Made by a program: the position numbers and the translations under genes
The notes under the pieces: generated by a model
Told to the model about the DNA's origin: nothing
The model's database searches: none
The model's input: the letters and a program-made list of their open reading frames with translations, nothing else
Source: a bacterium
Lineage (GTDB): Bacteria; Patescibacteriota; Saccharimonadia; UBA4664; JBBRNT01
NCBI GenBank assembly: GCA_043767845.1
Contig: JAYUFZ010000024.1
Coordinates: 1-58,795, forward strand
DNA length: 58,795 bases
Reading direction: 5' to 3'
Shown: positions 1 to 58,795 of the stretch, piece by piece
How the letters are laid out: every line of letters begins with the position of its first letter
Position numbering within the stretch: the first letter of the stretch is position 1

Positions 1-186
1 ATGAAATACGATAAACTTAGATATCTAGAAAGATTTATGCGACAAGCTGGCTACATAGATGTTGTGCCTGACTTCAGTATGCCTCGTGGATACTGGGTAA
101 TTACCCAAGCAGGCCGCAAACGTTCGGGAATCATTCCGACATTCAACCCCAAACGACCGGGAGGTCAAAGCAATGTCAACCGATAA
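1..186 (+). CDS. hypothetical protein (may be 5'-truncated by the window edge)
   Basis: 61-aa ORF overlapping the start of the next ORF; no recognisable motif. Confidence 0.4.
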   Translation: MKYDKLRYLERFMRQAGYIDVVPDFSMPRGYWVITQAGRKRSGIIPTFNPKRPGGQSNVNR

Positions 187-628
187 GCCAATGCTGATGT
201 TTCGTGACTATGAACCCTTGATGGATTTCATCATAGGGGTTCAAGTCGAAGTTGATTACGCTCGACGTATAGCACAGCTAAACGAGCACTATCCGAATGC
301 CAGAGACAAGCGATCCGTGAGATCCTTTTATGGCGCGGATGTTCAGGCACATGTCATAGCGCATTTGATCGGTGGTCAAACAGATCATATCGGTTTCGAA
401 GTCAATGTCAGTGATCCTCGGATATTACATGGTCTGACTGTCGCAATCGTGCGACATAGGGACGATACCAGTTACCAAATACTCGATTCCGTGAATGTCG
501 AAGAAAATACTCCGCGAGTATTTCTCCTCGCCACAATCGACATCAACTTCTATGGCGACTTGGGCTTTCGGGTCGGCTCGCTCGAATCGATCAGAGCACG
601 TTCTGTGGCCACAAGTCTCTCTCGCTAA
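173..628 (+). CDS. hypothetical protein
   Basis: 151-aa ORF with GGAGG RBS upstream (gggaggtcaaagcaATG); no family recognised. Confidence 0.6.
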   Translation: MSTDKPMLMFRDYEPLMDFIIGVQVEVDYARRIAQLNEHYPNARDKRSVRSFYGADVQAHVIAHLIGGQTDHIGFEVNVSDPRILHGLTVAIVRHRDDTSYQILDSVNVEENTPRVFLLATIDINFYGDLGFRVGSLESIRARSVATSLSR

Positions 629-716
629 TACATCGGCTGGATCCTCCAAGATCCAGCCCCAACCAATGAATTCAAGATATTGAATCTTTTGGTTGGCAAC
701 CATCAAAGTACCTCTC

Positions 717-787
717 TGTCATGCTGAATTTATTTCAGCATCTTTCGGTGTTATCTGGGAAGGTCCTGAAACGAGTTCAGGATGACA
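717..787. repeat. REP/MITE-like composite palindromic element (TGTCAT...ATGACA termini)
   Basis: tgtcatgctgaa ... ttcaggatgaca terminal inverted repeat; each arm is itself a hairpin (gctgaatttatttcagc; cctgaaacgagttcagg). Confidence 0.7.
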
Positions 788-857
788 CGCTGGGCAGCCG
801 ACAGGGGAGGGTAGTAGGGTTGCAATTAGCCGTCAGATCTGCTAGAATGAGTTAACA

Positions 858-1124
858 ATGTTAAAGTCAGACACAAAATCCAAAGTTATTAGTTCGATTC
901 AGTCGCACAAAAAGGACACTGGTTCGCCAGAGGTTCAAATTGCTATTTTCACCGAGCAGATCAAGTCTCTGACTTCACATTTACAAACCCACAAAAAGGA
1001 CGAGCACTCTCGTCGTGGGTTACTCAAGATGGTAGGCAAGCGCCGTAGCTTGCTCGACTACCTGAGCAAAAACGACCAAAAGAAGTATCAAGAGGTTATT
1101 TCTAAACTCAGCCTACGCAAGTAA
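858..1124 (+). CDS. rpsO: 30S ribosomal protein S15
   Basis: [10 protein letters not shown] and [19 protein letters not shown] motifs; adjacent to pnp. Confidence 0.99.
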
Positions 1125-1236
1125 TTTTGCCCGGCTCCAGGTTTAACAATTAGGCGCATCGTTGTGTGATAGAGCTTTGGGATTAATCATTTAATCTCTT
1201 GTCCCTGGCACATAGCCCGCTACTTATAGGATATAC

Positions 1237-3354
1237 ATGCAACAAGAAATTGTTCACCCTTTTGGTGGCAAAACCCAGCAATTTAGTACTGAGTTCTGCG
1301 GCCAGACCCTTACCATCGAAACCGGCAAAATGGCCTTTTTGGCTGATGGCGCTGTAACTGTTCGTTATGGCGATGTTGTCGTGCTCGGTACTGCAGTGAT
1401 GAGCAAGAGCGTCCGTGATGGTATCGACTTCTTCCCACTGCTCGCTGATTATGAGGAGAGAATGTACGCCGCCGGTAAAATTTCCGGTAGCCGCTTCATG
1501 AAGCGTGAAGGCCGCGCTAGCGAACATGGCACTTTGGCCTCCCGCCTTATCGACCGCCCAATCCGCCCGCTGTTCCCTAATGGCTTTCGCAATGATATCC
1601 AAGTAGTAGCCACTGTATTATCTGTCGACAATGTCCATGCCGCCAATATCATCGGTATGATTGCCGCATCGGCCGCCCTTATTATCAGTGGCGCACCTTT
1701 TGACGGCCCGATCTGTGGCGTTAAGATCGGGCTCGTCGATGGTAAACTCGTCGCATATCCAACTGAAGAGCAAATGCTCACTTCCAAGCTTGATCTGACA
1801 GTCGCCGGTACCAAAGACGCCATTATGATGGTCGAAGCTGGTGCGAGCGAAGTTGATGAAGAGACGATGGTCGAAGCTATTGAGCTCGCTCACAAGGCTA
1901 TGCAACCAGTATTGAAACTCCAAGAGGAGATGGTTGCCGCTCTCAAGCCTGTCGCTAAGCCCTACACACTCGTCGAAACCGACAAGGAACTCATCAAGAA
2001 AATTCAGAAATTCGTCCATGGCAAACTCATCCCAGCCCTGCGCCACAAGGATCACTACGTCCATATCAATCATGTTGCTCTGCGCTCACTTGGCGAGGAA
2101 GTTGTCGCTGAATTCGGTGAAGAGTATCCAGATAAGTCAGCTCTCAAGAGCACTTACTACGAAGTAATCGATATAGAAGTTCGCCGTGGAATTCTCGAAG
2201 ACAAAGTCCGTCCCGACGGCCGCGAACCTGATGAGATCCGCGCGCTTTCGCACCAAGTCGGCCTTCTGCCCCGTGCCCACGGATCGGCCCTCTTTACTCG
2301 TGGCATCACCCAAGTGCTGAACACTACGACCTTGGCTTCCACAAGCTACGCGCAGTTGATCGACACTATGGAAGAGGACACCACTAAGCGCTACATGCAC
2401 CACTACAACTTCCCAGGCTTCTCGACTGGTGAAGTCCGCCCAATGCGCTCGCCCGGCCGCCGCGAAATTGGCCATGGTGCTTTGGCCGAGCGTGCGCTGA
2501 TCGCCGTTTTGCCTCCTGTAGAAGACTTTCCTTACACCATCCGTACTGTCAGTGAGGTTATTACATCAAACGGATCGACTTCTATGGCCTCGGTCTGTGG
2601 TAGCACCATGTCGATGATGGACGCTGGCGTGCCACTTACGGCCCCAGTTTCAGGAATCGCCATGGGCCTGGTAATGGGCGATGATGGCAAATACGTCGTG
2701 CTCTCCGACATCGCTGGTGCCGAAGACCACGGCGGCGATATGGACTTCAAGGTTGCTGGAACCGATAAGGGCATTACTGCTCTTCAAATGGACATCAAGA
2801 TCAAAGGTATTACCGCTCAAGTAATGCGCGACGCCCTGGCCAAGGCCAAGGCTGGCCGCGAGAAGATCTTGGCTAGCATGCTGGCTGTTATCGCCGAGCC
2901 ACGGGCCGAGATGAGCCCCTACGCCCCACGCATTTACAAGATGATGATCAACCCAGAGAAGATCAAAGACGTTATCGGCAAAGGCGGCGAGATGATTAAT
3001 AAGATTATCGCTGAAACCGGCGTCGAGATCGACATCCAAGATTCAGGCCTGGTCATGATCGCTGCCACCAACGGCGAGAGTGCCGACGCTGCAATGCAGT
3101 GGATTAGTGGTCTGACTGAAGAGCCGGAAATCGGTAAGATTTACACCGGTAAGGTGGTTAAGCTCATGGAATTCGGAGCCTTCGTCAATATTATGCCTGG
3201 CAAAGACGGCTTGGTGCACATCTCCCAAATGGCCGATAAACGTGTCGAAAAAGTAACAGACATTGTCGACGTTGGTGATACAATTAAGGTTAAGCTGGTG
3301 GAGATTGACGACAAGGGTCGAATGAACCTCAGTATGAAGGCAGCAAAAGAATAG
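1237..3354 (+). CDS. pnp: polyribonucleotide nucleotidyltransferase (PNPase)
   Basis: DFFPL, SRLIDRPIRPLFP, RREIGHG, SNGSTSMAS, GDMDFKVAG motifs; KH and S1 domains. Confidence 0.99.
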   Translation: MQQEIVHPFGGKTQQFSTEFCGQTLTIETGKMAFLADGAVTVRYGDVVVLGTAVMSKSVRDGIDFFPLLADYEERMYAAGKISGSRFMKREGRASEHGTLASRLIDRPIRPLFPNGFRNDIQVVATVLSVDNVHAANIIGMIAASAALIISGAPFDGPICGVKIGLVDGKLVAYPTEEQMLTSKLDLTVAGTKDAIMMVEAGASEVDEETMVEAIELAHKAMQPVLKLQEEMVAALKPVAKPYTLVETDKELIKKIQKFVHGKLIPALRHKDHYVHINHVALRSLGEEVVAEFGEEYPDKSALKSTYYEVIDIEVRRGILEDKVRPDGREPDEIRALSHQVGLLPRAHGSALFTRGITQVLNTTTLASTSYAQLIDTMEEDTTKRYMHHYNFPGFSTGEVRPMRSPGRREIGHGALAERALIAVLPPVEDFPYTIRTVSEVITSNGSTSMASVCGSTMSMMDAGVPLTAPVSGIAMGLVMGDDGKYVVLSDIAGAEDHGGDMDFKVAGTDKGITALQMDIKIKGITAQVMRDALAKAKAGREKILASMLAVIAEPRAEMSPYAPRIYKMMINPEKIKDVIGKGGEMINKIIAETGVEIDIQDSGLVMIAATNGESADAAMQWISGLTEEPEIGKIYTGKVVKLMEFGAFVNIMPGKDGLVHISQMADKRVEKVTDIVDVGDTIKVKLVEIDDKGRMNLSMKAAKE

Positions 3355-3369
3355 ATTTCATTGTTCACA

Positions 3370-3392
3370 GAGCCTCGCCGATGGTGGGGCTC
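3370..3392 (+). terminator. GC-rich hairpin after pnp (no U-tract)
   Basis: gagcctcgcc-gat-ggtggggctc. Confidence 0.45.
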
Positions 3393-3394
3393 CA

Positions 3395-3985
3395 ATGAGG
3401 GATGAAATGAGGGAATCAGATAAGCAAGCACAACTGGATGAGATCGCCACGCGTATTAAGAGTGCCGATGTCTGTCCAGAATTGCGCGCCACTGCCACCC
3501 AACTCGTTCCTGGATCTGGCAATCCGGATGCCGATATAGTCTTTATAGGCGAGGCACCTGGTGCGAAGGAGGACGAGACCGGGGTGCCGTTTGTCGGGGC
3601 CGCCGGCAAGTTCCTTGATGAAATGCTTGCGACGATCGACTTGAAGCGCAGCGACATTTTCATAACCAACATCGTCAAATACCGTCCACCGAAGAACCGC
3701 GATCCGTTGCCCGAAGAGATAGAGGCCTTCATGCCTTACTTGGAGCAACAAATCGCCGTTATTCGGCCGAAACTAGTTATCTTTCTGGGCCGCCACGCCA
3801 TGAGCGTCGTGTTCCCGGAGCTCAAGATCAGCGAGGCGCACGGGAGGGCATTGCGCCGTAAAGGGCAAGTATATCTGCCGCTCTTCCACCCAGCCGCCGC
3901 CCTCTACAATGGCGGGCTACGTGCGACACTTCTTGAAGACTTCGCCAAAATCCCCAAAATCTTATCTTTAATAGAAACTAAATAA
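3395..3985 (+). CDS. uracil-DNA glycosylase, family 4-like
   Basis: GEAPG, PFVG, NIVKYRPP.NRDP and HPAA motifs. Confidence 0.93.
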   Translation: MRDEMRESDKQAQLDEIATRIKSADVCPELRATATQLVPGSGNPDADIVFIGEAPGAKEDETGVPFVGAAGKFLDEMLATIDLKRSDIFITNIVKYRPPKNRDPLPEEIEAFMPYLEQQIAVIRPKLVIFLGRHAMSVVFPELKISEAHGRALRRKGQVYLPLFHPAAALYNGGLRATLLEDFAKIPKILSLIETK

Positions 3986-3988
3986 TAC

Positions 3989-4055
3989 ATTTCGTCATCC
4001 CTCGTGTAGTAGAGCGATCCAGCCGATCTCTCCACTGTAGTAGGGATGACAAAAT
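3989..4055. repeat. REP/MITE-like palindromic element (GTCAT...ATGAC termini)
   Basis: atttcgtcatccct ... agggatgacaaaat inverted repeat with internal gatc/gatc pairing. Confidence 0.6.
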
Positions 4056-4096
4056 ACTAACCGGCCACACTTACGGCCAACCCAGAAAAGGAATAT

Positions 4097-6340
4097 ATGA
4101 ATCCAGATACACCTGCTGCCAAACCAGCATCGAGCCCTGAGCCACAGCGCTCAGGCCAACCAAACCCCAGCACTAGCCAGCCTAGCCCAAGCGGCCAACC
4201 AGGCGCCTACCGCCCCAATATTAACAACCGCCCACGCGGCAATTTCCGCCCCCGCTCGCCACGTCCAATGGGTAGTTCGACGAACCCAAATACAGCAACT
4301 GATGCTACGGGCGGCCAGAATGCCGGGCGCGTAGTGCAAGGCGACAGAATTACCAGTATGGCCACTGCCGGCCCGAATGGCATCCTGCCAGCTGGTGGCC
4401 AGGTCAATGGCGGCCGCCCGAACCAAGGTCAAGGCCAGGGTCAAAACAACCGTGGCGGCCAAGGCCAAGGCCAGAACGGCCGCCCACGCCAAGGTGGTGG
4501 CAGCAACCAAACAGCCCGTGGCACCCGACACTCCGGCCCACCCCGCCGCCCACAGGCCCCCACCACACCACAGATCCCAATCAACAAGTCGCCATTCAAC
4601 GGTACTGGCGGCGAGCAGCAAACTCAGATCAAGGAGCGCAAGGCTAATGCCGTGACCCGCGAGAACAAGCTGCGTATTATCCCGCTCGGCGGGCTTGGTG
4701 AAGTCGGCAAAAACATGATGGCCATCGAATATGGCAACGACATCGTGGTAGTCGATATGGGCTTTGCTTTCCCCGACGAACTACAGCCAGGTATCGACTA
4801 CATTATTCCAGACATTACCTACCTCGAGAAAAATAAGCACAAGATCCGCGGTATCGTCATTACCCACGGCCACATGGACCACATTGGTGCCGCTGGCTAT
4901 GTCTTACCTAAAATAAATGTGCCAATCTTTGGTACGCGCCTCAGCCTGGGTATGGTCGCGAAGCAAATAGAAGAATTCAAGCTCCAGACCCAGCCACAAT
5001 GGCGGGTAATGGATCCTGATAAGCACGAGAAGGTGCAGCTGGGTGTCTTTAGTATTGAGCTGATTCGCGTTACTCACTCCATTCCCGACGCCACAGCCGT
5101 AGCCATCAGCACGCCGATCGGCATGCTGATCCACACTGGCGACTGGCGCCTTGACCCAACCCCAACGGACGGACGGATGATGGACATGCCTCGCCTAACC
5201 GAGCTCGGCAAGCAAGGCGTGCTCATGCTGATGAGCGACAGCACAAATTGCGAGCGTATGGGCCGCACACTTTCCGAAGTCGTGCTGGAGCAAACTTTTG
5301 CCGAGCTTTTCCAGATTGCCGGCGGCCGAGTCATCGTCTCAACCTTTGCCAGTTCGATAACCCGTGTGCAGCTGATCATTGACGCTGCCCACGCAGCCAA
5401 CCGCAAACTAGCCCTCAACGGCCGCTCGATGCTGTCCAATATTGAACTAGCCGTCAAGCTGGGCTACCTGAAGGTACCGCAAGGCTTAATCGTAAAGGTT
5501 CAGGATAGCACCCGGCTCAAGGACAATGAGGTCGTGGTACTCTGTACCGGTTCGCAAGGCGAGCCGAACGCCGCGCTATCACGCATGTCGACCGGCGACC
5601 ATCCCCAGATCAAGATTAAGGCTGGTGACTCAATTATCTTCAGCTCTAACCCGATCCCGGGTAATGAAAACTCGGTGACTACCATCGTTGACTCGCTCAT
5701 GCGTGAAGGCGCCAAGGTCTACCAGAATGTAACCCGCGAGATTGATGAGCACGGATTACTGCACGTTTCTGGCCACGCCAGCCGCGACGACATTATCGAC
5801 TTGATGAATGCCGTGAAGCCGAAGTACTTTATGCCCATCCACGGTGAGTACCATATGCTCGTGCGCCATGCCGAGCTGGCCGTCAAAAACGGTTTGCCAC
5901 AAGCCAACGCCTTCGTTATGGATAACGGCGACGTCTTGGAGATTACCGAAACGAGCGCCAAGCGTGGTGAGCGCGTGCCAAGCGGTATTGTACTTATCGA
6001 CGGTGCGGGTGTGGGCGATGTCGAGCAAGTAGTACTGCGCGACCGCCTGACGATGTCGGGTGACGGTATCTTTGTGATCGTGGCGACTGTTGACCGCAAG
6101 ACGGGCAAGCTGCTTACCAGCCCCGATATCATTTCCCGTGGCTTCATCTATATGAAGGATAATGAGGAATTGATTAGCCGGGCCCGGGCCGAGATCCGCA
6201 AGTCGTTCGAAAAGCGGGGCACGGGCGAGCTCATCGACTGGAGCCGTTTCAAGCTGAAGCTGCGCGACGATGTATCCGACCTCCTCTACAAGCGCACCAA
6301 GCGCAACCCGATGATCATCCCTGTAATCAACGAAGTTTAA
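4097..6340 (+). CDS. rnj: ribonuclease J with ~190-aa low-complexity N-terminal extension
   Basis: PLGGLGEVGKN, THGHMDHIG, THSIPD, HTGDW, HVSGH and PIHGE beta-CASP motifs. Confidence 0.97.
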   Translation: MNPDTPAAKPASSPEPQRSGQPNPSTSQPSPSGQPGAYRPNINNRPRGNFRPRSPRPMGSSTNPNTATDATGGQNAGRVVQGDRITSMATAGPNGILPAGGQVNGGRPNQGQGQGQNNRGGQGQGQNGRPRQGGGSNQTARGTRHSGPPRRPQAPTTPQIPINKSPFNGTGGEQQTQIKERKANAVTRENKLRIIPLGGLGEVGKNMMAIEYGNDIVVVDMGFAFPDELQPGIDYIIPDITYLEKNKHKIRGIVITHGHMDHIGAAGYVLPKINVPIFGTRLSLGMVAKQIEEFKLQTQPQWRVMDPDKHEKVQLGVFSIELIRVTHSIPDATAVAISTPIGMLIHTGDWRLDPTPTDGRMMDMPRLTELGKQGVLMLMSDSTNCERMGRTLSEVVLEQTFAELFQIAGGRVIVSTFASSITRVQLIIDAAHAANRKLALNGRSMLSNIELAVKLGYLKVPQGLIVKVQDSTRLKDNEVVVLCTGSQGEPNAALSRMSTGDHPQIKIKAGDSIIFSSNPIPGNENSVTTIVDSLMREGAKVYQNVTREIDEHGLLHVSGHASRDDIIDLMNAVKPKYFMPIHGEYHMLVRHAELAVKNGLPQANAFVMDNGDVLEITETSAKRGERVPSGIVLIDGAGVGDVEQVVLRDRLTMSGDGIFVIVATVDRKTGKLLTSPDIISRGFIYMKDNEELISRARAEIRKSFEKRGTGELIDWSRFKLKLRDDVSDLLYKRTKRNPMIIPVINEV

Positions 6341-6515
6341 CTTCTTGCACTGAGCAGAGGGATTTAGTGATAAATCCCTCAACCTAGTCCAAGATCAACC
6401 GATCTAGATGAACTCTCAACATAATTAACTTGCCACGGCTTCGGCCGTTTGGCTCGTCGGTCATACCCATAAACCGGCCGGTGTTTGTTTATCAGCAATA
6501 CACCAAAGGAGAAAA

Positions 6516-8225
6516 ATGAATACAATTACTAAAACAGGCCTGGCTAGTTCCCAGCCTAGCCAACCGACACTCAAGATAATTCCGCTCGGCGGCTTGCACG
6601 AAGTCGGCAAGAATATGACGGCTATTGAGTACGGTGACGACATCATCGTGATCGACGCCGGCTTTGCCTTTCCAAATGCTACTCAACCCGGTGTCGACTA
6701 TATTATTCCAGATACGGGATACTTGGAGCAGCGCAAATCAAAGCTGCGCGGCTACGTGTTTACCCACGGCCATGAAGACCACATTGGGGCGGTGCCGTTT
6801 GTGTTGGCGAAATTACCAGCGCCAATGTACGGCGCGCGTTTTACCTTGGCCCGCATTGAGCACAAACTGCGCGAATATCACCTGCAAACCCAGCCCCAAT
6901 TCTGGACGATGGATCCTGACAAACACCAGAAAGTGCAGCTCGGTGTTTTCAGTATTGAGCTGATCAGGGTAACGCACTCCATACCAGATGCCTGCGCGGT
7001 AGCTATCGGCACACCGCTTGGCACCATAATTCACACGGGCGATTGGCGACTTGATCCGAATCCGATCGACGGCAAGCAAATGGACCTGCCACGACTTGAA
7101 GCACTTGGTCGTGAGGGGGTCTTGCTGCTAATGAGCGAGTCAACGGACTGTGAGTTCAGGGGCCAAAGCGATAGTGAGCAGACTGTTTCGAAAACGCTCA
7201 TGGAGCTGATGGGCCGCCCTAAGGGCCGGATTATTATTTCTGCTATTGCCACCAATGTTCACCGCCAGCAAAGTATTATTAACGCCGTGGCGGCTTCGGG
7301 CCGTAAGCTGATCCCGCTCGGTAGGTCGATGGTTAGTACCGTTGAACTAGCGATCAAACTTGGCTATTTGCAAATGCCAGCTGGGTTGTTGGCTACGCTC
7401 GACGATCTACGGCGCTTGCCGGACAATCAAGTAGTCATTATGTGTACCGGCCACCAAGGCGAGCCGAACTCGGCTTTGCAGCGCATGGCGTCCGGCGAAC
7501 ATCCCCGGGTACTCATTAAGCCGACAGACACGGTGATCTTGAGCTCAAGCATTATTCCTGGTAACCAGGCGCAGGTGCAGCGGGCTGTCGATGGACTCTT
7601 TCGACAGGGGATTAAGATTTACCAACATCGCTATCGTGATATTGACGCGATCGGCCCCTTGCATGCTGGTGGCCACGCCCGCAGGGATGATCTGGCTCGG
7701 CTCATCGAGCTCGTGAAACCCAAATACTTTATGCCAATCCACGGCTATTTACGCATGCTGGTGCGGCACGCCGAGCTAGCTGCCAGCTCGGGGGTTAAAC
7801 AGCAACATTGCGTGGTACTAGCCAACGGCAATATGCTCCAGATATCGGCCAGTGGGTTTAGCGTCGATCGGGACCGCCAGGCCGGCGGGATAATTGTTGA
7901 TGGCGCTGGAATTGGCGATGTCGATGAAGAGACTCTCACTCAAAGACGCGCACTGCAGCAAGAAGGCGCCATTATCATCTGTCTGGCCCTTGATAAGAGC
8001 GGGCGGCTGGTAGGCCATCCAACGGTTCTGGCGCGTGGTTTTGCCGGTAGTGGGCAGCAGGCCCAGCTGCTCCTCCAGGTGGGTGATTTTGTGACGGAAA
8101 GCTATCAGAGCTGGCCGGGCGAGCCAGCTGCACTCCAGGCCCACATATGTGAGGCAGTGGCTGAGCTAGTATTGGCGAGTAGTGGCCGCCTGCCGATGAT
8201 TATCCCAAGTATCAGCTGGCGCTAG
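6516..8225 (+). CDS. rnj: ribonuclease J paralog (second copy)
   Basis: PLGGLHEVGKN, THGHEDHIG, THSIPD, HTGDW; C-terminal motifs diverged (HAGGH, PIHGY); AAAGGAG RBS. Confidence 0.93.
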   Translation: MNTITKTGLASSQPSQPTLKIIPLGGLHEVGKNMTAIEYGDDIIVIDAGFAFPNATQPGVDYIIPDTGYLEQRKSKLRGYVFTHGHEDHIGAVPFVLAKLPAPMYGARFTLARIEHKLREYHLQTQPQFWTMDPDKHQKVQLGVFSIELIRVTHSIPDACAVAIGTPLGTIIHTGDWRLDPNPIDGKQMDLPRLEALGREGVLLLMSESTDCEFRGQSDSEQTVSKTLMELMGRPKGRIIISAIATNVHRQQSIINAVAASGRKLIPLGRSMVSTVELAIKLGYLQMPAGLLATLDDLRRLPDNQVVIMCTGHQGEPNSALQRMASGEHPRVLIKPTDTVILSSSIIPGNQAQVQRAVDGLFRQGIKIYQHRYRDIDAIGPLHAGGHARRDDLARLIELVKPKYFMPIHGYLRMLVRHAELAASSGVKQQHCVVLANGNMLQISASGFSVDRDRQAGGIIVDGAGIGDVDEETLTQRRALQQEGAIIICLALDKSGRLVGHPTVLARGFAGSGQQAQLLLQVGDFVTESYQSWPGEPAALQAHICEAVAELVLASSGRLPMIIPSISWR

Positions 8226-8272
8226 GCCAAAGCCCTGGGATTAAGATTCACTAACTGACATAATAGGTACCT

Positions 8273-9508
8273 ATGGATTATTTACGCGGCATCTACCCAA
8301 AATATTGGGGCAATCTATCACCAAGGCTTAGGATTATGGCCGGCTACTACGCCAGCGCCGGGTTCGTGATGTGGTATGCCGTCGAAAAGATTTTTGAGTC
8401 GAGCACGCTTCACTTTTCGGCCACCCAAATCGTCTCTTTAATTAGCCTGGCCTACTTGATACACCTGCTGCTCGATATTCCTTCCAGCCTCATCGCCGAC
8501 CGCTGGAGCCGTAGCAAAATGCTGGCTCTCAGCCTTTTTTTCGGCTGGCTGGCGGCGCTCTGCGGCGGGCTTGCGACAAGCTTCTGGATGTATAGCTTCG
8601 TGGCTGTTTTTTGGGCTTTCGCCAGCTCTTTTCATACTGGTGTTTCGGCTGCCCTGACTTATGACATTTGCAAAGAAGAGTCTATCGAAGCTGACTACAC
8701 CCGGCTGTCGGTGCAGATGCAGAACATCTTTCGGATCGCTATTGCTTCGGGCCTTGCCCTAGGTGGCATTGTTGCCTCGCTGGCTGGCCTACGGGCGCCA
8801 TACTTCGGCAGCTTGTTGTTCATGCTGCCGATGGCCGCAGTTGTCTGGCGCATGAAAGAGCCAAGCGCCCACAAAGAGCAACAGCGTGGGAATAGCCTGC
8901 TGCATATGTTGCAAGCAGCGCGCAATATCACTACTAGTCGTTATATCTTCGGCCTGGCCGTGCTGACTATCCTGACCGACGGCATTATGGCCGCTGGGCT
9001 CTACGAGTTCTCGCAATTAGTCTATCAGCAAGCGCGGCTACCGCTGGCAGTCATCGGGGTTGCTACGGCCTTTTCGAACACGCTCTTTTTTGTGGCTCTA
9101 ACCATCGTCGTCATTCGCCTGCAGCGCTTCGCCGGCGTGGTACTGGCCAGTATTTATGGGATCGCTGCCTTAGCCTTGATGATCTTGGGGCTGGTAACCA
9201 ATCGCCTGGAGGTAGTACTCTTGTACGGTCTAGCTATCGCCTTCATGCAAATGGCCAGCCACTGGTTGTCGGTGGCCTTACATCACAATGTCCCAAGCGC
9301 CGAGAGGGCCTCAACACACTCCTTGGCTAGTAGTATCGGAAGCCTTTGCTGGCTTATTGCCAGCCCTTTTATGGCCATTGCCTTGGCTGAGCGGGGAGCG
9401 ATAGGCCCATCAGGAATTGTGGCTATGGTAATGTTTGCTGCGGCCGTAATTTCACTGCTGAGTTTAGTCTTCGGGCGTAAGCGCTTTACCGGGCTTTTCG
9501 TGTCATAA
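8273..9508 (+). CDS. MFS transporter
   Basis: About 12 hydrophobic segments; motif-A-like SLIADRWSRSK. Confidence 0.85.
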   Translation: MDYLRGIYPKYWGNLSPRLRIMAGYYASAGFVMWYAVEKIFESSTLHFSATQIVSLISLAYLIHLLLDIPSSLIADRWSRSKMLALSLFFGWLAALCGGLATSFWMYSFVAVFWAFASSFHTGVSAALTYDICKEESIEADYTRLSVQMQNIFRIAIASGLALGGIVASLAGLRAPYFGSLLFMLPMAAVVWRMKEPSAHKEQQRGNSLLHMLQAARNITTSRYIFGLAVLTILTDGIMAAGLYEFSQLVYQQARLPLAVIGVATAFSNTLFFVALTIVVIRLQRFAGVVLASIYGIAALALMILGLVTNRLEVVLLYGLAIAFMQMASHWLSVALHHNVPSAERASTHSLASSIGSLCWLIASPFMAIALAERGAIGPSGIVAMVMFAAAVISLLSLVFGRKRFTGLFVS

Positions 9509-9515
9509 TGGATAC

Positions 9516-10568
9516 ATGACAAGGCCCAACGGTATCCATGAACAAATTTCGCTTGCCGACCATTCCAGCATGCGGCTGGGTGGTAAAGCGAGCTATTTTT
9601 GTGACCTAAAAAAAGCCGAAGATGTTGGACCACTGCTTGGTTGGGCAAAAGCCATGAAGCTACCGGTACTAGTGATTGGTGGCGGTAATAATATTATCTT
9701 TCGAGATGCTGGCTTTGAGGGCTTGGTCTTGCGCAATAAGATCAAAGGCATCGAGGTTTACGGGGAAGGGAAGCATTACTTCCTGCGGGCGGGGGCAGGT
9801 GAGAGTTGGGACAGGGTGGTAGCCGAAAGCGTTAGTCTGGGGCTGACTGGTATTGAAACGCTGAGCTACATACCCGGTACCGTCGGCGCGGCCCCAATCC
9901 AGAATATTGGTGCCTATGGCCAAGAAATCGCCCAGGCCATCGAGGAAGTGACGGCCTACAATCGGGTGACTGGCCAGCAGGTAGTATTAAGTGCCGAGGA
10001 TTGCGAATTCGAATACCGTTCCAGCCGTTTCAACAGGCACGACAAAGGTACCTATATTATTCTAGAAGTTGTCTTTCGGCTGCAAAAAGGCAATCTCGAG
10101 GGTCCCTTCTACCCCGACCTTGAGCGCTATTTCGAGGCTCACCAAATAAGCGAAGCTACTCCGGCCGCGGTGCGGGCGGCGATCAAACAGATTAGGCGTG
10201 CCAAGCTACCAGATCCGGAGGCCGTGCCAAACTGCGGATCGTTTTTCTACAACCCGATACTGGGCGCCAAGGCCTTCGAGGCCCTCAAAAAGCGCCAACC
10301 TGAGTTTTTCGTAAAATTCCCCAAAAGCTTCTGGTCATTGCCGGACGGTCGGGTCAAGCTAGCAGCTGGTGCCATGATCGACTACCTTGGCTTTAAGGGT
10401 TTTCACGATAGCGACAGCGGCATGGCGGTCTGGCCGACCCAGGCCTTGGTACTATACAACGAAGCCGCCCATTCCACGACCGACTTACTACGTTTCAAGC
10501 AAAAGATTGTTGACCGGGTGAAAGGCGAGTTTGGGGTCGAGCTCATCCAAGAGCCAGAGCTGGTTTGA
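9516..10568 (+). CDS. murB: UDP-N-acetylenolpyruvoylglucosamine reductase
   Basis: GGGNN, IPGTVGAAPIQNIGAYG, YRSS.F, NCGSFF.NP, C-terminal EP. Confidence 0.96.
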   Translation: MTRPNGIHEQISLADHSSMRLGGKASYFCDLKKAEDVGPLLGWAKAMKLPVLVIGGGNNIIFRDAGFEGLVLRNKIKGIEVYGEGKHYFLRAGAGESWDRVVAESVSLGLTGIETLSYIPGTVGAAPIQNIGAYGQEIAQAIEEVTAYNRVTGQQVVLSAEDCEFEYRSSRFNRHDKGTYIILEVVFRLQKGNLEGPFYPDLERYFEAHQISEATPAAVRAAIKQIRRAKLPDPEAVPNCGSFFYNPILGAKAFEALKKRQPEFFVKFPKSFWSLPDGRVKLAAGAMIDYLGFKGFHDSDSGMAVWPTQALVLYNEAAHSTTDLLRFKQKIVDRVKGEFGVELIQEPELV

Positions 10569-10608
10569 TCTGTACAAACCCTACCATAAGGAGTATAATA
10601 GGTGTATT

Positions 10609-12735
10609 ATGGCTCGAAGTAAGAAAAAACAAAAGAAGACTAAAGAAGAACCTCGCGAGCCGAAACTAGCCCGCTCGGTTCGCAAAGAAATATTTGCTAT
10701 TATCATCGGCGTGGCCGCGGTTATACTGCTGCTGGCCGCCTTTAATTTTGGCGGCAGCTTAGCTAATACCGTATTTGGTAATTTGCGCCAAGCGCTGGGC
10801 TTCGCGGCTTACCTGAGCCCACTAGTGCTCGGCATGATAGCCTGGATGCTCTTATGGCCGAGCCGCTATGAGCTCAAAAGCAACAACCTAGTCGGTTTCA
10901 CTGGCTTCTTGCTCTCGCTAGCCGGTCTTTTGCACATCAATGTGGCTGCAGCCGACGCTATGAGTATTGCTGTCGCCGGCAAGGGAGGCGGGTACGCGGG
11001 CTATCTCATAAGCTTCACTTTGCTCAAATTCCTCAATGTAGTTGCCTCAGCGGTGATACTGAGCGCTCTACTGGTTATCTTCTTAATCACGGCGGCCAAC
11101 GCCCGGTTGGGCGAAATACTCAAGGCTATTATCGCTCGCTTCCAAAAACCAGCCGAAGTTGCTGAACTGACGATCAATGAAGCCATTCCGGAAGTAGCTG
11201 GTGGTATTCCCAAGCTACAAATCAAGGGCACGCTGGGTAATGGCAAGTCCGCGCCGAAGCCTAAGGCTGAAGAAGAGGCTCTTACGCTCAATACTGATCC
11301 GGAATGGAAGGGGCCTTTACCAGAACTTTTACAATCGACTAGTACCAAGGCCGATGCCGGTAATATTAAAGAAAACGCCGCTATTATTAAGTCGACGATG
11401 GAGAGCTTCAACATCGATGTCACCATGGGCGAGGTCAATGTCGGCCCGACCGTCACCCAATATACTTTCACTCCACCGGCTGGCGTGAAGCTCAATAAGA
11501 TTACCGGTCTCGATACCAACCTAGCCCTGAGCCTGGCCGCCCACCCGATCCGTATCGAAGCGCCAATCCCTGGCAAGAGCGCCGTGGGCGTCGAAATTCC
11601 CAACAAAACGATTGCCACCGTCCGTTTGCGCGACGTGATAACTTCGCCCGAGATTAAGGCTCAAAAAGCGCCTTTGAACTTTATTCTTGGCCGCGATGTG
11701 AGCGGTATTCCGATGTCGGCCGACCTAGCTAAGATGCCGCATATGCTGATAGCCGGTGCTACGGGTTCAGGTAAGTCGGTGATGATTAACGCACTTTTGA
11801 CCAGCTTGTTGTACAGGAACTCGCCCAACGATATGAAGCTGATTTTGGTGGACCCGAAGCGCGTCGAGCTGAGTCTATACAACGATATCCCGCACCTTTT
11901 GACGCCGGTCATAGTCGAGCCGGAGAAGTGTATCTCGGCCCTCAAGTGGGCCGTGGCCGAAATGGAACGTCGCTACAAGCTACTAGCCGAGGTGGGTAAC
12001 CGCAATATTATTGAATACAATAAGGCCCATCCCGAAGAGGCTATGCCCTACATCGTAATCGTTATCGATGAGATGGCCGACCTCATGGTCCTGGCGGCAG
12101 CCGATGTTGAAAGCCTCATCGTTCGCCTGGCCCAAATGGCCCGGGCCATTGGTATCCACCTGGTACTAGCCACCCAGCGCCCAAGCGTTGATGTTATTAC
12201 CGGTATCATCAAGGCCAATATCCCAGCTCGCCTGGCCTTTAGCGTAGCCTCGCAGATCGATTCCCGTACCATCCTCGACCAAGCCGGCGCGGAAAAGCTG
12301 CTCGGCAAGGGCGATATGCTCTTTAGCTCGCCGGACTTTATTAAACCGCGCCGTATCCAAGGTGTCTTCCTTGACGAGAAAGAAGTGAAGGCTGTAACCG
12401 ACTATCTGCGCAGTGCGCGCGCCCCACAGTACAACGAAGAGATCACTACCCAACCAGTTAAGATCGGTAGTCGCGGCGGCGGGAGTATGGACGACTTCGG
12501 TGGTGCTGACGACGACTTGTTCAACGACGCCGCCGAGACAGTTATTCGCAGCGGCAAGGCTTCGGCCAGCCTCCTGCAACGCCGCCTGCGCGTCGGCTAC
12601 GCCCGTGCCGCCCGCCTACTCGACTTACTCGAAGAGCGGGGGATTGTCGGCCCAGCCGATGGCGCCCGCCCGCGCGACGTCATGGTCTCGAGCATGTCTG
12701 AAGTCGCTTCGGGTGATGTGACTTTCGAAGATTAA
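10609..12735 (+). CDS. ftsK: DNA translocase FtsK/SpoIIIE
   Basis: N-terminal TM segments, GATGSGKS, IDEMADL, LATQRPS, gamma domain SLLQRRLRVGYARAAR; start placed at ATG 10609 after a TATAAT box. Confidence 0.97.
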   Translation: MARSKKKQKKTKEEPREPKLARSVRKEIFAIIIGVAAVILLLAAFNFGGSLANTVFGNLRQALGFAAYLSPLVLGMIAWMLLWPSRYELKSNNLVGFTGFLLSLAGLLHINVAAADAMSIAVAGKGGGYAGYLISFTLLKFLNVVASAVILSALLVIFLITAANARLGEILKAIIARFQKPAEVAELTINEAIPEVAGGIPKLQIKGTLGNGKSAPKPKAEEEALTLNTDPEWKGPLPELLQSTSTKADAGNIKENAAIIKSTMESFNIDVTMGEVNVGPTVTQYTFTPPAGVKLNKITGLDTNLALSLAAHPIRIEAPIPGKSAVGVEIPNKTIATVRLRDVITSPEIKAQKAPLNFILGRDVSGIPMSADLAKMPHMLIAGATGSGKSVMINALLTSLLYRNSPNDMKLILVDPKRVELSLYNDIPHLLTPVIVEPEKCISALKWAVAEMERRYKLLAEVGNRNIIEYNKAHPEEAMPYIVIVIDEMADLMVLAAADVESLIVRLAQMARAIGIHLVLATQRPSVDVITGIIKANIPARLAFSVASQIDSRTILDQAGAEKLLGKGDMLFSSPDFIKPRRIQGVFLDEKEVKAVTDYLRSARAPQYNEEITTQPVKIGSRGGGSMDDFGGADDDLFNDAAETVIRSGKASASLLQRRLRVGYARAARLLDLLEERGIVGPADGARPRDVMVSSMSEVASGDVTFED

Positions 12736-12812
12736 CTATTCCGATAGTGCCCAATGCCCTCTAGCCTTCTCCTCGCAGGCCAACCGGATCAGCAAAAAGC
12801 AGATTAAGACTG

Positions 12813-13904
12813 TTGCTACCAAAGATTTATTCAAATAGTCGCTTCGTTCGCCTGGCGTTCGATTGTCGCTTTATCAGATTTAAGGCTACAATAGAGCCTG
12901 TGAAACAAGAACCAGTTAACCCGTTGATCCCAGTCACCAAGGACGCCCTGGTGGGGGCTATGTTGCGCAAACGCCGCCAGTCGCTGAAGCTCAGCGTCGC
13001 CGACATCGAAATGGCTACCAAGATACGTGGTAAATTCCTGACCAGTCTGGAAACCTGCGACTATCTGGCCCTGCCCAATGACATCTACAGCCGCGGTTTC
13101 GTCCAGTGCTATGCCGACTTCCTGGGTCTCGACGGCGCCACCGTGGCTATGCAATTCCAAAACGAGCGCGGCGCCAAGCCCAAGCCTACTGCTCCCAAGA
13201 AGAAGGCTGAGGTCAAAAGCCGGCGAATGTTTATAACCCCCAGGCTGCTTTTAGCTGTCTTGTCGCTCGCCATCGCTGGTGGGATCGTAGCTTATTTGTC
13301 GTATCAATTCCAGGGATTATCAGCCGCGCCGAGGCTATCAATCATTAGCCCCAGTAGTGACTTGGTTATCGACGGCAGCCTCACCGCTATTAGCGGTTCG
13401 GTAGCCGGCGGGGCCGATGTTTTCGTGAATGACTCGCCAATTCTGGTGGACGCGGCCGGAAACTTTAGCGACAAGCTGGCTTTGCAGGACGGAGTAAATA
13501 GTATCCGTATTACGGCCAAGAACCGCTTGGGCAAGACAGCTACTATTACTCGCAGCATTCTAGCCAAGGTACCAAAGATTGAGACCACTCCTGTAGCTAC
13601 CGCTGACGCCAGCCACCCGGCCGGAACGATTGTTGGGGTGCAGGTAGTTATTAGCATCAAGGGCGCGGCCACCGCGCTGATCGTCGAAGTTGATGGCAAA
13701 GAAGAGTTTCGGGGGACAGTCGTCGACGGCGTAGTACGGACGTATAAGGGCACCTCGACGGTCAAGATTACCACCAATAATGCTGGCGCCACAAGTCTCA
13801 AAATTACCAACACCATTGCGGCCGACAAGCTCATTAGCCCAGTTGGCGCGTCTGGCGAGATCAAGCGCGGCTTGGAGTTTGCCAAGGATACGGTTATTCA
13901 GTAA
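12813..13904 (+). CDS. RodZ-like HTH membrane protein with Ig-like extracellular domain (real start probably near GTG 12900)
   Basis: HTH_25-like LRKRRQ...TKIRGKFL..LE...LP..IY.RGFV..YA.FLGL, then one TM helix; follows ftsK. Confidence 0.8.
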   Translation: MLPKIYSNSRFVRLAFDCRFIRFKATIEPVKQEPVNPLIPVTKDALVGAMLRKRRQSLKLSVADIEMATKIRGKFLTSLETCDYLALPNDIYSRGFVQCYADFLGLDGATVAMQFQNERGAKPKPTAPKKKAEVKSRRMFITPRLLLAVLSLAIAGGIVAYLSYQFQGLSAAPRLSIISPSSDLVIDGSLTAISGSVAGGADVFVNDSPILVDAAGNFSDKLALQDGVNSIRITAKNRLGKTATITRSILAKVPKIETTPVATADASHPAGTIVGVQVVISIKGAATALIVEVDGKEEFRGTVVDGVVRTYKGTSTVKITTNNAGATSLKITNTIAADKLISPVGASGEIKRGLEFAKDTVIQ

Positions 13905-13910
13905 AAAACC

Positions 13911-13983
13911 AGTTATAAAGTTCTGGATCACTTGAGCGGCAAAAACTTTATAACTTTCAACTTTATAACTTTCAACTTATACT
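13911..13983. repeat. short tandem plus inverted repeat (aactttataact) over the yajQ promoter
   Basis: agttataaagtt at 13911 is inverted to aactttataact at 13944 and 13959; partial third copy at 13974. Confidence 0.7.
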
Positions 13984-13989
13984 CTGGGT

Positions 13990-14487
13990 ATGGCAAAAGA
14001 TTCATCATTCGACATAGTCAGTGATTACGATGTAAGCGAGATGGCCAACGCCGTCGACCAGGCCCAGCGCGAGCTGGCGATTCGCTATGATTTTAAAGGC
14101 ACCTCAGCCGACCTGGAGTGGGCCGATGGCAAGAATGGCTTACTTATTAAGGGTGACTCACAAGTGCAGCTAGACGCAGTCCTGGACGTGTTGCAAGGCA
14201 AGCTAATCAAGCGGGGAGTACCACTCAGTGCAATTGACTCTAGCAAAGAGCCTGTACAGGGCGGCAAAGAAATGCGCTGGGAACTGACCTTCAAAAAAGG
14301 CCTCGACCAAGAAAAGGCCAAGAAAATCACCAAGGTCATCCGTGACAACTACCCCAAGGTCAAAGCCAGCATCCAAGGCGACGAGGTGCGCTGCTCAGCC
14401 GCCAGCCGTGACGACCTCCAGGGTGTAATCGCACTACTCAACAAGCAGGAATTCGACTTTCCTCTGAGCTTTACTAATTATCGGTAA
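13990..14487 (+). CDS. yajQ: YajQ family nucleotide/cyclic-di-GMP-binding protein
   Basis: SFDIVS, NAVDQA.REL..RYDFKG, IQGDEVR, RDDLQ, F.NYR. Confidence 0.97.
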   Translation: MAKDSSFDIVSDYDVSEMANAVDQAQRELAIRYDFKGTSADLEWADGKNGLLIKGDSQVQLDAVLDVLQGKLIKRGVPLSAIDSSKEPVQGGKEMRWELTFKKGLDQEKAKKITKVIRDNYPKVKASIQGDEVRCSAASRDDLQGVIALLNKQEFDFPLSFTNYR

Positions 14488-14492
14488 CTAAG

Positions 14493-15971
14493 ATGGGCAG
14501 AGGTGATCGCGAAGCGTTTGACCCCTCAAAGTCGGAAATACCTGGCGGTCCTATACCAGAGCATCAGCTGTGGTCTATTAAATGGGATCCAAAGAACGAT
14601 ATAACACTCGGCGTTTACGACTCGTCGCAGCAGTTTCATCGCTTTCACGACGGCGAACAGTTCTTGCAAATTGGTGGCGGTAACGACCGTATTCCTTTCA
14701 TTCGCACCAAAGAAGGTGTGAATATTCCTTTCGAGGAGTGGGCGAAGTCGGAAGCTGACAACGAGCGATCCGAAGCGCCGGTAACCCCTGAAGCCCTAAC
14801 CCAGTCCGACCATGCCTCGGATCAGATTTTTGGCAGGGTGTATGAGAAATTTTCTGGCCTTGCCAAGCTCAAGACCACTAAGCGGGAGCCAGTCATTGTT
14901 GATGGAGTACTTACCGGAGTGCAGGAGCTGCCTACTGATCCTATTGCAGATTTCGTCAAACCATACTTTGAGGGGGCAGACCGAACGAAGGTAGGATTTG
15001 CCGGGCGCAATGGGAAGCAGATTATGGAGGAGTATCAGGTTAAACTTGCCACAAACCAGTCGCAAGGAACCATCGAGAGGGGTGGGCAAGTGCTAGTAGA
15101 TGATAGTGCGCGGATCACGGATCTTATTCGAACTGGCGCAGTGGACGCGCTTACGGCCCAAACCTTTGTCGCAGCGTTGCCGTCCATCAGGAACGGATTG
15201 AGCTTTGATTACAATGCGCTTACCCTCCGCGAAAGTAAGGTGCGTAAGACTGAAGCCGAGCAGGAAGCATATAAGCAAACCATTACCAAGCTCTACGAGG
15301 GTAAGTGGGATAGGATTCACTTGCAGCCTGATGCTGGGTTCATTCATATCAACTCTGATGCGGTTGCTTCTGGGGAAGAAGAGACTGCTGAACGGTTCTA
15401 TATCTGCGGCAACCCAGATCGTAACTCGGCTGAGTTGGTAAAGGCTTGGGCCGAGACGCTTGATGAGCTAGGACTGGCCGATGAGGTCTACTATAAATTA
15501 CCAATTGCTGATATGACAAGTCGCTATGAACAGATGGTAGTCTACAAGCCCTCCGGTCCAAATGGAGCTAAAACTGATCAGGCTATTCTGCGGTTTAGTG
15601 AACGTTGCGACCCCGCCCTTTTGAGCGATGAACCAATGCCCACAGGGGTTGAGCAGGCAAAAGGAATATTTGCCGTGCCAGAACCAGCTCATTTGAATAC
15701 TGTATTGCGCTATGCCACTAGAGAAGGTGAAAATTTTGACCATATCTCCTATAACCAATTCATTGCGGCTTCCTACGAACTCGCTATGCGCCGGGCGGCG
15801 ATGGAAATCACTACTACTGGCGGTACGGCTGATACTACAAGACCGCGGGATTTGCGCGATAAGGCTGCAGGCTACTTCGCTAAGTTTATGGTTTTAAGCG
15901 GCATTGATCCGGCCACGATGAAAGCCGCGAGAGCTGTGTTAACAGGTTGGAATACTAAATGCCTAAACTAA
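14493..15971 (+). CDS. hypothetical protein with possible C-terminal HopA1-like domain
   Basis: 492-aa ORF; pattern RFYI..N...YYKL...RYEQMVVY...P.....KGI...EP...ISY resembles the HopA1-family motif order. Confidence 0.55.
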   Translation: MGRGDREAFDPSKSEIPGGPIPEHQLWSIKWDPKNDITLGVYDSSQQFHRFHDGEQFLQIGGGNDRIPFIRTKEGVNIPFEEWAKSEADNERSEAPVTPEALTQSDHASDQIFGRVYEKFSGLAKLKTTKREPVIVDGVLTGVQELPTDPIADFVKPYFEGADRTKVGFAGRNGKQIMEEYQVKLATNQSQGTIERGGQVLVDDSARITDLIRTGAVDALTAQTFVAALPSIRNGLSFDYNALTLRESKVRKTEAEQEAYKQTITKLYEGKWDRIHLQPDAGFIHINSDAVASGEEETAERFYICGNPDRNSAELVKAWAETLDELGLADEVYYKLPIADMTSRYEQMVVYKPSGPNGAKTDQAILRFSERCDPALLSDEPMPTGVEQAKGIFAVPEPAHLNTVLRYATREGENFDHISYNQFIAASYELAMRRAAMEITTTGGTADTTRPRDLRDKAAGYFAKFMVLSGIDPATMKAARAVLTGWNTKCLN

Positions 15972-16639
15972 AATTCATCTTCTTTGATGTTGGCCGGGTG
16001 TTGCTCGATCGGTTTGATGAACCGCTCCAAACCCTGGCCGAGCATTTCAGCATGAGTCTCGAGGAGGCGACGAAGATCCATTGTAGGTCTTGGACTCACC
16101 AAGACCTCAAGCAGGCTTGGGCGGCGATGCGCACCGTGGCCGATCAGCTGGAGATTGGTCGTATTGGTGCCGTCGCTTTTCTGGAGGAGGCGGGGATTGG
16201 TCCGACCGAAGCCGATATCACCTTTATTTCTAACGTCTGGAACAAGCCTACCTATCTCATTAAGCCTGACGCCATCAGTACACTCGACCTGCTTGCCAAG
16301 AAGTATCGTTTAGGCATCATCTCGAATGCCATGCCTACCCGGCGCCACCAAGAATTACTCGACCACGATCTGGTGAAATACTTTGACCCTATCGTCATCT
16401 CGGCTGAAATTGGCCTGCGTAAGCCGGAAGCTGAAATTTTTCACCACGCACTGAAGCTGGCTGGGCTTACGGCCAGGGAGTCGGCGATGATTGACGACCG
16501 GCTTGATAATATTCAGACCGCCCGTAAACTAGGCTTTGCGAGGGCTATACTTCTTGATGCGCTCGGGCTGTGGCCAGGAGAGGAGGGTCGGATCACATCG
16601 CTTTCCGAACTTCCAAGTTTATTACTTACCAATAAATAG
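15959..16639 (+). CDS. HAD-superfamily hydrolase (subfamily IA)
   Basis: FFDVGRVL motif I, IISN motif II, RKP..EIF and IDD motifs III/IV. Confidence 0.9.
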   Translation: MPKLKFIFFDVGRVLLDRFDEPLQTLAEHFSMSLEEATKIHCRSWTHQDLKQAWAAMRTVADQLEIGRIGAVAFLEEAGIGPTEADITFISNVWNKPTYLIKPDAISTLDLLAKKYRLGIISNAMPTRRHQELLDHDLVKYFDPIVISAEIGLRKPEAEIFHHALKLAGLTARESAMIDDRLDNIQTARKLGFARAILLDALGLWPGEEGRITSLSELPSLLLTNK

Positions 16640-16684
16640 GCCCCATCAAGTGATAGGGCGGTGGTGGATTGGGCAGAGTGAGGA

Positions 16685-16930
16685 TTAGTCTTCGATGAAG
16701 ATGCACGATCCGGGGCATTCATCGGCGGCCTCTTGCACATTGGCATGCTGGCTGGCGGGGACGGCGGCTTGGCCGGTGGCGCCCTGGGGGTTGCCGTGCG
16801 ACTCGGCGAATACTTTGTCGCCTTCTTTGACGAAGGAGACGATGCCATCCAGCAGAGTGAAAACAGTGGGCGCGATATCCTCGCATAGCCCGTCGCCTGT
16901 GCACAGGTCTTGGTCGATCCAGACTTTCAT
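16685..16930 (-). CDS. ferredoxin (single cluster, CxxDxxC...CP)
   Basis: MKVWIDQDLCTGDGLCEDIAP...ECPGSCIFIE; GGAGG RBS before ATG 16930. Confidence 0.93.
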   Translation of the reverse strand: MKVWIDQDLCTGDGLCEDIAPTVFTLLDGIVSFVKEGDKVFAESHGNPQGATGQAAVPASQHANVQEAADECPGSCIFIED

Positions 16931-17062
16931 GATGCCTCCACGGGTCGTTTGAACAGTCGGATTATATAGCTTTTCAAGCTGAAACCACAAATATACTTGA
17001 CGTACGGTATATGTTCGGTTAGTATCTACGTAAGCTAGAAAATAAGCAGGATACAAGATACA

Positions 17063-18181
17063 ATGTCGACAATACTAGAGGAGAAAACCAAAGTGGTGGA
17101 GAAGAAAATTACTGATTCTGGTGACGTGCCAGTTGTGAAAGCCGTAGAGAAGGTTGCGCCATCCGAGAAAGCAGAGAAGCCGGCTATGAGTGCCACCGAG
17201 AAGGCCGCTCGCTTACAGGCTGTAGATTTGGCCGTGGCGCAGATTGAAAAGCAGTTTGGTAAAGGCTCGATTATGAAGCTTGGCGAGGGGCACCGTATTG
17301 ATGTCGAAACTATTCCGACTGGCAGTCTCAGCCTTGACCTGGCTTTAGGCGGCGGTATTCCTAAGGGCCGTATTATTGAGATATACGGACCCGAATCAAG
17401 CGGTAAGACTACCCTGGCTTTACACGCCGTAGCGGAGGTCCAAAAGACAGGAGGGCTAGCTGCTTTCATCGATGCCGAGCATGCACTTGATCCCGAATAC
17501 GCTGCCCGCATTGGCATTAATCTTGATGATCTGTTGATTTCCCAACCTGACACAGGCGAGCAGGCCTTAGAAATTGTCGAGACCCTTGTCCGTTCAAATG
17601 CCGTCGACATCATTATCGTTGACTCGGTGGCCGCACTCGTACCACGCGCTGAGATCGAAGGCGACATGGGCGATTCACACATGGGTCTGCAGGCTCGTCT
17701 TATGAGCCAGGCATTACGCAAGCTCACCGGCGTTATCAATAAAAGTAAGTGCACAGTCATCTTTATCAACCAGCTGCGTATGAAGATCGGTGTCATGTTC
17801 GGCAACCCGGAGACTACTGCTGGCGGACAAGCTCTCAAGTACTACGCCTCAGTCCGTCTCGATATCCGCCGTACCGAAACTATCAAAGATGGTGACCAAT
17901 CCATGGGTAACCACGTGAAGGTCAAGGTGGTGAAGAACAAAGTTGCCGCGCCATTCAAAATCGCCGAGTTCGATATCATGTTTAATGAAGGCATCTCAAC
18001 AGCTGGCGATCTCATCGATCTCGCCGTCAAATACGGTCAAGTCGGCAAAGCAGGCTCCTGGTATGAATATAAGGGTGAGAAGATTGGCCAGGGCCGTGAA
18101 GCCGCCAAGCAATACCTCCGTGATCACAAAAACCTCATGAAAGAGCTGGACGTCGCTATCCGTAAAGCCGCCGCCGTATAG
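17063..18181 (+). CDS. recA: recombinase RecA with charged N-terminal extension
   Basis: [40 protein letters not shown]. Confidence 0.99.
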
Positions 18182-18204
18182 TCGGCATTATCGATACCCA
18201 GACC

Positions 18205-18828
18205 ATGCATCTCGTCACGGCCATTAAGCAGCAGCTCAAAAAGCAGCAGTACTACTCAGTGTTTGTCGATGGTGAGTTTAGTTTCTCGCTGTCGGAGAAC
18301 CAGCTGGCCGATCGCAGGCTGCGGAAAGGTGATGAGTTAAGCGATGAGCAGATCGAGGATTACAAGGAACTCACCAACGCCAGCAAGGCCTACTCCAAGG
18401 CTCTCAATTACCTCAGTTTCCGTCCACGAAGCATTCACGAAGTCGAACAGCATCTGGAGCAAAGCGAATTTAGCGAAGCTCAGATAGCCTCAGCCACAAG
18501 CGAACTACTCAGTAGGGGATATCTGGATGATCGGGCTTTTGCCGAAAGCTGGATTCGCTCCCGTCGGGCCCTCAAATACCGCAGCCGGCGAGTACTCATC
18601 CAAGAGCTAGTCCAGAAAGGTGTCGATAAAGACCTTGTTGAGCAAGTTTTAGCCGACTCGCCTGATGAGCAGTCTGACGAAGCCACCATCATGGAGTTAA
18701 TCCAAAAAAAGCGCCTACTCGCGCGTTATCCGGTCGAACAAAAGTTGATCAGCTATCTATTGTCACAGGGTTTTGCCTACAGCAGTGTCAAGCAGGCGCT
18801 GGAAAAGATAAAAGATTCTACAGATTAG
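18205..18828 (+). CDS. recX: regulatory protein RecX
   Basis: Downstream of recA; ALNYLS.RPRS..E, GYLDD..FA, YL.SQGF. Confidence 0.93.
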   Translation: MHLVTAIKQQLKKQQYYSVFVDGEFSFSLSENQLADRRLRKGDELSDEQIEDYKELTNASKAYSKALNYLSFRPRSIHEVEQHLEQSEFSEAQIASATSELLSRGYLDDRAFAESWIRSRRALKYRSRRVLIQELVQKGVDKDLVEQVLADSPDEQSDEATIMELIQKKRLLARYPVEQKLISYLLSQGFAYSSVKQALEKIKDSTD

Positions 18829-18895
18829 CTTCGTTAGCTTTGAGAAGACGATAGGCTAGAGCAATTACTGCCAGCCACAAAATAGCGATTACCAA
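18818..18895 (-). CDS. candidate 25-aa single-TM small protein
   Basis: GGAGG-N5-TTG start; translates to (M)VIAILWLAVIALAYRLLKANEANL*. Confidence 0.35.
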   Translation of the reverse strand: MVIAILWLAVIALAYRLLKANEANL

Positions 18896-18951
18896 GACAC
18901 CCTCCGATTTACTCTAGATTAACCCAGCCGGGGTCCAAGGGCAAGTCTTCT

Positions 18952-19494
18952 TTACTCTGGCGTCGGCGATACCTTTGGCAAGGCGACTATTGATTTCGCT
19001 CCGGCTTCGACACCGGTGTCCCGGACGATAATTTGGGTGACTGTTACATCAACAATCTGGGCCCGGTCGATGGTCAAGGTGCCGCTTACCAGGCTGGTTA
19101 AAAAGGTCGGATGGATGTAGAGCTTTTGGACCATCATGGTCTGGGTATTCACTGTGTAGGTATCTATTTTGCCAAGTTTCTTGCCGGATACTGTAAAGAC
19201 CGGCAAACCAGGCAGTTTGAGATTGGTTGCTAGGTAGTCAGCTAGGCGGATGATATCGCTGGCATCACTTATTTCATCAATCGAGTCGATGATAAGGCAG
19301 TCGTGAGTGAGTTGGCGGATATCACGTAAACTTAGAATTGGCCGGCCAACGCCCGACTGCGGAACATTACACTCAAAGGCCTGTATTTCTAGGTTACCGG
19401 CACTCAAAACAATGCCAGAAATGTTACCGATAGGGGCGCCGGTTTGAAGGCTAGCGATTGGTAAATTTATTATTTGGTCGCTCAACATGTACAT
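18952..19494 (-). CDS. PRC-barrel domain protein
   Basis: Two repeats: LPIASLQTG..IG.I and LPVFT.SGKKLGKI..Y. Confidence 0.75.
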   Translation of the reverse strand: MYMLSDQIINLPIASLQTGAPIGNISGIVLSAGNLEIQAFECNVPQSGVGRPILSLRDIRQLTHDCLIIDSIDEISDASDIIRLADYLATNLKLPGLPVFTVSGKKLGKIDTYTVNTQTMMVQKLYIHPTFLTSLVSGTLTIDRAQIVDVTVTQIIVRDTGVEAGAKSIVALPKVSPTPE

Positions 19495-19563
19495 GCATGC
19501 ATTGTACCATCGGCCGCCGCTGGTGGAACAGCTGATACGCTTGTCAATCGGCCTGTTTACAGG

Positions 19564-19665
19564 TATAATGACTGGGTTGAATTAACTAACCTTTTTCCTC
19601 GTTAAGCAAAACGGGGATTCTCAAAGCCTAAGGGCCAAGAGAATGCCATAGAAAGGTATTTTTTT
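19564..19665 (+). promoter_or_regulatory. rpsF promoter (-10 TATAAT) and structured leader, candidate S6:S18 autoregulatory element
   Basis: acctttt (19589) can pair with gaaaggt (19651), enclosing hairpins tcctcgtt/aacgggga and attctc/gagaat. Confidence 0.45.
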
Positions 19666-20055
19666 ATGCGCACGTACGAATTAGTGGTGCTTTTGCACCC
19701 AGACCTGGAGATTGACGTAGATTCGCCAATCGCCAAAATCGAAAAGCTTATTGAGGGCTTCTCGGGAAAGATCATCAAGCGCGACAATTGGGGCAAGAAA
19801 CGCCTCGCTTACCGCGTGAAGAAACAAGACTTCGCGATCTACGTCTATTTTGAAATGAGCTTACCGGCTGAGGGTGCCCGTAAACTTGAAGACTCTATCT
19901 TGATTACCGAAGAGGTAATGCGCCATCTTCTTGTGACTCACCAGCCAGTTGTCGAGCCTCCAGTCCGCAAGCCACGCGCTACTGCGCCTGCTGCTGTAGC
20001 TGAAGCCGAAGAAGGTAAGAAAGTTGCTACGGCGACAGTAAAAGAGGAGAACTAG
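19666..20055 (+). CDS. rpsF: 30S ribosomal protein S6
   Basis: MRTYEL...WGKKRLAY...VMRHL; rpsF-ssb-rpsR order. Confidence 0.98.
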   Translation: MRTYELVVLLHPDLEIDVDSPIAKIEKLIEGFSGKIIKRDNWGKKRLAYRVKKQDFAIYVYFEMSLPAEGARKLEDSILITEEVMRHLLVTHQPVVEPPVRKPRATAPAAVAEAEEGKKVATATVKEEN

Positions 20056-20057
20056 AC

Positions 20058-20564
20058 ATGGCCAAGAGCTTCAACCAAGCAATCGTAATGGGTAACCTAA
20101 CCCGTGACCCTGAATTGCGTAACACTCCCGGTGGCCAGGCTGTTGCCTCTTTTGCTATCGCCACCAATCGCACCTGGAACGACCAGGCTAGCGGGGAGCG
20201 GAAAGAAGCTGTCGAATACCATGAAATAGTTGCCTGGGGCAAGCTCGGCGAGCTCTGTGCCCAGTACCTCACCAAGGGCCGCAAGGCGATGGTGATCGGC
20301 CGTTTGCAAACCCAGTCTTGGGAGAAGGATGGCGTTAAGCGTTCACGGACCGAAATTGTGGCCAGCGACATCAATTTCCTCGACGGCCGTGGTGATGGTG
20401 GTAATTCGAGCGAAGCTGGCTATGCGCCACAAGCTTCGAGTAGCTCATCTAGCTCCTCTTCGTCCGCTAAGCCTGCTGCCTCCAAGCCGGCCAAATCGGC
20501 CGATGTCGTCATCGAAGATCTCGATTCTGACTCCCCAATTAACCTCGACGACATTCCGTTCTAG
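20058..20564 (+). CDS. ssb: single-stranded DNA-binding protein
   Basis: GNLTRDPELR OB fold; DDIPF tail. Confidence 0.99.
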   Translation: MAKSFNQAIVMGNLTRDPELRNTPGGQAVASFAIATNRTWNDQASGERKEAVEYHEIVAWGKLGELCAQYLTKGRKAMVIGRLQTQSWEKDGVKRSRTEIVASDINFLDGRGDGGNSSEAGYAPQASSSSSSSSSSAKPAASKPAKSADVVIEDLDSDSPINLDDIPF

Positions 20565-20604
20565 TTCGATTAATAATTAAACAACCCTTGTTAAAGGAAA
20601 CATA

Positions 20605-20823
20605 ATGGCTAATTTTTATAGCAAAAAAGTCTGTCGCTTCTGTGCCGAGCACACCGACACGATTGATTACAAAGACATCAAACTCTTGCAACGCTACCTT
20701 TCTAGCTACGGCAAGATCGAATCCCGCAAGCGTAGTGGTACCTGCATGCGCCACCAGCGCCTGGTTGTACGGTCACTCAAGCGTGCGCGACATCTCGCTC
20801 TTCTGCCTTTTGTAGTCAAATAA
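20605..20823 (+). CDS. rpsR: 30S ribosomal protein S18
   Basis: CRFC, IDYKD, GKI..R, KRAR.LALLP. Confidence 0.98.
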   Translation: MANFYSKKVCRFCAEHTDTIDYKDIKLLQRYLSSYGKIESRKRSGTCMRHQRLVVRSLKRARHLALLPFVVK

Positions 20824-20860
20824 GCAAACTTTAACGGCCGTAGTGGCATAAAGGAAATAC

Positions 20861-21421
20861 ATGTTAGGACATACAGACCTCAAAAAAGGTGTGCTCATCG
20901 AAGTCGACGGCGCGCCGCAGCAAGTTATCGATTCATCACATATCGCCATGGGCCGCGGTGGGGCAGTAATGCGCACCAAGCTCAAGAATCTGCTCACTGG
21001 CGCTATGACGGAAAAGTCGTTTCGTGGTTCAGACAAAATCACCGAACCAGACATGGAGCGTGTCAGTATGCAATTCCTGTACGGTTCTGGCGATGAATTT
21101 GTGTTCATGAATGGTACAACCTTCGATCAAGAAACACTGAACGCCGAAATGGTCGGTGACGCTAGCAAGTATCTGACCGAAGAGGCCACAGTGCAGCTGT
21201 TGAAGTTCAATGGGCGAGTCATCTCGCTGGAAATGCCGAATTCAGTATTCCTCAAGGTTACCGAAGCTGGCATGGGCGCCAAGGGCGATACAGCCAACGC
21301 TGCCCTCAAGCCTGCCATCGTCGAAACCGGTGCCGAGCTGATGGTGCCTATGTTTGTGAAGCAAGGTGATATTATCAAAGTAGACACCCGCACCGGAGCT
21401 TACTTAGAACGAAAGAAGTAG
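20861..21421 (+). CDS. efp: translation elongation factor P
   Basis: KGDTA, KPAIVETG, VPMFV..GD.IKVDTR.G.Y.ER; tip loop MGRGGA. Confidence 0.97.
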   Translation: MLGHTDLKKGVLIEVDGAPQQVIDSSHIAMGRGGAVMRTKLKNLLTGAMTEKSFRGSDKITEPDMERVSMQFLYGSGDEFVFMNGTTFDQETLNAEMVGDASKYLTEEATVQLLKFNGRVISLEMPNSVFLKVTEAGMGAKGDTANAALKPAIVETGAELMVPMFVKQGDIIKVDTRTGAYLERKK

Positions 21422-22161
21422 TGGCGAAACAACGGCTCGACATACTCATAACTGAGCGCGGACTCGCACCAAGCCGCACAGTCGCCCAGGCATTAATTAT
21501 GTCGGGCGCTGTTCGTTCTGGGGACAAGGTCCTGGATAAACCGGGGCTGAGTGTGGCCGAAGACATCGAACTTGTTATTAAGAACCTGCCTAGGTACGTC
21601 TCCAGGGGAGGGGATAAGCTGGCATCGGTGGCCCGGGAGTTTGGGGTCAACTTTAGCGACCGCATCGTCTTAGACGTCGGCTCATCAACTGGCGGCTTTA
21701 GCGACTACGCGCTGCAACACGGCGCCATCAAAACCTTTTGCGTCGATGCCGGCACTAGCCAGCTTGCCTACAAACTACGCCAAGACAGCCGGGTAGTGGT
21801 CATGGAGCGTACTGATATTCGCGATGTCTTACCCGAGCAAATGCTGACTGATGGCCAACTACCTGATTTGGCAGTGATCGACGTATCGTTTATTTCGGTG
21901 GTAAAAGTCCTGGCCCCGGCCGCTCGGCTGATCAAACCCCAGGCTCCAATCATCGCCCTCATGAAGCCGCAATTCGAAGCCGGCAAGCAAATAGCAGACC
22001 GCTTTAAGGGTGTGATAGCCGATGAGACTATCCGCCAACAGCTCATCACTGATTTTGAAGCCGCTATCTCAGCTGATTTTGAAATAGTCAGCGCCAAAGA
22101 TTCGGGTGTGCATGGTATGGAAGGCAATCGCGAACGCTTTTATCATCTCGTTTGTCGCTAG
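21421..22161 (+). CDS. tlyA: TlyA family rRNA methyltransferase
   Basis: S4 domain, YVSRGG.KL, LDVGSSTGGF, DVSFIS, KPQFE, GN.E. Confidence 0.95.
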   Translation: MAKQRLDILITERGLAPSRTVAQALIMSGAVRSGDKVLDKPGLSVAEDIELVIKNLPRYVSRGGDKLASVAREFGVNFSDRIVLDVGSSTGGFSDYALQHGAIKTFCVDAGTSQLAYKLRQDSRVVVMERTDIRDVLPEQMLTDGQLPDLAVIDVSFISVVKVLAPAARLIKPQAPIIALMKPQFEAGKQIADRFKGVIADETIRQQLITDFEAAISADFEIVSAKDSGVHGMEGNRERFYHLVCR

Positions 22162-22202
22162 CCGCTTGCCATTATAATTCTTATGGCTATATAATGTAGC
22201 CA

Positions 22203-22787
22203 ATGCGAAAAAACGTTGTGCCAATATGTTTGGGGGTAAGTCTAGTAGTTATCATAGCTCTGGCTATTTACGTGCGTAATTTAGAATCCAAGAACCAATC
22301 GCTTACCGATCAGTTAGCAGCTGCAAAAATAGCTGGCAATAACCTACCTGGGACTCTGACCGCTCAGGACAAGCTAGTCCGTTACTCCAACAAAAAATAT
22401 CAGTTTACCATGACGGTCGCCAAAGATCTAAAGACCGAGAAGCTGGAAAATGGCCTTAAATTTGGCACGAAATTAACTGGCTACACACCGGATAAAGACG
22501 TAAACGATGGGCTTGCTACCGCTACAGCCGCTGAGGGTTTCTTCCCACCGCGGGATGCTCCCGGGCCGGCTACTGGTAGTGCCGAGAAAGTTGCAATTAA
22601 CGGCTTAACTTTCACCAAAGAAACCTATCTTAGCCCAGCCATCGCGACTACCAAACTCAAAATGGTCAATTATACTTTTTACGGAGTTGGCTATGCATAC
22701 CGTATGCATTTTGAGGCTAGTCAGGCGAATACTCAGCTCTGGGAGAAGTTTGAGGCTGCAGCGAAATCATTTCAGCTCGCCCAGTAA
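22203..22787 (+). CDS. hypothetical membrane-anchored/secreted protein (PsbP-like fold possible)
   Basis: N-terminal TM, short coiled coil, YSNKKYQF and C-terminal ..KSF pattern. Confidence 0.6.
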   Translation: MRKNVVPICLGVSLVVIIALAIYVRNLESKNQSLTDQLAAAKIAGNNLPGTLTAQDKLVRYSNKKYQFTMTVAKDLKTEKLENGLKFGTKLTGYTPDKDVNDGLATATAAEGFFPPRDAPGPATGSAEKVAINGLTFTKETYLSPAIATTKLKMVNYTFYGVGYAYRMHFEASQANTQLWEKFEAAAKSFQLAQ

Positions 22788-22791
22788 CTCT

Positions 22792-23865
22792 CTAAACGTT
22801 GAACCGAAACTCCACTACATCGCCATCAGCCATCGTGTAATCTTTTCCTTCGAGGCGCACCTTGCCGGCAGCCTTAGCGGCGGTCATGTTACCAGCGGCC
22901 GATAGGTCAGCATAGTTCACAATCTCAGCTTTGATAAAACCTTTTTGGAAGTCGGTGTGGATAACTCCAGCCGCCATCGGAGCCGTGTCGCCCTTGTGTA
23001 TCGTCCAAGCCCGAACTTCCTTGGGTCCGGCGGTCAGGTAGGTTTGCAGACCGAGAATGTCAAAGCCGGCAGTGATCAACTGTTCCAGCCCTGACAACTT
23101 TTGGCCCAGTTCACCAAGTAGTTCGGCTGCTTCTTCAGGGGCTAGCTCACTCAATTCGGCTTCTATTTTGGCCGAAAGGAAGATAGCCTTGGCAGGGGAC
23201 ACCAGCTTAGCTAAGTCAGTTTGCTTGGCTGTATTGCCGAGCTCCCCCTCATCAATATTAAAGACGTAAATAAATGGCTTGGCCGTGAGCAGCTGTAGAT
23301 CATCAATCAATGCAAGATCAAGACCGGCCGAGTAAAGTGTTTGGCCAGCATCGAGAATCTGTTTAGCCTTTTCGGCTACGTCCAAGGCCTCTTTTTGCTG
23401 GGGGTCTTTTTTGATGTCACCTCGGAGCTTGTTCAACCGGTTCTCCAGTGTGGCCAAATCGGCCAGGATGAGCTCGGTATTTATAGTCTCAATATCATCC
23501 TTGGGGTCAATCTTGCCCTCCACGTGGATGACATCGCCATCGGAAAAGACCCGAACCACTTGGCAGATAGCGCTTGTCTCACGAATATTGGCCAGGAATT
23601 TGTTGCCCAGGCCTTGGCCCTCGGAGGCGCCACGAACCAGGCCGGCGATATCTACGAAGGTGACAGTGGCCGGCAGGATTTTCTCGGAATTATATATCTG
23701 GGCTAGGCGGTCGAGGCGTTTGTCGGGTAGTGGAACGATGCCGACGTTGGGGTCGATGGTGGCGAAGGGATAGTTGGCGGCCAGCACATTATTCTTGGTG
23801 AGGGCATTGAAAAGGGTAGATTTGCCGACGTTGGGCAGGCCGACGATACCGATAGACAGGCTCAT
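22792..23865 (-). CDS. ychF: redox-regulated ribosome-binding ATPase YchF
   Basis: GLPNVGKSTLFN, ANYPFATI, DIAGLV.GAS.G.GLGN.FL, TGS domain. Confidence 0.98.
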   Translation of the reverse strand: MSLSIGIVGLPNVGKSTLFNALTKNNVLAANYPFATIDPNVGIVPLPDKRLDRLAQIYNSEKILPATVTFVDIAGLVRGASEGQGLGNKFLANIRETSAICQVVRVFSDGDVIHVEGKIDPKDDIETINTELILADLATLENRLNKLRGDIKKDPQQKEALDVAEKAKQILDAGQTLYSAGLDLALIDDLQLLTAKPFIYVFNIDEGELGNTAKQTDLAKLVSPAKAIFLSAKIEAELSELAPEEAAELLGELGQKLSGLEQLITAGFDILGLQTYLTAGPKEVRAWTIHKGDTAPMAAGVIHTDFQKGFIKAEIVNYADLSAAGNMTAAKAAGKVRLEGKDYTMADGDVVEFRFNV

Positions 23866-23866
23866 A

Positions 23867-24256
23867 TTATTTCCTTAGGGGTTTAGCGTTTTTGTGAATC
23901 CAGGCGGCGACATCGGCCAGGTCGGGGTGAAACCCGGCTACTTCTAGTGTGAAGTGCTCTTTTTCGGCCTGACTAGCAGTGAGTTGGTACGTGTTGAGGA
24001 AGAGGTAATACTCCAGGCAGGTGATGGCCGTGCGCTTATTGCCGTCGACCAAGACATGATAGTTACACAACGCTTCAAAAAGCGCCGCGGCTTTGTCGGG
24101 GAGGGCAGGGTAGAGGTCTTCGCCACCAAAGCTGGCATTCGGTTTCTCGACTATCGCCGCCAAAAGCCCCGGCTCGCGCAGCCCAAGGCTGCCGCCGGTC
24201 AGCTCAACAACACGATCGTGAATACGAATTATATCTTGACTGGTTAGCTGTGACAT
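23867..24256 (-). CDS. doc: Doc/Fic family toxin
   Basis: GLREPGLL, LYP...KAAAL, HVLVDGNKRTA (Doc-type motif). Confidence 0.93.
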   Translation of the reverse strand: MSQLTSQDIIRIHDRVVELTGGSLGLREPGLLAAIVEKPNASFGGEDLYPALPDKAAALFEALCNYHVLVDGNKRTAITCLEYYLFLNTYQLTASQAEKEHFTLEVAGFHPDLADVAAWIHKNAKPLRK

Positions 24257-24468
24257 TACTTGTCGCTAAGTGAGTCAAGCAAGGCGCGGTTCTCGACGAC
24301 ATAAGCCTCCAGCCAAGGATCGAGGCGATTGGCTTGGTCCGAGACGGGCTGCAGCTCGAAGATAGGCTGCGAGCGTTTTACTACAGTAAAGCTCTCGCCC
24401 TTAGCCACACGGGCGGCGATCTCGGTGGTATTTTCACGCAATTCTTTGAGGCCGATGATGGTGCTCAT
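24256..24468 (-). CDS. phd: Phd/YefM family antitoxin
   Basis: IIGLKELREN...V.KGESFTVV.RS.P; stop overlaps the doc start. Confidence 0.9.
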   Translation of the reverse strand: MSTIIGLKELRENTTEIAARVAKGESFTVVKRSQPIFELQPVSDQANRLDPWLEAYVVENRALLDSLSDK

Positions 24469-24483
24469 GATTTAGACCTTATT

Positions 24484-24526
24484 TAAAGATTATCTTTAGT
24501 TTATCTTAAGATGATCTTTGTGTCAA
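24484..24526 (-). promoter_or_regulatory. phd-doc promoter with two palindromic operators (AAGAT-N-ATCTT)
   Basis: Minus strand TTGACA-17-TAAACT; palindromes taaagattatcttta (24484-24498) and aagatgatctt (24508-24518). Confidence 0.75.
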
Positions 24527-24670
24527 GCTGAGGCTGCGGCAAATTCTTGTGAATTATGTTACTGCTCAAGCTGTACAAATCTAGATAATGAGTGTATGGT
24601 GAGGCTACTTATAGTTGGTGCTCATTGACATACCGCTTCCAACAGATACCACCGTCCCGGAAGGACCCCC

Positions 24671-25309
24671 ATGCCTGCAAACAAGCGCATCTCTCGCCGG
24701 TCCAGTGCCCTTTGGCTGGTGGCGATCCTCGCTCTCCCGTTCCTTTTCTTGACCGCCGCCAAGGCCAACCCGGTCCAAGCCTCCGCCAAGCGCAGGGTCT
24801 TGGTCAAGAAAGTTGCGACGTCCAGGAAGTCTGCCGCTAAGCCCTCACCAGGTGCAGGTACCAAGTTGCTCCAAGTGACGACGACCATTGCGCCAAATCC
24901 ATGCGACAACGGAGGAACCCCACGGGATTGGCCTGAGGGAAAAGGGTGTTGGCCTTATATCATAAACTATGGCGATAAAGTTCGGCCGAATTGGGTTGGA
25001 GTATCGGTTAAGATACTTCAGAAAGAAATGTATGTGCCAGCGGGGGGTACTATCAAGTTCAAAGTTGAGATTGAACCAAAGCCCGTTGTGCCTCTGCGGT
25101 TTGGAGTCTGGCAGGTGCCTGAGAGCCATTCCATGCCATGGGATACAGATCCAGTGATTTTTGACACAACTGTCCTCGATGGCTCGGGTGAATACCAAGT
25201 TGTTTTGCCCATGGATATCAGCAATTATTCATTTGGATTGCAGCTTATCAACTCAGCCGTACCAGTCTCTGGGTCTAAGATAGTGATGGTTTTCACTCGC
25301 ATGAGTTAG
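24671..25309 (+). CDS. hypothetical secreted protein
   Basis: Signal-peptide-like N-terminus ending AAKA, basic linker, beta-rich domain; AAGGA RBS and own terminator. Confidence 0.7.
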   Translation: MPANKRISRRSSALWLVAILALPFLFLTAAKANPVQASAKRRVLVKKVATSRKSAAKPSPGAGTKLLQVTTTIAPNPCDNGGTPRDWPEGKGCWPYIINYGDKVRPNWVGVSVKILQKEMYVPAGGTIKFKVEIEPKPVVPLRFGVWQVPESHSMPWDTDPVIFDTTVLDGSGEYQVVLPMDISNYSFGLQLINSAVPVSGSKIVMVFTRMS

Positions 25310-25330
25310 CCCGCCTTCCGGCGGGTTTTT
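25308..25330 (+). terminator. rho-independent terminator
   Basis: agcccgcc-ttcc-ggcgggttttt. Confidence 0.85.
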
Positions 25331-25369
25331 CGATAGTACACTCGCTTGCCAGCTTAAAGTATTTCGGTT

Positions 25370-25579
25370 ATGCTTTTGCTAAGTATGAGTGAGAAATCAA
25401 CCACCCTGGTTTTAGTCGGTAGTGTACTAGTTTTAATATTGGTATTACTCGCCTCATCTTTTATTTTTTCTCTCAATTCAACTCATAAAAGTAGCAAAGC
25501 AAGCAGTCCATTGCCCACAACTAAGGCAGTGGGAACACCAGGAAAGGCGGCTCCGAGTGCTCCAGCGACACTATTTTAA
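25370..25579 (+). CDS. small single-TM hypothetical protein
   Basis: Hydrophobic stretch then Ser/Pro/Thr tail; overlaps the start of the next gene. Confidence 0.5.
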   Translation: MLLLSMSEKSTTLVLVGSVLVLILVLLASSFIFSLNSTHKSSKASSPLPTTKAVGTPGKAAPSAPATLF

Positions 25580-28500
25580 AGCCCTAATAGTAGCTGCTAG
25601 CCTAGTAGGCTTATTATTATCCGATACAGCTAGTGCACTGAACGTAGTCACTCCTTATACCGCAGTTGATAGTGCTACTGCCCAAACTAATGTTAACCAG
25701 GGATGTACTGCCGTAACAGTGTATGACATTGACGGTATTGCGGCTTATTTCGAAGCATACGTAGCAGGTGGTGTTGGCAGAACGGTTTCTACAACGTCAA
25801 CAACTATCAATATTGGCTCATGGTTTGAATACTGCTACAGAACTTTAAACACAACTACGAGCGGTGGAGTAGCTGTTACCTATAATAGTATTCAATCTGA
25901 CGGCTTTAACGCTTTTGGAGATCCAGCTAAGCCGTGTGTTTCCGGTGCGCTAATCGCGCCCAGCGGTGGGATAAACTCCAACAGTGTTCCAAACGCAGGC
26001 CAGCCTGCAACGCTCGTTGGTGAGAGTGCATTCAACGTGACTGGACTTGTACCAGGGAGGAATTGCTTTAAGTTTTACGCTCAAGCGACTGCAACAATAA
26101 CCCAAACTAAGCCGACATTTAAGCAGTATGTTAAAAAAGATCGCACAACCACCAATCAAGACATAGATGAGATGCACTTTTACATAGATTATGCTCCCGC
26201 GACAGTAAACTGCCCAAACACCAAGCCGGACAAGGGCTTTGGGTGTTGCCCACTAACGGCGAGTGGCGCGGATAAAGGGCGCCCAAAGACAAGCTCAACC
26301 GACCCATGCGGTGGAAGTATTACCTATTGTCTTGACGGCACCCCAGTGCCAGCACCTCCCGCCACCTGCACCCCGCCTCCATCAGCTAGTACGGTCCCGC
26401 ACAAGTTCATGCTCGGCAGTTTCGTGAAGCCGGCGCTAGATTATGTGCGCGATAACTTTTCGTTACCAATAGACTTATTTATGTATATATGGGCCGATGT
26501 TGGGCAGCGCGCTGCAACTTGTAACTCGGCGATTATTTGCAGTACTGGGCATCTTTGGAATAATGGACGCTGGGCACCCTCGGAACTAGGTTCAGACGAT
26601 ACCAATGATAATAAATGGGACGGGAATCCTAACTTCCCGGGCTTTGCTTTCGACGTCGGCCAGGAAGACCCATCGCTCTGCTATCCAAAGGTATTTCACC
26701 CGGCGACGCTGGTGCCGCCGAGGGCTGCTTACTGGGACTATGAATGCCAGGACCATTTGCCGATGGCATATGAAGCCAGCCCGGCATATGGTGGCGGTAC
26801 AAATGACGGCAATATCTGGATACATGCCTTAAAACATACCGTTCCTTTTTTCTTCGGCTATGATGCGTTTGTCGGAGGAATAGTGTCTCCATATAGTGAG
26901 GCAGACCCACGATTCTTCAATCTGGATACGGTAGCCGCAGCAGGCAAGTTTGCCACGCACGTCAACCAAGTCCAGATATCCAAAACGCACGCCGCCGCTA
27001 TAGGCATAACTGCCGCTGGCGGTACGCAAGTAACAGCTTGGCAAGGCCTCGTGAGTCCCGGCAGGCTGCAGCAAGACTACGCTAATACGCTTAATCTACC
27101 TGGAGGTAGTCAGGGGCCACAAACTAGTACTTGGGATAATATTAAAAACCCGAGCAAGGGCGGCTTTAGTGAGGTTATTCGACCACCCTTCTTCGGGGAT
27201 TTCACTGGTGCCCAAAATATTAATCCATCGGTGGCCGTAGACTCAAAAGCTTTGAACTTCATTTTTGGGCATGTAATTGCTACATCTTTACTCCAAGATG
27301 GTAATGGGAATGGATATCACCAACCAACAGAGCCGCTTACCTATACGGCTTCTATCACTGGAGCGGACGATGTTTCGCTCCGTTGGGAAGAGTACGCCGA
27401 CTGGGAGCAGATTGATAATAAGGGGCATTACTTCACTCAAAAACAATCGATACCTACGGGTGCCTATAAGGGTGCAGCACAAGATAATAGCATTAGCTAT
27501 GTTCCGAGTCCTGTAGTAGACCCAGGAAGCTCTGAGCTGATACCGCCTCCAATCTGCCTAACGCCTCCATGTCCAATAATACCGCCCACCTTTACAGTCC
27601 CAAGCCTGATTCCAGTACAGACCGGATATATCATAAACGATCGCTCGATCCGCTATTACGCACCGACAGTCGAGTCAAAATTTGGCTGGATTAACCCGCC
27701 TGGGCTAGCCGCTGGTCAGCGCTTTGCTGGGCCAGGCTCGGCGCCATACTCAGTCGTTGGTAATAGCTACTTTAACCCCGATGTTACGGTAAATCAGCCC
27801 TGGGCTAGTATATTTGGTGACTCTTCAGGGCGGCCGTGGTGGCAGCCTCAGAATTTGCCAGCCCCATATACAGTTTACTCTTCAAGAGACGCTAGTGGTG
27901 CGACGCAAGGGCCCGCTGCCATACATAACGGCGATTGGACATTTGACCAAACCGACCCAGCCTACACAAACCGATCTTTGTTCACCATCCCTCAAGATAC
28001 TGATTCTTTCCCATATAGCATTACACCAGTTTTCAGCTATTATTCCGTATATCCAAACGGCTCAGTCTCTGGTGCCGTCCAGACCGATACAGTCAGAACG
28101 TTCCCGAGTTCGCGTGAGCTCTATGAGAACAGTCCATGGCCAGGCCCTGATCAAATCTATGGCCTCTACGATGACGGAGCTCATTCTGCAACCAAGGACG
28201 ACACAACTGATGGCTTGGTAGACGCCAGCTGGCAGTGGGTCGATAACTATCGCCGTGTCCACTATGAGGTCACTAAAGACCATATCCGTGACTTTGGACC
28301 GCGCCGACTTGCTGACCCGACTGCCGGAATAGACTGTAGTGGTAGCGACGCGTACTTTAGAAATACTGATACTGTAAGCTGCGCAGCCCCAGGACGCGGT
28401 GTTGCCACCATCGTCAACCCAACCATCGAGGCCAATGCCAACGGCACCGCGACAGGGGACATCTACTCTGGCGGCGCGATCGATAGCTATTTCCAGACCT

Positions 28501-29252
28501 CCAGAGCCGGTTCAGCCTTCCTCTTTGCTAAGGATCCTAGCTTGAGCTCAGGAACGAACAACTTCACCACTGGTGGCGGTAAATACCCTGGCTACATACT
28601 CAATCCAGATCGCTCGCGAGTAAATATTGCCTACTGTGATGCCACTTGTGCCAACCCCATTGACAATGTTTTCCGCGACCCAACCTACGCGACAATGCAG
28701 TCGATGGCGCGGCCAATAGGACCTAGCATTTCTGGGAACTTCAATCTCAAGATCGGTAATAACATCTTCTGGCGCAATGGCGACCTTACTATCAATGCTG
28801 GCGCGAGCTTCTGCCGGGGAGCGGGCACAATACTGGTCGAAGGTAATTTGATAATCAACGGCGACTTCGACTACTGCGGTAACCCAGTGACTAAGCGCGA
28901 CCAGATAGCTTCGGTGGGCTTCATCGTCAAAGGCAATATCACTGTCGCCACAGGCGTCCAGTCGGGAGTGGGCACTATGTTCAGCGCCGGGACGTTTACT
29001 ACCGAAAGTATCGTTGACCCCGGCAACCTGACCACCAGTGACGTACCGTTTACCTTGAGCGGACTGGTAGTAGCGCTGCGCTTTGACCTGCGCCGTCAGC
29101 TTGATCCAATTCCTGATGGTGCCGGGGGGTATACAAAGCCGCAGGAGGAAACATTTAACTACGATGGGCGAATAGTCGTTGCGCCTCCCCCAGGCTTTAT
29201 GAACCTCTATAGTGCCAAAGCCGTCTGGAATGAAGCAGTACCGTACAATTAA
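25557..29252 (+). CDS. large secreted Cys/Pro-rich protein, putative pilus-associated adhesin
   Basis: Signal peptide, paired cysteines, Pro linkers, C-terminal GDLTIN/GNLIING/GNITV beta-solenoid-like repeats ending PPPGF..WNE; first large gene of the pilus locus. Confidence 0.7.
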   Translation: MLQRHYFKALIVAASLVGLLLSDTASALNVVTPYTAVDSATAQTNVNQGCTAVTVYDIDGIAAYFEAYVAGGVGRTVSTTSTTINIGSWFEYCYRTLNTTTSGGVAVTYNSIQSDGFNAFGDPAKPCVSGALIAPSGGINSNSVPNAGQPATLVGESAFNVTGLVPGRNCFKFYAQATATITQTKPTFKQYVKKDRTTTNQDIDEMHFYIDYAPATVNCPNTKPDKGFGCCPLTASGADKGRPKTSSTDPCGGSITYCLDGTPVPAPPATCTPPPSASTVPHKFMLGSFVKPALDYVRDNFSLPIDLFMYIWADVGQRAATCNSAIICSTGHLWNNGRWAPSELGSDDTNDNKWDGNPNFPGFAFDVGQEDPSLCYPKVFHPATLVPPRAAYWDYECQDHLPMAYEASPAYGGGTNDGNIWIHALKHTVPFFFGYDAFVGGIVSPYSEADPRFFNLDTVAAAGKFATHVNQVQISKTHAAAIGITAAGGTQVTAWQGLVSPGRLQQDYANTLNLPGGSQGPQTSTWDNIKNPSKGGFSEVIRPPFFGDFTGAQNINPSVAVDSKALNFIFGHVIATSLLQDGNGNGYHQPTEPLTYTASITGADDVSLRWEEYADWEQIDNKGHYFTQKQSIPTGAYKGAAQDNSISYVPSPVVDPGSSELIPPPICLTPPCPIIPPTFTVPSLIPVQTGYIINDRSIRYYAPTVESKFGWINPPGLAAGQRFAGPGSAPYSVVGNSYFNPDVTVNQPWASIFGDSSGRPWWQPQNLPAPYTVYSSRDASGATQGPAAIHNGDWTFDQTDPAYTNRSLFTIPQDTDSFPYSITPVFSYYSVYPNGSVSGAVQTDTVRTFPSSRELYENSPWPGPDQIYGLYDDGAHSATKDDTTDGLVDASWQWVDNYRRVHYEVTKDHIRDFGPRRLADPTAGIDCSGSDAYFRNTDTVSCAAPGRGVATIVNPTIEANANGTATGDIYSGGAIDSYFQTSRAGSAFLFAKDPSLSSGTNNFTTGGGKYPGYILNPDRSRVNIAYCDATCANPIDNVFRDPTYATMQSMARPIGPSISGNFNLKIGNNIFWRNGDLTINAGASFCRGAGTILVEGNLIINGDFDYCGNPVTKRDQIASVGFIVKGNITVATGVQSGVGTMFSAGTFTTESIVDPGNLTTSDVPFTLSGLVVALRFDLRRQLDPIPDGAGGYTKPQEETFNYDGRIVVAPPPGFMNLYSAKAVWNEAVPYN

Positions 29253-29321
29253 TCGACCGAACTATTGCCCAGCATAAGCGTAATGTTGTAGTATGGTCTT
29301 AATAGGTGAATAAATAGACAC

Positions 29322-29906
29322 ATGAGAATTAACTTACTTCCAGATATAGTCCAGCAGCGTCGTAAAGACGCTCGGACTAAGCAATTGGCCACTATGGCCT
29401 TGGCCGGTTGGTTTGGACTGCTTGCAGTCGTAGTACTGGGTACTTTGGCTTATCGCGGCTTCCAGAACCACCGCTTTAGCTCGGCTACCGACACCTACGA
29501 CCAAGTCAATGCCGATGTGAACTCCGATGAAAACGTCGCCATACGGGCCGAAGCCCAATCGGTGCAAACCAGTCTGCTATCACTGTCTACGCTGCACTCG
29601 TCCCAGGCCAAGCTATCGGTGATATCGCGATTGATTGCTGATAAGACACCGCCAAAGGCAAAACTCAAGGACCTAACCATTACCGCCTCTGGTGCTCTAA
29701 CCTTTACTGGCGATGCTCCTAGCTACGACGACGCTAGCATCATGGTAGCTGCTATGAAAGCCACAGCCGATACTAGCGCCCTGGCTGCTAGTAGTGCCCC
29801 CGGCTACTTCACCAAAGTCTTTCTTGACGGGGTGAATCGAACCGATGGGGGTACAACCTTCTCGATATCTGGTGTCTACGTGACTAAGACAGGAGTAAGT
29901 AAATGA
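29322..29906 (+). CDS. pilN: type IV pilus alignment protein PilN
   Basis: N-terminal RINLLP PilM-binding motif, TM segment, coiled coil. Confidence 0.9.
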   Translation: MRINLLPDIVQQRRKDARTKQLATMALAGWFGLLAVVVLGTLAYRGFQNHRFSSATDTYDQVNADVNSDENVAIRAEAQSVQTSLLSLSTLHSSQAKLSVISRLIADKTPPKAKLKDLTITASGALTFTGDAPSYDDASIMVAAMKATADTSALAASSAPGYFTKVFLDGVNRTDGGTTFSISGVYVTKTGVSK

Positions 29907-30514
29907 AGTCTGACAAGCTCAGTAACACCCTAGGACTGTATTTGCTGCTTGCCTTAGGCTCGATGATTGCTATCGGCCTGCTGGTAGTCAAACCCCAGTA
30001 TAATGCCGCCGAAGCTACTCGGCTGAAGACCCAAAAAGTCGATAAGAAAACAGCAGACCTCCGGCAGCTTGGTGATGATACCAAGAAACTCAAAGACAAC
30101 TATGAAACCATAAAGTCCGACAAAGTTCGTATTCTATCAATGTTGCCAGTCAATACTGAAGAAGAGAACTTGCTGGTCATGATGAATACCGTCGCGCTCA
30201 AGTCTGGCGTTATCCTTAACTCGTACACACCTGACACCTTCAAGACGCAAGCAGCACCAGGTACCAATGTCGGTGCCGCACTGCTCAACCCGCTGCACGC
30301 CATCGTTACGGTAGTCGGAACGTTTCCAAACATCCAAGACTATCTGACCAAGCTGGAGAGCTCGGGACGCTTCATGGATATTACCGCCGGTGCCTTTTCG
30401 GCAGCCCCGGTTGCTGCCGGCACAAAGACGACGACGAGCGTTATCCAGCTTAGGATAAACGTTACAGCTTATTTCCAAGCCGCAACTCGGGTGAGCGAAG
30501 GGGGAGTGAAATAA
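29903..30514 (+). CDS. pilO: type IV pilus alignment protein PilO
   Basis: TM, coiled coil, LP...L, G.F..I..YL.KLE..GR; follows pilN. Confidence 0.85.
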   Translation: MKSDKLSNTLGLYLLLALGSMIAIGLLVVKPQYNAAEATRLKTQKVDKKTADLRQLGDDTKKLKDNYETIKSDKVRILSMLPVNTEEENLLVMMNTVALKSGVILNSYTPDTFKTQAAPGTNVGAALLNPLHAIVTVVGTFPNIQDYLTKLESSGRFMDITAGAFSAAPVAAGTKTTTSVIQLRINVTAYFQAATRVSEGGVK

Positions 30515-30762
30515 TGAATAAGACACGCGCTCACGCCAAGCTGATTCAAGAAATCTTCCTGCTGGTATTCATTATCCTGGTGATCATCGTGGTGAGCTTT
30601 ATATCTTCCGGTAAAAAGCTGACACCGACCAAGACTGCGCCAACTCCGCATATCGATACCGAGTTTAATAAGGACGCGCTCGATACAGTGCGGACTTCCG
30701 AAGATAACTACCGCAAAGTCGATATTAACGGCGTCGGTAAGGCCGACCCATTTAGTATCTAG
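30514..30762 (+). CDS. small pilus-associated protein (PilP-like N-terminus)
   Basis: TM then GKADPF motif; follows pilO. Confidence 0.6.
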   Translation: MNKTRAHAKLIQEIFLLVFIILVIIVVSFISSGKKLTPTKTAPTPHIDTEFNKDALDTVRTSEDNYRKVDINGVGKADPFSI

Positions 30763-30763
30763 T

Positions 30764-31978
30764 ATGCAGACTTTTACATATTCAGCCAAAGACCTCGACG
30801 GGCGGCTGGTCAAAGCCGATGTCGAAGCCGCCAGTGTGTCTGATGCCGCCAAACTACTAATTAGCAAAAGTCTTTTTCCGCTGGAAGTCGTCGAGAAGAA
30901 GAAGGGTATTAACTCCACCCAGGAGTTAATCGATAGCTTCTCGCGCATCACTATAAAGGACAAGGTACTTTTCACCCGCCAGCTGGCTACGCTGGTAAAG
31001 GCTGGCCTTCCGTTGGCGCGGGCATTATCGGTATTGGAAAAGCAGATTACCAACCCGAAGATGCTCAAGCTAGTGGCTAGCATAAGTGTCAGTATTCAAG
31101 GCGGAACAAGTCTATCACAAACACTTACCGCCTACCCAGATGTTTTTAACACTATCTATGTGAGTATGGTTGAGGCTGGGGAAGCGAGTGGGAACCTGGA
31201 TGATGTTTTGCTCAGGCTGGCTGCCCAGGAAGAGAAAAACCAGCAGATTGTAAGCAAGATCCGTTCGGCCTTTACCTATCCGATCGTCGTACTTGTCGTA
31301 CTGATCGCGGTGATGGTCATGATGATTACGTTGGTATTGCCGCAGGTCGGTAAAATGTATGAAGACCTCAAAAAGCCGTTGCCGCCGTTTACTCGGATAC
31401 TTTTGGCCATATCCGACTTTACCATCCACTACTGGTACCTGGTGATCATGGTGCTAATCGGTATTGGCTATGCTATACGTGTGTATCTTAAGACTCCGGC
31501 TGGGGTGAGCTTGGTTGATAGGTCAAAGCTGAATATCCCTGGTGTGAAAACGTTGATGATGAAGATGTATATGGCCCGCTTTGCCCGTACCCTTGGCTCG
31601 CTTATAGCTACTGGCATACCGGTATTGCAGGCCTTAGGAATCGTTTCTAAGGCCATGAATAATGTCCACTTGCAGGCCGAGATAGAAAATATTGCCGGCA
31701 AGGTCAAGGGCGGCACAGCCATGAGTAAGCCAGTTTCCGAAAGTCTCCTGTTCATGCCGATGGTCGGGCAAATGATGGCAGTGGGGGAGGAGACAGGGAC
31801 GATGGGCGATAGCTTAACAAAAGTAGCTAGCTATTACGAAGACGAGGTCGATGAGGCTATCCGTAATATCTCGACGCTCATCGAACCAGCGACTATGGTC
31901 GTTCTAGGTGTAATGGTTGCTTTCCTGATAGCTGCCGTGCTGCTGCCAATTTACGGCCTGGTCTCGCAATTGCACTAA
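30764..31978 (+). CDS. pilC: type IV pilus platform protein PilC (GspF family)
   Basis: FTRQLATL..AGLPL, AGEASGNL, AFTYP, VGEETG, IEP. Confidence 0.97.
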   Translation: MQTFTYSAKDLDGRLVKADVEAASVSDAAKLLISKSLFPLEVVEKKKGINSTQELIDSFSRITIKDKVLFTRQLATLVKAGLPLARALSVLEKQITNPKMLKLVASISVSIQGGTSLSQTLTAYPDVFNTIYVSMVEAGEASGNLDDVLLRLAAQEEKNQQIVSKIRSAFTYPIVVLVVLIAVMVMMITLVLPQVGKMYEDLKKPLPPFTRILLAISDFTIHYWYLVIMVLIGIGYAIRVYLKTPAGVSLVDRSKLNIPGVKTLMMKMYMARFARTLGSLIATGIPVLQALGIVSKAMNNVHLQAEIENIAGKVKGGTAMSKPVSESLLFMPMVGQMMAVGEETGTMGDSLTKVASYYEDEVDEAIRNISTLIEPATMVVLGVMVAFLIAAVLLPIYGLVSQLH

Positions 31979-32059
31979 TTTTTGCTTGACAGGCAGACGG
32001 CTTAAGCTTAAAGTAACCATAAGTATTAAAGAAATTATTACATAGGTAGGTGAGACAAT

Positions 32060-32494
32060 ATGTTGAAGAGATTAGAAAAAAGTAGAGACCGGGGATTTAC
32101 CCTGATCGAAATCGTAATCGTTCTGGCCATTGCAGCCTTGATCATTCTAGTAGTGTTGCAAGCAGTCGCCTCTGCCCAGCGTGCTCAGCGCGATACTGCC
32201 CGCAAAGATGAAGCTGGCCGCATGGTCTCACTGCTTGAGCAATATGCCTCAAACAATGGTGGTGTTTATCCACTTACCCCAGCTGCAGCCGATGCCATGC
32301 TCGTATCATATGACGCCAATGCTTCAGCCGTCTCAAACCTTGGTAATAAATACACCATTGCCGCAGCTTGTGCTTCACCCGTTACCAGCACTACGTTCTC
32401 GACGGCCTACGCTGTACTCGCCGGTAACCGCGACTACACCCTCAGTGCTTGTTTAGAAAACGGTGGCGCAGCCCAGATCCATCCTGCCCCATAA
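32060..32494 (+). CDS. type IV pilin, probable major pilin
   Basis: RG/FTLIEIVIVLAI class III signal; own TTGACA promoter and strong terminator. Confidence 0.92.
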   Translation: MLKRLEKSRDRGFTLIEIVIVLAIAALIILVVLQAVASAQRAQRDTARKDEAGRMVSLLEQYASNNGGVYPLTPAAADAMLVSYDANASAVSNLGNKYTIAAACASPVTSTTFSTAYAVLAGNRDYTLSACLENGGAAQIHPAP

Positions 32495-32512
32495 TCAGCC
32501 TCTGCTGAGTAC

Positions 32513-32540
32513 TAAAAAAGGAGCCTACGCTCCTTTTTTA
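32513..32540. terminator. bidirectional rho-independent terminator after the pilin
   Basis: taaaaaaggagc-ctac-gctcctttttta. Confidence 0.9.
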
Positions 32541-32644
32541 GTTGTGAGAGATAGTATAGCGGAGTCACTCTGTGGGTAAAAGTGGCAGCAAGTTTGCGCA
32601 ACTCAGCCAGAACCGCTAGTATATAAACATAAGAGGTATTTTGG

Positions 32645-33382
32645 TTGAAGAGGTTTAAGCTGCTCAAGACGGCATCCGGTTTCACGTTGATTGAGACCAC
32701 TATTGTGCTGGGTATTATTGGGCTTATTACCGTATTGCTGGTCGCCGGATCTGGTGATTCGCTCAAGACTGAGCGCTTCCGTAGTGAAGTGGCTATATTT
32801 GCTAGCACTATCCGGTCCGCCCAGACACGGTCCTACACTGTCATGACCGGCGACAACAGTGCCGCTTGCCGGGTGTCTGTGGCTCCCTATAACCCTGGTT
32901 CCAAGGGTTGCGTTTGGCGTGGGGTGGTGATGGATTTCCAGGCCAACACTAACTATACCCAAAGCTTGCTTTACGGCTATGACTTTTCGGCTTTTGGAAA
33001 CCTAACCTCGAACGTGAACTCGCCGTGTATACCGACCGATCCCAGGGATTGTCTCTTGGATAAACTCTACACTGATCCCAATATTGGCCATCTGTCAACC
33101 AGTGGACTGGTGATGGAATCGATTAAGATTGATGACACGCCGGCCTTTAGTCCAGGGACGACTGTTGGTGGCAATTTGTCGCTAGCCTTTCTGGCACCGT
33201 CCGGACAGGCTTATAGTAATTGCCAGAGCGGGACGTGTAGCGGCGCGCTGGGCGTGGACGTGCGGCCCTATGACGACAAAGTGCACCTTATCCGATTTAC
33301 CTTCAGAGATGACGCCGTAAAGCTCAAAGCGGATGTGACTTTTGACACGGCGAGCGGTACTATTAAGACAGATATAAAGTAG
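32645..33382 (+). CDS. minor pilin (FimU/GspH-like)
   Basis: SG/FTLIETTIVLGII; AQ.RS helix; first of four minor pilins. Confidence 0.85.
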   Translation: MKRFKLLKTASGFTLIETTIVLGIIGLITVLLVAGSGDSLKTERFRSEVAIFASTIRSAQTRSYTVMTGDNSAACRVSVAPYNPGSKGCVWRGVVMDFQANTNYTQSLLYGYDFSAFGNLTSNVNSPCIPTDPRDCLLDKLYTDPNIGHLSTSGLVMESIKIDDTPAFSPGTTVGGNLSLAFLAPSGQAYSNCQSGTCSGALGVDVRPYDDKVHLIRFTFRDDAVKLKADVTFDTASGTIKTDIK

Positions 33383-33390
33383 GTGAGCGA

Positions 33391-33966
33391 GTGAGCAGCC
33401 GCATGTTTAAGAACTTGGCAGGGGAGTCCGGGGTAACGCTCATCGATGTGGCGATCGCCCTGGCACTGCTGGCTATTGCCTTGGCCGCGGCTGGCGCCTT
33501 GGCCACATTGTCGTCACGGGTTGGGGCCGAGGCCGGCCGGCGTAGCCAGGCTGTCGAGCTGGCCAGTGGGGAGCTGGAGGCACTGCACAACTATCGTGAT
33601 CGCCAGGCCAAGCAAAGCTTACTCATGACCCCCGACTACTTCGCCACCTCCAAGGTTTGCCCGACCCAAGACGCCCTGATCATGGCACTGAGCGGTACTC
33701 CACCCAACCAAAGCTGGCTACCCGTGCCAGTCGCCGGGGTGATACCGGTTAGTTACACGGCTGCCGAAGTGACCCCCCAGCTGCTCAGTAATGGTTTTAG
33801 CCGGCTCATCAGCCTATGTGACACTGGTGACCCAAATATTAAAACTGTCGAAGTGAGCGTCTACTGGACGGAGCCCAATGGTCCGGTCATGGTAGCGGGG
33901 ACATCGTTTAACCGCCGGGTAGTTCTGCGCTCTATCCTGAGCAATTGGGCGGGGTCTACACCATGA
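33391..33966 (+). CDS. minor pilin (PilV/GspI-like)
   Basis: SG/VTLIDVAIA; A.ELA..ELE; KTVEVSVYW. Confidence 0.85.
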   Translation: MSSRMFKNLAGESGVTLIDVAIALALLAIALAAAGALATLSSRVGAEAGRRSQAVELASGELEALHNYRDRQAKQSLLMTPDYFATSKVCPTQDALIMALSGTPPNQSWLPVPVAGVIPVSYTAAEVTPQLLSNGFSRLISLCDTGDPNIKTVEVSVYWTEPNGPVMVAGTSFNRRVVLRSILSNWAGSTP

Positions 33967-34517
33967 AGAAGCTAACGAACCGTGGTTTCACCCTTATCGA
34001 GATTACCATTGGCTTTGCCATTCTGTCGGTGGCAATGGCTTCGGCTACCACTGCCTATATAGGTATTTCACGCTTGCAACAGCAGGGTATTACTGTCCGC
34101 CTAGCCCAGCAAAATGCCCGGACTAGCTTCGAGAGCGTGATCAGGGAGATCCGTAATGCAAGCACAGTAACTGTTGCCCCTGACAGACATAGCATCATTA
34201 TGACTGGTGAGCTGGGGCAGATCGGTGACTACACGCAGTACAAGGTAGTCACTAGCCAGCTGGTGCGCTCGTCCTGCAACGCGGCGCTGGTCTGCGTCGA
34301 CTCGATCATAAGTAATGCCGATATCCGACTTACGGACATGACATTTACCTACATTGACCCACCTGGTACCATACCAGCGGGTGTCCCACTCGGTTCGCCG
34401 ACCGTCAAAGTAGCCATGACCTTCCAACAGTACGACGACAGTATTACGAGCATTGTCGACGTCTATAACCGCACATTTGAATTATCGACAGTCGTATCAC
34501 CAAGGACCTACCAATGA
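33963..34517 (+). CDS. minor pilin (PilW/GspJ-like)
   Basis: RG/FTLIEITIG; REIRNA; C-terminal VSPR. Confidence 0.87.
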   Translation: MKKLTNRGFTLIEITIGFAILSVAMASATTAYIGISRLQQQGITVRLAQQNARTSFESVIREIRNASTVTVAPDRHSIIMTGELGQIGDYTQYKVVTSQLVRSSCNAALVCVDSIISNADIRLTDMTFTYIDPPGTIPAGVPLGSPTVKVAMTFQQYDDSITSIVDVYNRTFELSTVVSPRTYQ

Positions 34518-35707
34518 CAAAACAGATGCACCCAAACACTAGTCAGCGGGGAGCCATCGCTATGTACTTAGCCATCGCTATGGGGCTCTTGTTGCTTATT
34601 ACTACTACCTACGCGGCCCGGCTGCAAGTCACAGAGCTGAGCCAGTCGAGCCAGGTCGACCGCTCCGACCAAGCCTACTACGCTGCAGAGGCGGGTATCG
34701 AAGACGCGCTGAGGATTATTTCCAAAAACTCGGCAGCGACCGTCCAGTCAATGTTTCCTTTGCAATTCAACGGCATGTCTGGACGGCAGGAAGGCGACAT
34801 GAATGCCTTAATAGACTTTAGCGGGAGTCCGGTAGCCTATAATAGCGCCTCTAGTCTGCAGCGTGAAAGCAATGCCTCAGAAATTGGCCAGCTGGCTTGG
34901 CGCAACCGTAAGGTCTATGACTCCAGCGCCTCCAATACTGGCAGCCTGGTGAAAGACGAAACCATCCAATATGACACCAGTGTTCTAGCTCGTACAACTC
35001 CCACCGGTATTATTACCAACTCTGCTCCACCGGACACTGACCTTGGTGCGGTTCCTGACCCACCGATAGCCGGGTCGTTAGCCGACCATTTCGATGGCAT
35101 TACTTACTGCTGGGCGACAGTTACCGGCAGCGCTGGGATTGAAATGACTGTTATATCTTGGGACAAGTCGAACATCTCGGACATTCGCACTGCTAAAGTG
35201 ATCGTGCCAGATGGCGCCTTTACACTGATACCCGGCAGGACTATTAGCGCTGGCGCGGTAGTCATGGGAACCCTCGACTACAAGCTGGCGATTGCGCCGT
35301 ACACCTCCTGCTTCAACTTCCATAATATTGATAAAAACCGCCGCTTTATCTTCAGGCTTAAACCAGTTTTTGGGGCAACAGCGGGCACTGGTGGTAATGA
35401 CCAGACCTTGAACCCCGGTGGGACTCAGAATCACTACTCGATCAACTATCGGGTACAGTTTAACGATACTACCAATAATACGGCCTCGCCGCTCTATATC
35501 CCGCACGGTTCGTACCTGATCGATGTCGTGGGCCAGTCTGGCGACATCCGCCGTCGCCTGGTGGCCAAAAAAGAGCGCAATGGCAAGCTCATCAATCTCT
35601 TCGACTTCGTGTTGTATTCAGGCGAGGATGGCGCGGCGCTGTGTAAGGTTGGCGTTGGCGCCACCTATGACCCGGCAACATGCTTGAGTGGATCGATACC
35701 TAACTAA
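34514..35707 (+). CDS. minor pilin PilX/GspK-like
   Basis: QRG/AIAM (no E5); QAYYAAEAGIEDAL PilX N-terminal motif. Confidence 0.87.
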   Translation: MTKQMHPNTSQRGAIAMYLAIAMGLLLLITTTYAARLQVTELSQSSQVDRSDQAYYAAEAGIEDALRIISKNSAATVQSMFPLQFNGMSGRQEGDMNALIDFSGSPVAYNSASSLQRESNASEIGQLAWRNRKVYDSSASNTGSLVKDETIQYDTSVLARTTPTGIITNSAPPDTDLGAVPDPPIAGSLADHFDGITYCWATVTGSAGIEMTVISWDKSNISDIRTAKVIVPDGAFTLIPGRTISAGAVVMGTLDYKLAIAPYTSCFNFHNIDKNRRFIFRLKPVFGATAGTGGNDQTLNPGGTQNHYSINYRVQFNDTTNNTASPLYIPHGSYLIDVVGQSGDIRRRLVAKKERNGKLINLFDFVLYSGEDGAALCKVGVGATYDPATCLSGSIPN

Positions 35708-36378
35708 TGGGAATAGATATGAAAGTAGACAAACTGGCCAAGCATCACCAAGACCATCACGAGACGAGCCCCGAGCGGCGTCGCCATTTGCAACGCAAGC
35801 AGATAATTGACGTGGTATGGCTGGCGGCGCTGAGTATTATACTGGTGCTAGTGGTAACGCTCGTCGGCGTATATCAATTGGGCTGGCAGAACGCCTGGAC
35901 GGCCGCTATGAGCCACATCCTGCCGCTGCCGGTAGCCACCAGCTCTGAGGGTAGTATTAGCTACCGTAGCTATATTACCCACGCCCACAGCCTGGAGATG
36001 TTTCTTAAGAACAACCCAAAGTCGGGGTTGAGCCATAGTGATCTGAACAAGCAGGCCATGGCCGAAGCCAAGCATGACCTGTTTGTGGCCAACTACGCGA
36101 AGCAGCACAGCATAAAAGTTAGAAGTAATGAAATAGCAGACCAGCAGGAAAAGATTTTGAGCAGTCATAGTGACCGCCAAAAATACCTTAAGAGTTTATC
36201 GACCGACTATGGCTTGAGCCTCGCAGACCTCCAGGCCCAAATTGGTAGGGACTTACTCGAGAGCAAGGTCTCGGGCAGGCTCAATGCCGATGCTAAGTCG
36301 CAAGACGGCTACCGCAATTGGTTGACTAGCAAGCAAGAGAAAGTAACCTTTAAAGTCCTCATTCCACAGGCAAAATAG
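35707..36378 (+). CDS. SurA/PrsA N-terminal-domain chaperone-like membrane protein
   Basis: TM, LPLPVA, YAKQHSIKV...EI, YGLS..DL; no PPIase domain evident. Confidence 0.6.
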   Translation: MGIDMKVDKLAKHHQDHHETSPERRRHLQRKQIIDVVWLAALSIILVLVVTLVGVYQLGWQNAWTAAMSHILPLPVATSSEGSISYRSYITHAHSLEMFLKNNPKSGLSHSDLNKQAMAEAKHDLFVANYAKQHSIKVRSNEIADQQEKILSSHSDRQKYLKSLSTDYGLSLADLQAQIGRDLLESKVSGRLNADAKSQDGYRNWLTSKQEKVTFKVLIPQAK

Positions 36379-36422
36379 CCGAATTAGTTGCAAGGGATAG
36401 CGCTTATGGTAATATTAGGTTA

Positions 36423-37460
36423 ATGAGTATACTGAGCGAAAGCGATAATTATTTTGGCCTCGACATCGGCAATGCCGGTGTGAGGGTTGTGCAGTTGCGC
36501 CGCGGTGCGGGAAAACCGACGCTTGTAACCTATGGTGACGCACCGTTGCCACCCGGAGCCGCGCAGAGCGATTCTCCTATCGATCAGGACAAGATTGTAG
36601 AAGTGATCCGTCAGCTCGTCAAAGACGCCCGTATCAGCTCTACCAAGGTAGTGGCCGGTATTCCATCGAACCAAGCCTTTGCCTCCACCATCACGACTCC
36701 ACGCCTGACGGAAGGGGACTTGGAGAAGGCCATGCGCTTGCAGGCCGAGCAGTACGTCCCAATGGCTGTCGACCAAGTCAAGATGGACTGGGAAGTAGTT
36801 GGGCCAGGCAAAACCGATAAGGATATGCAGGTGCTCTTGGTCTCCGCCCCAAACACTGTCATCAATAAATACCTCTCGATCGTCGAGAAGGCCGGTCTCG
36901 AAATGCAGGCACTCGAAGTGAACGCCATCGCGCTATCCAGGAGTCTGATGCCAGCCAATGGTCTCGCCGTTATTATCGTCAACATTGGCAGCACCACTTC
37001 CGATATTACTATCGTCCAGAGCGGTACTCCGCGGCTAATTCGCTCGGTCAACGTCGGCGGCAACACCTTCGTGAAGGCTATTTCCCAAAACCTCGGACTC
37101 GATGAAGTCCAGGCTCAGCAATTCGCCCAGAAATTCGGTCTGACCCAGACTAAGCTTGAAGGCCAGGTATTCCGTGCCATCAAGTCGTCACTCGACCTTC
37201 TGACCGATGAAATTGATAAGTCAGTGAAATTCTTCAACACCCAGAATGAGGGTGTGAAGCTTGAGAAGATGATCCTTACTGGCGGTACCGCCGCACTACC
37301 TGAGCTGCCAGTCTACATGGCCAATACCAGCGGGCTTCCTGTAGAGATGGGCAACCCGTGGGCTAATGTCAGCTATCCTGCTGCAATCGGGGATAGGCTC
37401 ATGATGATCGGTCTTGAATACGGCATTGCCGTCGGCCTTGCTCAACGAACATTTATTTAG
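36423..37460 (+). CDS. pilM: type IV pilus assembly protein PilM
   Basis: GLDIG, AEQYVP, VNIG..T, LTGG.A.LP actin-like fold motifs. Confidence 0.96.
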   Translation: MSILSESDNYFGLDIGNAGVRVVQLRRGAGKPTLVTYGDAPLPPGAAQSDSPIDQDKIVEVIRQLVKDARISSTKVVAGIPSNQAFASTITTPRLTEGDLEKAMRLQAEQYVPMAVDQVKMDWEVVGPGKTDKDMQVLLVSAPNTVINKYLSIVEKAGLEMQALEVNAIALSRSLMPANGLAVIIVNIGSTTSDITIVQSGTPRLIRSVNVGGNTFVKAISQNLGLDEVQAQQFAQKFGLTQTKLEGQVFRAIKSSLDLLTDEIDKSVKFFNTQNEGVKLEKMILTGGTAALPELPVYMANTSGLPVEMGNPWANVSYPAAIGDRLMMIGLEYGIAVGLAQRTFI

Positions 37461-37576
37461 CCCACGAACTAATCCAAAACTACCGCTTGCTGCACGAGCA
37501 TGGGCAGTGGTGTGGTTTCGGTAGGTACGCTATTTGGCGGAAGTCGGTTATAATGGGAGCATAAGAAGATTCTTTC

Positions 37577-39361
37577 ATGCTAGCTGTCGAAACCCAAAAA
37601 ACCTTTGAGAAGCTCCTCACTTCCAAAAACCTTCTCTCAGCCGAAGAGCTGGAGCGTATTAAGTTACAGTCCGCTCAAGAGGGCAAGTCGATACTGGCCC
37701 TAATCGCCGAGCAGGAACTGATAGGCGAGGAAGACCTCATTAAGCTGACCGCCCAGGCCAACGGTGTGCCTTACGCCAACCTGACGGGGGTGGTCGTCAA
37801 AGACGAGTACCTCAAGCTCTTCCCCAAGGAGCTGGCCAAAAACTACAAGGCTGTGCCCTTCGGTGAGATGCAGTCCAAGCTAGCCGTTGGTATGATCGAC
37901 CCGACTAATGTCCAGGCCATCGACTTCATCGCCCGCAAGATCGGCCGCGGTATCACTTCCTTCATGGTCTCTAACTCCAGCGTCGACCATATTCTATCCC
38001 AGTACAAAGCTGATGTTTCCAAGGAAGTCTCGGACGTTATCGGCGCAGTATCCGACATTAAGATCGAAAAAGATAAGAAGGCCGAGCGTCAGCAAACGGC
38101 CAGCAATGTTCGAAACCTGGTCCAGGATGCGCCAATCACTCGCGCGCTCAATACTATCTTAGACTACGCCGCGCAGTCGAGGGCTTCAGATATCCATATC
38201 GAGCCGCGCGAGAAAGAGCTTAAGATACGTTTCCGCGTCGATGGGATCTTGCAAGACACCATGACATTACCCAAGGAAGTCGAGCCGGCACTCATCTCAC
38301 GTATCAAAATTCTTGCCAACCTCAAAATTGATGAGCACCGCATCCCCCAAGACGGCCAATTCCAGATGTCGACCGGTGCCAAGGATATCGACTTGCGTAT
38401 TGCCATTGCCCCGGTAGTTAATGGCGAGCAGGTGGTTATTCGTTTGCTCGACAAAGACAATACGCTACTAACACTCGATTCGCTCGGCTTTAAGGGCCGG
38501 GCTTTTCGACTCATCCAGGAGGGGATTCATCGGCCGCATGGCATGACGCTCTCGACCGGTCCAACTGGCTCGGGTAAATCCACCACGCTGTACGCTGTGA
38601 TCGCCGCTATTAAGTCGGTGACCATCAATATTGTGACGCTGGAAGATCCAGTTGAGTACAAGATGGATGGTATCAACCAGATCCAGATTAATCCGGAGGT
38701 TGGATTAACCTTTGCTTCTGGGTTACGGTCAATTCTGCGCCAAGATCCGAACGTCGTAATGGTTGGGGAAATGCGCGACAAGGAAACAGCCGACTTAGCC
38801 GTGCAGGCTGCTCTGACCGGCCATATCGTGCTCTCCACACTGCACACCAACTCTGCAGCTGGGGTATTACCCCGCTTACTGGACATGGAAGTCGAACCTT
38901 TCTTAATCGCTTCCACGGTTAATACCATCATCGGCCAACGTTTGGTACGGCGGATCTGCCCGAAGTGCATCGAGGAGATTCCTGCTACCGAAACCCAGGT
39001 TCAGGCCATCCAGAAAGTTGTCGGCCACATCCTGCCAAAGACCAAGGAGGATTTGGAGGCTGCCAAGATCGATTTGGGCTATGAGAAGTTGCCACTGGCC
39101 ACCCAAAGCGCTTATACTGTGTTTAGGGGAAAAGGCTGTTCCGAATGTAGCAACGGCTACAAGGGTCGGATTGGTATATACGAAGTTTTTGGCATGACGG
39201 GTGAGATGGAAAAAATGTTGGCCGATCGGGCCACGACCAGTGTCGTCCAAGCTCAAGCCGAAAAGGATGGCATGATAACCATGAAGCAAGACGGTTATCT
39301 TAAGGCCTTAACTGGACAAACTACACTCGAAGAAGTTGCTCGTGTAGCTGCTGACTTCTAA
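37577..39361 (+). CDS. pilB: type IV pilus assembly ATPase PilB
   Basis: ASDIHIEP, PQDG, GPTGSGKSTTLY, LEDPVEY, LRQDP, TGH, CxxC...CxxC. Confidence 0.97.
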   Translation: MLAVETQKTFEKLLTSKNLLSAEELERIKLQSAQEGKSILALIAEQELIGEEDLIKLTAQANGVPYANLTGVVVKDEYLKLFPKELAKNYKAVPFGEMQSKLAVGMIDPTNVQAIDFIARKIGRGITSFMVSNSSVDHILSQYKADVSKEVSDVIGAVSDIKIEKDKKAERQQTASNVRNLVQDAPITRALNTILDYAAQSRASDIHIEPREKELKIRFRVDGILQDTMTLPKEVEPALISRIKILANLKIDEHRIPQDGQFQMSTGAKDIDLRIAIAPVVNGEQVVIRLLDKDNTLLTLDSLGFKGRAFRLIQEGIHRPHGMTLSTGPTGSGKSTTLYAVIAAIKSVTINIVTLEDPVEYKMDGINQIQINPEVGLTFASGLRSILRQDPNVVMVGEMRDKETADLAVQAALTGHIVLSTLHTNSAAGVLPRLLDMEVEPFLIASTVNTIIGQRLVRRICPKCIEEIPATETQVQAIQKVVGHILPKTKEDLEAAKIDLGYEKLPLATQSAYTVFRGKGCSECSNGYKGRIGIYEVFGMTGEMEKMLADRATTSVVQAQAEKDGMITMKQDGYLKALTGQTTLEEVARVAADF

Positions 39362-39376
39362 GCACAAAGGCATATT

Positions 39377-40447
39377 ATGGCTCACGCCGGACTCAAAATT
39401 GAATTATTTCTCGAACAGGTCATTAAGCTTGATGCCTCAGACTTGCACATCCAAGTAGGCGTGCCTCCAATGTTGCGCGTCGATGGCAGCCTCAGGCCTT
39501 GTGAGGGCGCCGAGGTGATGGACGGCGACGATATCGAGCACTTGATCTTCTCGCTGCTCGACGAGGACCAGAAAGCGATATTGCTCAAAGACAAGGAAGT
39601 CGACTTCTCCTTTGCCTTTGGTGATCTAGGCCGCTTCCGTGTCAACGCCTTCCATGAGCGGGGGAATCTGGCTGCTGCCTTGCGCTTGATCCCGACCAAG
39701 ATCCGTACCCTTGAAGAGCTGGGCATGCCAAAGGCCCTCATGGATTTCACCAAGTACCCGCGTGGCCTGGTGCTAGTGACTGGCCCGACCGGCTCCGGTA
39801 AGTCCACGACGCTGGCTGCCATGCTTGACCGGATTAATACTGAGCGCGCCTGCCACATTATTACCATTGAAGATCCGATCGAGTACGCCCACCACTCCAA
39901 GAAATCGATCGTCGTCCAGCGCGAATTGCACTATGATACTTATTCCTTCGGCGCTGCGCTGCGCTCTAGCTTACGTGAAGACCCGGATGTCGTTCTGGTG
40001 GGTGAGATGCGCGACCTCGAGACCATTGCCTCGGCTATCACCATTGCTGAAACCGGCCACTTGGTACTGGCTACGCTGCACACCAACTCGGCCGCCCAAT
40101 CCATCGACCGTATGATCGATGTCTTCCCGCCGCACCAGCAGCAGCAGATTCGCGTCCAGCTGGCTGGCATGCTGCAGGGCATCTGTGCCCAGCGTTTGAT
40201 CCCGGCTATTGGCGGGGGACGGGTAGTCGGCGCTGAGATTCTTGTTGCCACTCCGGCTGTCCGCAATATTATCCGCGAGGGCAAGACCCATCAGCTTGAT
40301 GCTGTAATCCAGACCGGTGCCGAATACGGCATGCAATCAATGGATAAGACCCTCGTAGGCCTGATCCACGCCGGTACCATTAGTTTTGAGGAAGCCAAGA
40401 ACTTTGCTGTCGACTTGAGCGAGCTCGAGCGCTTGATGCGTGGCTAA
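39377..40447 (+). CDS. pilT: type IV pilus retraction ATPase PilT
   Basis: ASDLH, GPTGSGKSTT, LREDPD, AETGH, AVRNIIRE, GMQSM. Confidence 0.98.
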   Translation: MAHAGLKIELFLEQVIKLDASDLHIQVGVPPMLRVDGSLRPCEGAEVMDGDDIEHLIFSLLDEDQKAILLKDKEVDFSFAFGDLGRFRVNAFHERGNLAAALRLIPTKIRTLEELGMPKALMDFTKYPRGLVLVTGPTGSGKSTTLAAMLDRINTERACHIITIEDPIEYAHHSKKSIVVQRELHYDTYSFGAALRSSLREDPDVVLVGEMRDLETIASAITIAETGHLVLATLHTNSAAQSIDRMIDVFPPHQQQQIRVQLAGMLQGICAQRLIPAIGGGRVVGAEILVATPAVRNIIREGKTHQLDAVIQTGAEYGMQSMDKTLVGLIHAGTISFEEAKNFAVDLSELERLMRG

Positions 40448-41240
40448 TTCGACCTTGGCACTACTCGTCGCCCTCTATGGCCTGATCATTGGCAGCTTCA
40501 TTAATGCCCTAGTGTGGCGTATTAATACTGGCCGCTCGATCGCCAAAGGCCGCTCAATGTGTCCGGAGTGCAAGCATACCCTGGCGGCTAAGGATCTCGT
40601 GCCGGTCGTTAGCTGGGTGGTGCTCGCTGGCAAATGCCGCTATTGCAGCAAGGGTATTAGCTGGCAATATCCAGCCGTTGAACTACTGACCAGCGTGCTT
40701 TTCGGCTTGTCCTACTTCGCCTTGCTGCCGATCGGCCTGTGGGGTTGGATTTTGTTCGTGGGCTGGTTGATCGTGCTTGGGGGCTTGATTGTTCTCGCTG
40801 TCTACGACCTGCGTTGGATGATACTACCCGACGCTGTTGTGCTACCGATGGTTCTATTCTGGGGCGCAATATTGGCGATTGGCGGGCTGAGCCAAAACAT
40901 TGTCTGGGGGCTTATCCTCTATCACCTGATCGCGGCCTTTGCTGTTGGTGGTGGTTTTCTGATTTTGGCCACACTTGCCAAAGGCAAGTTGATGGGCGGG
41001 GGAGACGTCAAGCTGGGATTTCTGATGGGCCTGCTTCTCGGCTTGCGAGCCAGTGGCGTAGCCTTATTTATCGCCTTTAATAGTGCCGCGATTATTGGCC
41101 TGGCACTCATTGCCCTGAAGCTCAAAACCCGCAAAGACCATATTCCTTTTGGGCCGTTTTTGGTGCTTGGTACTGTGGTCGCTTTCTTGTATGGCCCGCA
41201 GATTATTGCATGGTATCTGGCTTTAAATGGGGTGCGTTAG
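40440..41240 (+). CDS. pilD: prepilin peptidase
   Basis: GSFIN, RSMCPEC...CRYC, MGGGDVKL, IPFGPFL. Confidence 0.97.
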   Translation: MANSTLALLVALYGLIIGSFINALVWRINTGRSIAKGRSMCPECKHTLAAKDLVPVVSWVVLAGKCRYCSKGISWQYPAVELLTSVLFGLSYFALLPIGLWGWILFVGWLIVLGGLIVLAVYDLRWMILPDAVVLPMVLFWGAILAIGGLSQNIVWGLILYHLIAAFAVGGGFLILATLAKGKLMGGGDVKLGFLMGLLLGLRASGVALFIAFNSAAIIGLALIALKLKTRKDHIPFGPFLVLGTVVAFLYGPQIIAWYLALNGVR

Positions 41241-41410
41241 AGATATTGACGGAATGACTATTTAGCAGTATAGTCTAGCAGTATTTTGACATAGCTTGAG
41301 GATGGCATACTCCCACTAATCTTTAGTAGCAGTATGCCGTTCTCAATGCAAGTTGAGATCATTGCTGCGCTTCTCGCATCAGTGCACACCTACGGCAGAA
41401 AGCGGCCACC

Positions 41411-42187
41411 ATGGCCACCGTCGAAGACATAGTCAAGCTGGGTGCTCAAGCTCAGGAGATCATCAAGCGAGTTGGCAACAACTCACTTGACCCCGGGATA
41501 GTTCGCAAGATCTTCCAGGGAATAATCGAACAGAAGCCGCCCGCCTATAAGGATACGTCTAGCACGACAGTTCTTGAGGCATCGACTCTGATGGGTAGTA
41601 ACTTCCATGGAATTGAGGACGTTGAGCGCTGTTTCAAGGTCAAGTTCTCGGGTCAGCGACTGAATGTGCTAGTGGCAAAGGTTCCTTTTAGCGCCAAGGT
41701 GCTGGCGGAATGCGCTGAGACACATTTGCTGGTTGCTGGCATCCCTCTACGGTTAGAGGACATGGCTTGGGCTACGAATGGCTTGTACCGTGGGGATTTC
41801 GTTCCTTGGTACGAGAACCCGAAACACTCATCCTTTGCCGAGCTGCGGCTAGAGTTGGGCTGGCATCTAGTGCGCAAGAGTGCGCTGCCTGGTTCGCTTG
41901 GTAAGTCGCCGGGCGAACAATATGAACTTCTAGGTAGCGAAGATTATATCCCATCAGCTGGTCTGGTGGTCTATGCTGCACTGTTGCATGCTGAGACCAC
42001 CGGTGAGCGTATTTTGCCCGACTTTTACGTCTATACAACTGACGAACTAAGAGTCAGTACAATTTTGGGAGGTCGTCGTGTACTTGTCGGCCAATTTGCT
42101 TCCAATGGGTTGTTGATCACAAGCTGGCATGGGTCTCCAAGAGACTATATTGGGTTGGCAACTGCTCGTAAGTCGACGACGCGTTAG
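41411..42187 (+). CDS. hypothetical protein, possible C-type-lectin-like C-terminus
   Basis: 258-aa ORF with own promoter (TTGACG-17-TATAGT), structured leader and terminator; ends RVLVGQF...GLLI..W......IGLATARK. Confidence 0.7.
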   Translation: MATVEDIVKLGAQAQEIIKRVGNNSLDPGIVRKIFQGIIEQKPPAYKDTSSTTVLEASTLMGSNFHGIEDVERCFKVKFSGQRLNVLVAKVPFSAKVLAECAETHLLVAGIPLRLEDMAWATNGLYRGDFVPWYENPKHSSFAELRLELGWHLVRKSALPGSLGKSPGEQYELLGSEDYIPSAGLVVYAALLHAETTGERILPDFYVYTTDELRVSTILGGRRVLVGQFASNGLLITSWHGSPRDYIGLATARKSTTR

Positions 42188-42216
42188 CAGTCTACACGAA
42201 CTGATCGTTACATTGC

Positions 42217-42249
42217 ACCCACCCGGGTTTCCTGGGTGGGTTTTGTTTT
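42217..42249 (+). terminator. rho-independent terminator
   Basis: acccacccggg-ttt-cctgggtgggt followed by tttgtttt. Confidence 0.85.
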
Positions 42250-42251
42250 GG

Positions 42252-43178
42252 TCAGTCCGATTTTTGCTTCTGTCCATGGAACCGCTCGTGGACGCTTTTG
42301 AGTTGCGGGTCGGTGATGTGGGTATAGATCTGGGTGGTGGAGATGTTGGCGTGACCCAACAGGCCTTGGACGCTGCGGATATCGGCACCGTTGAGCAAGA
42401 GATCGGTAGCGAAGGAGTGCCGCAGGGTGTGCGGGGTAACGTCCTTGGTAATACCCGCTTGGCCTGCGTAGCGTTTTACTAAGCGTTGAACGCTGCGCGG
42501 GGTCAGGCGGGTAAAGCTGCCGCCGTCGGTGCCGTCTTTTGATCCGGAGTAGTGGATGAACAGTGGCCGGAAGTCGTCGGTACGGGTTTTGAGGTATTTG
42601 TCGAGCCAGTCGGCCGCCGCCGGGCTAATGAATACCGGCCGGTCTTTTTGGCCTTTGCCGCGGACGCTGAACTCGCCACGGTCGAGGTTGATATGGGAGA
42701 TGTCGGTGTTGACTAATTCCGATACGCGCAGGCCACTGGAGAAGAGTAGCTCGAGCATCGCCCGGTCCCTGAGGCCGATCGGATTGGTCGTATCAACTGT
42801 CGCAAACAACCGTTCTAATTCCTCGGCTTCTAGGAAGCTGACTTGTGGGCGAGTCGTCTTGGCTAGTTCGATCTTGGCCATGTCGAGGGCCGCAATATCG
42901 CGCTTGGCCAAATATTTAAGAAAGCTGCGCAAAGCAATGAGGTGGTAGTTTTGGGTGGCTTTGGAGAGCGACTGGCCTTTCTGGTCTTCGATGCGGGCAA
43001 GCCACAAACGGAACTTGCGCAATGCCTCTGGTGTGAGTTTGGCGAGCCTGTCGTCTTCGCCCATAAACTCGACCAACCGGCGGAGGTAGTGGTCGTAGTT
43101 GGCGATGGTCTTTTGGGACCGATTTTGTTCGATCTCAAGGTATTCTAGAAAGTCTGTGATTAATTCGCTTATGCTCAT
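42252..43178 (-). CDS. XerC/XerD-family tyrosine recombinase
   Basis: SAM-like N-domain, RDRAMLELLFSSGLRVSEL, GKG.K.R, HTLRHSFAT, LLGH, TTQIYTH. Confidence 0.95.
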   Translation of the reverse strand: MSISELITDFLEYLEIEQNRSQKTIANYDHYLRRLVEFMGEDDRLAKLTPEALRKFRLWLARIEDQKGQSLSKATQNYHLIALRSFLKYLAKRDIAALDMAKIELAKTTRPQVSFLEAEELERLFATVDTTNPIGLRDRAMLELLFSSGLRVSELVNTDISHINLDRGEFSVRGKGQKDRPVFISPAAADWLDKYLKTRTDDFRPLFIHYSGSKDGTDGGSFTRLTPRSVQRLVKRYAGQAGITKDVTPHTLRHSFATDLLLNGADIRSVQGLLGHANISTTQIYTHITDPQLKSVHERFHGQKQKSD

Positions 43179-43269
43179 TGCTATATTGTAGCCTGTGGGC
43201 TAGTTTTGGCCAAGTGTCGCACAACACAATATTATTGCCACCAGATTGGCCAAGCTGTAGACTTGAGGC

Positions 43270-45210
43270 ATGAAGGTGGCTTTTTTCAGATTATCCCGCT
43301 TGCAGTTGGCTACTTTGGCTTTGGCGCTATGTTGCATGCCGTGGCTTCGCGGTGGACGCGATGCCGCCGGCTTGGTTGTTATCTATGCCTGCCTAATGGT
43401 CGGCTTTTTTCTGGCCTGGCGCCTGCTGGAAAGCCACTATTTTCGAATATCAAAACTGGCCTTGTGGGCGATAGCCTTCGGTCTGTATGGTGCAACCTCG
43501 ATACTATGGTCGGTAAATCGCTATGTCACGGTGGTTTGGATATTTGGTTTCGGCCTGGCCTTACTAGCGGCCTTACTGGCCGGGGTGCTAGCCACGAGCA
43601 AGGGAGGCTGGGCAGTTTTTGAGCGTGCTTACCTGGAAATAGCGGCTATCGTCAGCCTGATCGGTATATGGCTGTTCATGACAGCCGACTACGACCGTCT
43701 AACCTCGCTGTTCTACTGGGCGAACCCAGCGGCAACCTTTTTATTGCCTGCTGTGTTTATAGCCACCTGGCGCTTTGTGAAAGGCCGGGGACTGTATAGT
43801 GGCTTGCTCGCAACTGTTATATCATCAGCCTTTGTGCTTACTTTTTCCCGCGCAGCCAGCCTGGTGTTCCTGGCATCAATGATATTATTTTTGGCTTGGG
43901 AGAAGCCCAAAAAAGCCTATTGGATAAATTTTGTGTTCATTGTATTTGCCAGTCTTTTACTTGTTCGCATTGTCGGCCAAGTACGATCTAGCTCGTCGCA
44001 TAGCGCTTCAATTTCTCAAGCCACCCGGTTCAAGGAAGCCATAAAGGGTGAGTCCACAAGTTTAGATGACAGGCTGTACTACTTGCGTAGCGCGGTAGCT
44101 ATCTGGCGCGACTATCCATTGCTTGGTAGTGGCGCGGGCAGCTTCCCTACGATGCATACTCAGTACCAGTATCGGGTTATTAGTGCTGGCAGCAATACTC
44201 ACAATGTCTACGCGCAGTGGGTGAGTGAGCTGGGCTTGATGGGCGCAGTTTTGCTGATTGGCCTGCTTTATGAGCTGCTGACCGGTCTCTATCGGAGAGC
44301 GAAGCAGGACCCCGCCTTGCGCGCGGCAGTCTGCGGGCTGGTAGCTATGCTTTTGCACCTCGGCTTCGACATTGGTGCCAGCTTCCCGGCTGTATTGATG
44401 CTTGCGGCTATACTTATTGGCTACTTATATCAGCCCGGCCCTGTAGCGCATCGTTTGGCGAAGCGCTACCACATCTATTGGCCAGTGGCGGCTTTGATGA
44501 TAATTGGTTTTCTACCATTGCTTGGGTATTACCGGTCGCTTGAATACGCCGCCAGCGCGCAGGCTGCCCAGGACAATGGCGACCTTACTGAAGCAGCTGG
44601 TGACTACCAGGCCGCCCACCTGGAGCTGGTCTACAATCCCGATACCTTGACCGGTGAGGGTATCAATGACTATGTCATGGCTACTAATGGTTTCGAACCA
44701 AAGCTAAATTTGCTCTTTGCCCGCCTGCGAGCTGAGACAGCCATCAAACAAGACCCGCACGACGCTCAGCAATGGTTCTTTTTGGGTCGGGTGGCGCGGG
44801 CGCAGGGTGATATTCGGGTAGCCACAGACGCCTACGTCCAGGCCTTGCGCCTCGACCGTTATAATCATCCGATGTACTATAGCGATTTGGCCGATTACTA
44901 TGTCTATCAAAAGCATATCGGGCTGGCCATTGAGCTGGCCACAAGTGGTCTCAAGCTCTACCCGCCAGAGGTGCTTGCCAATAGGAATCAGGACGAGAGT
45001 TTACAGAGCGGAGTTGGTAATCTGTACATATCCAGGGCCAAAGCCTATATCCAGGATGACCAGTTGGATCTGGCTCGCCTCGATATTACAAGTGCGCTGA
45101 AGGCCGACCCGGCTAATACCAGTGCCAAGCGGCTAGAAGCGATCTTGCCTGCTATGCCTGAGCAGCCGCCGAAGCTATTAGACGGTGCTGGGCAATCATT
45201 AGAATACTAA
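43270..45210 (+). CDS. O-antigen ligase / oligosaccharyltransferase-family membrane protein with C-terminal TPRs
   Basis: Many TMs, TFSR, R..Y...A..IW...PLLGSG.G.F, HN.Y.Q..SELG..G, TPR-like helices. Confidence 0.87.
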   Translation: MKVAFFRLSRLQLATLALALCCMPWLRGGRDAAGLVVIYACLMVGFFLAWRLLESHYFRISKLALWAIAFGLYGATSILWSVNRYVTVVWIFGFGLALLAALLAGVLATSKGGWAVFERAYLEIAAIVSLIGIWLFMTADYDRLTSLFYWANPAATFLLPAVFIATWRFVKGRGLYSGLLATVISSAFVLTFSRAASLVFLASMILFLAWEKPKKAYWINFVFIVFASLLLVRIVGQVRSSSSHSASISQATRFKEAIKGESTSLDDRLYYLRSAVAIWRDYPLLGSGAGSFPTMHTQYQYRVISAGSNTHNVYAQWVSELGLMGAVLLIGLLYELLTGLYRRAKQDPALRAAVCGLVAMLLHLGFDIGASFPAVLMLAAILIGYLYQPGPVAHRLAKRYHIYWPVAALMIIGFLPLLGYYRSLEYAASAQAAQDNGDLTEAAGDYQAAHLELVYNPDTLTGEGINDYVMATNGFEPKLNLLFARLRAETAIKQDPHDAQQWFFLGRVARAQGDIRVATDAYVQALRLDRYNHPMYYSDLADYYVYQKHIGLAIELATSGLKLYPPEVLANRNQDESLQSGVGNLYISRAKAYIQDDQLDLARLDITSALKADPANTSAKRLEAILPAMPEQPPKLLDGAGQSLEY

Positions 45211-47014
45211 GGTCGGCCGGGGTGACGCCCTGGATACGGCCTGCTTGGCCGAGGGTGGCAGGGGAGACTTCTTTGAGGCGGAGGCGGGCTTCGTTGCGCA
45301 GGCCTTTGATCTCGTCATAGGCGATGGCTACCGTCATAGGCGAGTTCTCGAGATGGCTGAGTTTTTCAGCAAAGCGCAGTTGCTTGGCGAAGTAGCCGCT
45401 GTATTTGGCTTCGAGCTCTAGCTGCTCGTCGATCTCTCGGTCGAAGGCGGGGATGTCGAAATCTTGGCGAATCCTTGGCATGTCGATTTCGGGCCGCGAT
45501 AGGTACTGCCAGGCGGAAATTCTTTGTTCATCTATAACCTGAGTAACTTTTTTTAGCTGAACACTAAGTTTGTTCACTTCATCTGATTTGTGCTTTACTC
45601 GAGCCATAGTAGGCTTGTCGATAAGCCCTAATTCGTAGCCGATTTTGGTCAACCGTAGGTCGGCGTTGTCGTTACGTAGGAGCAAGCGATACTCAGCCCG
45701 TGAAGTAAACATGCGGTAGGGCTCGACGTGAATCTTCGTTACCAGGTCGTCGATTAAGACGCCGATATAGGCTTGGTCGCGGCCGAGGGTGAAGGCTGGC
45801 TTGGATTGGGTTAAGCGGGCGGCGTTGATACCGGCGATGAGCCCCTGGGCGGCGGCTTCTTCATAGCCAGTCGTGCCGTTGATCTGGCCGGCCATAAACA
45901 AGCCTTTAGCAACCTTGGTCTCGAGGCTGTTTTTTAATTGATGCGGGAAGAAGAAGTCGTAGACGACTGAGTAGCCATAGGCTAGGAACTTAGCTTTTTC
46001 CAGTCCGGGGATGGTGTGGATGATAGCTTCTTGGAGTTCTGGCGGGAAGGCCAACGAACCGCCTTGGATATACATTTTTTCTTCACTGCGGCCGGTAGGC
46101 TCGATGAAGATCGGGTGCCGGTCACGGTCCGGGAAATTCATTACTTTACGGTCGAGAGAAGGGCAGCTACGTGGGGCGCGCTCAGAGGCCAGGCCATTGT
46201 AGATGGGCGAGAGGGCGAGATTATCAAGGATTAGCTTATGGGTTTCGGGGGTGGTATAAGTGCCATAACAGGGGATTTGATCATCGAGGTTCATTAATTG
46301 TTTGTTGGGGTAGCTGAAGCTGATTGAGCCGGCACTACCTGGGGCAAGCTCCATCTTGGAGTAGTCCAAGCTGTCTTTGGCTAGGCGGGGAGGGGTGCCG
46401 GTCTTGAGGCGGCCGTGCTCGAGGCCAAGAGCAGAGAGGCTGTCGGTGAGGCCAAGGCTCGATTTCTCGTCCATCCGGCCGCCGTCCTTGATAACTTTGT
46501 CGCCCATGATGATCTTGCCGGTCATGAATGTGCCGGTGCAGATAATGACCGAGCCTGCGCCGATATGTGTGCCGTCACCGGTGATGACGCCGGTAATCTG
46601 GCCCGACTTAGAGGTGACTTGCTTGACCTCATCCTCGTAGAACTCTAGGCCATTCATAGCGATCAACTCTTCAAGCATATTGGCGTTATAGGTGCTTTGC
46701 TCGATCTGGGCGCGGTAGGCTCGGACAGCTGGACCCTTTGAGGTGTTCAGCTCCTTCATTTGGATGGCACTAGAGTCGGCAATTTTGGCCATGACGCCGC
46801 CAAGAGCGCCGATCTCGCGGACTAAGTGCCCCTTGCCTGGCCCGCCGATGCTCGGGTTACAGGGGAGGGTGGCGACTTTGGCTAGGGTGGTGGTGATGAG
46901 TAGGGTAGAGGCGCCCAGCTTGGCAGCACTAATAGCCGCCTCGCAACCAGCGTGTCCGGCACCCACCACAATTACGTCGTAATAGTCCGATTGTTTAAAT
47001 ATAGCTTTGCTCAT
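45152..47014 (-). CDS. mnmG: tRNA U34 5-carboxymethylaminomethyl modification enzyme MnmG/GidA
   Basis: GAGHAGCEAA, CNPSIGG, SKGPAV, KTGTPPRL, AGQINGTTGYEEAAAQG, YRMFTSRAEYRL. Confidence 0.98.
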   Translation of the reverse strand: MSKAIFKQSDYYDVIVVGAGHAGCEAAISAAKLGASTLLITTTLAKVATLPCNPSIGGPGKGHLVREIGALGGVMAKIADSSAIQMKELNTSKGPAVRAYRAQIEQSTYNANMLEELIAMNGLEFYEDEVKQVTSKSGQITGVITGDGTHIGAGSVIICTGTFMTGKIIMGDKVIKDGGRMDEKSSLGLTDSLSALGLEHGRLKTGTPPRLAKDSLDYSKMELAPGSAGSISFSYPNKQLMNLDDQIPCYGTYTTPETHKLILDNLALSPIYNGLASERAPRSCPSLDRKVMNFPDRDRHPIFIEPTGRSEEKMYIQGGSLAFPPELQEAIIHTIPGLEKAKFLAYGYSVVYDFFFPHQLKNSLETKVAKGLFMAGQINGTTGYEEAAAQGLIAGINAARLTQSKPAFTLGRDQAYIGVLIDDLVTKIHVEPYRMFTSRAEYRLLLRNDNADLRLTKIGYELGLIDKPTMARVKHKSDEVNKLSVQLKKVTQVIDEQRISAWQYLSRPEIDMPRIRQDFDIPAFDREIDEQLELEAKYSGYFAKQLRFAEKLSHLENSPMTVAIAYDEIKGLRNEARLRLKEVSPATLGQAGRIQGVTPADLSILMIAQHRLIASAAAQA

Positions 47015-47060
47015 TCGGGCGTTATTGTAGCTGAAAACAGCCCGGATTACCAGGCTCAGC

Positions 47061-47103
47061 ATAGAAGGTTACCTTTTTACGCAGAAGAAAGGTAACCTTC
47101 TAT
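47061..47103. repeat. REP/REPIN palindrome copy 1
   Basis: atagaaggttaccttt-N11-aaaggtaaccttctat, perfect 16-bp inverted repeat. Confidence 0.9.
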
Positions 47104-47137
47104 TTACTTTCGGTATTTGTTTGGTATAATCTGGCGT

Positions 47138-47677
47138 ATGGCAAATATTGTAAGGTTTTTCTCGGAGAGCGGCTTCTATCACGTTTATAATCGTGGGGTT
47201 CATTGCGATGTTTTATTCTACGAGGATTTTGACTATCAATATTTCTTGCAACTTATTGGGGAACGTTGCAGCGACTATGGTATTACGATTATTGCTTACT
47301 GCTTAATGCGCAACCACTATCATTTTCTTCTAAGATTAGGCAACAACGACCAAGGAATACGTCATGCTATAGAGCGAGCGACCATGTCCTATGCTCGATA
47401 TTTTAATAAGAAATATCAGCAGTCGGGAAGGCTGTTCCAAGGACCATATCGGTCAAAGGTTGTGCTGAGCGACGAATATCTACTGCATCTCACGCACTAT
47501 ATCCACGCCAATCCTGCCGACTTTTGTGACCCCCTGCGGTATCGCTGGTCCAGTATCACTGCCTATACCAATCGAATAGCGGGCATTGCCAACCCTACCT
47601 ACATTCTAAAAATGCTCGGTAAACAGCCTTACGAACTTGAAGAAAGAAGGTTACCTTCTCGAGCGGAGAAAAGGTAA
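47138..47677 (+). mobile_element. REP-associated tyrosine transposase (RAYT, IS200-like Y1 HUH)
   Basis: YHVYNRG, AYCLMRNHYH (HUH), YFNKKY..SG.LFQG.Y, YIHANP, YRWSS; flanked by palindromes. Confidence 0.93.
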
Positions 47678-47683
47678 CCTTCT
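47645..47683. repeat. REP/REPIN palindrome copy 2 (contains the RAYT stop codon)
   Basis: agaaggttaccttctcgagcggagaaaaggtaaccttct. Confidence 0.9.
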
Positions 47684-47686
47684 AAT

Positions 47687-48028
47687 TTAGCACTGCTTTA
47701 ACCTGCTGAGCTCGTAGCTGATAATTTGGGCCAGTGTGGCTAGCCATACGTAAGATAATATGAGCCCAATTATCCAAAGTACTAAGCAAAAAGCAATCAA
47801 CTGGATAGAAGGTTGTTTACCCGTAAACCACAGGGTATAGGGTACGCCAACGACAAACAGTAAGCCAGCGGCGCTTCCTAAAGTCATTTGTGCAATAGCC
47901 ATCAGCCGCATTCCCAACCGTGCCTGCTTGTAGGAGCCGAAAGTAAGCATGGTTCGGCCAGTTTTAGATGATGTCACTACATCTCTGTCGGAAAGTTGCT
48001 TTAGCATGGAGAGCTCCTTAGTTACCAT
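47687..48028 (-). CDS. hypothetical two-TM membrane protein (start probably ATG 48008)
   Basis: Two hydrophobic segments; AAGGAG RBS before MLKQ. Confidence 0.6.
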   Translation of the reverse strand: MVTKELSMLKQLSDRDVVTSSKTGRTMLTFGSYKQARLGMRLMAIAQMTLGSAAGLLFVVGVPYTLWFTGKQPSIQLIAFCLVLWIIGLILSYVWLATLAQIISYELSRLKQC

Positions 48029-48050
48029 TGATTATCAACGATTTAAAATC

Positions 48051-48090
48051 AAAAAACCACCTTCGTGCTTAATGCAAAGGCGGCGGTTGG
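48051..48090 (-). terminator. terminator after the MOSC gene
   Basis: Minus strand gccgcctttgc...gcacgaaggtggttttttga. Confidence 0.6.
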
Positions 48091-48118
48091 GTTGGCCGGT
48101 GATCGAGGCGGAGTGGAC

Positions 48119-48754
48119 TTATTCCCAGTGATCGCCGATCGGGTGGTTGGCCGGGATCCAGATGGTGACACTATCACCGAGTTTGATCTTGCCGCCACAG
48201 TAGACGAAGCCGACGACGCCGCGCAGATCCTTGCCGGCTTTGGCGAAAGGCTGGGTTAGCTGTCTGTCGGGATAGTGCTCCTGGATGTTGCGATGCGGTA
48301 CAACGCATGGGTTATTTTCGCCCCAAACAGCCAACACCACCTTGCTGTGCTGGATGTCGTTGCCCTTTTTGCGGCCGAAGGTCAAAAGGCTTCCGGGTGG
48401 GAGTTGGCTGATTCCGCCGGCGAATCCACTAAGGATCAAGTTTTCTCCGAGCAGGCCATATTCATTAGTCGTCAAATCGGTGAATCCCATCCTATGCCAT
48501 ATGGCGATCAGCTCCTCAACACTGAGTGCCGAAAATTGGCGCATATTGGCAATGGGCACTTCTTTGCCGACGCCAATATCTCTGAGGACTTCCTCGCGGA
48601 CGTCCGAGAGCCGTGGACCGGCGTGTCGGTCGCCGTACAGACCTTGGTCAACATGGCAGAGTAGGTGGGGGACTGCCGTAGCGACAGACTGCTCATTAAA
48701 ATTGAGCCCAAGCCACACAACTGTGGCGGTTCCTATGATCTTGTGGTCGGGCAT
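48119..48754 (-). CDS. MOSC domain-containing protein
   Basis: GDRH, RQFS.LS.E, LGENL...G, conserved PC, RG....V..GG.I..GD.V. Confidence 0.88.
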   Translation of the reverse strand: MPDHKIIGTATVVWLGLNFNEQSVATAVPHLLCHVDQGLYGDRHAGPRLSDVREEVLRDIGVGKEVPIANMRQFSALSVEELIAIWHRMGFTDLTTNEYGLLGENLILSGFAGGISQLPPGSLLTFGRKKGNDIQHSKVVLAVWGENNPCVVPHRNIQEHYPDRQLTQPFAKAGKDLRGVVGFVYCGGKIKLGDSVTIWIPANHPIGDHWE

Positions 48755-48834
48755 GGCGCCCCTTTCGATTGTCAGGGTTCAGATCTAGCCCAGATTGTAG
48801 CATGGCCACCTGCTTGAGCAAACTTTGGCTAGTA

Positions 48835-48867
48835 GAAAAAGAAGGCCGCCCTCCAGGGAAGGGCGGC
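48835..48867 (-). terminator. terminator after plsX
   Basis: gccgccct/agggcggc stem followed by a U-rich tract on the minus strand. Confidence 0.75.
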
Positions 48868-48880
48868 GATAATGGGCGAA

Positions 48881-49945
48881 TCAAGCTGGCTGGAGCGTAT
48901 CTTCCTCGACAAGGCTTGAAGCCTCGTCCTCGTCGACATTTATTGCAGCCAATGCAATCTCCATCTGACCGATGATGTCCGATTCGTACAGCTCGTAGGC
49001 TTTCAGGCAAGCAGTCGCTATGCCCTCGGCCGTGGCAGAACCGTGCACGATCATGGTGATCCCCTTGAGCCCGAGCAACATCATGCCGCCGTAGGTGTTC
49101 GGATCGTAGATCGCCAGGCGCGCTAGGAGATCATTCATGAGGATCTTGCCTGCCGCTCGATTAGCATCATTCATGTAGATGACCTCGAGCACGTCTTCGC
49201 CAACGGCTTTGGCGCCGCCTTCATTGCCTTTGAGTGCGATATTGCAGTCGTGGCCATCACCAACCACCACATCGGCTACCTGGCAGTGTAAGAGCTGCTT
49301 GGATTCCACATTGCCAACGAACTCCAGGCCGAGTTCTTCGCAAAGTGCGATTAGGAGTGGACGGGTGGCCTTGACCAAGGCATTACCTTTGTCGTCTTCG
49401 GTGCCGATGGTCAGCTGGGCGACGCGTGGCTTGGTAATGCCATAGCGTAGTTGCGCGTAGAGGATGGCAAGCCTGGCAAAACCCGCCAGCATTTGTGGTG
49501 AACAGTCGAGATTGGTACCGCTATCGACCATGATGGTCGGATCGCCGTGCTTATTGGGGAAGGGGGTCGGAACAGTAGCTCGGCGGTAACCTTTGAATTT
49601 GCGGAGCTTGATTTGCGATCCGGCTAGCGTAGCTCCAGTATCACCAGCCGACACATAACCTGCGGCTTGCCCATCGCGCACCAGCTGTGGGCCGACGATG
49701 TGGGCCGACTTGGAGTATTTGCGAATGCTCAGCCCTGGGTCCTTGAGCCCCATCGGGACTACTTGTTCAGCCGAGACCCAGGGCAGCCCAGTCGGTTCAC
49801 AGATTGCCTGAGGACCAGCGAGCAGGATTGGGACGCCAAGCTCGACGGCTCGACGGGCGGCTTTTATAACAAGCTCGGGGCCACCATCCCCACCGCAGAC
49901 GTCGAGTACGACTGGGCGCTTGGGGCGTTGCAAGGTTTCGGGCAT
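48881..49945 (-). CDS. plsX: phosphate acyltransferase PlsX (divergent)
   Basis: LDVCGGD..P, VSAGDTGA, D.G.N, IG.E..KGN, FVGNVE, DVVV.DG..N.ALK..EG, YGG..LLG......HGS; AAAGGA RBS. Confidence 0.9.
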   Translation of the reverse strand: MPETLQRPKRPVVLDVCGGDGGPELVIKAARRAVELGVPILLAGPQAICEPTGLPWVSAEQVVPMGLKDPGLSIRKYSKSAHIVGPQLVRDGQAAGYVSAGDTGATLAGSQIKLRKFKGYRRATVPTPFPNKHGDPTIMVDSGTNLDCSPQMLAGFARLAILYAQLRYGITKPRVAQLTIGTEDDKGNALVKATRPLLIALCEELGLEFVGNVESKQLLHCQVADVVVGDGHDCNIALKGNEGGAKAVGEDVLEVIYMNDANRAAGKILMNDLLARLAIYDPNTYGGMMLLGLKGITMIVHGSATAEGIATACLKAYELYESDIIGQMEIALAAINVDEDEASSLVEEDTLQPA

Positions 49946-50036
49946 TGCTGTCCTTTGGTCGGGTTGTGGGGTACTGATCGGTTGATCTGAGGCCAAGAAT
50001 ACAATTTTTGGCCGATTGCGGCAAGCGTGAGTAATC

Positions 50037-50074
50037 AAAGCCTACCTTCTCACGGGGAAAAAAGGTAACCTTCT
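50037..50074. repeat. REP/REPIN palindrome copy 3 (degenerate left arm)
   Basis: aaagcctaccttctcacggggaaaaaaggtaaccttct. Confidence 0.8.
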
Positions 50075-50105
50075 TTTCACAAGTCCTTTACCCAGCCGAG
50101 TAAAA

Positions 50106-50930
50106 ATGTTAGCCTGCTGGTACTCGTTCTTTGAAAGGTTACGGCTCGTGTATACACAAATTGCTTATGAGGATGCTGTGCAGATGCCATCCACACGGCG
50201 TAATATTCGGATCCTGGTCTGGAATGTTTGGTATCGAGCTCAGGCTGATGAAATCGTTGAAGCTTTAGATTACCATGCCGCGGATGTCTTGATGTTGCAG
50301 GAGCTGACCATCAGTTCCAAATACAATCCCGGAACAAGTCTGCCTAAGAAGATTGCTCATGAGCTGAACTATAATGGGCTTTTTGTGGGCACCCGTGAGT
50401 TCGGTAAACCCGGCGAAACGCGACACCGAGAAGGGATCGCCATATTTTCGCGACTGCCTATTACGAGCACGCGGGTGATTGAGCTGAGTCATGGCGGTAC
50501 GCTACGTGGTTCTGGTAACAGTCGGCGTTGCTACCTACAAGTAGGTATTCATACCCTCAGTGGCATGGGGCTGACTGTCGGCCTGGCTCATTTGTCCTAC
50601 CCATTGCCGGGTGGTATCGGCCGGTCTAGGCGGCGAGCTGAGCTTGAGCAGCTGAAGGCGGCCGTTGCAGGTCACGATAAACGCTTTCTGCTGGCGGGCG
50701 ACTTCAACGACCAGCCAGAGTCCGAGGTCGTGTCTTGGGCAACTGATAGTTTCAAGAACCTCGGTCCGGAAAATAGTCAGGCAAGCTGGCTGGCCTTTAG
50801 TAAGGCAGGGCTAAGTTTCGGCCGGCGCCTTGACTACGCCTTTGGCACGCCCGACCTGAATGCTCTCGGGACGCTCGATTCCCGCTCCGTTTCAAATCAC
50901 AGACCTATCAAGGTGACCATCATCGAATAA
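50106..50930 (+). CDS. endonuclease/exonuclease/phosphatase (EEP) family protein (start probably near 50178-50184)
   Basis: WNV, DVLMLQE, GIAIFSR.P, HL, AGDFND, LDY, SNH.P. Confidence 0.88.
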   Translation: MLACWYSFFERLRLVYTQIAYEDAVQMPSTRRNIRILVWNVWYRAQADEIVEALDYHAADVLMLQELTISSKYNPGTSLPKKIAHELNYNGLFVGTREFGKPGETRHREGIAIFSRLPITSTRVIELSHGGTLRGSGNSRRCYLQVGIHTLSGMGLTVGLAHLSYPLPGGIGRSRRRAELEQLKAAVAGHDKRFLLAGDFNDQPESEVVSWATDSFKNLGPENSQASWLAFSKAGLSFGRRLDYAFGTPDLNALGTLDSRSVSNHRPIKVTIIE

Positions 50931-50931
50931 C

Positions 50932-50965
50932 ACCCCTAGCCGCACTCATGAGGCTGGGGGTTTGC
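50932..50965 (+). terminator. terminator after the EEP gene
   Basis: cccctagcc...ggctggggg followed by tttgcttt. Confidence 0.6.
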
Positions 50966-50986
50966 TTTGCAATAAAAGCGTAATAA

Positions 50987-51026
50987 AAAAGGCTACCTTT
51001 TTGGGGCGGAGAAAAGGTAGGGTTCT
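50987..51026. repeat. REP/REPIN palindrome copy 4 (degenerate)
   Basis: aaaaggctacctttttggggcggagaaaaggtagggttct. Confidence 0.75.
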
Positions 51027-51058
51027 CTTGTCCATCAGACTCCCGTATAATGAACTCT

Positions 51059-51844
51059 ATGCATTATCTCCAAGCGATTTTTTTGGGACTGGTCCAGGGA
51101 CTGACTGAATTCATCCCGGTTTCGAGCTCGGGGCACGTAATATTGGTCGAGCACTGGCTGCACTTTGATGGGGGAGCGGTTTTTGACGTGGCGCTTAATA
51201 TCGGCACGCTGGCCGCCTTACTGCTCTTTTTCTGGCAAGACTTCTGGAATCTGTTTAAAAGTTTGTTCAAGCGCAACGAACATACCCGTATGGCCTGGAT
51301 GTTGGTAATTGCCACCATCCCTGGCGTTATCGCCGGTATTCTCCTGGAGCATGCCGCTAAAACAGTCTTCCGCAGCGATATGCTGGTCGGTATAAACCTG
51401 ATCGTAGTGGCGCTCATCATGGCCTACGCAACCCGCAAAGGCCGCAAGAAGTATGATCTAGAGCATATGACGCCGGAGCGCGCTGGTGTCATTGGTCTCG
51501 CCCAAGCGCTGGCCATCGTGCCAGGAGTCTCACGCTCAGGCATCACCATCTCGGCCGGGTTGCTTGAAGGCTTTGACGCCGTGGCCGCCACTCGCTTCTC
51601 ATTTCTGCTAAGCGCTCCGATCCTGCTCGGAGGCACGCTAAAAGTATTGGCTGAGCACGGCAGTCGGGCGCAGATAAGCGCCAGTCCGGTCCTCTTTTTA
51701 CTAGGTATTATCACAGCCTTCATAAGTGGCTACTGGGCCATTCGCTTCATGCTGAACTACTTGCAAAAACACGGTCTAAATCTGTTCGTCTATTACCGCC
51801 TGGCGATTGGCGCGCTGGTAATTTTCATTGGGCTGAGGCGCTAG
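51059..51844 (+). CDS. uppP: undecaprenyl-diphosphatase UppP/BacA
   Basis: GLVQGLTEFIPVSSSGH, PGVSRSG.T, FSFLL, YR. Confidence 0.97.
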   Translation: MHYLQAIFLGLVQGLTEFIPVSSSGHVILVEHWLHFDGGAVFDVALNIGTLAALLLFFWQDFWNLFKSLFKRNEHTRMAWMLVIATIPGVIAGILLEHAAKTVFRSDMLVGINLIVVALIMAYATRKGRKKYDLEHMTPERAGVIGLAQALAIVPGVSRSGITISAGLLEGFDAVAATRFSFLLSAPILLGGTLKVLAEHGSRAQISASPVLFLLGIITAFISGYWAIRFMLNYLQKHGLNLFVYYRLAIGALVIFIGLRR

Positions 51845-52456
51845 ATGAGCCTAACTTCCCAGCTAGCTAGCATTGCTACCGGACTCATTTCGGGCCTTGG
51901 CTATGGCGGCCTAGCTGCAGGACTAATCGTCGATAGCGCTGGCATTCCGATCCCATCGGAGATCCTCTTGCCGCTGTCGGGGGCGCTGGTGCGTCAGGGG
52001 CGCTTCAACTTCGCCGCCGTGCTCATCGTGGCTACGCTGGCCCAAACCCTCGGTGCCTACATTGCCTACGAGCTGGGGGCGAGGGGTGGGATCCCGCTGG
52101 TGCGGCGTTATGGCAAGTATGTCTTTTTCAATGAGCGCGAGCTAGCCTTGACCCAAAAATGGTTTACTAGATATGGCTCCGGCTTAACGCTATTCGGTCG
52201 CTGCCTGCCAGTAATCCGGACCTACATTGGCTACCCGGCTGGTATAGCCAAAATGTCTAAAACCAAGTTTTTGATCTGGAGCCTGGTTGGCTCACTGGGC
52301 TGGAGCGCAATATTGACCTATGCTGGCTACCAACTGGCCGGCAATCTCGAGGCTATTGATTCGGTCTTGCATCGTTTCTCGCTAGCCACCGCCGCCTTGC
52401 TGCTCGCCCTGGTAATCTGGTATATTTACAGCCACTTAAAGCGCCATAAAAAATGA
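51845..52456 (+). CDS. DedA family membrane protein
   Basis: PIPSE.LP, GR.LPVIRT.I..PAG. Confidence 0.93.
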   Translation: MSLTSQLASIATGLISGLGYGGLAAGLIVDSAGIPIPSEILLPLSGALVRQGRFNFAAVLIVATLAQTLGAYIAYELGARGGIPLVRRYGKYVFFNERELALTQKWFTRYGSGLTLFGRCLPVIRTYIGYPAGIAKMSKTKFLIWSLVGSLGWSAILTYAGYQLAGNLEAIDSVLHRFSLATAALLLALVIWYIYSHLKRHKK

Positions 52457-53736
52457 CCCACAAAACTACTACGCTCGACAACGGGCTACGCATTGTAACC
52501 TGCGAAATGAAAGAGGCATTGTCGGTAACGGCCTCGATCATGATCGGCACTGGTGGCCGTTATGAGGACTATAACGTTAATGGCGGCGTTTCGCATATTC
52601 TTGAGCATATGCTATTTAAGGGAACCGCCAAGCGCCCAACGGCCCAGATAATTGCCGAAGAGATAGACTCGGTTGGTGGCTACAACAATGCTTATACCTC
52701 CAACGATGTGACAAACTACTATGTCAAAGTCCCGAAAGAGCATAGCGCGCTGGCTATCGAGATTATGGCCGATATGATGACTGGTTCGCTCATCGAGCCC
52801 GAAGAACTCGACCGCGAGCGCAATATTATTATTCAAGAAATGAAGATGCGCCTGGAAGATGATCCGGCCGGTATGGCCTCAGTGTTGGTGCCTGGTTTGA
52901 TCTGGCCAGGGAGTTCGATGGCCAATGAAGTGATTGGGCCGGCGGAGGTTATCAATACGATTAAGCGTGACGCTGTGGCAGCTTATTGGAAGGCGCATTA
53001 TCAGCCCAAGAACATGGTCGTAGCGGTGGCCGGTGGCATTAACCACGAAGCCGTAGTCGACCAAGTACAGACTTTGCTCGGTCAGATGACCGGCGGCGAG
53101 CCGCAAGCAATCGTTCCGGTCGACGGCCCATTGGCTAAAGAGTTTGTGGCCACCAAGGAAAAAGACGTTTCTCAGGCTCAGATATTTATTACTGCCCGGG
53201 CTTACCCGTACCGCCATCCCGACGATGCGGCCGCCAAAGTGATGGCCCGTATCCTCGGCCGAGGTATGAGCTCGCGCCTGTTTGAAAGCGTCAGGGCGCG
53301 CAAGGGGCTGGCTTATACGGTTGATGCTAGCTTGCAAAACTACGTTGACACCGGCATTTTTGACGTTTACGCTGGAGTCGATCCGACACATTTGGAGGCG
53401 GCATTGGAGGCTATCATGGACGAGCTCAAGCTTATTGCTCGCGAGAAAGTGACCCCAGCCGAACTGGCCAAGGCCAAGAATCAAACCCGTGGTGGGCTGG
53501 TGATGGGGCTTGAGAACAACGCCGCCGTGGCTGAGCGTATCGGCCTACAGACACTGCTGCTTGGTTCAATCGAGAGCGTCGAGGACCAGCTAGCTCGCTT
53601 CGATGCCGTCACCGCCGAAGACGTCTTACGGGTGGCCGCCGACTTGCTCGACCCGGCCAAGCTGCGGCTAGCCGTCGTAACCCCCAATGCCTCCAATGTA
53701 GAATCGGCCTTTAAGAAGTTAATAGGAGAGAAGTAA
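52453..53736 (+). CDS. M16 family (pitrilysin-like) zinc peptidase
   Basis: HILEHMLFKG inverted zincin motif, NAYTS, SSRLF..VR..KGLAY. Confidence 0.95.
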   Translation: MTHKTTTLDNGLRIVTCEMKEALSVTASIMIGTGGRYEDYNVNGGVSHILEHMLFKGTAKRPTAQIIAEEIDSVGGYNNAYTSNDVTNYYVKVPKEHSALAIEIMADMMTGSLIEPEELDRERNIIIQEMKMRLEDDPAGMASVLVPGLIWPGSSMANEVIGPAEVINTIKRDAVAAYWKAHYQPKNMVVAVAGGINHEAVVDQVQTLLGQMTGGEPQAIVPVDGPLAKEFVATKEKDVSQAQIFITARAYPYRHPDDAAAKVMARILGRGMSSRLFESVRARKGLAYTVDASLQNYVDTGIFDVYAGVDPTHLEAALEAIMDELKLIAREKVTPAELAKAKNQTRGGLVMGLENNAAVAERIGLQTLLLGSIESVEDQLARFDAVTAEDVLRVAADLLDPAKLRLAVVTPNASNVESAFKKLIGEK

Positions 53737-54494
53737 TGGATGCTTCAAAGATGAAGCCCAACGCCGGGCTGGTGCTCGGGGGCGGTATCGTAGTGCTAAT
53801 GGTGCTCTTTTTCGTATTCTGTTTCCGAGTTGTTGGCGTCGGCGAGACCGGTATCATAACCCGCCTTGGCAAAGTCAATCGGGAGCTATCTAGTGGTGTG
53901 CACATTAAGGCCCCGTGGCCAATCGAAGATCTCACCCGTTTTGACACGCGCATTCAGAAGGAGCAGATCGACGCCGCGGCCAGCACGATTGATCTGCAGG
54001 ACGTAACCACCACCCTGGCCGTGAATTACAACATCGACCCTACGCAAGTCAGTCGACTATTTCGTGAAGTGGGAGTGGATTGGAAAATGCGTATCCTGGA
54101 TCCGGCCATCCAAGAGGCCTTCAAGTCGATTTCGGCCCAGTACACCGCCAGCGACTTGCTCACCAAGCGCTCTGAGGTAAAAGCAAAGGTGCTGGAGAAG
54201 CTGGGCGCCCGTTTGGCCGAACGCGGTATCAAGCTCGATGATGTCTCGATCGTAAACTTCAAATTCAGCGCTGAGTTCACCAAGGCTATCGAACAAAAGC
54301 AGATTGCCCAGCAGCAAGCCGAGCAGGCTAATTTCCACCTAGAGCAAGCGCTCAAAGACGCTCAAGCTCAGCAGGCCCAGAAAACTAGCCTGAGTGCAGA
54401 GTTACTAGAGAAGCTAGCCATCGACAAATGGAATGGCGTGATGCCACAGTACGTCGGCTCTGGGTCGGTCTTCAATATTCCGCTAACCAAGTAA
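53736..54494 (+). CDS. SPFH/prohibitin family protein
   Basis: N-terminal TM, G.H.K.PW, DLQ.V, F.KAIE.KQ.A.Q, KWNG..P. Confidence 0.93.
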   Translation: MDASKMKPNAGLVLGGGIVVLMVLFFVFCFRVVGVGETGIITRLGKVNRELSSGVHIKAPWPIEDLTRFDTRIQKEQIDAAASTIDLQDVTTTLAVNYNIDPTQVSRLFREVGVDWKMRILDPAIQEAFKSISAQYTASDLLTKRSEVKAKVLEKLGARLAERGIKLDDVSIVNFKFSAEFTKAIEQKQIAQQQAEQANFHLEQALKDAQAQQAQKTSLSAELLEKLAIDKWNGVMPQYVGSGSVFNIPLTK

Positions 54495-54526
54495 TTTACA
54501 TACAAATATCTATTAGGAGAAACACC

Positions 54527-55033
54527 ATGGAAAAAACATTAATCGTCTTTAAGCCAGATGCCATTGAGCGTGGGATTGTCGGCGAAGTACTGACCCGCTT
54601 CGAGCGCGTCGGGTTGAAGATTGTCGGTATGAAAATGGTCCAGCCAAGTAAAGAACACCTTTTCTACCACTATGAGACAATCGGTACGATGGTGACTCGC
54701 CATGGTGAAACGATCTTCAATAATACTGTCGAATACGTCATGAAGAGCCCCGTGATCGCCGCTGTTCTAGAGGGTGTTGAGGCCGTCGCTACCGTCCGCA
54801 AGATGGTTGGCGCCACTGAGCCAAAGTCGGCTCTACCCGGTACTGTCCGCGGTGACTACGCCCACATGAGCTACGGCCACGCCGACGGCCTGGACATGGC
54901 GTTGGTCAATATCCTGCACGCCTCGGGCGATAGCGCTGAGGCTAAGCTAGAAGTGGCGCATTGGTTCAGCGAGTCTGAATTGTTTGATTATGAGCCGGTT
55001 CATCAGAAGCATACGCAGCCGAAGAAGAAGTAA
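54527..55033 (+). CDS. ndk: nucleoside diphosphate kinase
   Basis: EKTLI..KPD, RFE..G, PGTVRGD, N.LHAS; AGGAG RBS. Confidence 0.96.
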   Translation: MEKTLIVFKPDAIERGIVGEVLTRFERVGLKIVGMKMVQPSKEHLFYHYETIGTMVTRHGETIFNNTVEYVMKSPVIAAVLEGVEAVATVRKMVGATEPKSALPGTVRGDYAHMSYGHADGLDMALVNILHASGDSAEAKLEVAHWFSESELFDYEPVHQKHTQPKKK

Positions 55034-55049
55034 CCATCCGGGAGGGTTC

Positions 55050-56147
55050 ATGGAGACGCCAGTAGTACCACCGAAACAGCCAGGAGGCCAGAAACCGATC
55101 GACTACTCGGCACTCGAGGCTAGAAGTAATAGTGGGGTCTTTAAAACGGCGATCATTGTTACGGCCGTGATGATAATGGCCACTAGCCAGCTTCTACCCA
55201 TGCTCGTGCGTCCGAGCCTCAGTAATTCCGGGGCGCCAGCCCCCGTTACATTGATATCTTTTTTGCCGTTTTTAATCGTGCCGATTTTTATCTTAGTTGT
55301 ATTTGGCGTGATAGTAACTTTGATAGTGGGCTCGCTGATACTCAAGGGCCGACACGAAAAAGCCGTCCAGCAGTTTGCGCTAGTTAATGGCTGGAAACTG
55401 TCGGCTGAGGGGGTATTGAGTGACACTCTGCCGTCGGCCTTACGTGGCATGGGCAGCCAGCGCTTTGCGAACGGTTACATGGGACAGGTAGCGGGCAGGG
55501 ATGTGTTGGTCTATGAGTTTAGCTATACTACCGGTTCAGGCAAAGACTCGCATACCTATCCGTTTACCATTGCTTGCATCGGGACCAAGAATAATTACCC
55601 AGAACTATTTATCGATAGCCATGCCAACGGCCAGGATACAGCTTACTACGGTCTTGACCAGAAGATTAAGCTGGAGGGCAATTTTGATAAGTACTTCAGC
55701 CTGTTTGCGGCCAAGGGCCAGCAAGTCGACGCGCTGAGCATAGTGACTCCCGACATTATGGAGCTGCTCATCAACCTGGGCAAGGGATACGATGTCGAGG
55801 TTCGGGGACACCAGGTGAGTGTAATTAGCGTCGGCAGTAGCTACAACCGCCTTGGGCTACCTCAAATGCTGGAGTTTATCATGCCTTTGGCGGCCAAGTT
55901 TGATCGTTTGGACGTGGTCTATAATGCTGCGGCGAATGCCAGTAGCGCTCAGCAATCGGCGTCGGTTCCCGCCGCCAGCCTAGTGCGCACTAGATTGCCA
56001 CTCCTGATACTAATAGGCGCACCGCTGCTATTTATTCTGGTGCGTAGTTTTGGGGTGTTTGGATCTGGCCCTTTCAGCTTTTTTCTGCCAACGATTATCA
56101 TTGGCGGTGCCTCGTACGCTTATAACTATTGGCGGCAGCGGCGGTAG
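55050..56147 (+). CDS. hypothetical membrane protein
   Basis: Two N-terminal and two C-terminal TMs around a soluble domain (LEGNFDKYF, TPDIM); GGAGG RBS. Confidence 0.7.
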   Translation: METPVVPPKQPGGQKPIDYSALEARSNSGVFKTAIIVTAVMIMATSQLLPMLVRPSLSNSGAPAPVTLISFLPFLIVPIFILVVFGVIVTLIVGSLILKGRHEKAVQQFALVNGWKLSAEGVLSDTLPSALRGMGSQRFANGYMGQVAGRDVLVYEFSYTTGSGKDSHTYPFTIACIGTKNNYPELFIDSHANGQDTAYYGLDQKIKLEGNFDKYFSLFAAKGQQVDALSIVTPDIMELLINLGKGYDVEVRGHQVSVISVGSSYNRLGLPQMLEFIMPLAAKFDRLDVVYNAAANASSAQQSASVPAASLVRTRLPLLILIGAPLLFILVRSFGVFGSGPFSFFLPTIIIGGASYAYNYWRQRR

Positions 56148-56160
56148 GTGAGTGGGGTTT

Positions 56161-56255
56161 TTCCAGCCTCACAGAAGGAACAGGGTTCACCAGGCCTTCC
56201 GGCCTCACGGCCAAGTTTGCAAGGGAACAGGGTTCACCAGGCCTTCCGGCCTCAC
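56161..56255. repeat. 32-bp direct repeat x2 plus a partial copy
   Basis: ggaacagggttcaccaggccttccggcctcac at 56177 and 56224; partial ttccagcctcac at 56161. Confidence 0.85.
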
Positions 56256-56298
56256 CAACAAAAACAGACTAGTTATTACTAGTCTGTTTTTGTTGGTG
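56253..56298. terminator. 21-bp perfect inverted repeat overlapping the tRNA 3' end
   Basis: caccaacaaaaacagactagt-tatt-actagtctgtttttgttggtg. Confidence 0.75.
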
Positions 56299-56369
56299 CC
56301 CCAGGAGGGAATCGAACCCCCGGCGCCCTCCTTAGGACGGAGGCGCTCTATCCACTGAGCTACTGGGGC
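56294..56369 (-). tRNA. tRNA-Arg(CCT)
   Basis: Cloverleaf: GCCCCAG/CTGGGGC acceptor, GCTC/GAGC D arm, CCTCC-GTCCTAA-GGAGG anticodon arm, TTCGATT T loop, encoded CCA. Confidence 0.95.
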
Positions 56370-56417
56370 AGGTAGAACTTGGTTATTATACCAGATTAGG
56401 CGTGGTATCATTTAATT

Positions 56418-57734
56418 ATGAAAGTTGCCATTCTGGGATACGGAGTCGAAGGCCAAAGCGCCTGCAAATACTGGGCTAGCCTCGGTGCCGAGATTACTGT
56501 TTGTGATGCTAAAACCGATATCGCTACGCCAGACAGTGTAGCCCGCCAACTGGGCTCTGATTACTTGTCGGATCTAGGCGATTTTGACCTGCTCGTCCGC
56601 ACGCCCGGTATCCGGCCCGATAAGATCACTGCTGCTAATCCCGACCAGCCTGATATCTTAGCTAAAGTCACCTCCAATGTCCGCGAGTTCATGGACAAAT
56701 GTCCAGCCCCGATCATCGGCGTCACTGGGACCAAGGGAAAGGGGACGACCTCGACGCTGATAGCCCGCATGCTTGAGGCGGCCGGTAAGACAGTCTATTT
56801 GGCAGGTAATATCGGCCTTGCACCTTTGGACGTACTAGCAGAGATCAAAGAGGGGGACTATGTGGTCTTGGAGCTCTCGAGCTTCCAATTAATTGATGCC
56901 ACAAAAAGCCCGCATATTGCTGTCTGCCTGATGATCGCCCCGGACCACTTGAACTGGCATACCGATATGGACGAATATGTCGAGGCCAAGGCCCAGATAT
57001 TTACCCACCAGTCCGAATCTGATATTGCCATATATTATGCCCAGAACGAGCTGTCTCAACAGATCGGCAGCCGCTCAGTGGGTAGAAAACTACCTTATTT
57101 TGACATATCCACAGCCCATGTAGATGAGTCAGAGGATAAAACCTTAAAAGTGGGTGATGTAGTAATCTGTAAACTCAGCCAAGTGGGTTTGGTCGGTCCG
57201 CACAATGTGCAGAACATTTGCGCTGCTTTGAACGCGGTGTGGACGGTGACGCAGGATGTGGAGGCCTTGGCCCAAGCGATCAAGGATTTTAAAGGCCTCG
57301 AGCATCGTATCGAGTATGTGGCTACAAAACGTGGTATTAAATACATCAACGATTCTTTTGCTGTTCAGCCCGAGGCGGCGGCAGCGGCCATCGAGTCTTT
57401 CTCGGAGCCGAAGGTGCTTATCTTGGGAGGATCGGACAAGGGGTCGCCATACGACCACCTGGCCTCTGTGGTGAAAGCCGGTAACGTACGCGACGTGATA
57501 CTGATCGGGTCTACGGCCGAGGCTATAGCCGCAGCGCTCGATAAAGTCGGTTTTACCACGTACCTGATTGGCCCGGACACTATGCCAATGATTGTCCACG
57601 CCGCTACGGCCGCCGCCCAACCGGGTGATGTAGTACTACTCTCCACAGCCTGCGCCAGTTTCGACATGTTCAAAGACTACAAAGACCGTGGCAACCAGTT
57701 TAAGGCGGCCGTTTTGGCGCTGGAGGACAAGTAG
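56418..57734 (+). CDS. murD: UDP-MurNAc-L-Ala:glutamate ligase (MurD; possibly the L-Glu-adding MurD2)
   Basis: GVTGTKGKGTT, GNIG, ELSSFQ, DHL.WH, HRIE, NDS, GGSDKG, S.ACASFD.F..Y..RG. Confidence 0.95.
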   Translation: MKVAILGYGVEGQSACKYWASLGAEITVCDAKTDIATPDSVARQLGSDYLSDLGDFDLLVRTPGIRPDKITAANPDQPDILAKVTSNVREFMDKCPAPIIGVTGTKGKGTTSTLIARMLEAAGKTVYLAGNIGLAPLDVLAEIKEGDYVVLELSSFQLIDATKSPHIAVCLMIAPDHLNWHTDMDEYVEAKAQIFTHQSESDIAIYYAQNELSQQIGSRSVGRKLPYFDISTAHVDESEDKTLKVGDVVICKLSQVGLVGPHNVQNICAALNAVWTVTQDVEALAQAIKDFKGLEHRIEYVATKRGIKYINDSFAVQPEAAAAAIESFSEPKVLILGGSDKGSPYDHLASVVKAGNVRDVILIGSTAEAIAAALDKVGFTTYLIGPDTMPMIVHAATAAAQPGDVVLLSTACASFDMFKDYKDRGNQFKAAVLALEDK

Positions 57735-58795
57735 TGGCAAGCTACAAAGAATTTATCTTCGAAGGCTACGATTTTGATGCCCGTTTGCGTGTTGCAACGC
57801 TGCGCTATAGCTACGATGGGGAGCTACATTTTAGCGAACAATTTAGCTTTTTATTCGCGTCGATCGAGGGCTATAACCAGGCCGCTTTAGACATAGCGGT
57901 ACGTGGATTGTGGCTTATGGCAGGCATTTCTTACTATAAGGCCTATCTCTTGGACACAATAGTTATACGGGGTATTTCGCTCACCGAAAATGAAGCTGCT
58001 TTCTACTCGCGCAGCTACGAAATGGGCCTTGGTGAGCTGCTCTACCGCAACGGTCTGGATGTCGGTAAAAAGATCCATTTCCCGTCCGAAAACGGTCAAA
58101 AAGCCGAGCCAGAGGTGCTCATTAATCTTTCTGGCGCACTTGTCCCGCTCGGCGGCGGCAAGGACTCGCTGCTTTCAAGCGACATCCTCCTGCAGGCTGG
58201 ATCAGACTTCACCACCTGGACAGTCGGCCATAGTGATCGTTTCGCAGATATGACACGAATCATCGGCCGTCCCCATCTGGCCGTCGAGCGCCATCTTGAC
58301 CAGCGGATCTTTGACCTCAATGAGCAGGGCGCCTACAACGGGCATGTACCGATTACAGGTATTCTGGCTTTTGCGATGGTAATCTCGGCTATATTGAGCG
58401 GTAAATCCGATATTGTCATGTCGCTGGAAGCCAGCGCCGGCGAGCCGACACTGGTAGTAGGTGGGATACCGGTCAATCATCAATACTCGAAGACGTTAGA
58501 GTTCGAGAAGGGGATCAGCGACTACATCCATCAAAACATCTCACCCGATATCAACTTCTTTTCAATATTACGGCCACTAACCGAGCTACACATAGCAAAG
58601 CTATTTAGCGAAAGGTTATGGGATCGTTTCGCTGGCCATTTCTCCTCCTGCAACCGGAACTTCGGCCTGGAGACAACCGGCCAACTCATCTGGTGTGGCC
58701 ACTGCCCGAAATGCGCCTTCGTCTTTCTCTTATTCGCGCCATTTGTAGGCAGGGAAGAGCTGATTAAAACATTTGATAATAAAAACCCGCTGGCT
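57734..58795 (+). CDS. murL: MurL-like UDP-MurNAc-L-Ala-L-Glu epimerase (3'-truncated; not in the ORF track)
   Basis: GTG overlapping the murD stop; manual translation gives GISYYKA, GGGKDS, GAYNGHVP.T, NHQYSK, FSSCNRNF, WCGHCPKC.FVF. Confidence 0.8.
   Translation, partial: MASYKEFIFEGYDFDARLRVATLRYSYDGELHFSEQFSFLFASIEGYNQAALDIAVRGLWLMAGISYYKAYLLDTIVIRGISLTENEAAFYSRSYEMGLGELLYRNGLDVGKKIHFPSENGQKAEPEVLINLSGALVPLGGGKDSLLSSDILLQAGSDFTTWTVGHSDRFADMTRIIGRPHLAVERHLDQRIFDLNEQGAYNGHVPITGILAFAMVISAILSGKSDIVMSLEASAGEPTLVVGGIPVNHQYSKTLEFEKGISDYIHQNISPDINFFSILRPLTELHIAKLFSERLWDRFAGHFSSCNRNFGLETTGQLIWCGHCPKCAFVFLLFAPFVGREELIKTFDNKNPLA

Follow-up and report, generated by a model that had tools for sequence, protein, structure and literature searches.

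At classical RAYT loci the flanking hairpins are inverted, and in the related IS200 the left-end hairpin is a terminator that lies ahead of the element's own promoter; ISDra2 is activated by irradiation, and the Correia elements of Neisseria are miniature repeats that bear promoters. RAYTs are portrayed in four reports (PMC3337134, PMC3479197, PMC3390384, PMC3733652) as single-copy genes that are flanked by their cognate REPs, keep conserved synteny and are at times deleted. The 58,795-nucleotide stretch analyzed here (the window) comes from a genome of ~1.06 Mb (G000) that is probably Saccharibacteria-like, and was compared with its sole sister genome (G001) and with that of another family (G007). 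Its RAYT locus probably (roughly 0.7) represents a resident RAYT/REP system, or "REPtron", whose 5′ hairpin carries a predicted SOS-type promoter and would have been copied to other spacers.

The island lies between two core genes. To the left, the ORF of mnmG (GidA; 45152..47062, minus strand; Pfam GIDA E 6e-144), which is 67% and 66% identical to its orthologs in G001 and G007, respectively, extends to 47062, with a likely start codon at the ATG of 47012-47014; its promoter region (47015-47060) is homologous to the corresponding region of G001. REP1 (47063..47101, plus strand), a type-A (5′/LE-type) hairpin with a perfect 16-bp stem, coincides with the left boundary of all sequence missing from G001 and also scores as terminator-like. 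Next come the promoter of the RAYT gene (47103..47130, plus strand; TTTACT, a 16-nt spacer and TG-TATAAT, with 10/12 matches with TG in a promoter scan) and the gene itself (47138..47677, plus strand), which encodes a 179-aa RAYT-class Y1/HUH transposase (PF01797 E 3e-10) and whose final codons and stop overlap REP2 (47645..47683, plus strand), an intact type-B (3′/RE-type) hairpin situated where the RAYT and membrane ORFs converge. The latter, which encodes 113 aa with two hydrophobic stretches (47687..48028, minus strand), matched no family and has no match in G001; beyond it lie three cargo genes, which encode a MOSC-domain protein (48119..48754, minus strand; PF03473 E 8e-12), a PlsX-family protein (48881..50038, minus strand; PF02504 E 4e-54) and an endonuclease/exonuclease/phosphatase-family protein (EEP; 50106..50930, plus strand; PF03372 E 1e-22). 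The PlsX-family protein falls under the NCBIfam equivalog cut-off (TIGR00182, 182 bits against 243) and, since its database form has 354 aa, translation probably begins at a codon downstream of the first start in the ORF. REP3 (50036..50074, plus strand), between the divergent plsX and EEP genes, is a decayed type-B copy with a mutated left arm, and its arms no longer pair; REP4 (50987..51026, plus strand), another decayed type-B copy with a residual stem of 9 bp, forms the right boundary of the island and adjoins the −35 region of the promoter of uppP (BacA; 51059..51844, plus strand; PF02673 E 1e-78), which has a −10 TATAAT at 51046-51051 and, based on by-eye alignment with G001 and G007, likely starts at 51059.

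This gene content, the four co-oriented palindromes of ~39 nt and the contact of the outer two with the mnmG and uppP promoter regions agree with the initial annotation, whose start for the first palindrome was off by about 2 nt. Its statement that the window contains no further copy is borne out by a scan with a 16-mer arm pattern (up to 3 mismatches), whose 8 matches, against 0.41 expected and a number reached by 0/100 shuffles, all fall inside the four sites. The centre bases are complementary from one arm to the other, as fits a hairpin rather than a direct repeat; taken singly, every arm also forms a palindrome of 15 bp, the outer GAAG/CTTC of which is conserved in G000 and G007. Folding as single-stranded DNA yields −14.1 kcal/mol (z −8.3) for REP1, −13.8 (z −4.8) for REP2, −4.0 (z −1.1) for REP3 and −6.6 (z −2.6) for REP4, so that the decay with distance from the RAYT that had been noted is confirmed locally. 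A loose two-arm search of the genome matched 23 loci, 14 of which share a common core and were retained: the four described above, no more than 3,966 bp from the RAYT, where simple arithmetic predicts 0.05, and ten that are spread over four further contigs, each in an ordinary spacer and some upstream of dnaG, polA, tsaD and cmk. The nine weak loci (C11:301, C14:8150, C17:8035, C18:64669, C20:1374, C23:22582, C26:17331, C32:36114 and C36:40877), which differ by about 4 substitutions in each arm and lack the common core, were excluded.

The assignment of the protein to the RAYT class of HUH enzymes, with the palindromes as its cognate REPs, is supported by its PF01797 score, which exceeds the family cut-off, by invariant residues, by fold and by the distribution of the arms. 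H60 and H62 of the HUH motif (H60-Y-H62) and the catalytic Y121 are invariant in an alignment of 24 sequences, and, as is typical of RAYTs, the protein has a C-terminal extension; its score against the NCBIfam RAYT equivalog is 42 bits, below the cut-off of 80. Sequence search found no solved relative, and an AlphaFold2 model (pLDDT 91.9) has as its best PDB match the E. coli RAYT bound to REP (PDB 4er8; E 2.5e-8, TM 0.65/0.70, 159 columns), compared to TM values of about 0.49 for the TnpA of IS608 and ISDra2. The enzyme is intact and, judging from sequence, would be expected to cleave and transfer strands. By tblastn its gene is single copy in G000, which also has one 33% paralog with its own, different hairpins. 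The 13-mer arm of G000 is present in 1/41 genomes (G000 itself), and the arm shared by G007 and G003, GAAGTCNGACTTC, occurs at 18 sites in G007, at two in G003, both flanking the RAYT, at one each in G011 and G019 and at none in the other 49 genomes; hairpin families go with RAYT presence and RAYT lineage.

An unexpected result is that REP1 is fused to a promoter with the lineage's predicted LexA box, to which LexA would bind; the box (47109-47127) lies within the −35/−10 spacer. The same motif occupies the same promoter position upstream of lexA in 4/4 genomes and is also found upstream of recA, radA, uvrB, comM, rmuC and an IVP-dinB operon, including, in the window itself, a recA promoter (RecA E 2e-140) whose box (17003..17021, plus strand; TTGACG-box-TAGTAT; 24.1 bits) has no neighboring hairpin. 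With a PWM trained only on 15 sites that lack an adjacent hairpin (20.7–30.4 bits), the RAYT box, which is outside the training set, scores 24.6 bits; together, the nine type-A units score 24.6–26.4 bits, within the training range, and account for 9/21 of the strongest predicted boxes of G000 (at least 20 bits). A same-strand box of at least 16.7 bits is located 29–53 nt upstream of 10/10 main-group RAYT genes checked in the order; among random windows of 150 nt, just 0.2% score 15 bits or more. A meaningful RAYT-LexA link was not found in the literature searched. The presence of a predicted LexA box at a recombinase gene is also an unexpected parallel with integrons.

The type-A unit (REP1 plus promoter and box, ~70 nt) occurs nine times in G000, and at the eight other loci is 95.6–100% identical over 66–70 nt, with loop and spacer as well as 11 nt of left flank included. 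All nine copies point into a co-directional gene (0.5^9 = 0.002, by simple arithmetic), and the downstream genes include dnaG, polA, the dprA region, cmk and tsaD. Both hairpin and box are absent from the polA orthologs of G003 and G007, which makes at least the polA copy lineage-specific. Hairpin-plus-box units of G007 are found at the RAYT, at dnaG and at a dinB-like gene; in G001, dnaG has a weaker box (16.0 bits) and no hairpin, so that some type-A sites may be ancestral promoters that were homogenized later. Near-identity of the units could also reflect gene conversion among similar SOS promoters instead of transposition.

Comparison of the mnmG|uppP junction across relatives, as the initial annotation had suggested, revealed variable content: RAYT and four genes in G000, RAYT only in G007 and an empty site in G001, where mnmG and uppP are directly adjacent and no residual hairpin is left. 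The order in G007 is mnmG-hairpin/promoter-RAYT(51%)-hairpin-uppP, with arms that differ from those of G000 in a co-varying manner, and we infer that the RAYT has resided at this junction since before the split of the two families. G003 has a hairpin-RAYT-hairpin unit at another locus, between genes that in G000 overlap by 4 bp. G001, which has neither hairpins nor RAYT, keeps predicted boxes, yet lexA was not found in its assembly.

Variable content of this kind is also expected from an integron-like platform, in which the RAYT would capture, stack and shuffle cassettes through its co-oriented REPs and older cassettes would lie farther away. In line with this idea, the island edges match REP1 (within a few nt, left) and REP4 (within about 20 nt, right), decay grows with distance, the cargo is rare in the order, the enzyme gene, like those of integron integrases (PMC3108266), carries a LexA box, here a predicted one, and E. 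coli RAYT is capable of strand transfer in vitro (PMC3479197). Gene capture is however not supported by the genome-wide map, in which the ten further copies occupy ordinary spacers, some upstream of core genes, nor by enrichment of REPs at the borders of acquired genes: with G001 as reference and all other spacers of at least 60 bp as controls, 12/14 REP spacers are synteny breaks against 74–79% of the others (Fisher p 0.27–0.41), and 9/14 lack a G001 homolog on one or both flanks against 67–73% (p 0.71–0.85). The would-be cassettes are a three-gene block and a single gene that run opposite to each other, decay has left REP3 and REP4 unable to fold, and the cargo, of host-like GC (52–57%) and with no close donor, looks old and native, without close relatives anywhere: plsX is found in 2/53 genomes of the order (at most 38% identity; best outside, 37%), MOSC in 2/53 (in G001 elsewhere, at 36%) and EEP in 11/53 (at most 35%; best outside, 48%). 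No second array with different cargo was found among the 53 genomes, no cassette turnover was seen and no REP-REP junction was detected in public contigs, where a rare one would not show; judged against G001, G006 and G007, the cargo may have been gained here or differentially lost elsewhere. Moreover, Pseudomonas REPs mark old DNA and recent islands are REP deserts (PMC3390384). Overall, we regard this platform as the least probable of the explanations considered.

Scarcely more probable is a composite IS200/IS605-like transposon, with REP1 as its left end and REP2, REP3 and REP4 as alternative right ends, in which the 3.97-kb REP1-REP4 segment or parts of it move, or once moved, by peel-and-paste together with passenger genes. 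The Y1 fold, the co-oriented subterminal hairpins that differ between 5′ and 3′ sides as the IS608 left end does from the right, the G003 unit at a site uninterrupted in G000 and the clean G001 site, as expected from seamless excision, would all fit; but neither gene nor island has a second copy, the outer right-end candidates are decayed, the fold is nearer to the RAYT structure than to the IS608 or ISDra2 TnpA, the flanks of the copies show no conserved target tetranucleotide, and the G007 RAYT, at the same junction without cargo, indicates that cargo changed in place. Unlikely, though less so, is a host regulatory module, whose palindromes would be terminators/insulators or operators on SOS promoters, with the Y1 gene being one more member of the SOS regulon and selection and gene conversion, not the RAYT, keeping the copies alike. 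The palindromic arms with their conserved outer bases, the terminator-like character of type-A hairpins and their position immediately upstream of the −35 element, the hairpin and box of dnaG in both G000 and G007 and, post hoc, the tendency of the driven genes towards DNA metabolism (dnaG, polA, the dprA region and cmk; in G007, dnaG and the dinB-like gene) are consistent with such a role. On the other hand, lexA, recA, radA, uvrB, comM and rmuC have the box without a hairpin, type-B copies carry no promoter, identity through the loop, spacer and left flank is not expected from operator selection, the hairpin families follow RAYT presence and lineage, and the boxes of G001 persist without hairpins or RAYT.

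In the preferred reading of a resident RAYT/REP system, the enzyme gene is bracketed IS200-style by two co-oriented hairpins, REP1 (type A) and REP2 (type B), and from the LexA operator in its promoter the enzyme is predicted to be produced in the SOS response, a state in which its substrate, single-stranded DNA, is abundant. The enzyme may copy its hairpins in trans. REP3 and REP4 are type-B copies, old and decayed, that occupy the next two spacers outside operons; since copies made in trans would gather near the RAYT gene and persist only in spacers, the neighboring genes would merely seem partitioned. These four genes are possibly old accessory genes of the lineage, acquired or retained beside the RAYT, whose arrival would require no RAYT chemistry. 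The 5′ unit of hairpin and LexA-box promoter would recently have been copied to eight more spacers, where it may drive dnaG, polA, the dprA region, cmk, tsaD and others, and by this copying the REP system would have become the source of a large share of the predicted SOS-type promoters of G000.

Like the RAYT/REP systems of E. coli and Pseudomonas (TnpA_REP, PDB 4er8; REPINs), of which the E. coli enzyme is the best structural match, G000 has a Y1/HUH gene in single copy that contains the HUH and Tyr motifs and lies between hairpins of its own family, a further, dissimilar RAYT with another family, hairpins in spacers genome-wide and a chromosomal position that is conserved across related lineages and missing in some relatives. 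It differs in having only 14 copies instead of hundreds, in that these are singlets without a 5′ GTAG tag rather than inverted REPIN doublets, in flanking hairpins that are co-oriented, as in IS200/IS605, and not inverted as at classical RAYT loci, in a protein under the equivalog cut-off, and in a 5′ hairpin that is fused to a LexA-box promoter and copied together with it. Its host, with a ~1-Mb genome, belongs to a lineage outside the phyla listed in the part of PMC3733652 that names RAYT hosts.

With IS200/IS605 elements (IS608, ISDra2 and IS200), the locus shares the Y1 HUH fold, co-oriented and non-identical subterminal hairpins at both gene ends, the occurrence of the unit elsewhere in G003, at a site that is intact and empty in G000, and a seamless empty site in G001; unlike them, only its hairpins are multi-copy whereas the whole element is single copy, its fold scores a TM of 0.49 against 0.65 to the RAYT structure, and its protein has the RAYT-typical C-terminal extension. 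Integrons (IntI, attI/attC, Pc) resemble it in their folded single-strand sites between genes, a recombinase gene at one end of the array, adjacent accessory genes and, where intI is SOS-controlled, a LexA box at the recombinase promoter (predicted in G000); however, the G000 enzyme is a HUH Y1 nuclease rather than an integrase-family tyrosine recombinase, its "cassettes" are multi-gene, run in both directions and presumably have their own promoters, and its sites are also genome-wide, with the distal ones decayed and no cassette turnover observed. Finally, mobile promoters and Correia elements are likewise short, near-identical repeats with an outward promoter before unrelated genes, but the promoter of G000 is that of the transposase itself, joined to a RAYT-type hairpin; because the type-A unit includes a predicted LexA operator, its copies would, in contrast to Correia-type mobile promoters, carry SOS control along.

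Four co-oriented hairpins of about 39 nt, REP1 to REP4 (47063-47101, 47645-47683, 50036-50074 and 50987-51026), separate the gene blocks between mnmG and uppP, both of which lie outside the array. Their shared orientation, claimed in the initial annotation, is confirmed, and the hairpins are non-random: when three mismatches are tolerated, a 16-mer pattern for the arm has eight matches in the window, every one within REP1-REP4 (0.41 expected by chance; 0/100 shuffles reach eight). Folded as single-stranded DNA, REP1 (-14.1 kcal/mol, z -8.3) and REP2 (-13.8 kcal/mol, z -4.8) form strong hairpins; REP4 (-6.6 kcal/mol, z -2.6) retains a 9-bp stem, and the arm pairing of REP3 (-4.0 kcal/mol, z -1.1) is gone. 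The gene content first listed between the palindromes also stands, with a Y1_Tnp gene (RAYT) flanked by REP1 and REP2 and a cargo, up to REP4, of a membrane-type ORF of 113 aa with two hydrophobic stretches and MOSC, PlsX-family (plsX) and EEP-family genes.

The RAYT protein is a distant branch of the RAYT family. It scores 40.7 bits against Y1_Tnp (PF01797; cut-off 23, E 3e-10) and 42.1 bits against the NCBIfam RAYT equivalog NF047646 (E 7.6e-11, under the 80-bit cut-off), and H60-Y-H62 and Y121 are invariant across a 24-sequence alignment; many homologs bear the JGI label 'REP element-mobilizing transposase RayT'. A PDB sequence search with the protein returned spurious Kelch-design matches only, and since these include no real solved relative, a fold search was needed. 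Its AlphaFold model (pLDDT 91.9) is best matched by 4er8, the E. coli RAYT-REP complex (E 2.5e-8, TM 0.65/0.70, 159 columns), followed by IS608 and ISDra2 TnpA (TM about 0.49). The closest relatives in the scanned genome and metagenome contigs reach at most 41% identity; those in the protein database reach 54-59%, on short contigs only. The gene, with a GC content of about 43%, has one copy in the source genome (G000) by tblastn, besides a paralog of 33% identity at C32:4262-4774(-), where C-numbers denote contigs of this genome. This second Y1 gene has its own distinct hairpin family, with GAAAAGATCAGACC arms, at about eight loci (C5:2305; C16:6297-6387; C16:15998; C19:18021; C22:20778; C28:22010-22067; C32:4168, 4818-4837). 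It is divergent from uvrB, whose promoter contains a predicted LexA box, and the same arrangement of paralog beside box occurs near 865 kb in G007, a complete genome from a different family of the order.

The G000 assembly comprises 1,055,769 bp in 36 contigs at 52% GC, the window being contig C24. Of the 23 loci picked up by a loose search for two arms, 14 with a common core were kept and nine weak, chance-like matches discarded. Ten copies thus lie outside the window, at C8:44995, C13:2534, C16:3950, 29907, 34000, 35851, 38290, 43855 and 53567, and C25:857. By a crude ORF call all 14 are intergenic, across five contigs, and they fall into two types. In type A (9/14 copies, including REP1) the hairpin is followed directly on its 3' side by ATTTAC(T/A)TTCGGTATTTGTTTGGTATAAT, giving a unit of 66-70 nt with 95.6-100% identity between copies; six of these copies have an 11-nt left extension in common, and the borders of the unit are placed 11 nt 5' of the hairpin and directly behind TATAAT-G. 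Type B (REP2, REP3, REP4, C16:34000 and C16:38290) has a different loop and lacks the promoter, and all its copies except REP2 are decayed. The copy number is low and all 14 are singlets, not REPIN/BIME doublets; inspection by eye of both feet on both strands showed no GTAG or CGTC tag in any copy. RAYT-type REPs are defined by a 5' GTAG (or CGTC) tag and by REPIN/BIME pairing (PMC3733652, PMC3479197). No Rfam family matches the hairpins or the island, that is, the REP1-REP4 segment. Seven of the copies share one 50-kb stretch (within C16:1-60000) that is elsewhere syntenic with C1:70-130 kb of G001, the sister genome from the same family. Several of these seven adjoin either small blocks lacking a G001 counterpart or a two-gene block, C16:36706-38174, whose G001 orthologs lie on a different contig.

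Among the 53 genomes of the order compared, seven, G000 included, encode RAYT orthologs at E <= 1e-30. In G007 the order of elements is mnmG, hairpin plus promoter, RAYT (51% identity), hairpin and uppP, without cargo. The hairpin arms themselves differ, G007 having GAAGTCNGACTTC and G000 GAAGGTWACCTTC. The G000 hairpin 13-mer occurs in 1/41 genomes, G000 alone. The exact G007-type 13-mer has 18 sites in G007, two in G003 and a single one in G011 and in G019, and is absent from the remaining 49 genomes; a wider pattern, AGAAGTCNGACTT, with at most one mismatch gives 78 arm matches in G007 against nine in the control. Both G003 sites flank the RAYT gene of that genome, and G007 and G003, the only genomes with the G007-type arm at multiple sites, are the two with the closest RAYT orthologs. 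The REP family accordingly follows the RAYT lineage in both presence and sequence variation. In G001, the sole other genome of the family, mnmG is adjacent to uppP, and homology to G000 stops about 3 nt before REP1 and restarts near the uppP -10. The interval therefore supplies the empty site and the variable content looked for there, being empty in G001, occupied by RAYT without cargo in G007 and by RAYT plus cargo in G000. G006 also has the mnmG|uppP junction without RAYT. Within its spacer of about 190 bp (L022:2275-2470) lies a perfect 10-bp inverted repeat of unrelated sequence, CTTATTGCAA / TTGCAATAAG, perhaps the remnant of a further hairpin family. The hairpin-RAYT-hairpin unit of G003 sits between orthologs of two G000 genes which share a 4-bp overlap there, so at least one move of the unit has taken place. 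Its residence at mnmG|uppP probably predates the G000/G007 split, because the divergence of RAYT (51%) resembles that of its neighbours (48-66%).

The 3' flank of the type-A hairpin is the best promoter of the region in a promoter scan (TTTACT, 16 nt, TG-TATAAT), and its spacer holds a motif that recurs elsewhere, with 11 matches in G007 (control 1) and 11 in G040 (control 0). This motif lies at the same position upstream of lexA in 4/4 genomes (G000, G003, G007 and G040), and also upstream of recA, radA, uvrB, comM, rmuC and the IVP-dinB operon, with G007 counterparts at recA, comM and dinB; at recA it is present in G000, G007 and G001. The recA promoter within the window (16994-17025; box 17003-17021, TTGACG-TACGGTATATGTTCGGT-TAGTAT) has no adjoining hairpin and serves as comparator for the REP1 promoter. 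A position weight matrix was trained on 15 sites without adjoining hairpin, taken by coordinate, which span 20.7-30.4 bits; the nine type-A sites score 24.6-26.4 bits on it, inside the training range. At a threshold of at least 13 bits G000 has 47 sites, against 13-22 in five shuffles, and of the 21 sites reaching at least 20 bits nine are type A and seven are training sites. Moreover, all ten main-group RAYT genes (one each in G000, G003, G007, G025, G039, G041 and G044, three in G040) are preceded at 29-53 nt by a box on their own strand that scores 16.7-31.2 bits, a feature of 0/5 paralogs or distant homologs; among random 150-nt windows, just 0.2% score as high as 15 bits. From its position upstream of lexA, recA and SOS genes, together with the matrix and RAYT-gene box scores, we infer that the motif is the LexA operator of the order and RAYT a conserved SOS gene. 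The predicted operator of the RAYT promoter, common to lexA and recA, overlies the core promoter. A study of the SOS network of Patescibacteria (Environ Microbiol 2017) is cited in PMC8565304 and in PMC7739468, the latter listing it among cases of LexA recognising a direct repeat. In the G001 assembly no lexA was detected by PF01726 or by tblastn with G000 LexA, encoded at C18:53152-53772, and the gene is either in an assembly gap or recently lost; strong LexA-type boxes are still present upstream of recA, radA, comM and uvrB in this genome. The hairpin was also considered as a tandem transcription-factor operator, each arm being itself palindromic. This was set aside as the principal interpretation: the centres of the two arms complement each other (T/A, G/C, A/T), which suits a hairpin rather than a direct repeat, and no hairpins accompany the core SOS genes.

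Every type-A unit (9/9) is aimed into a co-directional gene or RNA, which by our own arithmetic has a chance of 0.5^9 = 0.002. The downstream features are the RAYT gene, dnaG, polA, cmk, tsaD, an MBL-fold gene, a SIMPL/DUF541 gene, an SLT-like gene and a conserved structured element ahead of dprA. In G007, hairpin-plus-box units stand at RAYT, dnaG and a dinB-like polymerase; polA lacks both elements in G003 and G007, and the box at G001 dnaG is weak (16.0 bits) and has no hairpin. The most economical explanation has the 5' part of the RAYT unit, hairpin plus SOS promoter, either being copied to new spacers or homogenising similar promoters. The dprA-upstream element, of about 215 nt, is conserved in five genomes of the order (G000, C8:45040-45320, equivalent to L036:10040-10320; L108:2331-2620(-); L168:1201-1497; L169:2371-2660(-); L167:2365-2653(-)). 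RNAalifold predicts 56 pairs for it, 17 with compensatory changes, and no Rfam family matched; in G000 a type-A hairpin and LexA-box promoter are aimed into it.

The initial annotation had read the RAYT/REP set as an integron-like platform for gene capture or shuffling. That reading fails the genome-wide tests run, the ten further REP copies being intergenic on four other contigs and the 14 REP spacers not enriched at synteny breaks, and its odds are low. Borders of acquired genes were assessed by comparing the whole of G001 with 1,131 crude ORFs (613 with a match) and spacers of at least 60 bp. Synteny breaks occur at 12/14 REP spacers and 74-79% of others (Fisher p 0.27-0.41), a comparison of little power because the diverged G001 keeps only 21-25% of such spacers as conserved adjacencies; a flank without G001 homolog is found at 9/14 REP spacers and 67-73% of others (p 0.71-0.85). 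In Pseudomonas, REPs are characteristic of old DNA, and islands of recent acquisition form REP deserts (PMC3390384). Three occupied spacers plus REP1, with just five spacers in the island, would be the pattern expected of local accumulation. Hairpins at gene-block borders beside RAYT are not by themselves evidence of cassette capture. No IntI tyrosine recombinase is found in 45-52 kb, where the sole recombinase-like gene is Y1_Tnp. Logan contigs of four runs, which by nature cannot show rare excision products, contain no joints within 47000-51100 and none across REPs; the only joints, at 45725-46098, fall within conserved mnmG sequence from other organisms. Related-strain contigs carry pieces of the island cargo, and in runs X2-X4 short contigs bear pieces of MOSC, plsX and EEP with a few differences.

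The cargo consists of old accessory genes, either gained in this lineage or lost in others, and not of recent imports. Its GC content (52-57%) is genome-like, and plsX (2/53 genomes of the order; best match in the order 38%, in G007 at another locus, and outside it 37%), MOSC (2/53; best in the order 36%, in G001 at another locus) and EEP (11/53; at most 35% in the order, 48% outside) have only distant relatives. The segment 47000-51100 has no counterpart in plasmid or phage collections, and PADLOC assigned none of the five island proteins to a defence family.

In summary, the locus is an unusual RAYT/REP system, with low-copy singlets, co-oriented flanks, no GTAG tag and a very small genome, and it is predicted to be LexA-controlled, its 5' hairpin carrying the SOS promoter along. 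In the most far-reaching reading, DNA damage would lift LexA repression of RAYT, and the enzyme would then cut and rejoin single-stranded DNA at its hairpins. One outcome would be the pasting of the 5' hairpin and its LexA-box promoter before new genes, rewiring the SOS regulon, of which type-A units already make up 9 of the 21 strongest predicted boxes; to this rewiring alone we assign a probability of roughly 0.4. Another would be the stacking or removal of accessory genes between 3'-type hairpins beside the enzyme. That both outcomes together constitute an SOS-triggered, HUH-based genome-plasticity device, functionally analogous to the SOS-controlled integron through other chemistry, seems to us very improbable. 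The conservation of the predicted operator across all ten RAYT genes in very small genomes, and the movement of the 5' hairpin, together with a predicted LexA promoter, to positions ahead of replication and repair genes, bear on the question of the role of RAYT/REP systems in their hosts. If both hold, RAYT expression would be tied to the state in which its single-stranded substrate exists, and REPs would have a concrete host-level effect as insulated, damage-responsive promoters. Simple tests would also open up, four natural hairpin variants of graded integrity being at hand.

Compared with known systems, the locus resembles RAYTs in its Y1 HUH fold, HUH motif and catalytic Tyr, in its single copy and differing paralog with its own repeat, and in a gene flanked by cognate REPs that are also dispersed between genes. 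With IS200/IS605 elements it shares co-oriented subterminal left- and right-end hairpins without terminal inverted repeats (G000, G007 and G003) and seamless empty sites (in G001, and in G000 at the G003 locus); unlike those elements, which occur as several whole copies, repetition here is limited to the 70-nt 5' unit and the hairpins, and the gene is single-copy. In integron arrays the cassettes are single, co-oriented and for the most part without promoters, each is closed by a folded site, and content varies between close relatives, whereas the G000 island holds a three-gene minus-strand block and one plus-strand gene, its distal sites (REP3 and REP4) are decayed, and its content differs at the level of families and genera only; the predicted SOS control of the enzyme gene is one parallel with integrons that has been gained.
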